A stretch of DNA of 64,000 nucleotides, taken from the NCBI GenBank assembly GCA_951406725.2, contig OX597834.1:6820001-6884000 (forward strand), written 5' to 3'. Positions 1 through 64,000 of the stretch are shown here, one piece after another (position 1 is the first letter of the stretch; each line of letters opens with the position of its first letter). The notes beneath the pieces were generated by a model, which was not told the origin of the DNA, searched no databases, and saw only the letters and a program-made list of their open reading frames with translations. The translations under genes and the position numbers were made by a program. Source of the stretch: Octopus vulgaris. Its lineage: Eukaryota.

Positions 1-69
1 TGTTGCTGCTATCTCTGTTTTTGTTGTTTAAATATGGATAATATCGATATTTAAACATCGATATATACA

Positions 70-231
70 GGCGCAGGAGTGGCTGTGTGGTAAGTAGCTT
101 GCTTACCAACCACATGGTTCCAGGTTCAGTCCCACTGTGTGGCATCTTGGGCAAGTGTCTTCTGCTATAGCCCCGGGCCGACCAAAGCCTTGTGAGTGGA
201 TTTGGTAGACGGAAACTGAAAGAAGCCTGTC

Positions 232-263
<32 letters not shown>

Positions 264-486
264 ATGTGTTTGTGTGTTTGTGTGTCTGTGTTTGTCCCCC
301 TAGCATTACTTGACAACAGATGCTGGTGTGTTTACATCCCCGTCACTTAGCGGTTCAGCAAAAGAGACTGATAGGATAAGTACTGGGCTTACAAAGAATA
401 AGTCCCGGGGTCGAGTTGCTCGATTAAAGGCGGTGCTCCAGCATGGCCGCAGTCAAATGACTGAAACAAGTAAAAGAGTAAAAGAG

Positions 487-488
<2 letters not shown>
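70..488 (+). mobile_element. tRNA-derived SINE, family A (full length, internal (TA)n/(TG)n tract)
   Basis: Head GGCGCAGGAGTGGCTGTGTGG (A box) ... GGTTCAGTCCC (B box), body CTTGGGCAAGTGTCTT, tail GACTGAAACAAGTAAAAGAGTAAAAGAG. About 15 copies in the window. Confidence 0.9.
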
Positions 489-516
<28 letters not shown>

Positions 517-523
<7 letters not shown>

Positions 524-660
524 CTGATCAATAAGTATCCGGACCGTTGCTATAATAACGAAACTGGAGCCTTCAGAGTAAAGCCGCTTGGCCCAGATTG
601 ACCTTGAACTCTGCTGTGTATGTGCCCTAAGTTTTAACGTTGTACCTCACTTCGGCTGTT
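517..660. mobile_element. Possible mariner-like terminal fragment
   Basis: TA-preceded TAGTCTGATCAATAAGTATCCGGAC resembles Tc1/mariner TIR starts. No partner TIR or transposase found. Confidence 0.3.
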
Positions 661-788
661 GTTCTTGTTGCTATTGCTATTGCTGTTGTTGGTGTTGTTG
701 CTGTTGTTATTGTTGTTGTTGTTGTTATTGTTGTTGTTGTTGTTTTTGCTGCTGCTGTTGCTGCTGTTGCTGTTGTTGTTGTTGTTGT
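657..788. repeat. (GTT/GCT)n trinucleotide microsatellite
   Basis: Read directly; accounts for the poly-L/C/V/N ORFs. Confidence 0.95.
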
Positions 789-789
789 A

Positions 790-1128
790 TGGGAGAAGTC
801 TGAAACATGGTCCTTTTGCTATTCGTAAGACCGGCAGAAGAGAAAGCAGGTCAACCCCACCCGATACCGAGAGCATCGACGGATGGATGAATGCGCATCC
901 AGGTTCAGCGGTTGCGTAGGAAGTCGGAGACAAGAAACAGGAAGATAGAGTGAGAGAAAGTGGGAGCGAAAGAGTACAACAGGGGTCGCCACCACCCCCT
1001 GCCGGAGCCTCATGGAGCTTTAGGTGTTTTAGCTCAATAAACACACACAACGCCCGGTCTGGGAATCGAAACCATGATCCTCCGACCATGAGTTCGCCGC
1101 CCTAACCACTGGGCCATTGCGCCTCCAC
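790..1128 (-). mobile_element. tRNA(Arg)-like SINE, family B (tail type 1)
   Basis: Minus-strand head GTGGAGGCGCAATGGCCCAGTGGTTAGGG ... GGTTTCGATTCCCAGACCGGGCG, the same head as at 14754 and 34193. Confidence 0.88.
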
Positions 1129-1822
1129 TGCTGTTGCTGTTGTCGTTATTGCTGTCGTTGATGTTGTTGTTGTTATTGCTGATGTTGTTGTTGTTGCTGT
1201 TTACCTGTTGCTACTGTTTACCTGTTTACCTGTTTACCTGTTGTTTAGTGTTGATATTTATGTTGTTTATGTTTATGTTTTTGTTGTTGCTCTTGTTTTT
1301 ACTGAATTTTACTAATTTTTACTGACTTTTACTTATTTCAAAATATTTCAAATATTTTAAAATTACAAGTTGAGTAATTTTAGTTTACCTATTTACTGAC
1401 CTAGAAATTTATTAGTTATCAAAGTTAACATATAAATAAAATGAATTAACCAGGTAAAAAAAGAGACTTTTCCCATCAATTCATTCACTTCTGGCTTCTC
1501 CTGATTTATTATTATAAATAATAGAAAATACCTTTTAAGAACTTTTAAACGTTAATAAGAATTACCTCCCCACAAAAGTAGCTCTCAATTTTGAATTATA
1601 CGATTGCTGGTTGCCATGTTTAATTCATGGAGAGAAAATTACCATACAGATAAGTTAACATTTCATTTTATTAACATTTCATTTTACTAACATTTCTTTT
1701 CCTACTTTTATTCCACATTTCTGTTCATTATTTACTAAAGTAAAATTATTCCAACAACTTCTAGTTATATAACTTTAGCTGGTCATGTCTTTATATAGGA
1801 TGTAAATAGCAAAATAAGTTCA

Positions 1823-1940
1823 TATAAGATAGACCTGAAGATTGGCAATATAATCGTTTTAATATGGTATTGTATTTAGAGACATTCTGCTTCAGTAATA
1901 TCAGGGAATATGTTGTCATGAAACACGTGTAGTCATTATA
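1823..1940 (+). ncRNA. Type I hammerhead ribozyme motif, canonical core, long stem II, GUA site
   Basis: GAC(1832-34) CTGAAGA(1835-41) t TGGCAATATA(1843-52) ... TATGTTGTCA(1909-18) t GAA ACACGTGT(1923-30, palindrome) A GTC. Confidence 0.65.
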
Positions 1941-2111
1941 ATGTAAAGTATATGATTTGAAATAAGAACTGAAGGCATTAATTTTGATAATTTTAATATT
2001 TAGTCCTATATGTACCTATTGTGGACAATGTCATTCAATGATGATTGAGTTGCTTGAGGGCGATTCTGTCTCTTAAACCTTTATATCTATCTATCTCTAT
2101 CTATATATCTA

Positions 2112-2207
<96 letters not shown>

Positions 2208-2214
2208 TATGTAT

Positions 2215-2320
2215 AAGGGTGAAAAGGAACACACGAGTTGGTATATATGAAAAAACAAGTCAAAAATAGAAAATGCTAAAATAATTTTATAGTGAACATT
2301 TCAGTACCGGTTTCGGTCAT
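2215..2320 (-). mobile_element. PLE pLTR-like fragment retaining the 3' half of an HHR
   Basis: Minus strand reads CGAA-ACCGGT-A, with the same palindromic stem III as 56654-56659. It lies between (TA)n tracts and the 5' half of the core is missing. Confidence 0.4.
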
Positions 2321-2464
2321 TTTATATATATATACATATATTTAAAAACATAAGAGATGACCTTAATAGGACATCTGACTCACTAGAAAGAGCAGCTAAA
2401 CTCCAAACCACTAATAGTTGTAATTCTGAAAGGGAAAGAGAAATAAAAACGTTTGCCCTATCTT

Positions 2465-2554
2465 TCCCTTGGACTATGCATAGTTTCGGCAATCTTTTGT
2501 AAATAAAATAAAAATATTTTACTTTACAATTGGCGTTGCCATCTTCAGCAGGAA
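2465..2554 (-). ncRNA. Type I hammerhead ribozyme motif, canonical core, GUC site, extended stem II
   Basis: Minus strand: UUCCUG CUGAAGA u GGCAA [14-bp A/U hairpin] UUGCC GAA ACUAUGCAUAGU C CAAGGGA. Predicted cleavage between 2472 and 2471. Confidence 0.8.
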
Positions 2555-2787
2555 GCCAAGGCTAACATATAGGCTTGAGGTGATGAGGACCATGCCTCGA
2601 GTCAATATGCTATAACTTTTCAAAATCCACCACGCACGCACGGTTTTTCAACAGTAAACATAACTGCCGATTTTCTTTCAAAATTATCCAAAAAATCCTT
2701 TTATCTTAACTTAATAAATCTTAGGGTAGCAAAAAAATTTTAGAAAAATTCTAGAAAAATTCTCCGCTACCAGTGGTCTAGCAAGTT

Positions 2788-2975
2788 TACTCTCTTTACT
2801 CTTTTACTTGTTTCAGTGATTTGAATGCGGCCATGCTGGAGCACCGCCTTTAGTCGAGCAAATTTACCCCAGGACTTATTCTTCGTAAGCCTAGAACTTA
2901 CTGTATTGGTCTCTTTTGCCAAACCATTAAGTTACAGGTATGTAAACACACTAGACATATACACACGCAGATACA

Positions 2976-3013
<38 letters not shown>

Positions 3014-3018
3014 CATGT

Positions 3019-3109
<91 letters not shown>

Positions 3110-3280
3110 CATATATATGATGGGCTTCTTTCAGTTTTCATCTACCAAATCTGCTCACAAGGCTTTGGTCAACCCGAGGCCATAGTAGAAGACACATGCC
3201 CAAGGTGCCACGCAGAGCGACTGAACCCGGAACCATGTGGTTCATGAGCAAGCTACTTACCACACAGCCACTCCTACACC
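2788..3280 (-). mobile_element. SINE family A with expanded internal (TA)n
   Basis: Reverse complement of the 70-488 element. Confidence 0.88.
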
Positions 3281-3507
3281 TATATATATATAACATACAC
3301 ACATGCACAAACACTCAGATGCATATATATGCATAAATGTGTGTATGTTTGTGTGTCTGTACAGCATTTCTATGACATTTCCTTATTTTCCTTCCCTTAA
3401 AGATGTCCACGTCAGCTGATGTTCCTCATATTTTCTCCTATCTTTTACTACTTCTCCCTTATGCAAACACTTGCTACACCCCTTCACCCTTTCATTTACA
3501 TTACTGC

Positions 3508-3578
3508 AACCTTGCTCTCCCCCACCTTGCTCTCCCCACCTTGCTCTCCCCACCTTGCTCTCCCCACCTTGCTCTCCC
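3508..3578. repeat. 15-bp minisatellite (CACCTTGCTCTCCCC), about 5 copies
   Basis: Read directly. Confidence 0.9.
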
Positions 3579-3749
3579 TGTCTCACACTAATCATGAGTT
3601 ATACATCCTTCAAAACCGGCTGACATTTCTTTTCTCTTGGATGAAAGATTCTTCACTCTTCATGGCATAAAATTTATTTTCTTCTGCTTTTGACCTCTTT
3701 GCGTTCTTATTTTTCCATTACAGAGCATCACTACATTCCCTAGGTCCTA

Positions 3750-3803
3750 TGTATAAATGTATATTTATATAAACATACCTATATACATACATACATACAT
3801 ACA

Positions 3804-3837
<34 letters not shown>

Positions 3838-4395
3838 CATACATATATATGTATATATGCACACACACATATATGCATATATTTATATGAATATATATGT
3901 AAATATATATGTATAGATATATGCATATATTTATATGTATATATATATATGTGTATATATGTAAATATATATGTATATATTTGTAAATATATATGTATAT
4001 ATATGTAAATATATGTGTATATATATATGTAACTATATATGTATATATATGTAAATATATATGTACATATATGTAAATATATATGAATATATATGTAAAT
4101 ATATATGTATATATATATGAATATATATGTAAGTATATATGTATATATATATAAATATATACATATATATATATAAATATATATGTATATAAATAAATAT
4201 ATATATGTGCATATTTATACATGCATATATATATGCATACACACATGCACTCATATATCTATCTATATCTATACATTTATTTATGTATACACATAGATAT
4301 GCATATATGCATTTATATGCACATACACACTCACGCACACACACACACACGCACACACACACACATGCACACACACACACACACACACACACACG
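3750..4395. repeat. Compound (TACA)n/(TA)n/(CA)n microsatellite
   Basis: Read directly. Confidence 0.95.
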
Positions 4396-4639
4396 TATGT
4401 ATCTATGCGCAGGTGTGGGTTAGGGACATGTAAATGAATATTTCCTGACATTTCCTACGAATAAGTAAAATACCACCTGTCAATCAGGCCCCTTCCACGT
4501 ACTAGAAAGGATAACCGAAACTCCCTCAAACAACACGGCACCTTTCAATAGACTGTTCCTCACATGAGACTTAATGGTCATAACTGGAAGGCCTTTAAAT
4601 CAAGGGTCAGCTTGACCAAGGTTCACAATGCGTATGTAG

Positions 4640-4971
4640 CTACTACTTGTACTTCTACTACCACCATCACTACCACCACTGCCATCATCACAATTACTAC
4701 TTCTACCTCTACCACCACCGCCACCACCACCGCCAGCACTACGGCCAGTACTATTACAACTACAACCACTGTAGCCATCACTACTACCACCACCACCACT
4801 TCTACTACTACTGTTACCACTAATACTACCACCAGTACCACCAGTAACACTACGACCACCACCAGCACCACCACCAATACCACCACCAGCACCACCACCA
4901 ATACCACCACCATCAGTACCAGCAGCAGCAGCAGCAGCAGCACCACCACCACCACCACCACCACCACCATC

Positions 4972-5003
<32 letters not shown>

Positions 5004-5098
5004 TACTACTACCACCACCACCACCACTACTGCTGCTGCTGCTGCTACTACTACTGCTGCTACTACTACTACTACTACTACTACTGCTGCTGCTGCTT

Positions 5099-5157
<59 letters not shown>

Positions 5158-5187
5158 GCTACTACAACTGCTGCTGCTACTACTACT
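4640..5187. repeat. (ACC/ACT/AGC/GCT)n trinucleotide array
   Basis: Read directly; produces the poly-Thr ORF. Confidence 0.9.
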
Positions 5188-5459
5188 TAGTACAGATGCT
5201 GCTGCAGTACATGAATTTGCTATCTGAGCTGGCTATAAAGGACTTCCTTCATCCTCTTAACCATTCCATGTGCCCTACATGGAAATGATTGTCTGCCGCA
5301 GCCTGGGAAAGACGACTCCGCAATTCTTTGTTTTAACGACCTGCAGCAAACGATTTGCTCATCTTCATCAAATGTACGTGGGCCACACATTAGCTTGCTC
5401 CCTCCATCACCGACCGAACAGAGGCATGGTGTATCACTCATCAGCTGCCAAGTAATTAC

Positions 5460-5582
5460 AGAGCATCATGCGGTGAAGTATTTTGCTCAAGAACACAATG
5501 CACCACCTGGTCTTGGAATTGAAATCACGACCTCGTAATCATGAGTGCAGCACACTAACCACTAGGTCCTGTGCCCTCACGC
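5460..5582 (-). mobile_element. Diverged SINE family E head
   Basis: Reverse complement resembles 62873-62990 (GTGGTTAG ... TTGTGTTCTTGAGCAA). Another copy at about 28910-29030. Confidence 0.65.
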
Positions 5583-5749
5583 TATGCTGATAACATAAAT
5601 GAATACAGTCATTACAAACATTTTAGTCTGTGATTAATAGCATTTGTCTCAATATATAATTAATACTTTATTTACTTAAAGTATTAAATTCACATTAAAA
5701 CTTTTAATGACGTTTTGAAATCTATTTTAATGATTTCTAATAAAATAAC

Positions 5750-6085
5750 GTTTTTGGATTTGGTTTGCAAGATTCTTTATATGAGTTCATGTGTTGAAGC
5801 ATATTCTGTTGTGTCTGGGGAGAGTCATTTTCTTTTTGTGCCTTATTATGTAACACACTCACTGGTAAAATTTCCACTTTTTTCTTATCTTTATTGTCCT
5901 AAAATTTACGTTGCGTCTTGCAACCTTTTCAATAGTTTAGAGAGTCAAAACTATTGAAAAGGTTGCAAGACTCAACGAAAAGTTTAGGACAATAAAGATA
6001 AGAAAAAAGTGGAAATTTCACCGGTGAGTGTGTTACATAATAAGGCACAAAAAGAAAAGGACTCTCCCCAGACACAACAGAATAT
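5750..6085. mobile_element. Fold-back element P1 (inverted pLTR-like, variant HHR)
   Basis: Inverted arms of about 135 bp centred near 5942, a one-sided tail of about 55 bp on the left, and flanks TAAAATAAC/TAAAACAAC. Confidence 0.85.
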
Positions 6086-6241
6086 TAAAACAACTTGATC
6101 CATCAATTAGCTCTTACTGTAGCTGCTTACTACCAGAGCATCTCGGTTGCTGACATTGTCATAGTTGGTAATGATATTGCTTTGCCAATCATTGCAAATG
6201 ATGGCACTAGGACAAAATCCTTACTGGACAGAATCCCCTGG

Positions 6242-6645
6242 TACTCTCTTTTACTCTTTTACTTGTTTCAGTCATTTGACTGCGGCCATGCTGGAGCACT
6301 GCCTTTAGTCAAGCAAATTGAGCCCAGGACTTATTCTTTGTAAACCTAGTACGTATTCTATCGGTCTCTTTTGCTGAACTGCTAAGTTACAGGGACATAA
6401 ACACATCAGCATCGGTTGTCAAGCGATGTTGGGGGGACAAACGCAGACACACAAACATATACACACACACACACTTATATATATTTATGATGGGCTTCTT
6501 TCTGTTTCCATCTACCAAATCCACTCACAAGGCTTTGGTCAACACGAGGCTATAGTAGAAGACACTTGCCCAAGGTGTCACGCAGTGGGACTGAACCCGG
6601 AACCATGTGGTTGGTAAACAAGCTACTTACCACACAGCCACTCTG
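6242..6645 (-). mobile_element. SINE family A
   Basis: Reverse complement of the family A sequence. Confidence 0.9.
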
Positions 6646-6959
6646 TTCTTTCTTTACAATAAAAATATTTTAGGGAAGTCAAACTTTATAAAAAAAAATT
6701 CAAAATATTTATTAGTTGATATTTTTGTGTAAAATTTGTCCAGGGGAATTTTATGCTTGGGGGATTTTGTCTTCAGTGGCATTTTGTCCTAATACTTGAC
6801 TGATAATCTGAGTAAACATATATTACATGTCCTGCTTCATCAGCATCTCACATGCAAATATTCCCAGGTGCTCCATCAACAATTTACAGCATTCATATGT
6901 TTGACCCTTTTGTATTCCAATTATTCTGACACATATGCCATTTTTTTTATATTGTCTTA

Positions 6960-7290
6960 ATCATCATCATCATCATCATTGTTCGACCGTGGTCCAGACA
7001 ATGGAATTTACAATGCTACGCTAGACTTCACGGTCCATCATGGCATTACAGAGGTCCTGTTGCTGGATGCCTGTATCCCTGGAGATTACATCAGGGTAGG
7101 AGAATGTGCGCCCTCTGGTATCGCTAGCAGATGGCTTCCAGAGGAGAAGAGTAGAAATTACCTCGTTTTCAGCTCTACAACAATGTCCAGCAAACTGGAC
7201 TCTCCTACCTTTCTCAAGAGATGACACAGGTGGTAGTTTCCCATATATTTGCATTTTGGTTGAATGATGCTTCCACGAGAAATTGTCTTA
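6960..7290 (-). mobile_element. 5'-truncated RTE-group LINE 3' end with (GAT)n tail
   Basis: Translation IYGKLPPVS...RRVQFAGHCCR...LLLWKP...YPDVISRDTG...MMDR is a typical RTE-group C-terminus. Second copy at 21577-21915. Confidence 0.85.
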
Positions 7291-7359
7291 AATTAATCAT
7301 ACATTATCTAGTAGGTGAGAAATTTTGAGGATTTATTATTTTTTTATTTTATTATTTTG

Positions 7360-7790
7360 GCTGGGTTCTAACCCAGGCCAGAGCAACAAAGTCCATCCAC
7401 CACACTTCTTGGTCCATAATCACTGCCTTGAGGTCCTAGGTATATTCCAGACCAGTCTCTGCAATCAAGTTGTTGATGTAAGTGTGACAATGTTTTCTTC
7501 TTCTTATGTCGCCATGAAGTGGCTTTCTCAAAACTAATTTTGACACTTCCAGTTCGGAGTGGCACACACACGCGCTGACCAGACAGTCGCAGCTGTCTTT
7601 GTTTGATCTTTTTTCTAACTTTCAGTATACATCTCCATAAAGGCCTTCTTTTATCATATGTTGCTGCCATTTCACATTTAGGGCTACTTGTATCACACTT
7701 GTGTAGCATCCATTGAGTCCATTTGATAATTTCTTTCTCAGTGTCTATGTTTCACTGCCATACAATAGCACTGATTTCAATGACGTAATG
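7360..7790 (-). mobile_element. Older frameshifted RTE-group LINE 3' fragment
   Basis: Minus-strand remnants SVLLYGSET, ALNVKWQQHMTKEDLYG and IKQRQLRLSG in shifting frames. Confidence 0.75.
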
Positions 7791-8196
7791 GATCAGTTTT
7801 AGAATGACATTGTAGGGTTGAAGCAAGAGGTCAGATCTGGTCAGTTTCAACATAAAACAGGCGAAATATTTGGGCTGATTATGGCCAGTTTGAATGCTAA
7901 AGGGTTGATGATACTTCTGTCAGTGCACAACAATCACTGGTCTTCAATGCGAAGGTGTCCCAATGCAAACACATATATCCTTTTTCCAGTGACGAAAAGA
8001 CGATGGGTAAATATCCAGAAACCCTGGTCCATGCGTATCACGTCTGATCGACGATGGGAAGGATGGCTTCCCTTTGCAAATACTGATAGGGCACCGAAAG
8101 TGTGTCAGTAGCCAGCTGGAGAAGATGTTCTCTTGGGGCTACAAGCTACATAGCATCCACCCTTAGCGGTTAGCCACATTTAAGTGGCAAATATAC

Positions 8197-8229
<33 letters not shown>

Positions 8230-8283
8230 ATTCAAAATAAACGAATATAGAATGAGAAAAATATAGTTACATTGTTGTATCTC

Positions 8284-8552
8284 TTTCTCTTTCTCTTTTC
8301 TCTTTTATTTGTTTCAGTCATTTGACTGTGGCCATGCTGGAGCACCGTCTTTAATCGAGCAACTCGAACCCGGGACTTATTCTTTGTAAGCCCAGTACTT
8401 ATTCTATCGGTCTCTTTTGCCGAACCGCTAAGTAACGGAAGACACTTGCCCAAGGTGCAGAAGACACTTGCCCAAAGTGCCACGCAGTGGGACTGAACCC
8501 GGAACCATGTGGTTGGTAAACAAGCTACTTACCACACAGCCACTCCTGCGCC
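8284..8552 (-). mobile_element. SINE family A, internally deleted
   Basis: Head and tail present, central part missing, and a short duplication of GAAGACACTTGCCCAA. Confidence 0.85.
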
Positions 8553-8623
8553 TATATACATTGTTGTATATAAATATAAATAAACTAACATTTGTTTTTT
8601 ATTAGTGTCGAAATGCGTATTCT

Positions 8624-8800
8624 AAAGTACAAATAAGATCATAATTTATTTTTGAATGCAGAGATGGCGTTAGAACAACAGAAATATTGTTGTTGACAGA
8701 TTTTTCCACTTTGTAAGGGTATTTTACTCAATATTTCTGCTGCTCTAATGGAATCTCTGTGTTCAGCAATAAATTATCATCTTATTTGTATTTTACAATA
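8624..8800. repeat. Degenerate inverted repeat with arms of about 65 bp
   Basis: TACAAATAAGAT..ATAATTTATT...CAGAAATATTG versus CAATATTTCTG...AATAAATTAT..ATCTTATTTGTA. Confidence 0.75.
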
Positions 8801-8977
8801 TATGGTGCTTGAAAAGGTTAATTGAAAGCACTCACACGCACAAGGAAAAATAATTTCTCCCATAAAGGTTAGTAACATCCTAATAAAAGATTTTGTAACA
8901 TTTTTAGAAAATAATTTTCAAAAAATCCCCTTTATACTTAAACTCTGTGTTAAGTAATTTTCACAAAAACTTTCAAA

Positions 8978-9270
8978 TATATATGATATGATATAATATA
9001 ATATAATATAATATAATATAATATAATATAATATAATATAATATAATATAATATAATATAATATAATATAATATATGATATAATATGATATAATATAATA
9101 TAATATAATATAATATAATATAATATGATATGATATGATATGATATGATATGATATGATATGATATGATATGATATGATATGATATGATATGATATGATA
9201 TGATATGATATAATATGATATAATATAATATAATATAATATAATATAATATAATATAATATATATATATA
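8978..9270. repeat. Pentanucleotide microsatellite (ATATA/ATAAT)n with an (ATATG)n centre
   Basis: Read directly. Confidence 0.95.
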
Positions 9271-9520
9271 TCATCATTATCATCATCATTTAACGTCCGC
9301 TTTCCATGCTAGCATGGGTTGGACGATTTTAACTGAGGGCTGGCGAACCAGATGGCTGCACCAGGCTCCAATCTTGATCTGACAGAGTTTCTACAGCTGG
9401 ATGCCCTTCCTAACACCAATCACTCCGAGAGTGTAGTGGGTGCTTTTTATGTTCCACCGGCATGGGCACCAGTCAGGCGGTATTGGCAACAACCTCGCTC
9501 GAATCATTTTTACATGTGCC
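9271..9520 (-). mobile_element. RTE LINE 3'-UTR terminal fragment (family D)
   Basis: Matches 54230-54408 (GGAAGGGCATCCAGC ... CATGGAAAGCGGACGTTAAATGATGATG). Further copies near 28230, 32340, 34211, 38380, 44490 and 44780. Confidence 0.85.
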
Positions 9521-10309
9521 AAACCCCCAAGTCATGGGAGGTAAATAAACCAACATCAGTGGTAAGGGACAAACACAGACACAAAGATACACACAACACA
9601 TACAACATGCACACACATGCACACAAAAGGCTTCTTTCAGTTTCCATCAAGTATATCTATTCACAAGGCTCTGGTTGGTCCAAGGCTATTGTATACAACA
9701 CTTTCCCAAGGTGCCATGCAGTGGGACTGAAACCAGTACCATGTAGTTGGGAAGCAAACTTATTACCTCACAGCCATGCCTGCAATTCTTATGGTGACAT
9801 TGGTAACAATGATAGCAACAGTGAAAATGATTATGATGAGGGAATATTTAAGATTAAAGGCTTCCCAACCATGGCCAACCTGTTTTATTTCCATCAATAA
9901 TGAAAATACAAGTACATTATTCAATGTGTTCTTCTATTTTTACAAAAGAAAAAGGGCTGTGGTTTCAAGAGATTTGGCTGGTATTTCCAGCAGCTTAAAT
10001 GTAGGTATACCCTGCAATAAATCTGAAGAAAAAAACAACAAATAAAAACAAAAACAGAAAATAAACAAAAAAATGAAAAGCAAAGATAGAGATTGTAGAT
10101 GTGTGGGAGACACCAAATGAAAATGATTGCAACTTACAGTCCATAAGCAATGACTCTAAACTTTATATTAATTTGAAAAACTCAAATTGGTTTAGCAAAT
10201 ATATTGCTCTGGAAGCAGTAAATGGTTGTATTTACATATTATATGAGGTATAAACGGACAGATACACAGTGAGTAGAAACAAATACACACAGACACACAA
10301 GTAAACATA

Positions 10310-10324
10310 GACATATATACATAC

Positions 10325-10369
<45 letters not shown>

Positions 10370-10403
10370 TATATATGTATATATATATATGTATATATAT
10401 ATG

Positions 10404-10436
<33 letters not shown>

Positions 10437-10463
10437 ATCTATATATCTATATCTATATCTATA

Positions 10464-10518
<55 letters not shown>

Positions 10519-10527
10519 ATATATAGG

Positions 10528-10606
<79 letters not shown>

Positions 10607-10643
10607 GGTATATATATATATATATATAGTATATATATGTATA

Positions 10644-10698
<55 letters not shown>

Positions 10699-10699
10699 G

Positions 10700-10731
<32 letters not shown>

Positions 10732-10750
10732 GGTATATATGTATATATAT

Positions 10751-10794
<44 letters not shown>

Positions 10795-10837
10795 TATATA
10801 TATATATATATAGGTATATATATGTATATATATATGG

Positions 10838-10876
<39 letters not shown>

Positions 10877-11010
10877 GTATAGACATACAAACACATGCAT
10901 ATAGAAGCATATATTGACATACTACTATTACATATACACACACTCACAGAAACGTATAGATGTTTGTATACACACACACACACACACACACACAGACACA
11001 CACACACACA
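10310..11010. repeat. Long (TA)n/(CA)n microsatellite
   Basis: Read directly. Confidence 0.95.
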
Positions 11011-11462
11011 TATGTGAGAAGTAGATGTATGTGCATGTGTATATCTGTCTATATATGTCTGCATATGTTTTGTTGTATGGATGTAGTGGGTGTAAGGAAA
11101 TATGTGAAAACATGTACCCCTATATTTGTTTGCATGCATGTTTGCATGTAGACATCTATATACATGTGCAGAAAAAAAATATGAGGTATAGAATGCTATT
11201 TGAAAGAATCTGTATTTAATAATCTTCTTTATGCAAAATTTGATATTAACATTAGCATCCAGTGGAGCAGAAATCTCTCTATCTAGTTGCTATTAGATGT
11301 CTTAACAGATGTGAATGTAGCATATGTCATATATATGTGTATCTGTGTGCGTGTGTGTATTCATACATATACATAAATACATATATACATGCATACGCAC
11401 ACACACACATATACATATGTATATATATTAACCGAAATGTACAGTATTATATATCTATTATG

Positions 11463-11552
11463 ACCAATCTTACCAATTGGTTTCGCACCAAGGGTTCAAT
11501 GGAGTGTTAGGTAACAGTCTGATTATGTAACTCTGCACTCTTCAGAGGTAGC
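11463..11552 (-). ncRNA. Type I hammerhead ribozyme motif, canonical core, GUA site
   Basis: Minus strand: GCUACCU CUGAAGA(11545-39) GUGC ... GUGC GAA ACCAAUUGGU(11481-72, palindrome) A AGAUUGGU. Stems I and II rely on wobble pairs. Confidence 0.6.
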
Positions 11553-11967
11553 TGTTTATGAAGTAAAATATAGCAACTGCTCTCTATTGTTTGAGGTGAA
11601 TAGGCACAAGCAGTTTGAGGTTGCTGTGGAAAAAAAGATGATGAAATGAATTGAGCGGGGGTTAAGTTAAAAGTTATATCCCTTGGTACCAAAACATGGT
11701 CTGAGGGGTAGGGTTATTGCAAGTTGGCAAAAGCTTTCTGGAAAAGAGTTTGTGGGAAATTTTCATGTCTTTAAGGTTGGTATTCTTGTGGAAATGGAAT
11801 GTGTGTGGTGCTACTATATTTATAACCTTTGTGGGGGTAGTCATACACAGCGTTGTTCGTTAATGTGTTTCCTCTTTTTTATGTTTTGGTTAAATTCATG
11901 AGGGCATTTATGTATGCATGCGGTGTGTGTAGGAGTGCAATATGTGTGGGAACTTAATGCTGGGGGT

Positions 11968-12039
<72 letters not shown>

Positions 12040-12217
12040 ATTATATATATATGGATACACACACACACACACACACACGCGCGCACACACGCGCGCACAC
12101 ATGCACACACACACATATATATATATATTTTATTCTTTTATTTATTTCAGTCATTTGACTGCGGCCATGCTGGAAATATATAATGTAAGGTATTAAGTAC
12201 ATTATATTAGGAATCCG

Positions 12218-12450
12218 AAGGCGGCGAGCTGGCAGAAACGTTAGCACGCCGGGCGAAATGTGTAGCCGTATTTCGTCTGCCGTTACGTTCTGAGTTCAAA
12301 TCCCGCCGAGGTCGACTTTGCCTTTCATCCTTTCGGGGTCGATAAATTAAGTAACAGTTACGCACTGGGGTGGATATAATCGACTTAATCCGTTTGTCTG
12401 GCCTAGTTTGTCTCCTCTGTGTTTGGCCCCTTGTGGGTAATAAAGAAACA
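12218..12450 (+). mobile_element. SINE family C with a MetaSINE-like central domain
   Basis: tRNA-like head (TGGCAGAAACGTTAG; GAGTTCAAATCC) plus GACTTTGCCTTTCATCCTTTCGGGGTCGATAAATTAAGTA, which resembles the Meta domain as recalled. Confidence 0.85.
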
Positions 12451-12559
12451 TATATTAGGAATCCTTTTAACAGTGGAAGTAGTTTTCTCCCTAAATTTAT
12501 GGCACAAAACTTTAGGAATTGTTTCACAAGATAATAGAAAAGGAAAGATGCAGGTTCAC

Positions 12560-13870
12560 ACATTTTGTATATAGCAGGATTGTATCTTTTAATTTCAAAA
12601 TCCTTCTTCATGAATGAGCTATATGTTGCAAAATTAATTAACAAAATCAATAAGCAAAAAATATTGTAATTACAAATGCTTAGTCATTCCTGTTTCTCAA
12701 TGGGAAACATGAGTTGAGGACATGGGGAAGAAATGATCAATGTATCTTTGAGAGCATATGATGGTTCTTTGGTGAGTGAAAGTATTGTGTGTTATATTCT
12801 ACACTCATTGAGAAAGAAGTTTCCTAAAATGGATTGAGGCATATATAGGGATGATGGCCTAATTGCGTTGAAAAATTGTAAATATCATAAGTCAGATAAA
12901 TTTTGAAAAAATCTGATTAAAGTTTTTCAGAAAACACTACTTACATATTTCGTTTTTGAATTGGTTTCCAAGATTCCTTATATGAGTTCGTATGTTGAAG
13001 CATATTCTGTTGTGTCTGGGGAGAGTCATTCTCTTTTAGTGCCTTATTATTTAACACACTCACCGGTAAAATTTCTACTTATTTCTTATTTTTATTTTCT
13101 AAAATTTTCGTTGCAACCTTTTCAATAGTCTTGACTCTGAGAGTGTGTTAAATAATAAGGCACTAAAAGAGAATGACTCTCCCCAGACACAACAAAACTA
13201 CTTACATACAACTGTAGATACTAACCTTATTGTTAATTTTCTAGACATAAACTTGAGATTTGATAACAATTGTTTCAAGCCATAATAGAAAACAAGAGAA
13301 ATTAATGTATTCACTTGTACTTAGCAACATTAGTAAAAGGGTATCCTAATATTGTTTGAAAATACTACTTCTATGAAGGCAACTGGGTGTTCTAATGAAT
13401 AGATCAGAAATAGGGGATTCTCAGATGGGTAAAATGCACTGAGGGCATACAGTGTATGAATAAGAATAGAAGAAAGAATAATGAATATTCTATGGGACAG
13501 CTCAGTATTAAATTCAAAAGTAAGATATGATAAAGCTAGGGGATTTGTTAATTCTATAGATTACCATTTTCCGCTAGGATTTAAGTATAGTAAGACATTA
13601 ATAAGAATTGTGTTATTGGTAGATAGCTTGTATGAATTTCAATTGTTATGTCAGAGGCTGCAGGGCTGAAGGAAAGGGACAGGCAAATAGATAACATCAC
13701 TTGTGTAACTACAGAATTCCTAAGAATTCCCCACTTGTTGGAAACTGTTTTTCCAAGGGTGATAGTATTCAGAGCTAAAATGGATTTCAGCACCAGAGAG
13801 GAACTTGATGTGTTAGGCAAACTGAATTAGCATTCAAAAATCAATTCGATAAGCACAATCGTTCATTTTT
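12560..13870 (+). pseudogene. Decayed Penelope-like retroelement ORF (RT plus GIY-YIG endonuclease; Naiad-like motifs)
   Basis: In order: AYDGSLVSE, GIYRDDGL, IKVFQK, [P1 insertion], ITVDTNLIVNFLDI, IDYHFP, CNYR..PLVGNC, RQTELAFKNQFDKHNRSF. Many stops and frameshifts; may continue to about 14530. Confidence 0.85.
12949..13196. mobile_element. Fold-back element P1 inserted in the PLE RT, 13-bp TSD
   Basis: ACTACTTACATAT at 12936-12948 and 13197-13209. RT motifs continue on both sides. Confidence 0.88.
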
Positions 13871-13979
13871 CAACCCTTGTATAAGATGTTCTATGGTCCT
13901 GTTGAAGCTTATACGGTTTTTACATGAAGCATGTTCTCACAAATTTAGAATTATTTAGTTGATTTTAGATAAGGTATAT

Positions 13980-14395
13980 CAGCTGCAAGCTGGCAGAAAC
14001 AATAGCAAGCCGGGCGAAATGCGTAGCCGTATTTCGTCTGCCGTTACGTTCTGAGTTCAAATTCCGCCGAGGTCAACTTTGCCTTTCATCCTTTTGGGGT
14101 CGATTAAATAAGTACCAGTTACGCACTGGGGTCGATGTAATCGACTTAATCCGTTTGTCTGCCCATGTTTGTCCTCTCTGTGTTTAGCCCCTTGTGGGTA
14201 GTAAAGAAATAAGTATTTCGTCTGCCGTTACGTTCTGAGTTCAAATTCCGGCAAGGTCGACTTTGCCTTTCATCCTTTCGGCGTAGATTAAATAAGTACC
14301 AGTTATGCACTGGGGTCGATATAATCGACTTAATCCATTTGTCTGTCCTTGTTTGCCCTCTCTGTGTTTAGCCCCTTGTGGGTAGTAAAGAAATA
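13980..14395 (+). mobile_element. SINE family C, partial tandem dimer
   Basis: A full unit followed by a second unit restarting at GTATTTCGTCTG (about 14213). Confidence 0.88.
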
Positions 14396-14753
14396 GGCAT
14401 ATCAAGGGTGTGGTGTGACCAGTGGGCAAAAAATTGAGAATTTTTTTTCCAGAAAGTAAGAATTTGGACATAAGAATGAACAGAAGTATTACCATTTTGT
14501 ATGCATGGAGCAAAATTATCTTTCAAGTACCATCTTCCTCGACTTTTTTCAAGCTAGGTTGAGGGGAAAAAGAAACGTTGGTCTAGAAATATTTTCCAAA
14601 AATTTCTCAAGCAGCAAAGCAATTCCACAGAAGACAGTTTATATAATGAGGTTTAAAAGCTAAGTATAATGACAAATGAAAGAACAAAATATTTGGATGT
14701 TACCCATAATAATTGGGAATTAAGTGAAACAGCTATTTTATATATATCACGAA

Positions 14754-15141
14754 GTGGAGGCGCAATGGCCCAGTGGTTAGGGCAGCAGACTCGCGGTCAT
14801 AGGATCGCGGTTTCGATTCCCAGACCGGGCGTTGTGAGTGTTTATTGAGTGAAAACACCTAAAGTTCCATGAGGCTCCGGCAGGGGATGGTGGTGATCCC
14901 TGCTGTACTCTTTCACCACAACTTTCTCTCACTCTTACTTCCTGTTTCTGTTGTACCTGTATTTCAAAGGGCCGGCCTTGTCACTCTCTGTGTCATGCTG
15001 AATATCCCCGAGAACTACGTTAAGGGTACACGTGTCTGTGGAGTGCTCAGCCACTTACACGTTAATTTCACGAGCAGGCTGTTCCGTTGATTCGGATCAA
15101 CCGGAACCCTCGTCGTTGTAACTGACGGAGTGCTTCCATCC
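14754..15141 (+). mobile_element. SINE family B (tail type 2)
   Basis: tRNA-like head with A and B boxes. The tail is shared with the minus fragment at about 30775-31010. Confidence 0.88.
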
Positions 15142-15307
15142 ATATATATCACGTACAAGACAATTCTTTAAAAAAAAACAGTCATAAAGATAAGTGTTTC
15201 CTAAATATCTTTCATATAATATTTCAAAACGGATTCACAGAACAGATTATTCAAGACAGGGAACGTAAAACTTACAGTAGGGACAATTTATAGTCTTAAG
15301 ATTATAA

Positions 15308-15740
15308 TGTGTGTATATATGTGTGTGTGTGAGTATGTGAGTGTGTGCATGCGTGTGTGTGTGAATGTGTGTGTGTGGGTGAGTGTGTCTGCATGAATGT
15401 GTGTGCATGTGTGTGTGTGAATGTGTGAAAGTATGTGTGTGTGTGTGTATGTGCATGCGTGTGTGTGAATGTGTGTGTGTGTGTGTGCGTGTGTGTGGGT
15501 GGGTGTGTCTGCATGAATGTGTGTGCATGTGTGTGTGTGTGAATATGTGCGTGCATGTGTGTGAAAGTATATGTGTGTATGCGTGTGTGTGTGTGCATGA
15601 ATGTGTGTGTATGTGTGTGCATATGTGTGTGCGCATGTACACATACATATATATATACATATATATATATATACACTTACGTACACTCACACACACACAT
15701 ATACACACACATATGTACGTGTGTGTCTGTGTGTGTATGT
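15308..15740. repeat. Degenerate (TG)n/(TA)n microsatellite
   Basis: Read directly. Confidence 0.92.
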
Positions 15741-17099
15741 CTGAGAATACTAAGTACATGGAAATAAATGACATAATTACTACTAATAAAAGAAAGATGG
15801 ACACAGTTTAAGAAGATGTAGCATGGTTGCCGTCTAATGACTGAAACAAGTAAAAGATAATGACACACACACACATACACACACACACACACACATACGC
15901 ATACACACACACACACAAATACACACATGTCTGTTTTCTCAAACTTGTATGAATTGGAGAGATTGTCTTCAACCCTGTCTTGCACCATTTTTGTTACAAC
16001 CATTTGTTATTGTTAGTTCAGCCACTCTACTTCAGCTTTCACAAAAACTTCTCAGGTGAGGTCACTGGAGGTAGCAAGCCATTTGCGGTTCCATAGGATT
16101 CATAGAAAAAGTTTCTTGGGAATATTGAATTTATAAGTGGTCCCGAACATCCCACATGCATATCCCGAGTGACGGGACACCCTGTTTGCCGTGGAGTCTC
16201 CACAGACGCAGGGACAGAACGACCTTGAAGCCACTGGTTGCCGATCAGACGCCTCTTGGAATTTTCACCAGAGCCCCATTGGCCAGGCTGTAGCCCTAAT
16301 ACCGCTCAGTGCCAGACCAATCCTCCTTGGGTGGCCCTACCAGGAACCAAAGTTCCCGACGACATAGCTCTGACACTGCCCGTTTACACCACCCTACCAC
16401 TTTGAGGAAGGGTTGGACTTTAGGGTTGGACTTTACCTGGTTGATGAATATTAGGTATAGGAGTTTGTTCTTGGCAAAACATTCCTTCCCAATATTTGTC
16501 TTAGAACTATGGATCAGCATCATTCTATTTTCCAGCCATTCATTGCACTCACTGTAACCAACTCCTTTTGTTTTCATAACTTTATCCACCAATTTTATGT
16601 TTCTATATTAGATTCCTTCAAAAGCACCTTGCTTGTTTTCACTGCATTTGATGAGGATATAACTTTTCATTAGTCATTGATCATTTCTTGTAATATGTAA
16701 ATGAGTATGCAAATTACTACCATGTGTCCTAATTGCAAGATAGTTTTTATCTTCTCAACAACTCTATCTCATTATATGCATCAATTAGTACTTGTATGAA
16801 ACCATTGTTAGTTGAAGGTGCTTTTAATGTTCTTGTTTTCCAGATTGTTTTTTGTCTTTGAGTCTGACTAACTCTTACTATAAAGTCACAAACCACTAAC
16901 TAGTTACTAATTACCAATTAAAGTAGTACAATCTTCTCTAGAGAAAGACTTAGTGATCTCAACTCTTTGTTTATCTCACTTCTCAGTGAGAAACAAGTGC
17001 ATCTGAATCTAGTGTCTGCAAGTCGGAGAGATGACCAGAGAGTTAGCCTGTTTCCTGAAGTTATTTTTTAGAAACGATAGTGTCACTTACATCAAAGAA

Positions 17100-17490
17100 C
17101 TGGTGGAGACCTCATCTTTTCTCATTCAATGTATCATAACTATATCTTCCATGTAAACCAGAGAAAATATTGGGAAGTTGTCCAATATGCCCATTAAAGT
17201 TGTTGACTGTGACATCGAAGTCCCTGCCAGCAATATTAATGGGCATATTGGACAATTTCCTAATAGCTTCTCTGGTGCGTAGAAGGGTCTCATAAACGAA
17301 GTCCTACTGTGTCTGTAAGTCCTGTTAGCTGAAATGAATGTCCCTGCCATCTTGTTTGAGATTATCATAAGCTTTATTGTCCTGTCACTTATTCTAACAA
17401 TCTCAACCACATTATCTCTCAATTTTTCTTCTAACAAAATACTTATTTCACATACTCTGTCTTTAATACTCATCCAGAAGATATTTCACT
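17100..17490 (-). pseudogene. Decayed RTE-type APE endonuclease fragment
   Basis: ILLEEK...VVEIVRISDRTIKL...TFISA and, in another frame, FNGHIG. Confidence 0.7.
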
Positions 17491-17725
17491 ATTGTTCCTT
17501 GCTCAAGAGGGGTCTGACTGGGGCTCCTTTTCTTTTTAACTTTTCTACACAGAACACATCTCATCTCCCTTGTCCCAACATTTCCATAACCCTTTCTCAG
17601 CTTACCTTTCTATTATCTTGTGAAACATATTACATACATACATGTATATATATAGATATATGCACTCACATATACATGTGTGTGTGTGTGTATGTATATT
17701 TAGCTATCTACTTATCTATCCATAA

Positions 17726-17763
<38 letters not shown>

Positions 17764-18753
17764 GCACACACACATTTATATAGATAGATAGATACATACA
17801 CACATATATATATAAATATATATTTTTAAATATACCATCCCCTGCATAAGCTCCCACACATATTGCACCCCTACACACACCACATGCATCTACTGGTGTA
17901 GATAGCGGCTACCCCCAAAATACTGACGTGGCAAGAGGTGTATTTCTCTGTAGGAAATTCTACAAGATCACGTCTGCTTTCTGCACCTGACAAGAAGTTT
18001 TGCAGAATAACTTCATAAAATGTATTGAGTTCTCACACATAGTCCATTACTTCTATTTTATATTTAGGTATAATTCTGCATACCCTAAATTTTATATATA
18101 TTTTTATGATTTACACACATATACATACACACATATATGCATACATACATACATATGTACGTACATAATTATCTATATATATAAATAAATATATATATAC
18201 ATATATTTATATATACACGCACACATTATATTAATAAGAAAAACAAGCAAAAGTCTGTAAAATATAATCAAAATAATTTAAAATTAAAATATTTATTGGT
18301 ATACCTATCAATACACACTTATACATTCTCACACATTATACTCACCAAGCACCCCACACACACACACACACTCAAACACATATTCATATTTGGGAACATA
18401 AAAAAACATTTCAATTGAGTAAACTTCTTTGACCAAAATTTGATTACATTCTCTATTTTTAATCCATTTTAGTTGTTTTTCTTTTTTTTTAATGTTGAAT
18501 AAAACTAATGTACAATATTATTGAATTACTATTTACTTATAGTGTGCACATGCATGTGTTGTGTGTGTGTGTGTGTGTGTGTGTTTGCATATACAACCAT
18601 ATATAGATGTGAGTATATATATATATATATATATATATCTTCTATTCTCTCTCCTGTCTCCCTCTGCCTATGAGTGTGCATGTATGTATGTATGTATGTA
18701 TGTATGTATGTATGTATGTATATGCATATGCACATATATGCGAGTGTGCATAT

Positions 18754-18830
<77 letters not shown>

Positions 18831-18878
18831 TGTATATGATATATATATATATGAATATGTATATGAATATATATATGA

Positions 18879-18936
<58 letters not shown>

Positions 18937-19863
18937 GAATATATATACTCTCTACCCTTCTCTCTTTCCTCTCTCTCTCTGTATAGTTATATTTATATAT
19001 ATATATATTTGTGTGTATGTATGAATATTAATATATATGTACATGTGTATTTATAAATATATATGCACACACACACACACACACACATATATGTGCACTC
19101 ATATGCATATACATATGTATATGTGCATGTGCTTGTATATCTTGTGTGTGTGTATGTGTTTGCATGTGTGTATGTGTATGTGTATGTGCGTGCGGCCTAA
19201 ATATTTATCTTTGTAATTTTATAAAACTTGCATGAAAAAAAATAATCAAGTTTTCAGTTAAACTGTCTTACATATGGTCAGTATTTAGATAAATAACTTT
19301 ATTATTGATATTTATTTAATGTGGCAGACACAACTAGCAGAGTGTTGGCATCAATTAGCTACACTTGCTAACGAAAAACTTTGTAACACGCCACAGAACA
19401 TATGAATTAATTGGTTTTTATTCATGTGCTTCTTTTTTGTTATTTTAAATCACAGTTGGCGAACATTTGTAACATTGATGATAGTTTCCCAAAGTTCTGA
19501 TCGCTGGTTTTCGTGTGTAGTCATTGCCGAGAATGAGACCTGTATGTGTAACCTGGTGTAGAAGAAATATTGAAAGGAACTTTTCTTCGGAGATCTGAAG
19601 TTCTTTAACAGTTTGCCCCTAGATATTTACCACATTCATCGGAATACATCAACGAAAGATACAGACACACAGTCATCTACCTCTGTGTCTATATATATAT
19701 GTGTGCATATATATATTATTAAAGGAAAAGGAAGACAATAGCAAGGCAGGGCAAGCTTAACAGATCATTTAAATTATTTTGATGGTTAATTAATTGGAGT
19801 ACTCAGGCACCGTACCTATTAGTTTAGATTGCCTGTGGCGTAAACACTTCCTATTCTCTCCCC

Positions 19864-19929
<66 letters not shown>

Positions 19930-20330
19930 CCATCTTCCTAAGAATGGAAGATCATGCTGATTGCTTCACCATGTCCTATCCCCTACATTGCACTTAAGGA
20001 CCACTAACCCAGTTTCATTTCCAGTCTTAAATGCATGCCGGTGAAACCCTCTAAGAGCAAGATAAGCATTGTAAGCATGCTTATCCTCAATGCCATCAAC
20101 TCTTATTGCAAAAGAGCCCCAGGGTTGATGTGATGGGATTGTAGTGGTACTGAAATCAATTATCTCCATGCATCGAGATTAAAAGTCGTGATTGGGCATT
20201 TGGGAAAAGTACATATGACATTGCTTTGCCTTGGTCTGTTTTTAGTTGGAGTCCTTATCAAGAAAGATCAGGAGTGTACCAGTTGTGTTATTCAATCCCT
20301 CCCTAAGGATTACATGGTGAATTGGAGCAG

Positions 20331-20513
20331 TTACTCTTTTTTCTCTTTTACTTGTTTCAGTCATTTGACTGCTTCCATGCTGGAGCACCACCTTTAGTCG
20401 AGCAAATCGACTTATTCTATCGGTCTCTTTTGCCAAACCACTAAGTGACGGGGACGTAAACATACTAGCATCGGTTGTCTAGCAATGCTAGGGGGACAAA
20501 CACACACAAACAC

Positions 20514-20544
<31 letters not shown>

Positions 20545-20713
20545 TATATACGACAGGCTTCTTTCAGTTTCCGTCTACCAAATCCACTCACAAGGCATTG
20601 GTCGGCCCGGGGCTATAGCAGAAGACACTTGCCCAAGATGCCACGCAGTGGGACTGAACCCGGAACCATGTGGTTGGTTAGCAAGCTACTTACCACACAG
20701 CCACTCCTGTACC
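20331..20713 (-). mobile_element. SINE family A
   Basis: Reverse complement of the family A sequence. Confidence 0.88.
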
Positions 20714-20899
20714 TATGTTGTTTGTTTTTCATTAAAATGTGACAGTTTCAAAATCACGGGCTATCCATGGATGTGTGGGTTTCGTTAGGTGGTCAGGTGA
20801 TTCTCTAGCATTTAGTGAAAGAGTATGGGTAGCTATTCTCTATCAGGACCTTTCTGAATTATTTGGTGTTGGAGTTCTTGTTTCCTGCTTCTCTGCATT

Positions 20900-21575
20900 C
20901 ATTGTGTATCATGTGAATGAATCATGTTTCGTGACTTTGAAGAGCAGGAATGAATTATAATGTACAAATCGGCCCCTGCATGCCACTTTTTGTAAAATTT
21001 AGTGAGGACGGATCCATTCTCTGTGATTTTGAGTTCAAAATAAAGCAGAGATGAGGGACTAGTGTTGTTGGGATGCACCACTTTGAAATTTATTTGTTCA
21101 TTGATATTATTAAATATATTGTATATATTTCTTTATTGCCCACAAGGGGCTAAACATAGAGGGGACAAACAAGGACAGACAAAGGGATTAAGTCGATTAC
21201 ATCGATCCCAGTGCGTAACTGGTACTTTATTTATCGACCCCGAAAGGATGAAAGACAAAGTCGACCTCAGCGGAATTTGAACTCAGAACGTAACGACAGA
21301 CGAAATACCGCTAAGCATTTCGCCCGGCGTGCTAACGATTCTGCCAGCTCGCCACCTTAAATATATTGTATATTTTATCAGTCACCTCGTTAGATGATGT
21401 TAATACGAGGATGTCATCTACAAACCTGATGAAAAGAGCACTAGAGTGACAGTGGTTGAATGCCCTGCATTCTAGCCAGTCCATGTATGTGATGTCTAGT
21501 GGGTCCAACAAACTGGACTCCACTGGCATTCCAGAGATTTGTTTGTAAATGGAGCCCTGGAACTGGAAGAATATG
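20900..21575 (-). pseudogene. Decayed Penelope-type RT fragment interrupted by a family C SINE
   Basis: FFQFQGSIYKQISGMPVESSL...YMDWLE...FIRFVDDILV, then HP...ITENGSVLTKFYKK. Confidence 0.8.
21125..21358 (-). mobile_element. SINE family C
   Basis: Reverse complement of 12218-12450. Confidence 0.9.
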
Positions 21576-21576
21576 T

Positions 21577-21915
21577 CATCATCATCATCATCATCATTGT
21601 TCGACCGTGGTCGAGACAATGGAATTTACCATGCTACGCCAGACTTCACGGTCCATCATGGCATTACGGAGGTCCTGTTGCTGGATGCCTGTATCCCTGG
21701 AGATTACATCAGGGTAGGAGAATGTGCACCCTTTGGTATCACGAGCAGATGGCTTCCAGAGGAGAAGAGTAGAAATTACCTCGTTTTCAGGTCTACAAAA
21801 GGCCCAGCAAACTGGACTCTTCTACCTTTCACAAGAAATGACACAGGTGGTAGTTTCCCATATATTTGCATTTTGGTTGGATGACACTTCTCCGAGAGAT
21901 TTTGAGCTCTCATAA
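21577..21915 (-). mobile_element. 5'-truncated RTE-group LINE 3' end
   Basis: Close copy of 6960-7290 with a (GAT)n tail. Confidence 0.85.
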
Positions 21916-22646
21916 GGAGGCAAGTGTAAGTTCCATCCAACCGCCTCTCAAGCTTCTTTGATAACGTCCAGGTTTCTGAGCCATATGTTGTCCATTAGAG
22001 TAATTAACAGTCCATGCTTATCTGGAGTTGTGAGCCCGAAGTAATTATGGTTTTGGGAGGATACAATGTTTTCAGTTAATAAATTGTTAGCTGAGGATGC
22101 AGGGACAAAGGTGCACAGGAAAACAACATATATATGCAAAGTATGTATAAATGAATGTTTGCACATTTGCATTTGCACATATCTGCTACTGCCACTTGTT
22201 GTTGTTGTTGTTAAGCAACGAGATGGGTAAGGGTGATTAGGTGATGGTCTAGGACTTAGGAGCGGGAGACCCCAGACCGTGGAAAAAAAAAACTTTGGTC
22301 ATCTTGTTGTAGTCAAGGGCTCTTCGTTGATGCCTGACACCACTGGGAGGTGGCCCTTGAAGTCGCAGGAAATGGAGATCTCCAGGTCCAAATACTTGGA
22401 CGGCCGCTACTTGACAAATGATGGTGATTTGTTTACATTCCTATAACATAGTGGTTCAGAAAAAAAGACTGATAAAATAAACACCAGGGTTGATTTGTTA
22501 GACTACTGTCTTTAAGATAATTGCCTTGTTTGCCAAATGCATAGCACCATCTTAGATTATAATCTATTTGATAATACTGTTGCTAACATCATCTATCCTT
22601 CAACTCCATTCATAAGCTTTTCTTGATGTCAGTATCTCTTCCTCGT

Positions 22647-23046
22647 TACTCTTTTACTTGTTTCAGTCATTTGACTGTGGCCATGCTGGAGCACCGCCTT
22701 TAGTCGAGCAAATCGACTCCAGGACTTATTCTTTGTAAGCCTAGTACTTATTCTATCGGTCTCTTTTGCCGAACCGCTAAGTTACGGGGACGTAAACACA
22801 CCAGCATCAGTTGTCAAGCAATGCTAGAGGGACAAACACAGACACACAAACACACACACACGCATATATATACATATACATATATACGACGGGCTTCTTT
22901 CAGTTTCCGTCTACCAAATTCACTCACAAGGCTTTGGTCGGCCTGAGGCTATAGTAGAAGACACTTGCCCAAGGTGCCACGCAGTGGGACTGAACCCAGA
23001 ACCATGTGGTTGGGAAGCAAGCTACTTACCACACAGCCACTCATGC
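22647..23046 (-). mobile_element. SINE family A
   Basis: Reverse complement of the family A sequence. Confidence 0.9.
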
Positions 23047-23589
23047 TGTATGTCAGTTTCTTAAAACGACTTCCCTCTTCTCTTTTAGCCCTTCTTTGGA
23101 GTTTTGGTCGCATTCCTCTGTTTTGATTACCTTCATCCCAACTCTGTTATCTTTGGTGTCAGTTCAATCGGTTTTCTCTTAATTATAATAATTTATATTC
23201 CTTTGTCATTTACCGTAATTACAAGGTTCTGTAGGTCATCTCTGCTGAAAGTTAATTAATCTGATAACTGAAAATATTTCTAACATTTGATCTAAAATAA
23301 TTTTGGAGTTATACACACGATATAACCAACGCAAGCCAACTAGGTTGAATTTTCAAAACTTTGGTTATTAAATCTGCACGTGTTCTTAGCGGTCATAACC
23401 CTAAAAGTGCATGGCTCTCTAGAGTTGTAAATACTTTCTTATGTAGAATTAATCAATACACTAATTAGTTTCAGTAATCAACATCCGTTGTTCAACTCAC
23501 ATCAGAGAACATATTTTGTGTGTCATTCCCCTCTGGAAACGATAGAATAAGTAGCATACATCTACTTGGGTTAGTTCAGTGGACAGACT

Positions 23590-24205
23590 GTGGAGGCACA
23601 TGGCTTAGTAGTTAGAGCAGTGGACTCGTGGTCGAGAGATCGTGGGTTATATCTCAGACCGGGCGATATGTGTGTTTATGAGCGAAACACCTAAGCTCCA
23701 CGCAGCTCCGGCAGAAGGTAATGGTGAACTTCTGCTGACTCTTTCTCTCACTCTTTCCTCCTGCATCTTGCAGCTCACCTGCGACGGACTGGCATCCCGT
23801 CCAGGTGGGGAACCTATACACCAAAGAAACCGGGAAACCGGCCCCTATGAGCCAGGCATGGCTGCATACATGTACTTGGGTCAATTCAGTGGATGGAGTG
23901 TGGAGGCACATAGCCTAGTGGTTAGAGCAGCAGAGTCGCGGTCGAGGGATCGTGAGTTTGAATCTCAGACCGGGCGATGTGTGTGTTTATGAGCGAAACA
24001 CCTAAGCTCCACGCAGCTCCGGCAGAAGGTAATGGTGAACTTCTGCTGACTCTTTCGCCACAACTTTCTCTCACTCTTTCCTCCTGCATCTTGCAGCTCA
24101 CCTGTGACAGACAGACGTCCCGTCCAGCTGGGGAACCTAAATGCCAAAGAAACCGGGAAACCAGCCCTTATGAGCCAGGCATGGCTTGAGAAGAAACAAA
24201 CAAGC
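23590..24205 (+). mobile_element. Two tandem family B-related SINEs (tail type 3)
   Basis: Heads GTGGAGGCACAT at about 23590 and 23900, with a shared tail CTCACCTGCGACGGACTGGC...GAAACCGG...GAGCCAGGCATGGCT. Confidence 0.85.
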
Positions 24206-24569
24206 AAAGTGGACGGACTACATACTGCTTTATATAAACATGCAGCCATAAGCAACTGTAAGGAAGATACTCAGATTCAAGAACAAACTTTCATACACAC
24301 ATAAACATGCACCCCATTACACACATGTACAGAGGCACAGAAAGCTGTCTTGGGCCTAGTACAGAGTCACATATCTGTGACAGTTGTATAAGCCTGGTAC
24401 TTGAATAACTGTTTACTCTCGCAGATATCATCACTGCGTCAAATGAACAGCTGCTCAGCCGATTGATGAGAAACCACTAATAATCATACTCAGACCTTTT
24501 GCCATAAGCACAATGTCTCCTTTCAAAGTTTTTGCTGCTGCAGTGGCGTCTACATGTTAGAGATGGATG

Positions 24570-24583
24570 GTCACCATGGCAAC
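24570..24583. promoter_or_regulatory. RFX X-box-like motif
   Basis: GTCACCATGGCAAC fits the X-box consensus and lies in non-repetitive sequence. Function untested. Confidence 0.35.
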
Positions 24584-24831
24584 TCAGATGATCTCAGTGA
24601 TCTCATAATAAGTTTCTGATGACTGATTAATGAAATGGAAGCTCCAGGCCAGATTCTTTTTATTTTATTTTTATTTTTCGTCTGGTGATGAAGAAGAGAA
24701 ACCTTTGATCAGTGGCACAAGGAAAAGCCCTCATTACACGCTGAAAATGGTTGGCGCCAGGAAGGCCATCAGCCATAGAAACCAAGTTAAAGCTGACACG
24801 GAGCATGATGTGGCTCTCTGATTACACATAT

Positions 24832-25085
24832 GGGTGAGCTGGCAAAAGCGTGAGCACGCCGGGCGAAATGCTTAGCAGTATTTCGTCTGTCACTGCGTTC
24901 TGAGTTCAAATTCCGCCGAGGTTGACTTTGCCTTTCATTCTTTCAGGGTCGACTTTGCATTTCATTCTTTCGGGGTCGATGAATTAAGTACCAGTTATGC
25001 ATTGGGGTCGATTTAATTGACTTAATCCGTTTGTCTGTCCATGTTTGTCCCCTCTGTGTTTAGCTCCTTCTGGGCAATAAAAAAA
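24832..25085 (+). mobile_element. SINE family C
   Basis: Matches family C, with a short internal duplication. Confidence 0.85.
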
Positions 25086-25358
25086 AAGAAAAGAAAAATA
25101 GATGTAAAATGGTGATGAGGATGATAACAACAATGACAGCGATGATGGCAACATCTGTCACGATGACGACGATGACAACATCATCTAAAATAATATCATC
25201 GTTATTGAATGTCCACTTTTCCATGCTTGCATGTACCACATGTAGCTTGTTTGAGACAGATTTTCCATGACCAGGTGCCCTTTCTGTGTACCAACACTCA
25301 CCTGTTTCCAATTAAGGTAAATAAACGTGTTTACTAATAAACATATACTCATGAGTTT

Positions 25359-25715
25359 GTTTTGGGATTTGGTTTGCAAGATTCTTTATATGAGTTCGTG
25401 TGTTGAAGCATATTCTGTTGTGTCTGGGGAGAGTCATTTTCTTTTGGTGCCTTATAATGTAACACACTCACCGGCAAAATTTCCACTTATTCCTTATTTT
25501 CATTGTCCTAAAATTTTCGTTGCGTCTTGTAGCCTTTTCAATAGTCTTGACTCTCTTTCAATAGGCTTGAGAGTCAAGACTATTGAAAATGTTGCAAGAT
25601 GCAACGAAAATTTTAGGACAATAAAAATAGGAAATAAGTGGAAATTTTACCGGTGAGTGTGTTACATTATAAGGCACAAAAAGAAAATTACTCTCCCCAG
25701 ACACAACAGAACATC
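25359..25715. mobile_element. Fold-back element P1, 11-bp TSD
   Basis: CTCATGAGTTT at 25348-58 and 25716-26; inverted arms with a left tail. Confidence 0.88.
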
Positions 25716-26196
25716 CTCATGAGTTTACCGTGCATATCCACTCATTGGAATTGGTGCAGGATTATGTTTCTGTTAATCCTTTTGTAAGCACTTTATTCTG
25801 TCAAACGCAATGCTTATCTATTCACACGGTTTTAAATTACACATCTATTATCTTGCAGCTTTGAGATTTTGATATGATGGTATACTTTTTAGAATGGAGA
25901 GGCCAGATCTGGCCAGTTTGAACAATAAGACAGGTAGAATATTTTGGCCAGACACGGCCAGTTAAAAGACTAAAGGGTTAATTAATTAATTAATTAATGC
26001 ACACAGGAATTTGTTACCCTCTCCTTCCTCACTGATCTAAACATGTAAATTGGAAACTAATTTCTAGAAATGATTTCCTCTTTAATTTGAGAGTGGCTCA
26101 CATTTGCCACTGGGTTATAGTTTACTTACTCAATCTTGGGAAATTTCAATAAATTGCTTATTGTTGACAGCTTTCATTACATCACCCAGTACTTTA

Positions 26197-26230
26197 TGGG
26201 TGTGTGTGTGCATGTATATATGTGTGCGTA

Positions 26231-26303
<73 letters not shown>

Positions 26304-26572
26304 GTATATATATATATATACATATATATATATACATATATATATATATACATATATATATACATATATATACATATATATATATACATATATATATATA
26401 CATATATATATATACATATATATATACATATATATATACATATATATATATACATATATATATACATATATATATATACATATATATATACATATATATG
26501 TATATATATATATGTACATATATATATACATATATATATACATATATATACATATATATATACATATACATA

Positions 26573-26603
<31 letters not shown>

Positions 26604-26678
26604 GTATATATATATATACATATATATATATATACATTTATATATATGTATATATATATATACATATATATATATATT

Positions 26679-26710
<32 letters not shown>

Positions 26711-26727
26711 CATATATATACATATAC

Positions 26728-26764
<37 letters not shown>

Positions 26765-26800
26765 TACATATATATATATATATATTTATATATAAATATA
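26197..26800. repeat. Long (TA)n/(TACA) microsatellite
   Basis: Read directly. Confidence 0.95.
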
Positions 26801-27121
26801 TGTCTGGTAATCTCTTACCTCAAGTTTAATAGCGATTGATTAGCTATTTGAGTAAAAATAATGTTATAATAAAAATGATAAATCTCGTTAAATACAACAC
26901 AAGGTTTCCTGGTCAAAATGCTCATTTATCTCACCGTTTTTCAATCTGAGAACAAAACTGTCAGTTGTCTCTTGAGCAGATGGGTGGCTTTATTTAACAC
27001 AACTTGTAGTTTTTATTATAACATTCGACTATATATATGTATGCATATATTAGTCATTTACTTGTTTCAGCCATGCAGCTGCAGTCATGCTGGAGACCAC
27101 CGTGTATGCATATAAATATAT

Positions 27122-27540
27122 ATTCTTTTATTCTTTTACTTGTTTCAGTCATTTGACTGCGGCCATGCTGGAGCACCGCCTTTAGTCGAGCAAATCGACC
27201 CCGGGACTTATTCTTATTAAGCCCAGTACTTATTCTATCGGTTGCTTTTGCTGAACCACTAAGTGACGGGGACGTAAACACACCAGCATCGGTTGTCAAG
27301 CAATGTTAGGGGGACAAACACAGACATACATACACACATACACACACACACACATATATATATATATACATATATACGACAGGCTTCTTTCAGTTTCCGT
27401 CTACCAAATCCACTCACAAGGCATTGGTCGGCCCGGGGCTATAGCAGAAGACACTTTCCCAAGATGCCACGCAGTGGGACTGAACCCGGAACCATGTGGT
27501 TGGTTAGCAAGCTACTTACCACACAGCCACTCCTGCACCT
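27122..27540 (-). mobile_element. SINE family A
   Basis: Reverse complement of the family A sequence. Confidence 0.9.
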
Positions 27541-27555
27541 TTATACATAAATTAC

Positions 27556-27922
27556 ATTAGATATAAAACCACTATTAGGTAAATCAAACAGTGAAAAACA
27601 TAAGCCAAAACATAAAAATAGATATAATTAATATAATATACAAAATATATAAAATATAAAATTTAGATTATTTAAATTTATAAATATGAATTAAAAATTT
27701 TAAATTTAAATAATTTAAATTTTAAATTTTATATCTTATATACTTTGTATATTATATTAATTATATTTATTTTTAGGTTTTTGCTTATGTTTTTCACTCT
27801 TTGATTTACCTAATGGTGGTTTTATCTCTAATTGAATTTATATTTATACTGTAAAATTATATTTAATCCTAACTCAAATTTTTCCCTGTAAGTTTGGATT
27901 TACTCCCTAATATTATTATCAT
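27556..27922. mobile_element. AT-rich fold-back element P3 with a right-side tail
   Basis: Arms ATTAGATATAAAACCACTATTAGGTAAATCAAACAGTGAAAA and its reverse complement. Tail ...TTCCCTGTAAGTTTGGATTTACTCCC is shared with 62231-62510. Confidence 0.82.
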
Positions 27923-28414
27923 TATATATATATAATGTGTGTATGTATATGTGTGTGTGTATATGTGTGTATTTGTGTATATATGTGTGTGTGTATTATA
28001 TACACACATGTGTATGTGTGTGTATGCATATATATATATATATATACACATATCTATAACCATCTAAGAAGCCATAAGTCAGAAAAAAAAAGCGCTTCTA
28101 AATTTGTCTTTATTAATCGAAGTAGTCAATATTATGCCATGCAAAGTAAAATTGCTGTCTGCCACATATACAGTGCTAATTATAAAGCAACCATGCTGGT
28201 GCTGTGTAAATCCACCTGTGCCAATGCTGTGTAAACACACCTGTGCCAGTGGCACATAAATGGCACCCGGCATACACTGTTAAGTGACTGGCATTAGGAA
28301 GGGCATCCAGCCATAGAAAACATGCCACGACAGACAACTGGAGTCTGGACAGCTTCCAGCTGGTTAGCTCTATGTCAAACCATCCAACCCATGCCAGCGT
28401 GAAAAAGAGACATT

Positions 28415-28415
28415 A

Positions 28416-28446
<31 letters not shown>

Positions 28447-28501
28447 CTATATGGTGGTAGTCTCTTGTAATCTGAGAAGGATGATGATGACGATGATGAT
28501 G

Positions 28502-28551
<50 letters not shown>

Positions 28552-28710
28552 AATGCCGATGATGATGATGATGCCGATGATGATGATGATGATAATGAAC
28601 GTGTGTTGATGATGATAATGCCGATGATGATGATGATGATGGTGATGATGCTGATGATGATGATGACGATGACAACAACAATGATGCTGATGATGATGAT
28701 GATGATGATG
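28415..28710. repeat. (GAT)n array with a duplicated flank of about 45 bp
   Basis: GCTATATGGTGGTAGTCTCTTGTAA(T/C)CTGAGAAGGATG at about 28446 and 28710. Confidence 0.9.
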
Positions 28711-29149
28711 CTATATGGTGGTAGTCTCTTGTAACCTGAGAAGGATGGTTCTGCAAATTCTGGCTGAACAGCCTGTGTGACTGCACAAACGATTTGTTTA
28801 TTGTGATCAAATTCATGTGCTGTACGTTAGCTCTCCCTCATCATCCGATCAACATAACCTGAACAGGTGCACGGTGAACCACATATATCAGGTATTGAAA
28901 CAATCACAGAGCAACTTCAGGTGAAGTGTCTTGCTCAAGAATACAGAATGCAGCACCTGGTCCAGGAATTGAAACCACGATCTCACAATAACAATTGCAC
29001 CACCATTACCACTAAGCGATGCAGCCTCACACACATACACATATACATATACACACACACATGTTTGTGTATGTGTTTGTATGCACATATGTGTCTACGT
29101 CTAAGGACTTATATATATACACACACACACATAAATGTATGTGTTACCT

Positions 29150-29552
29150 TACTGCCCACAACAGGCTAAACATAGAGGGGACAAACAAGGACAGACAAAG
29201 GGATTAAATCGATTACATCGACCCCAGTGCGTAACTGGTACTTAATTTATCGACCCTGAAAGGATGAAAGGCAAAGTCGACCTCAGCGGAATTTGAACTC
29301 AGAACGTAACGGCAGACGAAATATGTATGTATATATTTCTTTACTACCCACAAGGGGCTAAACACAGATGGGACAAATGGATTAAGTCGATTATATCGAC
29401 CCCAGTGTGTAACTGGTACTTAATTTATCGACCCCGAAAGGATGAAAGGCAAAGTCGACCTCGACGGAATTTGAACTCGGAACGTGACGACAGATGAAAT
29501 ACAGCTACGCATTCCGCCCAGCGTGCTAACGTTTCTGCCAGCTCGCCGCCTT
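29150..29552 (-). mobile_element. SINE family C, partial tandem dimer
   Basis: Two units; on the minus strand the second begins at TATTTCGTCTG. Confidence 0.85.
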
Positions 29553-29824
29553 TCTATGTATGTATATGTGTGTGTGTGTGTGTGTGATTGGGTAATATAT
29601 CTTCCTATCAAAATTCTCAGAAATACTGATGATAGAGGCTATACATATTACTCCATCAAAGCCATTAGGGAGTAACACTTTAATTGCATTATATAAGATA
29701 GAGCCAATGTGATACTGGAGATATCAACTCATTATCATAATGATATTTTATAACTAGCTTAAGATAATGGCATGATAACTGTATTTTTATTTTCCCAAGC
29801 AGTGATGAATTTAGCTGTTGCTGC

Positions 29825-29870
<46 letters not shown>

Positions 29871-30057
29871 TTAATGGTTCTTCGCTCTGATTGGTTCATA
29901 TTAATGTCAACATTCATCTCTGAATATTTTCAACTCCTTTCAAAAGTTTTCTGACTGTTTGGTACACTGCCAAAAGGATCTTACACACTCATAAATGCTA
30001 TTCCATCATAAAAATATATGGGCATATAATGTATGTGTGCACGGGTTTCTGTGTATG

Positions 30058-30090
<33 letters not shown>

Positions 30091-30095
30091 TGTTT

Positions 30096-30154
<59 letters not shown>

Positions 30155-30213
30155 AGATATATATGCTTATATATATATAAATATATATATGTTTATACAT
30201 ATATATACATATG

Positions 30214-30259
<46 letters not shown>

Positions 30260-30325
30260 GTTTATAGATATATATGCTTATATATATAAATATATAAATA
30301 TATATATGTTTATACATATATATAC

Positions 30326-30376
<51 letters not shown>

Positions 30377-30398
30377 AGTTTATGTTCTTCAGACACAC

Positions 30399-30436
<38 letters not shown>

Positions 30437-30550
30437 GTATATATATATTATGGACAAGTAATTTCAAATACAGTAAAGCTGTAAGAACACCATAAAAAGA
30501 TTGGGTATCTACCTTTGTTAGATAAGAAACAGCTTCCTGTCTACTGTATG

Positions 30551-30589
<39 letters not shown>

Positions 30590-30591
<2 letters not shown>

Positions 30592-31010
30592 TTGTGATGC
30601 CTTTGGTCATGAATGACCAAGGGATTGCACCTAGAAAGTTACCCTCCGAGGCACAAATCTGGGCAAAGTTTTTTGGGGAAGAACAGTAGTTGCCCATGCA
30701 AACCAGTCCCCCCCTCTCCACACCACCGATGCTATCCAAGGGACAGACAGAAGCCGATACAGCTTTGCACTATTTATTAATGTGTAAGTGGCTGAGCACT
30801 CCACAGACATGTATACCATTAACCTAGTTCCCAGGGAGATTCAGTGTGACACAGAGTGTGACAAGGCTGACCTTTTGAAATACAGTTACAACAGAAACAG
30901 GAAGAAAGAATGAGAGAAAGTCGTGGTGAAAGAGTACACTAGGGTTCACTACCACCCCTGCCAGAACCTCGTGGGGCTTTAGATGTTTTTGCTCAATAAA
31001 AACTCACAAT
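30590..31010 (-). mobile_element. Adjacent fragments of SINE E tail (about 30590-30770) and SINE B body (about 30775-31010)
   Basis: Similar to 63030-63200 and 14835-15065 respectively. Confidence 0.75.
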
Positions 31011-31274
31011 TTTCTATTTTGAATTCAAATCAAAAAATGTTTTGCAGGTGTCATGACTATAAGTTACAATCTCAAAAAATGGGAGACCAATTCGCCTTCA
31101 AACTGAAAATAACCATCTTCCTATAAGGTGTAACTCAATGAACGATGTGATTCTAGATGTACTGATTATCTGAAATGTAGACAAAATGGTTACAGCTGGA
31201 ATTCTTTTCCCTATAGTCCTCGATGATCAAAATTGTGCTGGAACTCGACAACAAAAACAATAAATAAAATGCTA

Positions 31275-31329
31275 ACACACACACATACACACACACTCAC
31301 ACACTCACACACACACACACACTCACACA

Positions 31330-31412
<83 letters not shown>

Positions 31413-31427
31413 ACACACACTCACACA

Positions 31428-31480
<53 letters not shown>

Positions 31481-31573
31481 ACACACACACTCACACACAC
31501 ACACACACACACACTTATACATCACACACACACACACACACTCACACACACACACACACACACACTCACACAC

Positions 31574-31640
<67 letters not shown>
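31275..31640. repeat. (CA)n microsatellite
   Basis: Read directly. Confidence 0.97.
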
Positions 31641-31648
<8 letters not shown>

Positions 31649-32191
31649 TGTGTATATGATATCCTGAAAAGTAATATCTTCAGACCACCAACCAGTTCCT
31701 TATGATAAGGATGGGATCTCTGTAAATAAGAGAAGTTATATCAAACTTGCCTTCTGGAAATTACGCGTATGTTAAATAAGTTAAGACATCTCTCAGCATC
31801 TGATTGCCACCAGCGTTTCCTGGAAAAATTAGTTGCTGACAGAAGTTATATTAAGATATATTAATTTCCTGCGCAGTTACTTACTTGGATACTTCGTTAT
31901 TTGTATATGCACATAGGCGTGTGTGTGTGTGTGTGTGTGTGTGGGTGTGTGTTATGCATGTGTGCTTGTGTGCATCTGCATAACTTGTATGAATGTATGT
32001 ATGATGTGTACGCATGCCTGTGTGTATGTGTGTATGTGTGTACGTATGTATGCGTGCATGTACGTGTTCATGTATGTATGACTGTATGTGTGTATATAGT
32101 TCTTTAGTTCTTAAAGCTTTGATAAACTTATAATACAATCATATCACATTTACATGCTAATATGTATATATATATATACATATATATACAT

Positions 32192-32236
<45 letters not shown>

Positions 32237-32237
32237 A

Positions 32238-32329
<92 letters not shown>

Positions 32330-32339
32330 TCATATATAT

Positions 32340-32610
32340 TGCTGCCTGACTGGCGTCCGTGTCTGTGACATGTAAAAGCACCAACCAATCATGGCCGTTT
32401 GCCAGCCTCCTCTGACCCCTGTGCCGTGGCACGTAAAAAGCACCCATTACGTTCATGGAGTGGTTGGCATTAGGAAGGGCATCCAGCTGTAGAAACTCTG
32501 CCAGATCAGACTGGAGCTTGGTGCAGCCTCCTGGCTTCCCAGACCCCTGTCGAACCGTCCAACCCATGCTAGCATGGAAAACGGACGTTAAACGATGATG
32601 ATGATGATGA
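32340..32610 (+). mobile_element. RTE 3'-UTR fragment (family D)
   Basis: Tandem units of about 60 bp plus the terminal module and (GAT)n. Confidence 0.85.
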
Positions 32611-32614
32611 TATA

Positions 32615-33490
32615 TAGTTGAAATTTACAGAAAAACAAAAGACGAAGACAGGTGTGTGAACAACAAGCATGTGTATTAGTTTGATGCTTGGGAAAGTGAG
32701 AAAGTATTTTATGTTTCGAGCCTACGCTCTTCAACAGAAAGGAATAGGAGAAAATAAAGAGAGAGAGAATAAAAACCTTGTGGATTTTGCAATCAGTCAT
32801 GGCAACCGTTAGAGAAAAAATAAGCTTGACAGGAGAGGTAGAAAGAAGGGGAGATAATAAAGTATTGGTGATCCCAAAACAGATGCGTGTGCATGTGTGT
32901 GTATGTGAGAATGTGTGTGTGGATAGCGGCTAGTGACTTTGACGTGTGGATGTGTGCATGTGTAAGTGTGTGTATCTGTAATGTGTGGGTGTGTGGATGA
33001 TGGTGTGTGGGTGTGCGGATGAAGGTGTGTGGGTGTGCAGATAATGGGTGCCATGAAGTGGTCAGTGCTAGTGTGTTTGGAGTGGTGTAGGGGGGGTGAT
33101 GTAGTGTGGTGGTGTGTGGTGTGTGGAATGTTGGGTGTGGAAGTGTTGGGTGAGGACGTGGAGGGGGTGGAGGTGTGGGAATAGGGATGAGGTATGTGGG
33201 AGTGGTGTGAGGGTGAAGGGGGTATCAACAAAGAGAGAAGGTGGGCAGGTCTGAAGAGAGGACATAGTTGTCAGAGGAAGAGAGGAGAGGAGGGGACTTA
33301 CATGAAGAGAAGAGGGAAGTTAAGCCCATGTGGCACAAAAGAACAAAGAGAGAAGATTAATTCCTGTTCACTGCAAAGGCTGGGGTCTGGATGGTTCTTG
33401 TGAAGAGACAATCTGAACACAGACAGGTGTTGTAGTAAATGACCGGTTGAGTGAAAATGGCATGAGACTAGAATGTCATTGCTGCGTCTG
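32615..33490 (-). mobile_element. 3' end of a Neptune-like Penelope element: GIY-YIG C-terminus, 3' UTR and pLTR P4 with variant HHR
   Basis: Minus strand about 33483-33315 translates LVSCHFHSTGHLLQHLSVFRL...EQELIFSLCSFVPHGLN (cf. V..HF...H......EQ.LIF.L....P.GLN). HHR-like motif at 32741-32707. Confidence 0.82.
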
Positions 33491-33830
33491 ATATCTATCT
33501 ATATAGATAGAACAAAAATCTATTTAAAGGGATTACTATTACTAAATTCAGGCCACAATTGACAGAGAGGATATTCTTAAAGCCAAGAATTTGAACTTAC
33601 AGAGGCAATAATAAAAAAACACCTGAAGAAGCAGAATTAGATCTCATAATGCAGGGAAACAGTTGCATGATCAAGTACCTGTATGCCTAGAGAACTATGT
33701 TGTGCAGAAACAACTGCAAGCCAATGAAGTTCATTAGAGAATCATTTATTCCTTTATTAGGGAATGAATAATTAGTATAGAGATCATGTGAGGAGTGGGA
33801 TGAAGAGGAAGGAGAGCAAGAAGATATGTA

Positions 33831-33870
<40 letters not shown>

Positions 33871-33879
33871 TACATATAT

Positions 33880-34193
33880 ATCACCGTGATCACTGTGACC
33901 AACCAGGCTATCAGATGTTGCTACACATCGCTGGTCACAATGCGCTTGGTAGTGCTTTAGCCTTCAAATGACACCACCCCGCTGACTAAGCGAGCAGGCC
34001 AACAGAAGAAAGAGTGAGAGAAAGTTGTGGTGAAAGAGTACAGCAGGGATCGCCACAACCCCCTGCCGGAGCCTCGTGGAGCTTTTAGGTGTTTTTGCTC
34101 AATAAACACTCACAACGCTCAGTCTGGGAATCGAAACTGCGATCCTACAACCGCAAGTCCACTGCCCTAACCACTGGGCCATTGCACCTCCAC
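33880..34193 (-). mobile_element. SINE family B (tail type 4)
   Basis: Family B head and body with a distinct tail ending CTGATAGCCTGGTTGGTCACAGTGATCACGGTG. Confidence 0.87.
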
Positions 34194-34591
34194 ATATATA
34201 TAATATATATCGGAGTGGTTGGCGTTAGGAAGGGAATCCAGCTGTAGAAACACTGCCAGATCTGACTGGCCTGGTGCAGCCTTCGGGCTTGCCAGACCCC
34301 AGTTGAACCGTCCAACCCATGCTAGCATGGAAAGCGGACGTTAAACGATGATGACGATGATGATGATGATATACATATATATATATATGTATATATATAT
34401 ATGTGAATGTATGTATGTATGTATGTATATGTATGTGTGTGTATATGTGTATAGGTGCGCTTATTCACACAGTTATAAACTACATACTGTATACATACTC
34501 ATATGCAATTTGTGTATATAAATTTACTCTTACAAAAATCCGTGTGAATATACGACTGCATAGATAGTGTTTAGAGTGCTACTATCTACAC

Positions 34592-34647
<56 letters not shown>

Positions 34648-34944
34648 GATGGTGACAGGGGATCTTGCATGAGTGTAAAATAACTTTTTCTTTTATCAGT
34701 AGAAAATTATCAACATTTATCAGTGACAAGATTCCATTAATAATTTTACAGAAATTCATAACCAAAATTCATTATAATTTTTTCCTGTGCTACGTATTAC
34801 GCAACCACCTCAACCACTCTTCGTTCAAACTTACGTAACACACAACGGAAATGAGCTTGCTGCAGGCATACCGTGTTTCAGGAGGATTTTTTTTTCTTTT
34901 CTTGTTTAAATATATTGTTTATTGATTTTGATTTAGTGGTTGTT

Positions 34945-34956
34945 GTCATCACTGTT

Positions 34957-34996
<40 letters not shown>

Positions 34997-35314
34997 CCTT
35001 CAACACCATAATTATTATCGTCATCACCATCATCCTCATCACCGTCGCCGTCGTCTTCAGCATCATCACCCTCATCATCATCATCATCATCATCATCATC
35101 ACCTTCATCGTCATCACCTTCATCGTCATCTTCATCATCATCATCATCATCATCATCACCTTCATTATCATCATCATCGGCATCATCATCATCCGCATCA
35201 TCATCATCATCGGCATCATCATCATCATCGTCATCATCATCATCATCGGCATCATCATCTATATCATCCGCATCATCCGCATCATCATCATCACCATCCT
35301 CCTCCTCCTCCTCC

Positions 35315-35384
<70 letters not shown>

Positions 35385-35520
35385 CCTCCTCCTCCTCATC
35401 ATCATCACCATCATCATCATCCGCATCATCATCATCATCATCATCCTCCTCCTCCTCCTCCTCCTCATCATCATCATCATCATCGGCACCATTGTTGTCG
35501 TCTTCATCGTCATCATTATA
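34945..35520. repeat. (CAT)n/(CCT)n trinucleotide array
   Basis: Read directly; source of the poly-I/M/D ORFs. Confidence 0.95.
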
Positions 35521-35541
35521 GTAATAAATATTAATATTACT

Positions 35542-35775
35542 TATTTCTTTACTACCCACAAGGGGCTAAACACAAAGGGGAAAAAACAAGGACAGACAAA
35601 TGGATTAAGTCGATTACATCGACCCTAGTGCGTAACTGGTACTTATTTAATCGACCCCGAAAGGATGAAAGGCAAAGTCGATCTCGGCAGAATTTGAACA
35701 CAGAACTTAACAGCAGACGAAACACTGCTAAGCATTTCCCCCAATATGCTAGCGTTTCTGCCAGCTTGCCGCCTT
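35542..35775 (-). mobile_element. SINE family C
   Basis: Reverse complement of the family C sequence. Confidence 0.85.
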
Positions 35776-36109
35776 CTTACCACAGAGCCACACCTGCGCC
35801 TATATATGTATTCATGTATGTATATATGTGTGTACGTATGCATGTATTGCGTGTATGTATAGGTTACAGTAATGAGGGTAAGCAATTAGGCAAGACTTGA
35901 AAAGGACTTAATTTAATTTAATTTAATTTAATTTAATTTGATTTAATTTGATTTAGCTACATACAAAATGGTAAAAAAAGAAACGCTACAATTACCAAAA
36001 TAATTCCTGGTAAGCATTATTTTAATGGCACTCCTATCTGAGCACTCAGAATGCATACTTATTAGTTTGAGTCACCCTGATGAAGATGCCTTCTATCTGA
36101 TACATATGC

Positions 36110-36186
36110 ATGTATGTGTTTGTGTGTGTGTATGTGTGTACGTGGTGTGTGTGTATATATATGTGTGTGTGTGTGTGTGTATATAT

Positions 36187-36242
<56 letters not shown>

Positions 36243-36559
36243 GTATATATATGTATATATATGTATATGTATATATATATGTATATATATATATGTATAT
36301 ATATGTATATATATATATGTATATATATGTATATGTATATATATGTATATATATGTATATGTATATATGTATATATATATACATATATATATATACATAC
36401 ATATATATATCTATGTATATATACATACATATATATATGTATGTATATATATATACATATATATATATACATACATATATATATATATACATACATATAT
36501 ATATGTATATATATATGTATATATATGTATATATATGTATATATATATATATGCATATA

Positions 36560-36600
<41 letters not shown>

Positions 36601-36863
36601 ATGTATATATATATGTATATATATGTATATGTATATATATGTATATATATGTATATATATGTATATGTATATATGTATATATATATACATATATATATAT
36701 ACATACATATATATATGTATGTATATATACATACATATATATATATGTATGTATATATATATACATATATATATATACATACATATATATATATATACAT
36801 ACATATATATATGTATATATATATGTATGTATATATATGTATATATATATATATATGCATATA

Positions 36864-36901
<38 letters not shown>

Positions 36902-36912
36902 TATATATACAT
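36110..36912. repeat. Long compound (TA)n/(TATG)n microsatellite
   Basis: Read directly. Confidence 0.95.
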
Positions 36913-37343
36913 GAATGTGAGTGTATGTAGTTTAGTATGTGTGTTTATCCCAAAGGGGTTCAGAAACAGTGTGTCCTTGAGAAAAACGAATTTTTTATTT
37001 TTAAAAGCTGCATCTCACAGATAAATTTTATTCATAAATTATATTAGAAACATAATTTGCCATGAGAAATAACTTCGGGATCAACAACTCTCCCACTCTC
37101 TATCTATCAGCATCAGTGTATCTCTCTCTTTGCATATATTTACCATACTCTTTGACACACACCCTCATGCATAGCTTTCATTTTGCTTACAACCTTTTCT
37201 ACTTTTTACTTTCAGTTCATGATACACAGCTTATGCACAAAATGTTTACTTTCAAATCTTCTTTACTGATTGGGTAATGAAAATATTAAAACAAAAAAAA
37301 TATTCCGTTGTCATTGAATTACGTTTTGTTATGTGTTTGAAAA

Positions 37344-37741
37344 TCTCTCTCTATATAAAGCTGAAGTTGTCTGTGTATGGCAGGTTTGGTAGCCTTCAAC
37401 TAACACTATCTCCTCCGAGACCCTGCGGCACAAGTTGACCAAAATTAAGAGTATGATAGAAGAAGGCTTGCTCTTCATTCCGTAGAAGAAAAAATTCAAA
37501 TCGGACCATGCTAACACCAAAAATTATTTACATCAAAAAGGTGCTTTTTGTCTATGAAAATCCCTATTTATTACGATTTTTTGACTGCTGTGTCGCCATT
37601 TTTCGGTGTATTTTAACCAGAAAAATGTTCACTTAAAGAGAATAACAAGCTACATAATGCAAAAGTTTTACTTTTCAAAAATTCCAATTCTAAAGTCTCG
37701 AAAAGAAAACAAGTCCGAGCAACGCTGGGCAATAGTGCTAG
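37344..37741 (+). mobile_element. Non-autonomous Helitron
   Basis: Begins TC(TCTCTC)TATATAAAG after a host A, has a subterminal hairpin GTCCGAGCAACGCTGGGC, and ends CTAG before a host T. No TSD. Confidence 0.78.
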
Positions 37742-37859
37742 TAAATAAATAAAGTGGAAATTGTAATTTTCATATTTTATTTTGTTTTTAACATTTTTTT
37801 TTATCATTTACTGGTTTCAGCCCAGGGCTGAGATCATGCTGGTGCACCACTTGTAGTTA

Positions 37860-38295
37860 ATCAGTGTTGTTTCTGATAGTAGTTTTGGTGAAGTAGCGAG
37901 TTGGATGTAGCTGCTCTTCTTCGGCCATGATGTGGGTTCATCTGGTATCTCTCTCAGATAGAAACCTGTCCAGATATTCCTTGTAAACCTCCACATCAAC
38001 ACCATGAGGATCTCCAAGGTTGCCTGGAAGGATGTTGAACAATTGTGGGCCCTTGAGACCTAGGCTAATGCAGTACTGTGTCCTTATTTTAGATGGGGAA
38101 GACGGGATCTTTGGTACGATCCAGTGCCATCCAGTTCGAGGACTGGTATAGCTGTCAATTTCAAATTTGGGAGCTAAACCCTTCAAGATCTTCCAAATAC
38201 ATATCACCACATATCTCTCCCATCTTTTCTCCAGGGAATAGAGACTCGGCTCCTTTAGCCTCTCCCAGGAGCCCATCTTTTGCATTGAGTCAATC
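37860..38295 (-). mobile_element. CR1-group LINE ORF2 C-terminal fragment
   Basis: WERLKEPSLYSLEKRWERY...WKILKGLAP...GPQLFNILP...YKEYLDRFL and PDEP. Confidence 0.85.
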
Positions 38296-38379
38296 TCCAC
38301 ACAGCCACTCCTGCGCCTATATACATTTATATATGCACATATTGTATCACATGAATGCATGCATGTGTGTATATATATA

Positions 38380-38790
38380 TCGTTGCCAGCGCCGCCTCGA
38401 CTGGCTTCTGTGCTGATGGCACATAAAAAGCACCATCCGAACGTGGCTGATGCCAGCGCCGCCTCGACTGGCTTCTGTGCCAGTGGCACATAAAAAGCAC
38501 CATCTGAACATGGCTGATGCCAGCGCCGCCTTGGCTGGCTTCTGTGCTGGTGGCACGTTAAAAGCACCAACTGATCGTGGCCGATGCCAGACTCCCCTGG
38601 CACCTGTGCTGGTGGCACATAAAAAGCACCCACTACACTCGCGGAGTGGTTGGCATTAGGAAGGGCATCCAGCTGTAGAAACACTGCCAGATCAGACTGG
38701 AGCCTTATGCAGCCCCTGGCTTCCCAGACCCCGGTCGAACCGTCCAACCCGTGCTAGCGCGGAAAACAGATGTTAAACGATGATGATGAT
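38380..38790 (+). mobile_element. RTE 3'-UTR fragment (family D) with tandem units of about 61 bp
   Basis: Repeats of GGCACATAAAAAGCACC...GCCAGCGCCGCCTCGACTGGC followed by the terminal module. Confidence 0.85.
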
Positions 38791-39527
38791 ATATATATGA
38801 AATGCAGTTAGTCCGGCATGCTAAAGATTTTGCCTGCTCACCACCTACATAACAACAGCAACAACAACAATAATAATGATAATGGTGATGTTGATTATGT
38901 GGATGATGATAATTTTTACAATGTTACCACAAGGGCTTGAAGTTAGACGAAAGAATGTTAAACTTTCAAAAGGGATTACAGAAAAGAAAGGTTAACCTGC
39001 TGTATAAGAAAATAAATAAATATAAACATTAGGAAATTGAAAGGGTGGCACGAGAAATGTTTTATAATGCATGAAAGGAAATACGAGGGATTTTAAAGGT
39101 TAAGATGCATTCACCCAACATGTATGCACATGAAGAATACTTACACGCATATCTAATAAATACATACACACATGCTTTTGTGCATATGTGCACTCACACA
39201 CATTTATGTAAACATGCAATCACACATGTTTGAGTGGAAATAATTTTTAAAATGCAATAAACCAAATTAGTGAAGCAAAATATAATTTAAAGGAAATGAA
39301 ATGCGAAGCTTAATTAGTTATGCAGAATAACAGCATTTGAAGATCCTCTTCATTCTTGCAATTCCTCAAATTGGTTTCGAGTGCATCCTACTGCACCTCT
39401 AAGCAATCTTTGAGACATTTGGTTTTGAGAAACCTTAACATCTTGAGAATATTGCATTTTAAGTGAAGTGATATGTCTTTGCTTTAATTTCATCTGGTTT
39501 CTATAGATTAATTGAATAAACCACATA

Positions 39528-39952
39528 GGCGCAGGAGTGGCTGTGTGGTAAGTAGCTTGCTAACCAACCACATGGTTCTGGGTTCAGTCCCAATGCGTGG
39601 CATCTTGGGCAAGTGTCTTCTGCTATAGCCCTGGGCCGACCAAAGCCTTGTGAGTGGATTTGGTAGACGGAAACTGAAAGAAGCCCGTCGTATATATGTA
39701 TATATATATAAGTGAGTGTGTATATGTTTGTGTGTCTGTGTTTGTCCCCCTAGCATTGCTTGACAACCGATGCTGGTGTGTTTACGTCCCCGTTACTTAG
39801 CGGTTCGGCAAAAGAGACCGATAAAATAAGTACTGGGCTTACAAAAAAGAATAAGTCCCAGGGTCGATTTGCTCGACTAAAAGGCGGTGCTCCAGCATGG
39901 CCTCAGTCAAATGACTGAAACAAGTAAAAGAGTAAAAGCGAGAGTAAGAGTA
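39528..39952 (+). mobile_element. SINE family A
   Basis: Full-length match to family A. Confidence 0.9.
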
Positions 39953-40159
39953 AACCAGTGTTTGTATGTTGTTTATATTCTGAACCTAACAGATTGTGGG
40001 TCGTGACACCTTTGGGGAGTCCATGATACCAGAGAAATATAATTTTGTCTATTAACAGTTTGTTTTATTCTCAAAGAATGGTGAATCTCAAATTGTCTCT
40101 GTTCTCTTTATTTTCTTCATTGTTTTCCTGAAGAGGGGCACCATATAATTTTTACTTAC

Positions 40160-40377
40160 CTTTACTTTTACTTGTTTCAGTCATTTGACTGCGGCCATGC
40201 TGGAGCACCACCTTTTTTGTCGAGCAAATCGACCCCAGGACTTATTCTTTGTAAGCCCAGTACTTATTTTATCGGTCTCTTTTGCCGAACCGCTAAGTGA
40301 TGGGGACGTAAACACAGCAGCATCGGTTGTCAAGCAATGCTAGGGGGACAAACACAGACACACAAACACATACACTC

Positions 40378-40460
<83 letters not shown>

Positions 40461-40800
40461 TACGATGGGCTTCTTTTCAGTTTCCGTCAACCAAATCCAC
40501 TCACAAGGCATTGGTTGGCCCGGGGCTATAGTAGAAGACACTTACCCAAGATGCCACGCAGTGGGACTGAACCCAGAATCATGTGGTTGGTAAGCAAGCT
40601 ACTTTATTTCATAAAAATTGTCATCATAGACAGTACAAAGAGTGGGTGGCTTTGCGGGTTGGACAAACACATTAATGAATGAAAATGAAATAAAATGAAT
40701 AAATGAGAGACGAAACCCAACACCTGCCGATTGGATTTTTCTCGAAAACATATTTTCTTTTTTTAAAAATCCATACTTACCACACAGCCACTCCTGCACC
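40160..40800 (-). mobile_element. SINE family A with a 169-bp insertion in its head
   Basis: Sequence breaks after TACTT (40600-04) and resumes with TACTT (40774-78). Confidence 0.88.
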
Positions 40801-41557
40801 TATTGTGGTTTTAAAGAAATCTTTTTCTCACCTGATTTAAAAATTTTATGTTGAATTTCTTTTTCTGGAAATTTCCCCTTGTTTGGTTTTTGCATTTGTC
40901 TTTTCAGCTTTTGTTTAGAAATTTCCACTTGTAATTATAATTCCTACCTCACTGCCTGATGGACTACAGAATGGTGCCGGTAGCGAACTTAGTGTTTGCT
41001 CATCTATTTGAGATTCTGCGTATTAAGCTATTTTCTATGCCATCCTTGGAGTTTTGGCTGGTGGTTCTTTGGAAACTGGGTTTTTGTTCATTTTGCTTTT
41101 CATTTGTTTCTTTTTCTTTACTTTTGCTTCATCCTTCTCATTCTCTAGGGTACTCAGCTCTGAGATGAATTTTACTTCGACAAATTCAACAACTTGGCAT
41201 TCCACCCTGTATAAATCAATTTTAAGCGTTTTATCTCAGCACTTTCTAAAAGGCACATTTTCAATATGGTTTTGTGGTCTTAAGATGTCATTAGGATTTG
41301 CAGGTCCACTTTAATGTATTGTGGTGTCCTTTAACCTTATGTTAACCCTGCTTTGACATCTTTGTCATACTGTGATCCAAAAGTCCTGACTAACCCTCTG
41401 TAGAACACCATAGTGGAATTTCCACCAACTGCATTGCCTAACTGAAAGAGGAGTGTGAGCGCCTGATGACACTCTGGGTGCCAGGTGCCCTGCCTTGGTC
41501 TGTGCCTGATCCAGCACTGCAGCTCAGTCAAAGAGACAAGCTGTGGAAAATGGCATC

Positions 41558-41579
41558 TGGGAGGAGGAGGAGGAGGAGG

Positions 41580-41610
<31 letters not shown>

Positions 41611-41728
41611 GAAGAAGAAGAAGAAGAAGAAGAAGAAGAAGAAGAAAGAAGGAGAAGAAGAAGAAGAAGAAGAAGAAGAAGAAAGAAAGAAGGAGAAGAA
41701 TAAGGAGAAGAAGAAGAAGAAGAAGAAG
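41558..41728. repeat. (GGA)n(GAA)n microsatellite
   Basis: Read directly. Confidence 0.95.
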
Positions 41729-41949
41729 GGTTTCAAATTTTTACATAAGGTTAGCTATTTCAGGGGAGGGTTATGTCAGATAGGTCAGCCCCAGTGCTCA
41801 ACTGGTACTTATTATATTGAGTCCAGAAGGATGAAATGGTAATGTTGAATTCAGCAGAATTAGAACTCAGAATGTAATGAGTCACGGGAAATACAACAAA
41901 GTATTTTTCCTGATTCTCTAACAGTTCTGCCAAATTTCCCCCTCTTCCT

Positions 41950-42220
41950 CCCCATCACCATCACCATCATCACCACCACCATCACCATCATCATCACCAT
42001 CATCACCATCGTCATCATCATCATCATCGGCATCATCATCATCATCACCATCGTCATCATCATTACCATCATCACCATCACCATCATCACCATCATCATC
42101 ATCATCATCATCACCACCATCACCATCACCATCATCATCATCATCATCATCATCACCATCATCACCATCACCATCATCATCATCATCACCACCACCACCA
42201 CCACCACCACCACCACCACC

Positions 42221-42266
<46 letters not shown>

Positions 42267-42330
42267 CCACCACCATCACCATCACCATCACCATCATCAT
42301 CATTATCATCATCATCATCATCATCGTTGT
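41950..42330. repeat. (CAT/CAC)n microsatellite
   Basis: Read directly. Confidence 0.95.
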
Positions 42331-42854
42331 CATCGTTGTTATTGCCATGTGTCTGCATTTTCTTTTTTCCACGCTGGTTTGTCATTTCCTGCTGACATCA
42401 TTTGGCACAGCATTCCAGAAAACCCCAACCAAATTTGTTGCTCTCCTGTATCTTACTTTGTTGAAATGGTTATATTTCATCATATCACTGGAATTAGAAG
42501 ACGTCCGTTGTCTGCCGTTAGATTAATGATTCCTTTCTACCCTTTATCACTCTTTATTCACAGTCACTCCTCTGTCAGACACATAACTTAGTAATGCGGT
42601 CTGCGAAGTCCTTGTCTCATTTGTATGCAATATTTTTCATGACATAGAACAGACGGGCATATAACAATATATGCGTATGTATATATGTATGTATGTTTAA
42701 ATGGCTAACATGACTCATCCATAGAATAATTATTCCTGTTTCAACACTCGCTTCTCAGATCAAGTCACTTGCCAAGCAAGTAAAACCTCCAGAATTAAAT
42801 ATTTTCTATTCTTAAAAGCAATTTCGTGTTTGTTTGTTTTCTGTGTATACATGT

Positions 42855-42879
42855 CTGTGTGCGTGTGAGTGTGTGTGTT

Positions 42880-42933
<54 letters not shown>

Positions 42934-42971
42934 TTTGTGTGTGTGTGTTTGTGTGTGTGTTTGTGTTTGTT

Positions 42972-43047
<76 letters not shown>

Positions 43048-43220
43048 TGTGTGTGTGCGTGTGTGTGTGTGTGTGTATGCCTCTGTATATATATTAGTAT
43101 GTGTGTGAGTGTTTGTGTGTGTGTTTGTTTGTGTGTGTGTGTGTTTTTGTATGTGTGTGTGTGTTTGTGTGTGTATGTGTGTTTGTGTATGTGTGTGTGT
43201 GTGTGTGTTTGTGTGTGTAT
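42855..43220. repeat. (TG)n microsatellite
   Basis: Read directly. Confidence 0.95.
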
Positions 43221-43871
43221 ATACATGTGCATGCCTCTGTATATATATATATTAGTATGTGCGTGCGTGTTTTAGTATTCCTCTATACAATGGTAAAACT
43301 CCAAACATATTCCATATGCAAATTCCTGACTTCAAATGTAAGTATATATGAGCATTATATTTTAGTCATTTGTCATTATTTTGACACCTCCACATGTCCT
43401 TCCATCTCTCAGCCCTGGTTCCCCCTCACTCTATTCCATTCCCTTTCAATACCCCTCCCTCTAAATATTCTCTCTATCACCTATTTTTTTTCTCTCTCTT
43501 ATTTATTATTAGTGTGAACAAGATTCTAAAGTTGTACTGCAAACTAAATCTACATATCGTGGCATTTGAAGCAGAATTGATTATCTTCATGAAGAAAAAA
43601 ATTTATATATTTTCTTTCTGACATTGGCAACTTTGCTTCTGTACTGCAAGAATTCGGTGTGACTTACAAGTTCTGCAATAATACAGGGCTACAATAATAA
43701 TTTTCTTACATGGCCTCTAATTATCTTTAACTTGTTTCGGTAATTAATAATTGAGATAATCCACAATAATTTCAGTATCATAGAATTTTCAAAAGCCCAA
43801 GATAGTCAAGTAACCCCACCCCTCCCTTGTCTACAACGCATTTACATAGATATGTCTGTTTCTGTATGCAG

Positions 43872-43912
<41 letters not shown>

Positions 43913-44021
43913 TGTGTGTGTGTGCGTGTGTGTGTTTGTGTGTGTGTGCATGCGTGCCTGAAAGAGAAAAAGAGAGTGAGCTGCTATGTTACTGGTTCTT
44001 TATGTTTCCTTTTAAAGTATT

Positions 44022-44430
44022 CAGGAGTTGCTGTGTGGTAAGTAGCTTGCTTATCAACTACATTGTTCCGGGTTCAGTCCCACTGCGTGGCACCTTGGGC
44101 AAATGTCTTCTACTATAGCCTCGGGCCAACCAATGCCTTGTGAGTGGATTTGGTAGACGGAAACTGAAAGAAGCCTGTCGTATATATGTATATATATATA
44201 AGTGTGTGTGTCTGTATGTTTGTGTGTCTGTGTTTGTCCCCCCAGCATTGCTTGACAACCGATGCTGGTGTGTTTACGTCCCTGTCACTTAGCAGTTCGG
44301 CAAAAGAGACCGATTGAATAAGTACTGGGCTTACAAAGAATAAGTCCCGGGGTCGATTTGCTCGACTAAAGGCGCTGCTCCAGCATGGCCGCAGTCAAAT
44401 GACTGAAACAAGTAAAAGAGTAAAAAGAGT
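44022..44430 (+). mobile_element. SINE family A
   Basis: Match to family A. Confidence 0.9.
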
Positions 44431-44486
44431 ATGTCTTTAATGGTCCTGTTTATGCAACTGTTAGAAGTAGGTACTTAATTCCTCAC

Positions 44487-44525
<39 letters not shown>

Positions 44526-45055
44526 CATCATCGTTTAACGTCCACTTTCCATGCTAGCATGGGTTGGACGATTTGACTGAGGGCTGGCGAACTGGATGGC
44601 TGCGCCAGGCTTCAATCTTGGTCTGGCAGATTTTCTACAGTTTGATGCCCTTCCTTACACCGACCACTCCGAGGGTGTAGTGGGTGCTTTTTACATGCCA
44701 CCAGCACAGGGGCCAGTCAGGCGGTACTGGCAATGACCTCGCTCGAACATATATACATATGTACATATATATATCTTTCATTGTCATTTGGTGTCTGTTT
44801 TACATGCTGGCATGGGTTAGATGGTTCGAGTGGAACTGGTAAACCTGAGAACTGCACCAGGCTCCAGTTTGGTTTGGCTTGGTTTCTATGGCTGGATGCT
44901 CTTTGTAATTCCAACCACTCCAAGAGTGTAGTGCATGTGTTTCCCAACGTAGCGCATAGGAAAATTGGAGTGGGGCATGTGTTAGCATGGGGTGAGAAAA
45001 TTTTTGCAAGTGACCTGAGCACATGCGTGTCAACCCTAAGCCTATCTTTGGACAT

Positions 45056-45276
45056 TCTTTTACTCTTTTACTTGTTTCAGTCATTTGACTGTGGCCATGC
45101 TGGAGCACCACCTTTTAGTTGAGCAAATCGACCCCAGGACTTATTCTTTGTAAGTCTAGTACTTATTCTATCGGTCTCTTTTGCCGAACCGCTAAGTGAC
45201 GTGGACGTAAACACACCAGCATCGGTTGTCAAGCGATGTTGGGGGGACAAAAACAGACACACAAACATATACACAT

Positions 45277-45309
<33 letters not shown>

Positions 45310-45468
45310 CATATATACGACAGGCTTTTTTCAGTTTCCGTCTACCAAATCTACTCAAAAGGCTTTGGTCGGCCCGAGGCTATAGTAGAAGACACTTGCC
45401 CAAGGTGCCAAGCAGTGGGACTGAACCCGGAAACATGTGGTTGATAACACAGCCGCTCCTACGCCTAT
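45056..45468 (-). mobile_element. SINE family A
   Basis: Reverse complement of the family A sequence. Confidence 0.9.
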
Positions 45469-45469
45469 A

Positions 45470-46187
45470 GAGATTTAAAAAAATTGTCATGCAATATTTA
45501 TACTCAAATCATAGAAATTGCTAGCTGCAACCAATCAGCATAAAGAGTGAGGCATCGACATTTGTTAGGCATTTGTTTCTTTGTTTCAATATCTATTGTC
45601 CAAGAGAACTAATGAATCATTTTCCATCATCTTATTTGGTCGAATGTTGATTCAGTGCAGTTGACAATTTGCTGGAAGCCAAGAGAAACTGGCTTGAAAT
45701 TACTAAATGTGGCAATTTACGGCTAAAGTTAATGAAATTTGTCTCCTCAAATCAAGGATCTGTGCTGTATGCACCAGGCACAGGGTTCTCACTAAATGAG
45801 TTGGGGTATCCTTCAACCAGGTAATTGGATTAGAAATTGTGTTTCTATATTACAAGAAAAATGTTGATGGGCCCAGATTTTTGGTTATTACCAAGTGGGG
45901 CACCGGAAAATTTGTTATTAAAATGTGGGGCACTGGAAAATTTATTAAAATGTGGGGCACCAGATTTTTTGTTATTAAAAAGTGGGGCACTGGAAAATTT
46001 GTTATTAAAAAGTGAGGCACCAGAAAATTTATTAAAAAGTGGGGCACCAAATTTTTGTTATTAAAAAGTGGGGCACTGGAAATTTTGTTATTAAAAAGTG
46101 GGGCACCAGAAATTTGTTATTAAAAAGTGGGGCACCGGAAAATTTATTAAAAAGTGGGGCACCAGAAAAGAAGCTTGGGAGACACTG
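45470..46187 (+). mobile_element. 3' end of a hAT (Charlie/Buster-type) transposon with a subterminal minisatellite
   Basis: FPSSYLVEC*FSAVDNLLEAKRNWLEITKCGNLRLKL...HQAQGSH*. TIR AAGCTTGGGAGACACTG ends at 46187 and is followed by GTTTAGGG (nnnTAnnn-type site). Confidence 0.85.
45893..46168. repeat. 26-30 bp minisatellite (AAGTGGGGCACCGGAAAATTTGTTATTAAA), about 10 copies
   Basis: Read directly; units are contiguous with no spacers. Confidence 0.93.
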
Positions 46188-46425
46188 GTTTAGGGGGTGC
46201 CTTTTATGTGTCATCGGTGTGGGTCCCTTTAATGTGTCATCAGCGTGGATGCCTTTTACATGTCACTAGCAGTAGCCATGACCATGATTTCACTTGACTT
46301 GAGGTGTCTTCTGAGGCACAGCAAATCGCCAATGGTCTCAATCAATTGTCATCACCTGCACGAGACAATATCTGAAGATGAAAGCATATGCACATACACA
46401 CATATACACAAACAAACAGTAACAC

Positions 46426-46594
46426 AGGTGCAGGAGTGGCTGTGTGGTAAGTAGCTTGCTAACCAATCTGGTTGCAGGTTCAGTCCCACTGCGTGGCATC
46501 TTGGGCAAGTGTCTTCTGCTATAACCCAGGACCAACCAAAACCTTGTGAGTGGATTTGGTAGACGGAAACTGAAAGAAGCCTGTCGTATATATG

Positions 46595-46625
<31 letters not shown>

Positions 46626-47068
46626 TTGTGTGTCTGTGTTTGTCCCCCCAGCATCGCTTGACAACCGATGCTAGTGTGTTTACGTCCCCGTCACTTAGCA
46701 GTTCGGCAAAAGTGGCATCTTGGGCAAGTGTCTTCTGCTATAGCCCCGGGCCGACCAATGCCTTGTGAGTGGATTTGGTAGATGGAAACTGAAAGAAGCC
46801 TGTCGTATATATGTATATATGTGTGTGTGTGTGTGTGCGTGTGTGTGTTTGTGTGTCTGTGTTTGTCCCCCCAGCATTGCTTGACAACCGATGCTGGTGT
46901 GTTTACGTCCCCGTCACTTAGCGGTTCGGCAAAAGAGACTGATAGAATAAGTACTGGGCTTACAAAAAGAATAAGTCCCGGGGTCGATTTGCTCGACTAA
47001 AGGCGGTGCTCCAGCATGGCCGCAGTCAAATGACTGAAACAAGTAAAAGAATAAAAGAGTAAAGAGTA
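46426..47068 (+). mobile_element. SINE family A with an internal tandem duplication
   Basis: After TTCGGCAAAAG (about 46711) the sequence returns to TGGCATCTTGGGCAAG. Confidence 0.88.
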
Positions 47069-47075
47069 AATACGT

Positions 47076-47300
47076 ATACGAGAGAGTGCTGAAAAGTTGT
47101 TGGCTTTGGGTAAATGAGAATACAGAAGGATTGGTTAATTATGATCTTATTCCACATATTCCTCTCTCAGATTCACACAATTATTGCAGTGGTCCTTCAG
47201 TTTTTCTAAGCCCTGTAAAAAAAACCCCTCAGAAGTTTGATACTCCAACCAGGCCTTTTATGATTCCCTTAAAGCCAGGAAATTTTCAGTTCCCACCCTT
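47076..47300. mobile_element. Possible mariner-like terminal fragment
   Basis: TACGAGAGAGTGCTGAAAAGTT resembles TA-CGAGGG..TGAAAAGT mariner TIRs. Confidence 0.4.
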
Positions 47301-47856
47301 CCTAAACTTACATTCACACAAACTCCATTCACACAAACGCATACATGTGAGAATATATATCTAATGTTATAACCGTTACAGAGAAAAGAAGCAGTTGTAA
47401 TAATTGATGATTCGCTGTTGTAGATAAATAGAAAGCTGGCAAATGTTTATATCAAACATAAACCACAAACCTAACTGTAAAACATCGTATAGGGTACTTA
47501 GCCATATCAGCAACAACAATAATGGTCACATTATACTTCATGTTATTATATCCACATCGCAGCACCATGCAAAAAGATGATCCTATGAGAGAATTCTTCA
47601 AGAACAACTGAAGACTCACAAAATTTCAGATGTATTACATTTCATTCATGCTCCATGTATCTGGGATCATATATGGTTTATCATTCTGATCAAAAACATT
47701 CCGGCTTTGACTATTCTGTCAGTCAGAAGTGCTCAGAGGAAATACGTTTAGCGGATGCAAACCCAGGTCCATATTTTTTTTTTACGAAAGTAGTGAAGTT
47801 TTTGCAATCTTAATATCAAAACAAATACTACTACTATAATAATAATAATAATAATG

Positions 47857-47910
<54 letters not shown>

Positions 47911-47913
<3 letters not shown>

Positions 47914-48183
47914 GCAGGAATTCAAAAGATAGTGCTCATGGGAACTGCTCATATCCTACGCAAAATACTTTCTATGTAATCTCAGGGTTTAAAACAAACA
48001 TAATTTAAAAAAAAAATTTTTTTTTTCTGGACATTCACTAGTACAACACCAAAAAAAAACCCCAAATATATGGCACACTAGGCATAACAACAACTTGAAA
48101 TTCCAGCCTGTTGTCTCTTGAGGTCTCTGGGTGAGACTTGGAACCAACTTGTACAAATATAAAGCAAAAGTCAAACATAGAAT
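47911..48183 (+). mobile_element. R4/Dong-like retrotransposon 3' end in (TAA)n
   Basis: IQKIVLMGTAHILRKILSM* (stop 47977-79) plus 3' UTR, with TAA repeats on both sides. Confidence 0.78.
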
Positions 48184-48225
48184 AGTAATAATAATAATTA
48201 TAATAGCCCTGATGCAGGGCTATTA

Positions 48226-48405
48226 TGTAACATACAGAAAATAGCACTTCTAGGCACCGCACACATCCTACGCAAAACACTTTCAATGCAGTGAAAATAA
48301 GAGCATCACAACAAACCACAGCACATACCCAAGGCACACACAGCTGCACTCGGTAGTGCAGTGGAAGTGCAGTGAAAGCATGTGATAAAAATAAGACTAC
48401 TGGAT
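48226..48405 (+). mobile_element. Second R4/Dong-like 3' end with a different 3' UTR
   Basis: NIQKIALLGTAHILRKTLSMQ*, in a TAA/TGA repeat context. Confidence 0.78.
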
Positions 48406-48479
48406 GATAATAATAATGATAATAATAATGATGATGATGATGATGATGGTTTCAAATTTTGGTACAAGGCCAGCAATTT

Positions 48480-48732
48480 TGGGGTTAGGAGCAAGTCAGT
48501 TGCATTGACCCCCCCAGTGCTGGTATTTATTTTATCGACCCCAAAAGGATGAACGGCAAAGTCAACCTTGGCAAAATTACGTTCACTCCACTGTTCAACT
48601 GGTACTTATTTTATTGAGCTTGAAAGGCAAAGTTGACCTCGGTGGAATTTGAACTCAGAACATAAAGACAGATGAAATGCTGTTACGCATTTTGCCCAGG
48701 GTTGTAACGATTCTGCCAGCTTGCCGCCTTAA
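48480..48732 (-). mobile_element. Diverged SINE family C fragments
   Basis: Two partial Meta-like domains and one head. Confidence 0.75.
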
Positions 48733-48971
48733 CTTTCCACCTTAATAATTAACAATTATTATTATATTCGTACATCCATTGAATCAGATAAACCCTACAA
48801 TGGAAAAGTAATTTCAAATCAGCCCCCCAAAAAAGGTTTCTATGCTTGTTCATTTTGGTGAAGAATTTTTTCAGGAGGATGTCCAAAAACTGCAAGTCAG
48901 TTTCAAAACATTGATGTCTTGAAACTGCAAAATTTTGGCAATCATTCTACCATTTAAAAGCAAAAGCTCAT

Positions 48972-48973
<2 letters not shown>

Positions 48974-49021
<48 letters not shown>

Positions 49022-49310
49022 TGTGTACAGTGCTCAGGTGCACTACAACTCATCTAAAGTGTATATATAATCAGGTGTAGTTTCGGCGGATTTCGGAAAG
49101 CATGAGGGCCTTAAAGGATGCAGTGTCATGGCAGTCAACGACTGATGCAGGCAGTTTATTCCATGCTTCAGCAACTCTGAGCGTGAAAAAATGTTTCCGA
49201 AAGTCATGGGAGCTGTGTTGTTTTCTGACTTTGTAGGCATGTCCACGTGTGTTAGACACATGAAGATCAAAAAGGTGTTCAGTGTTGTTGTTGGTGAGGT
49301 GGTTGATAAC
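48974..49310 (-). mobile_element. CR1-group LINE 3' end with (TTA)n tail
   Basis: TRGHAYKVRK...RKHFFTLRVAEAWNKLPASVV...SFK. Confidence 0.85.
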
Positions 49311-49499
49311 TAGGCATTCAACCTGGATGTTAATTTTACTGACTGTTTTTAGTCATTGAATGTTATTTCCTATTTGCTTTTATCAAGACATCAAAGGAAG
49401 TGGCTACTGTTCTCTTCAAACTTTACTTTTGTTACCTGGACATCATGGTTTTGAAACTGACTTATTTTCCATTACATTTCAGACAGATTCAGAATGGAG

Positions 49500-49857
49500 C
49501 TAAGGTGGTGAACTGGCAGAAACGTTAGCATGCCAGGGCAAAATTGCTTAGCGGCATTTTGTCTGTTATTATGTTCTGAGTTCAAATTCTACCAAGGTCG
49601 ACTTTGCCTTTCCTCCTTTCGGGGTCGATTAAATAATTACCAGTTATGCACTGGGGTCGATATAATCGACTTAATTCGTTTGTCTGTCCTTGTTTGTCCT
49701 CTCTGTGTGTAGCCCTTTGTGGGTAGTAAAGAAATAGGTATTTCGTCTGTCGCTACATTCTGAGTTCAAATTCTGCCGAGGTCGACTTTGCCTTTCATTC
49801 TTTCGGGGTCGATTAAATAAGTACCAGTTACACATTGGGGTCGATATAATCGACTTG
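49500..49857 (+). mobile_element. SINE family C, partial tandem dimer
   Basis: Second unit restarts at GTATTTCGTCTG (about 49738). Confidence 0.85.
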
Positions 49858-50136
49858 ATACGTTAAATAATACGTTAATAATAAAATTCTGATGGAGTTG
49901 CTGAAGCAGAAATATCGCTATAACAAATAGTTGTTTGACCATAAACACTTGAGCATGTACCTTAGTGACTGGCAATATGTGCCTCTCTAATTATGAGAAG
50001 GGTTAGCAGGGGAGCATCACATCCGTGTGTTGAGAGGGATTTTGGGGGTTTGAATAAGCATAACAAAAACCAAAGTTTGAAAGAAGTAATTGCCATTTTT
50101 CATACTTTCTAGGGGTAAGCAAACAGGAAATATCAG

Positions 50137-50192
50137 TTGCTACCCAAGGACCAAAATCTCGTTGTAACGAGATTTTGGTCCTTGGGTAGCAA
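50137..50192. repeat. Perfect inverted repeat, 27-bp arms, 2-nt loop
   Basis: TTGCTACCCAAGGACCAAAATCTCGTT-GT-AACGAGATTTTGGTCCTTGGGTAGCAA. Confidence 0.95.
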
Positions 50193-51767
50193 TCCAGTGT
50201 TATGGATATAGGAATTAGCTCTCCTACCTGTTTTGAATAACACATTTACTATGACTTGTAAAATCTCTGAAATTTAACTTTTATAAATAGTAATATTCCT
50301 ACTTTGATGCATGAATTTATAGATCTTCATAACTTTGTTTCATCATATTAAAGATTTAGATGCCTTTGATTTCATTCCACAGTTAAATTTAATACAAGTC
50401 TAACACTTGAACAGTTGTTGTGACAATCATAATAATATTATAGATATTTCTTTTAAAATATTCTAATAAATCACACATTTATCTAAAAGGAGAGTTTTTA
50501 GAATGTGCCTAAGTTCACTAAGTCACGAAGTGTAGAAAATCTGATTTGAACTGTTGACCTTCAACAGCCAACAACCATATGAACATCTCCATCATCTTTT
50601 TCAACTTGCAGCAGCCTGAAGCCTGAAAAATTTTCAATCCTCATGGCAAATGAACCTATTGACATTCCACTAACTTTTCTTCATAAATCACTCTCAATAA
50701 TGATCTTTACCAGTTTTCTCGGATTCCACGTTTCAACATATTTATTTCTGTAGCACATGCATATCATTTATATTTCTTTGACATACAGTCGCTAATGTAA
50801 ATCCCAGAATATTTACTCCACTCACTTGCACTCAAGCTTTCTTCTCGTGATCATCATATCACAAATCCATCAAATCACATTCAATTGTATTCTTTTCTTG
50901 TTAAAAGAAAATTATTTTTCCTAACCATTAAAGTTTCCGAAGAAACCTTTGATTATATGGCGTTGTGAAAATGTTCTCTTCTCTGTTGATAAGTAACGAT
51001 TGATGCTTTATCTCACTGGGGGTGTTATGTGCCTTTAATAAAACTCTAAAACTTCTGTAACCAAGAGAAGAATAGGGATAAAACAGCGGGGGATGTCATG
51101 TTGAATTAACTGAAAAATGACTGACTATTGAGATAAAATCCCCTTAAGTGGGATACAGGATTAAAATAGACTTTGTTGTTCTTTTAACATTACTAACAAT
51201 CTTCTTTCAAATAATCTGTAAATTGTAGTCACATGTACCGTAGAAACAATTCTTCTTTGGTTACCTGATGCAGTTATAGAAAATTTAAAAGGTTAGTTCA
51301 TAGATATAATATCAAAGATTGGTTGCATATCATTTTTGTTCGTTTTCCTATTTGCCAATGAAGAAAATGGATTCAACAGAACTTGCTGGCAGCATGAAAG
51401 CATTATGTACTTGAATGAGCTTGTGAAAATGTACATCAATGAATCAAATTAGATGAAATTTGTTATAGAAATGTTATGGAAAATGTACGTAGATATTTTT
51501 CATGCTTTCATGTCAATGGAATAATTTGCGTTATGAAGTTAAATGTGAGCAAACAGATAAGGGGGCCATCATAGGAAGAAAAGTCAGTTAAATGTTCGTT
51601 TTTATTGGGTTGAGGCTAGGCCCAAGTAGAAGTTAACTGCTATCAAGAGAGAATGAAATGTGAGCAAAATAACATTTGACACATGATTGATACCAGAATA
51701 AAAAGTCAGAAGTGAAAGAAATATACCCAAGTAAAGGAAAGTGAAGGAGAGAGAGAGAAAGAAAGTG

Positions 51768-51822
<55 letters not shown>

Positions 51823-52254
51823 AGAATAAAATTTCATGTCATTATAAGAAAATGACCCTTCACTGGTCTCTGGTTGGTCAAAGCAACAAACATAACAAAC
51901 ATAACAAAGCTGTCAGCCATTAGAATGGCATCCCTGTGTCAAAAGATTGTCAACATTGACAATCCACCTACTTGATGGTCAGTTTTTTTTATGTTGTTGG
52001 AGATAAAGATACATTATTCATGCAACACAAAAACAAATATTAATATTATCTATCTATCTATCTTTCTGTCTGTCTGTGTTTGTCTGTGTGTCTGTCTGTG
52101 TCTGTCTGTGTCTGTCTGTGTGTGTGTCTGTCTGCCTGTCTATCTGGTATCTGTCTGTCTGTCTGTCTATCTATATATCTGTCTATATATATATTTATCT
52201 ATCTATATTTATATCTAACTATCCATCTATCTATCTATCTATCTATCGATCTAT

Positions 52255-52315
<61 letters not shown>

Positions 52316-52318
<3 letters not shown>

Positions 52319-52740
52319 CTCTTTTACTCTTTTACTCTTTTACTTGTTTCAGTCATTTGACTGCGGCCATGCTGGAGCACCGCCTTTTAGTCGAGCAACT
52401 CAACCCCGGGACTTATTCTTTTTGTAAGCCCAGTACTTATTCTATCGGTCTCTTTTGCCGAACCGCTAAGTAACGGGGACATAAACACACAAGCATTGGT
52501 TGTCAAGCAATGCTAGGGGGACAAACACAGACACACAAACAAACACACATACATATATATATATATATACATATATACGACAGGCTTCTTTCAGTTTCCA
52601 TCTACCAAATCCACTCACAAGGCATTGGTCGGCCCGGGGCTATAGCAGAAGACACTTGCCCAAGATGCCACGCAGTGGGACTGAACCCGGAACCATGTGG
52701 TTGGTTAGCAAGCTACTTACCACACAGCCACTCTTGCGCC
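52316..52740 (-). mobile_element. SINE family A
   Basis: Reverse complement of the family A sequence. Confidence 0.9.
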
Positions 52741-52760
52741 TATATATATATATATATATA

Positions 52761-53018
52761 AATTCAGGGTGAATACTTGATAAGTGTAAGCACCTGTATA
52801 TGCCAGCTAGTAGCAGAGGTGAGAGGACATATGCATCAAATGAAATCAAAAACAGAACACAAAGGATGTCGCGGTACACGTGTTTCAAGCTTTATAAAAC
52901 AACCTATTCTTACATCAGTGTGTAATCTACACATTGATGTAAGAATAGGTTGTTTTATAAAGCTTGAAACACGTGTACCGCGACATCCTTTGTGTTCTGT
53001 TTTTGATTCCATTTGATG
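52761..53018. mobile_element. Fold-back element P5: near-perfect arms of about 90 bp (52834-53018) plus a left tail, in (TA)n
   Basis: The arms read as reverse complements and each carries (C/T)TGATGT-AAG...CTT-GAA-ACACGTGT-A. Confidence 0.8.
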
Positions 53019-53442
53019 TATATATATATATATACACATACATATATATCTGCATATATATGGGTGTGAGTGTTGTGTTCGTGCATGTTTATGTGCCTGT
53101 TTGTTTAAATTTTGGTAATTTCTATGAAAGTTGTGGCATGTCAGGCATGTTGCTACCAGTTCACTGGGGAACAAATCATCTGCTTCCTTTATGCCTTCAG
53201 GTCTGTGTGGAATAAACGAACCCTTGTTTGAAAAAGCAGGTATGTGTTAGCAACAAGAGGGGTATCTGGTTGTAAAACAATACATCAATGACATTTGTCT
53301 AACCCATACAAGCATGAAAACAAAAGTATTTGAAATGAATACATACATATAAATATGTATATATATATATATATATATTTGTGTGCGTGTGTGTGTGTAT
53401 GCGCATGCATGTGTATATGAAATATTATATATTTATATGTGT

Positions 53443-54408
53443 GTGTGACTGCTGAGGATTTATGTAAGCTCGCAAGAAATGAAGCTAGTATGCTCCGTTG
53501 GATGTGTAATGTCAGTGTTCATAGTCGACAGAGTGTAAGTACCTTGAGAGAAAATTTGGACCTAAGAGGCATCAGATGTTGTGTGCAAGAGAGACGATTG
53601 CGCTGGTATGGTCATGTGGCGAGAATGGATGAAGATTGGTGTGTGAAAAAGTGCCACACCCTGGCAGTTGAGGGGACCTGTGGAAGAGGTAGACCCAGGA
53701 AAACCTGGGTCGAGGTGGTGAAGCACGACCTTCGAACTCTAGATCTCACCAAGGAAATGACCAGAGACCGAGACCTATGGAAGTATGCTGTGCGTCAGAA
53801 GACCCGGCAAGACCAGTGAGAACAATCAAAATCAAATCATATATCAGAAAGCAGGGGTTAAGTGACCCATCTGTTCGTGTCTGCTGCCAGCCTTGTCTGG
53901 CACTCGTGTCGGTGATACGTAAAAGCACCATTCGCTTGTGGCCGTTTGCCAGCTCTGTTTGGCCCCCGTGTCAGTGGCACGTAAAAGCACCATCCGTTCG
54001 TGTTCATTGCCAGCCTCGCCTGGCCCCCGTGCCGGTGACATGTAAAAGCACCGTCCGTCCGTGGCCGTTTGCCAGCTCTGTCTGGCCCCGTGTCGGTGGC
54101 ACATAAAAGCACCATCCGTTCGTGTCCGTTGCCAGCATCGCCTGGCCCCGTGCCGGTGACACGTAAAAGCACCATCCGTTCGTGGCCGTTTGCCAGCTCT
54201 GTCTGGCACGTGTGCAGGTGGCACGTAAAAAACACCCACTACACTCGCGGAGTGGTTGGCGTTAGGAAGGGCATCCAGCCGTAGAAGCACTGCCAGATCT
54301 GACTGGGCCTGACGAAGCCTTCCAGCTTCACAGACCCCAGTTGACCCGTCCAACCCATGTTAGCATGGAAAGCGGATGCTAAATGATGATGATGATGATG
54401 ATGATGAT
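53443..54408 (+). mobile_element. 5'-truncated RTE LINE: ORF C-terminus, 3' UTR with tandem units of about 60 bp, (GAT)n tail
   Basis: EASMLRWMCNVS...RRLRWYGHVARM...GRGRPRKTW...DRDLW (stop 53819). Identifies the family D fragments as this element's 3' UTR. Confidence 0.93.
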
Positions 54409-54445
54409 ATATATATATATATATATATGTGTATGTATATATATA

Positions 54446-54495
<50 letters not shown>

Positions 54496-54639
54496 GTGTG
54501 TGTATGCGCATGCGTGTGTATATGAAATATTATATATTTATATGTGTGTGTGTGTGTGTGCATATATAATTTTATATATATATATATATAAAATTATATA
54601 TACACACACACATATATATAATATTTTATAAACACCCAC

Positions 54640-54675
<36 letters not shown>

Positions 54676-54676
<1 letters not shown>

Positions 54677-54890
54677 TGGAGTAAACACATAAATGTGAAA
54701 CAAGGTGGAAAAAAAGAGTACTCAAATACCAGATCTAGAGTAATATGCTTTATTTAAAAGCAGCAGAAATATAACAAAAGCTGTTACTTGGAGTTTCGCG
54801 TTCAAGTTCATCGGATAGTTTTGTTAAAAAAAAAACTGTCCGACGAACGGGAACATGAAACTCCAAGTAACAGCTTTTGCTAAATAAAGT
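54676..54890. mobile_element. Fold-back element P2 (variant HHR, left tail)
   Basis: Inverted arms centred near 54825; HHR-like motif at 54836-54873 (+). Confidence 0.82.
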
Positions 54891-55116
54891 GTATATATAT
54901 ATATATATATATTAACGTTATGTAAATGGTAACAATGAAACCTGGTATGTGACTAATCATTAGATTTTGTATCTTTTCATTTGTCTTGCTCGCTTACGTT
55001 CTGGGGTTTGCCAAATTTTCTTGAGAACAATTTTTCTTACAGGTCAGACCATAAGGGGTCTACATTTTAGCATATTAGGAGTCCACCTAGTGGTCATTCC
55101 TCGTATATGAATAAAT

Positions 55117-55143
<27 letters not shown>

Positions 55144-55147
<4 letters not shown>

Positions 55148-55373
55148 ATTAAAAAGCAGCAGAAATATAACAAAACCTGTTACTTGGAGTTTCACGTTCC
55201 CGTTCGTCGGACAGTTTTTATTTTTTTAACAAAGCTGCCCGCCAAACAGGAACGTGAAACTCCGAGTAACAGTTTTTTATATTTCTGCTGCTTTTAAATA
55301 AAGCATATTACTCTACCTCTGGTATTTGAGTACTCTTTTTTCCACCTTGTTTCACATTTATGTGTTTACTCCG
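55144..55373. mobile_element. Fold-back element P2 in the opposite orientation (right tail)
   Basis: Inverted arms centred near 55225; best-preserved HHR-like motif at 55214-55177 (-). Confidence 0.82.
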
Positions 55374-55457
<84 letters not shown>

Positions 55458-55483
55458 ATATATATATATACACACACACATAC

Positions 55484-56350
55484 CTACGAGGAGGTACCCA
55501 AAAGAAACCAGAATTTTGCAATATTACTTTATTCACCTAGTTTTACATGATTGCTCTGTTCTTACTTTCAAAGTATTCTCAATTTGAAGCAATGCATTGA
55601 TTGGCTGAGTTGCATTTCCCACTATTTGAAGCAGTGCTGGGACTCTTTCAAAGTGATTCCTTTTAACATCTCTGCCATTTTTTTTCCTTCATCTCATCCA
55701 CATCTGAAAATTCTGTGGTCACCAGTGATGCCCTTTGATAAAAGCTCCGGATCAACTTCCAAATGTTCTTTCTGTTCCTGACATGCATTCAGTTGTGGTT
55801 GCTTTTGATCTTTTATGAGCAGGTGAGGTACAAATTTTGCTGCAGCTCTTTTCATTCATGATTCCTCACTCAAAATTCGTTGGCAGAAGTTCCAGAACAC
55901 ACCAGTCATACCAAGAAGTCCATCAATTGTTCTGTGATGGCTCTCCAAGATCAGTTCGTGAATTTTTGTGATATTTTCATTCGTTTGGGAGGTTGATGGC
56001 CATCATGAATGAGGTTGGTCTTCAAGCAACAGGTGACCATTCCTAAAATACCTTTTGCTCATTACAGCAGTCTTGTTAGCTGTTTAAAGCATAACAATTC
56101 TTTCGGCTGCTTTTTCCCCAGCAGAAAACAGAATTTTTTGGAAGCACACAGATCCTTTTTTTCAGCCGTCACAAAAATCAACAAACAGGGGAGAAGCACT
56201 GTAAAACAAATATGTACCATGTGGTAGTAGGACTACACTCAATGGTTGGTCAGCAGACTGATGCCTGAAGGTTACATCAAATGGCTTGTAGTGGCAGAAG
56301 CCTGAACTACAACAGGTTTGTCCCACAAACTTTTGCGTAACCCTTTGCAT
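55484..56350 (-). mobile_element. Internally deleted mariner transposon
   Basis: Degenerate TIRs TACGAGGAGGTACCCAAAAG and CTTTTGCGTAACCCTTTGCA. Transposase remnants KFCFLLGK, PSTSQTNENI, and MKRAAAKFVPHLL..DQK...DPELLSKGITGD. Confidence 0.85.
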
Positions 56351-56364
56351 ATATATATATATAT

Positions 56365-56565
56365 AACAGGAAGGTTTATGAAAATAAACAAAAGACGAAG
56401 GCAGGTGGAGTACAAACAAACAATTGTATTAGTATGGCGCTCAGGAATAGAAATAGAAAAAGTCTTTTATGTTTCGAGCCTACGCTCTTCGCCAGAAAGA
56501 TACACAGGAAAGAAACAAGGAGAGAAAAAATGCGTGTAGGAGCTAACGGTCCATCATGGCATTAT
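56365..56565 (-). mobile_element. Solo pLTR P4 with variant HHR (core CUGGCGA)
   Basis: Homologous to 32615-32810; motif at 56499-56464. Confidence 0.8.
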
Positions 56566-56611
<46 letters not shown>

Positions 56612-56646
56612 GAAGGTTTGAAAATGCAATTTTAAAAGATGTTTAT

Positions 56647-56691
56647 TTACTTTACCGGTTTCACTTTTTAGAAAAAGATTGTCAAAAGTAA
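56647..56691 (-). ncRNA. Minimal type I HHR motif with U3-A8 covariation
   Basis: UUACUU UUGACAA u CUUUU ucua AAAAG u GAA ACCGGU A AAGUAA. Confidence 0.65.
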
Positions 56692-56979
56692 CATGTAAAA
56701 GTTTGGTTGTGTTAATCATTGGTTGTCACAAAATACTACAATACATATATATACATTCTTTGGTATGTTAAGAACAGCGTACAAGGGGAAATCTTGGGAA
56801 AATATAAAAAAGTTTAACAAGTTCATTAAAATATTGGGCACAAAAGATTACAACATATATATACATTCTCAAGAAAATGTTAAAGATAGTTTCTAGAAGG
56901 AATTATAAAAAAGTTCAGTGAAACTTTTATATATATATATATATAGATATATATATATGTATATATGTATGTATGTATA

Positions 56980-57132
56980 TAATTAAGAGAAATAACCTCT
57001 ATTAAGCAATTCAATAGTGAAAGACATCATCTATATTATATAGAAAAAATTTAAATATACTGTAATAAATATTATTCAAAAAATCACTAAAATAAATAAA
57101 CATTAAATTGACTATGCGCATTTCATGACTAT
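56980..57132 (-). mobile_element. P3-related fragment with the 3' half of an HHR
   Basis: Minus strand GTCATGAA-ATGCGCAT-A-GTC parallels 1915-1934; the far end resembles the P3 arm. Confidence 0.6.
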
Positions 57133-57177
57133 ATCTTTAAATCGATAATAATAAATTATATTCCCTACTACTACTAC

Positions 57178-57232
<55 letters not shown>

Positions 57233-57274
57233 GTGTGTGTGTGTGCATGTGCATATATATATATATATATATAT

Positions 57275-57455
57275 ATGGGGAGAATTCACAAAAAGACAAA
57301 AGACGAAGACAGGTGGTGTGGACAACGAACAGATGAATTAGTTTAACGTTCAGGAAGTGAAAATGTCTTTAACGTTTCGAGCCTACACTCTTCTACAGAA
57401 AGGAACACAGAAAGAAACAGGGAGAGAAAATAAAGAATGTGTAGTGGCTAGCAAT
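57275..57455 (-). mobile_element. Solo pLTR P4 with variant HHR (core CUGUAGA)
   Basis: Motif at 57402-57367: CUUU CUGUAGA a GAGU guag GCUC GAA ACGU U AAAG. Confidence 0.8.
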
Positions 57456-57478
57456 CTAATATGTATATATATAATCTA

Positions 57479-57512
<34 letters not shown>

Positions 57513-58178
57513 ATATATATAATCTAATATATATATCTATATATCTATATATATATACACATAAATACATATATATATATATATTGTTGTGTCTAGGGGG
57601 ATTCATTATATGAATAGTAATAGCACATGCACTGGTTCAATCGTTCAATTCCTCTTCTTTATTGTTGGTCAATTGGCTAAATATCTCTCCAGCTAACAAA
57701 TCAATCGTTTAAGTTGTTGGTTAAACCATTATTTTCCTTTTCTTTATTCATCATAGTCTTTTGTTGCAATTCACAACCTTTCCACTAACCTTTCTCACAG
57801 TTAACTATGAAGGCCATGTTTGTCTGAGACCTTATTGCTTGTATGTGTGTGTGTATAAACTACATATACGCATACACATACATATGTTCTTCTCCGTCTG
57901 TAGATTTTTTTCTCACAGACGGAGAACATACCACCACCATCTGTCTATATATCTACCCTTTTGTAATGTTGGCTAATGAAATAAATACAAGAATGTGCAT
58001 TGTCCGTTTTAATTTTAAAATTCTATATGTGGCTGAAGATTGCACGACATTTTAAAACTGATGTAATACTTACAGTGTTTAATAAATATGTATGTATTAT
58101 ACATACAAATATAATATACTACCTTGGATATCCTTGTTGCTTATTTTGATATACATATATATATATACATGCAAACAT

Positions 58179-58215
<37 letters not shown>

Positions 58216-58285
58216 TGTATGTATGCAAACACATACTTGCATACATATGTAGGTCTGTGTATATTCTTATAAACATTCGTCTGAC

Positions 58286-58442
58286 CTGATGCAACATTAG
58301 AAGTTGCATTCTCAAAGTGCTGTACAGTGGTATTGTAACCCCAAACCGTTTCTTTGGAAAGTGGACTTTTTAACCAAACATTTTGCTTTTCACCAATAAG
58401 ATACATAGTATGAAAGAGATTGTAAGATATTGGTTCTGGCAT
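58286..58442 (-). CDS. Candidate first coding segment of an unidentified host gene
   Basis: Acceptor ttttattcttaaaTAG before 58478, ATG at 58442, 52 open non-repetitive codons, and donor CAG|GTCAGA after 58286. No recognised homology. Confidence 0.3.
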
Positions 58443-59518
58443 ATCAACAACTTATTTAGTTTTGAAATTTATTTCTCTCTATTTAAGAATAAAAATAAAT
58501 AAATAAGAGTTACACGTAAGGCACACATTTTGTTGAAGCTTAAAAAATATAATAATGATAATAGAAAAAGAATTAGATTTATCAAAACTACCAGCGTTGG
58601 CAATTTATAAAAGAAGATTATTCACTCTCAATGGATTGCTACATGAAGAGCTACCAGAATTTGAAGAATTTCTTTTTTGCATATCATACTGTGGTTAACA
58701 CTAATTTTGTTTTTCCCCTCCTGTTTTGTCATTGATTGATGATAGAAATGCTCAGTTTATTAAAACCGCAATTCTGTTTGCCAAACAATATGAAGACTGA
58801 CGGAGGTGTTATATTTATGTATGTCTCCTATAGAACAAAAATTGCCATTTAATGATAGTCGGTTTTCTCTCTGAGTGTCTGTCACAGGAAATGTAGATGC
58901 ATCGATTTTCTTCTTTTTACTCTGTTATTCTCCTGGGGTTTGTTTTTATTTTGTTTTCATGCTGTTATATTTTAAATTTTATTTAAGCCTATCTTCTTAC
59001 TGTTTACATAGACTTAGTATATATATATTTTTTTCAATCCTAATTTCAACCCATTCTTTGTATTATTTGTATTTATTTCAATATAAATATTTCTGCGTAT
59101 ATATAGATGTGAAGTAATAATTTTTCAATCACACAAATAAATATATAGAAATATGTAAGTGTGTACTAGTACAGATACAAATATCCTCATACTAAAGGGT
59201 GTTTAGAAATAACTTTGAGCTTATATCTGTATGAAAATGCTAATATCATAGTATGAGGCAGTATATGTCCATTTTTACATAAATATATGTTCATGTGGTG
59301 CAGTTCTGTGTGAGTGACTATATGTTAGATAAATCGAATTTGCATTAGGGTGATACTGTGCTTTGAATTTTAGATGTAAATGTTTATGTACAACTCTCCT
59401 TCAATGTGTCTATGTATCGATATGTGTCTCTGGTATAGGAATTAACAAAATGACTCATTATATAAAGTGTCCGTCCAGTGTATATGCATGTGTATATTAT
59501 GCATGTATTTAGATGTAT

Positions 59519-59552
<34 letters not shown>

Positions 59553-59847
59553 GTATTAGTAGATGTGTGTCTATATATGTATATATTTATCTGTCTATCT
59601 ATTTATCTATCTATCTATCTAAATATATATATATAATATATATATATATGCATATATATGTGTGTGAGCGTGTATGTATGTATACATATATATATATATA
59701 CGTACAGACATTCATACTTACATACAAATATACATACATACATATATATATATGTGTGTGTGTATGTCTATATACACACAAACACATATGTATATATACA
59801 TATATATATATGTATATATATATGTGTATATATACATATATATATAT

Positions 59848-59916
<69 letters not shown>

Positions 59917-60145
59917 AGTATGTTTACAAACGTATTTTTCTTGCTTTTGGACAATGTACCATGAATTATACCACATGACCATCTTTTGAACATTACTCAA
60001 TGGGGCTTCTGAAAAGCTTGTGTAATTGCAACAAGCATCCTCCCTCCACAGTCTCCATCACACACACACACACACACACATCCACTCACATATGTGTGTA
60101 TATACTTATGTTGCTGTATGAATACATAAACACACACACATACAC

Positions 60146-60166
60146 GGGGCGGGCGGGGCGGGGCGG
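60146..60166 (+). promoter_or_regulatory. GC-box cluster and potential G-quadruplex
   Basis: GGGGCGGGCGGGGCGGGGCGG: four G-tracts with 1-nt loops and overlapping GGGCGG motifs. Confidence 0.5.
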
Positions 60167-60461
60167 ACAGAGTGTTGTATTAATTTCCTATCTGTAATGA
60201 ATTTTATTTGTGGTGCCAGATAATCCTCTAACCTCACACTGACCTTACCACTGCTTGCCAAAATAAAAAGAAAAGAGTCAGAGAGAGACACACAGGGAAA
60301 CTGAGAGAGAGAGGAGAAGGAAAAAACAGAAAGAGTAGAGGAGCAGGAGAAGAGGGAGTGAGTGAAGGGGAGAGGGGGAGAGATGAGGGAGGAGAGAAAT
60401 GTGGTGTGGACAATTTTCATACCTCCACACATTGGAAAACAGATGCACATTGTATTCCTAT

Positions 60462-60923
<462 letters not shown>

Positions 60924-60988
60924 TACTGCTCTTGATCTGCCTGCAGTGTGTTTAAGGAGTTTTCCAACAACTGACCTTTGTAACCGCA

Positions 60989-61035
<47 letters not shown>

Positions 61036-61455
61036 CACCACCACCACCACCTCTTGTGTTGTTGCTGCTAGCACACTCACGCTATCATTGTTATATACAA
61101 ACGTATGTCGCTATCATTGTATAATTTTATAAGAATCATCAATATCTTCGCTAACCCTGCAAAAACTGTCACCATCACAATCACCATCACCATCACAATC
61201 ACCATCACCATTGCAATCATTTCGTCAATATAAGGTAGAACAATTATTTCAACAAGCCGAAAATCAATATAAAAGAGCTTAGGACACACAGACGATGTGT
61301 ACAGCCTAGACAGCACATTATAGATGTAACCAAGGTGTACTCAGCCAAGAAATTGTTACAGATGAGTTAGTAAAGAGGACATTTATATATACATACATGC
61401 GTACATGCATATATACATACACACACATGCATGCACACGCACACACGCACACACA

Positions 61456-61493
<38 letters not shown>

Positions 61494-61496
<3 letters not shown>

Positions 61497-61807
61497 TCTT
61501 TTACTCTTTTACTTGCTTCAGTCATTTGACTGCGGCCATGCTGGAGCACCGCCTTTAGTTGAGCAAATAGACCCCAGGAATTTTTCTATCGGTCCCTTTT
61601 GCCAAACCGCTAAGTTACGGGGACATGAACACACCAGTGTCGGTTGACAGGCTTCTTTCAGTTTATGTCTACCAAATCCACTCACAAGGCTTTGGTCGAC
61701 CCAAGGCTATAGTAGAAGACACTTGCCCAAAGTGCCATGCAGTGGGACTGAACCCGGAACCATGAGGCTGGTAAGCAAGCTACTTACCACACAGCCACTC
61801 TTGCGCC
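61494..61807 (-). mobile_element. SINE family A lacking the internal microsatellite
   Basis: A deletion joins GTCGGTTG to ACAGGCTTC. Confidence 0.87.
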
Positions 61808-62230
61808 TATATATACATATATAATAATAAATGGTAAAATTAATTAATTAACTAGTAATCAATAATTTCCCCAAGTAGAATTTGGCATGAAAAATGACCA
61901 TTTTTCGGTAAACTTAAACAATATTTTATGATTACGCATATATTTATAATTAGGGTTCAGCAAAGATTTGCTTTACCACATACCGAAGTTTAGAAATAGA
62001 AGCCAAAGAACCTTAGCTATTCCTTCTACTATAAGAAGAGACTCCTGGACAAAATCAAAATACTTGAAACAACCTATGCAGAGAGAGAGGAAAAATAGCG
62101 AAAATCACTCTGTATTTAATTACCCATGGACGAGTTTTGGAATTAGATTGGCATAAAGAATGTAAAATTCATACTTTACCCAAACATTTTCCTCCTCAGC
62201 ATGGGATTTCCTGATATATATATATATATA

Positions 62231-62507
62231 TTAAATTAGAGATAAAACCACTATGAGGCAAATCAAACAGTGAAAATCATAAACCAATAAATAGAAATAA
62301 AATTAATTAATTAATTTTTAGTTTTTATTAATTATTTTTTATTAATTAATTTTATTTCTATGTATTGGTTTATGATTTTCACTGTTTGATTTGCTAATAG
62401 TGGTTTTATCTCTAATTTAATATATATATATTTATACTATAAAATTAGATTTAATCCTAAATCTAATTTTTCCCTGTAAGTTTGGATTTACTCCCAAATA
62501 TTATTAT

Positions 62508-62510
<3 letters not shown>
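62231..62510. mobile_element. AT-rich fold-back element P3
   Basis: Same arm ends and tail as 27556-27922. Confidence 0.82.
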
Positions 62511-62540
<30 letters not shown>

Positions 62541-62545
<5 letters not shown>

Positions 62546-62809
62546 GCGGACTGGCCAGGTTGCCAGTTTGCCCTGCCCCATTAGAATCCATATAGGAGGG
62601 CCCATGTTAGTATCTAAGAGGCCCATCTCCTGGAAGAATACATTAATTATTTCAGCCTGGCTGTGTTTGTAGTCAGTTGAAAAGAATACTTTTAACAAAA
62701 ACAGAAAAGATTAAATGATAGCATTGTAGTTGCAGGTGGGCCCCCTTTTAGTTGTGGGTGGGCCCCCTTAGTCTCCTGGCAATCAAAATTTCCAGACCCT
62801 GTCCACTAG
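62541..62809. mobile_element. Possible hAT-like MITE
   Basis: Degenerate ends TAGTGGCGGACTGG and CCAGACCCTGTCCACTA, with internal GGGCCC repeats. Confidence 0.45.
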
Positions 62810-62872
62810 TGTGTGTGTATATATATATATATATGCACATATACATATATATACATATATATATATACACAT

Positions 62873-63200
62873 GTGAAGTCGCATGGCTCAGTGGTTAGAG
62901 TGTCAAGCTTACAATCGTGAGGTTGTGTGCTCGAATCCCGGACCGGGCTGCGTGTTGTGTTCTTGAGCAAGATACTTTATTTCAAGTTGCTCCAGTTCAC
63001 TCACCTGTAGAAATGAGTTGTGACATCACTGGTGCCAAGCTGTATATCGACCTTTGCGTTTCCCTTGGATAACACTGGTGGCATGGAGAAGGGAAACCGG
63101 TAGGCATGGGCAACTGCTGGTCTTCCATAAACAACCTTGCCCGGACTTGTGCCTGGGAAGGTAACTTTCTAGGTGCAATCCCATGTTGTGACCAAAGGGG
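62873..63200 (+). mobile_element. tRNA-derived SINE family E
   Basis: A box TGGCTCAGTGG, B-box-like GCTCGAATCCC, and CORE-like TTGTGTTCTTGAGCAAGATACTT...CACCTGTAGAAATGAG. Confidence 0.82.
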
Positions 63201-63228
63201 GTATCAGAATATACATACACACCCACCG

Positions 63229-63263
<35 letters not shown>

Positions 63264-63355
63264 CATATAAATATATACACACATATATATTTACATATAT
63301 ACCCTTATGGTATTTGCAAAGGGAGGTCATCCTTCCCTCATCAACCTAAGTGATA

Positions 63356-63400
63356 CGTACGGCCTGCAGTTTCTAGGTATTGACCTGTCATCAGCATACG
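63356..63400 (-). ncRNA. Decayed minimal type I HHR motif
   Basis: CGUAUG CUGAUGA c AGGU caau ACCU a GAA ACUGCAG g C CGUACG, with U16.1 replaced by G. Confidence 0.6.
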
Positions 63401-63759
63401 ATGATATACCTGACATTGTCGTGCAGTGACTGTTTATACCTCGTTCAGAGATTTATTACTGCTTAATCTTAAAAGCAAATCAATTAAGATGACTAAACGA
63501 GTAGGCACAGAGTGTATTGGGTGCTTTTTATCTAGTACCAGTATCAGTACTTTTTACATGGCATCAGAACCAGTGCTTTTTATGTAGAATTAACACCAAT
63601 GCATTTTTACATGGCACCAGGACTGGTATAAATTCTGCTGTGGTGGATGGGTCTTCTTGAATACAGCAAGGCACCAGATATTTCAGTCCTTTGCCAACTC
63701 CTTCATAAGGTTCAGGGGCTTAAGATCAAGTCTTCAATACAGAAACATATATATATATA

Positions 63760-63965
63760 TATAGGGAGAGTTTACGAAAAAAGCAAAAGACGAAGACAGG
63801 TGCTGTACAAAACAAACAGATGTAATTAGTATAATGCTCAGGAATAGAAAAAGTCTTTTACGTTTCGATCCTATGCTCTTCTACAGAAAGGGACACAGAA
63901 AAAAACAAGGAGAGAAACAAGGAAAGAAAAAAATGTGTGTAGTGGCTAACGATCTATCATGGTGA
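63760..63965 (-). mobile_element. Solo pLTR P4 with variant HHR (core CUGUAGA)
   Basis: Motif at 63890-63855. Confidence 0.8.
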
Positions 63966-64000
63966 CTGACTGTCACACATGCAACACAAACACACTCACA

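Follow-up and report, generated by a model that had tools for sequence, protein, structure and literature searches.

A hammerhead motif in Octopus vulgaris probably belongs to a worn copy of a non-coding repeat with a Penelope-like insertion footprint

The stretch of Octopus vulgaris DNA analyzed here, 64 kb long and referred to as the window, carries on its minus strand a sequence that resembles a hammerhead ribozyme (Table 1). We sought whether the motif is a genuine hammerhead, whether this particular copy is likely to work, and how it came to lie at this genomic location.

Table 1. Features at and around the hammerhead motif of the window
Feature	Positions	Strand	Basis
Type I hammerhead motif	2554-2462	minus	sequence, own scanner, alignment of copies
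Stem I, 5' strand (UUCCUG)	2549-2554	minus	sequence
Core C3-A9, CUGAAGA (2548-2542), and extra U (2541) between A9 and G10.1	2541-2548	minus	sequence
Stem II: GGCAA (2540-2536) with UUGCC (2492-2488), internal loop and 14-bp A/U hairpin (2528-2498)	2488-2540	minus	
G12-A13-A14 (GAAA, 2487-2484) and 12-nt palindromic stem III (2484-2473)	2473-2487	minus	
Predicted cleavage site, GUC/C, with C17 at 2472	2471-2472	minus	placed from hammerhead consensus
Stem I, 3' strand	starts at 2471	minus	
Private 2-nt insertion after A1.2, bulging stem I	2468-2469	minus	1 of 97 copies
5'-truncated single copy of ~0.95 unit, starting at unit position ~165, crossing the cut and stopping at the short 3' end (~135-142)	2342-2785	minus	nhmmer, E 6.5e-130
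(TA)-rich run at the 3' end of the element, likely insertion target	2323-2341		sequence
Separate younger insertion: 3'-terminal ~118 nt of the terminal repeat of an autonomous Penelope-like element, with the 3' half of another hammerhead	2205-2323	minus	

The nucleotides required of a hammerhead (C3 U4 G5 A6 N7 G8 A9, G12 A13 A14, A15.1-U16.1 and H17) are all present in the motif. The initial annotation, made from the letters alone, had described a complete canonical hammerhead, and its core nucleotides, GUC site, GGCAA/UUGCC stem II, internal loop, 14-bp A/U hairpin and 12-nt palindrome were all read again in the sequence; the word canonical is not strictly correct, given the extra U between A9 and G10.1. 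Under a strict type I definition, our own scanner returned this motif as the sole match in the window, against 0.05 matches per dinucleotide-shuffled window (200 shuffles). A search of the window against Rfam gave no match at the gathering score, and at E ≤ 10 it gave chance matches that did not include a hammerhead family, probably because the long stem II kept the motif from being recognized. A looser motif at 11545-11471 is no rarer than chance allows, such motifs turning up 0.4 times per shuffled window. A second hammerhead formed by pairing GGUCAU with AUGACC across the TA run (2360-2300) was rejected, its 3' half belonging to a separate young fragment of a Penelope-like element (PLE).

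Stems I and II both contain internal loops in the predicted folds. The palindrome of stem III can form a 4-bp hairpin as a monomer or a 12-bp duplex in a dimer; the isolated 12-mer is predicted to be unstable as a hairpin (0 kcal/mol) and to form a self-duplex at -15.9 kcal/mol. These predicted energies are compatible with cleavage as a dimer, as described for newt and PLE motifs in the accessible part of PMC4209133, and a 4-bp monomer stem would also be possible.

The motif is part of a dispersed repeat. When the genome (2.8 Gb in 227 contigs) was searched, window positions 2785-2323 gave 72 matches from the 40 candidates scored among 2206. The hammerhead had been said to occur once, which holds for the strict match in the window, but the genome contains at least 184 copies: an exact 26-mer across the cut site was found 184 times and one just past the cut 322 times (control, 0 in both cases). 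The difference between these two counts is explained by 5' truncation of copies. A larger family sharing only the 3' part, suggested by a tenfold depth excess past the cut, was rejected, as the exact counts differ by far less than tenfold. By a rough estimate that assumes about 3.5% decay, the family totals some 460 hammerheads and 800 segments. The unit is closed head-to-tail, the end of a match running back into its start. Five natural cut-to-cut monomers are 465-486 nt long, with a GC content of 32-36% and 63-68% of their nucleotides paired; no ATG frame longer than 50 aa was found in them, and as circles they fold better than shuffled sequences (z -3.2 to -5.8, 30 shuffles each). More than one unit is present in 31 of 109 loci, with a maximum of 2.47 units; these loci comprise the 30 best matches and 79 with the exact cut-site 26-mer, a non-random set biased toward long copies and copies with the cut site.

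Four subfamilies are separated by 15-46 differences per ~465 positions. Among the 59 copies long enough to score, divergence from their own consensus ranges from 1 to 15% (medians 2.5-4.2%), and no young cohort of identical copies was seen, so the main-family branch looks dormant. Sister subfamilies, recovered as 356 matches to a pattern that excludes the main family, are homologous over the whole unit (nhmmer E down to 1e-68); the tandem spacing at sister loci L233-L252 is about 474-490 bp. None of the papers listed for octopus hammerheads or non-autonomous octopus Penelope elements describes this family in its title or abstract, and the family may already be catalogued in repeat libraries under an anonymous repeat name.

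If the hammerhead fold is maintained by selection, then its homologs should retain the core and exchange paired nucleotides together. A total of 97 hammerheads were aligned, about two thirds of which had been picked for an exact 3' half. The core is intact in 83 of the 97, and in 25 of the 31 that make up the less biased remainder. Position N7 is A, U or C in 63, 18 and 16 copies, respectively, where U can derive from C via CpG decay, and the remaining six core columns are fixed in 93-97 copies. In the main family, 95.9% of 1949 stem cells are paired; sliding the partners lowers this to 45% or less. One stem I pair is U-A in 61 and C-G in 27 of 96 distinct rows, a switch that is probably a single event inherited by many copies, and the A/U hairpin of stem II differs in length among subfamilies. 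The sister subfamilies have different sequences in stems I and II with the pairing kept (the core is readable in 15 of 21 sites): the first stem I pair has changed from G-C to A-U, and stem II appears as GACG/CGUC and GGUGU/ACACC. Furthermore, the stem III palindrome in the sisters is switched on both sides (315 copies, against 12 of the one mismatched form counted), and no mixed palindrome occurs among 100 sister matches listed. An RNAalifold consensus of the 97 copies recovers stem III only.

Loss of the core in homologs was among the findings that the initial annotation had listed as counting against its reading; instead, the homologs keep the core and covary in all three stems, and the motif is therefore a genuine hammerhead. 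Since all three stems change sequence but stay paired, and the palindrome switches by paired changes, the fold is likely to have been selected. In 13 of the 15 readable sister cores, U4 is replaced by C (core CCGAUGA), a change for which lower activity in vitro has been reported together with viroid infectivity (PMC3088659). A sister lineage at L249 has A10.1-U11.1 with the normal U4.

The condition of the window copy is a separate matter. It is the sole match to the unit in the window (nhmmer) and differs by 4.4% from its subfamily consensus, the subfamily median being 4.2%. The bulge in stem I that had been reported is present, but it results from the 2-nt insertion private to this copy, in which stem I is bulged after 2 bp; elsewhere in the family, stem I is 6 bp long and perfectly paired. 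The CCUUG/CAAGG pairing, once offered as an alternative form of stem I, extends to CCUUGG/CCAAGG and takes in C17 and C1.1, and so belongs to an inactive fold. The same helix appears in the minimum-energy fold of 2440-2580, which is more stable than expected (z -2.7) but inactive, with the helix spanning the cut site and stem III open. Forcing the active fold on this copy costs a predicted 4.8 kcal/mol, where undamaged members of the same subfamily need about 1, and by this cost, calculated from secondary structure only, it ranks 49th of 79. The view that it is the best candidate for an active ribozyme is not supported by these comparisons; from the predicted folds, the window copy is probably an inert, worn relic. 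With a single hammerhead, whose stem I is bulged, and with no inverted partner arm, it could make at most one cut and would release no unit.

SINE-like repeats of very high copy number, putatively tRNA-SINEs, flank the 5' end of the element (2786-2960 and 3115-3290), with similar copies at ~70-480. A hairpin just past the cut, at unit positions 3-38 (about 2469-2434 of the window, minus strand), can tie up the 3' strand of stem I when the unit is folded as a circle in the predictions, and might act as an off-switch for the circle.

The ends of the copies were then compared. In 97 of the 109 loci, the 3' ends cluster around unit positions 121-160 or 221-260, and none falls at the cut, while the 5' ends are scattered. 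The two 3'-end sites, both AT-rich, are some 140 and 240 nt beyond the cut. Across 160 loci, 176 of the 194 3' ends of the two main classes are followed by a TA run. These loci include 66 head-to-head pairs, of which 23 have an arm ending elsewhere and 43 are classifiable; one short and one long end are combined in 42 of the 43 (P = 5e-12 against 50:50), and the ~100-nt tail of the long arm is on one arm only. Junctions lie inside (TA)n runs, so that target-site duplications, which in non-LTR retrozymes exceed 4 bp when they occur, are unreadable. The 5' truncation, inverted arm, one-sided tail and microsatellite target are traits of PLE-type insertion, the one-sided tail having been described for PLEs (10.1101/2021.04.23.441226). 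With endonuclease-bearing PLEs, as far as the accessible part of that source describes them, the octopus insertions share 5' truncation, partial tandems, an inverted 5'-truncated arm, a tail at one end and the bias toward (TA)n; they differ in a tail of about 100 nt instead of 30-40 and in having no coding capacity.

Candidate enzymes are present. GIY-YIG elements are abundant in the genome, some with intact 781-aa RT+GIY-YIG frames that contain the CxxxxCxxC linker of the Neptune/Nematis type. By nhmmer, the unit has no match in 54 PLE loci (of thousands), PLE ORF pieces occur near 9 of 140 family loci at variable distances and orientations, and an RT+GIY-YIG ORF flanked by the unit was found neither in the family loci nor in the 54 PLE loci compared. 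Given no similarity to these PLE loci and no fixed place for the ORF pieces, the unit is, as judged from genomic sequence, non-autonomous.

Hammerheads also occur in PLEs of this genome. The younger insertion at 2205-2323 is 99% identical to 39 other places scored (965 candidates); in L158 a GIY-YIG frame lies upstream, and L164 contains a fragment of a related PLE frame. In this family (L157-L165), the hammerhead of full copies is minimal: its core is the U3-A8 variant UUGAAAA, stem II has 4 bp and stem III is a palindromic CCGG. Inverted insertions of this family have a 31-nt tail on one arm. In a young PLE family (L141-L149, L155), the intact 781-aa RT+GIY-YIG ORF is preceded and overlapped by a frame that reaches 479 aa; imperfect tandem repeats lie on the 3' side, and ORF1 may have a U3-A8 hammerhead (UUGAUAA) upstream of it. 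At the 5' junction of L004, a short inverted piece links the element to part of the 3' repeat region of this 781-aa PLE, possibly as a single template-switch chimera or as two side-by-side insertions. Beside GIY-YIG loci at L039, L052, L142 and L147 there are further type I hammerhead motifs, unrelated to these and with a palindromic stem III. Targets of the (TA)n kind are common to several hammerhead-bearing repeat families.

Which RNA served as template can be approached through the copies that reach the cut. Among the first 100 listed copies of a 26-mer at +42, 66 continue upstream across the cut, so most templates would have had an intact junction, either uncut or rejoined. The 5' ends are 2.4 times denser from +41 to +1 than upstream. 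Four ends among 100 copies lie at +1/+2, where 0.8-1.3 are expected (P = 0.008-0.047); the unrelated positions +14/+15 also have four ends, a hairpin lies just past the cut, microhomology blurs the junctions, and two of the four ends at +1/+2 are inversion junctions with microhomology. This is a weak hint that some templates may have begun at the cut, which would reflect past cleavage. Units within one insertion are usually near-closest relatives (0-8 of the 94-95 other copies are closer) and diverge by 1.7-6.4%, and at L138 two of three hammerheads share changes that are absent from the third. The pattern at L138 and these differences are better explained by a heterogeneous linear multimer, or by subsequent conversion, than by a single circle. 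The choice between a circular and a linear multimeric template is close to balanced, with the circle very slightly preferred. The family is also present in three large sequencing runs of unrecorded kind, under three organism codes, where none of the contigs listed bridges the window junctions. Contigs of runs presumed to be RNA contain pieces of many different copies, many of them continuing into unrelated sequence, and show no starts, ends or circles.

Taken together, these observations give us good confidence that the hammerhead is part of a worn, 5'-truncated copy of a non-coding unit of ~475 nt, a non-LTR retrozyme copied into (TA)n by the RT and endonuclease of a PLE, and that this copy is probably inert. 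On such a model, a tandem source locus would be transcribed, and successive hammerheads would cut, possibly as dimers via the palindrome, thereby freeing RNAs of unit length, some of which would be religated into circles. The PLE endonuclease would nick a (TA)n tract, and the nicked ends would prime reverse transcription at the two AT-rich sites, with synthesis passing a rejoined or uncut junction and sometimes making more than one round.

The remaining explanations can be weighed against this one. A chance look-alike in an AT-rich repeat might be suspected from the lack of an Rfam match, the RNAalifold result and the inactive unconstrained fold, yet the rarity of strict matches in shuffled windows and the paired changes in all three stems across subfamilies leave it hardly any credit, and the covariation refutes it. 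The initial annotation had also suggested that the hammerhead, if intronic, could cut a host pre-mRNA. Co-option of this kind would draw on the fully intact core and on an active fold that can still be forced; an intact core, however, is ordinary for the family, and the damaging private insertion goes with average divergence. No exon exceeds the Pfam cut-off among 132 frames of at least 70 aa, a screen that short exons would escape. A co-opted intronic hammerhead is expected as a single, orthologously conserved genic copy, whereas hundreds of copies with average decay were found. The motif came with a mobile repeat, and although an intronic position is possible, cutting of a host transcript is very improbable. 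A Pfam match to RAMP below the cut-off at 56009-56224 (plus strand; E 4e-4) is probably due to chance.

Two further alternatives keep the link to PLEs. The unit might be the terminal repeat (pLTR) of an autonomous PLE with an unsampled coding body, its copies being truncated stumps, which would leave the same insertion footprint. Consistently, the accessible part of PMC4209133 lists an extra base after A9, a large helix II and a palindromic helix III among PLE motifs, and a vertebrate survey derives retrozymes from pLTRs (10.64898/2026.07.22.740005, in part). On the other hand, the sequence upstream of 31 of 109 copies is the unit itself and in none leads into a shared ORF, and neither the scattered PLE ORF pieces nor the 54 PLE loci provide the missing body. 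The stump reading is thus improbable and largely refuted, while descent of the retrozyme from a pLTR is possible. The other alternative concerns a single inferred step, with the element and enzymes unchanged: the template would be an uncut linear multimeric transcript, without a circle, and the hammerhead would only occasionally trim the precursor. Arrays are short, most copies cross the cut site, units differ within L138 and L065, U4C fixed in expanding sister lineages suggests that slow cleavage is tolerated, and eight of nine Xenopus dimers were uncleaved in vitro (10.64898/2026.07.22.740005, in part). Against it, units of one insertion are at or near being mutual closest relatives, as a circle predicts, although a recently duplicated source gives the same pattern, and circles have been demonstrated for coral, mussel and axolotl retrozymes (PMC7229834, accessible part). 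We consider this linear route quite plausible, at somewhat less than an even chance. More tentative still is a fuller reading of the retrozyme model, in which the genomic copies of a long-lived cephalopod retrozyme document its entire cycle: the two ends of a broken (TA)n tract would serve a PLE enzyme as primers on a circular RNA, at two fixed sites 100 nt apart, a minority of templates would end exactly at the cut, and the hammerhead would be tuned to slow, dimer-only cleavage, the palindrome being kept via paired changes and the normally damaging U4C being fixed in sisters that nevertheless reached hundreds of copies.

How, then, does the octopus family compare with known systems? Like the animal non-LTR retrozymes described in the accessible parts of PMC7229834 and 10.64898/2026.07.22.740005, its unit is non-coding, low in GC, self-paired and arranged head-to-tail with one type I hammerhead per unit, and many dispersed monomers coexist with autonomous PLEs. 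Its unit length is above the 150-450 bp given in the former and inside the 51-972 bp of the latter survey. The octopus family differs in arrays that do not exceed 2.5 units among those seen, in a stem II domain that spans 50-75 nt and includes an internal loop, and in a 4-bp stem III. At the level of sequence, the family would qualify as a non-LTR retrozyme, the window copy itself being less than one unit. Cephalopods are absent from the sampling described in the accessible parts of both sources, and the octopus family is known from genomic sequence alone. With the PLE terminal-repeat hammerheads of PMC4209133 (accessible part) it shares the extra base between 9 and 10.1 (in the subfamily of the window copy), G10.1-C11.1, the enlarged helix II and a palindromic, dimer-suited helix III. 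Compared with the minimal hammerheads of PLEs in that source, helix III is not minimal, having 4 bp and a tetraloop, helix I has 6 bp and no ORF is attached, which places the octopus hammerhead closer to the palindromic-helix variants described there.

Mobilization of retrozymes by PLEs has been proposed, with no junctions shown in the accessible parts of PMC7229834 and 10.64898/2026.07.22.740005. The octopus insertions bear a clear PLE footprint and the genome encodes intact candidate enzymes, so that a trans-mobilization assay is feasible. In addition, the subfamily series offers natural hammerhead variants, with and without the extra base after A9, with U4C and with the switched palindrome, for the comparison of monomer and dimer cleavage. 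The significance of the family is modest. As for the window copy, which is probably inert, it is likely what remains of an RNA parasite of a known type and is unlikely to be a host-gene switch.
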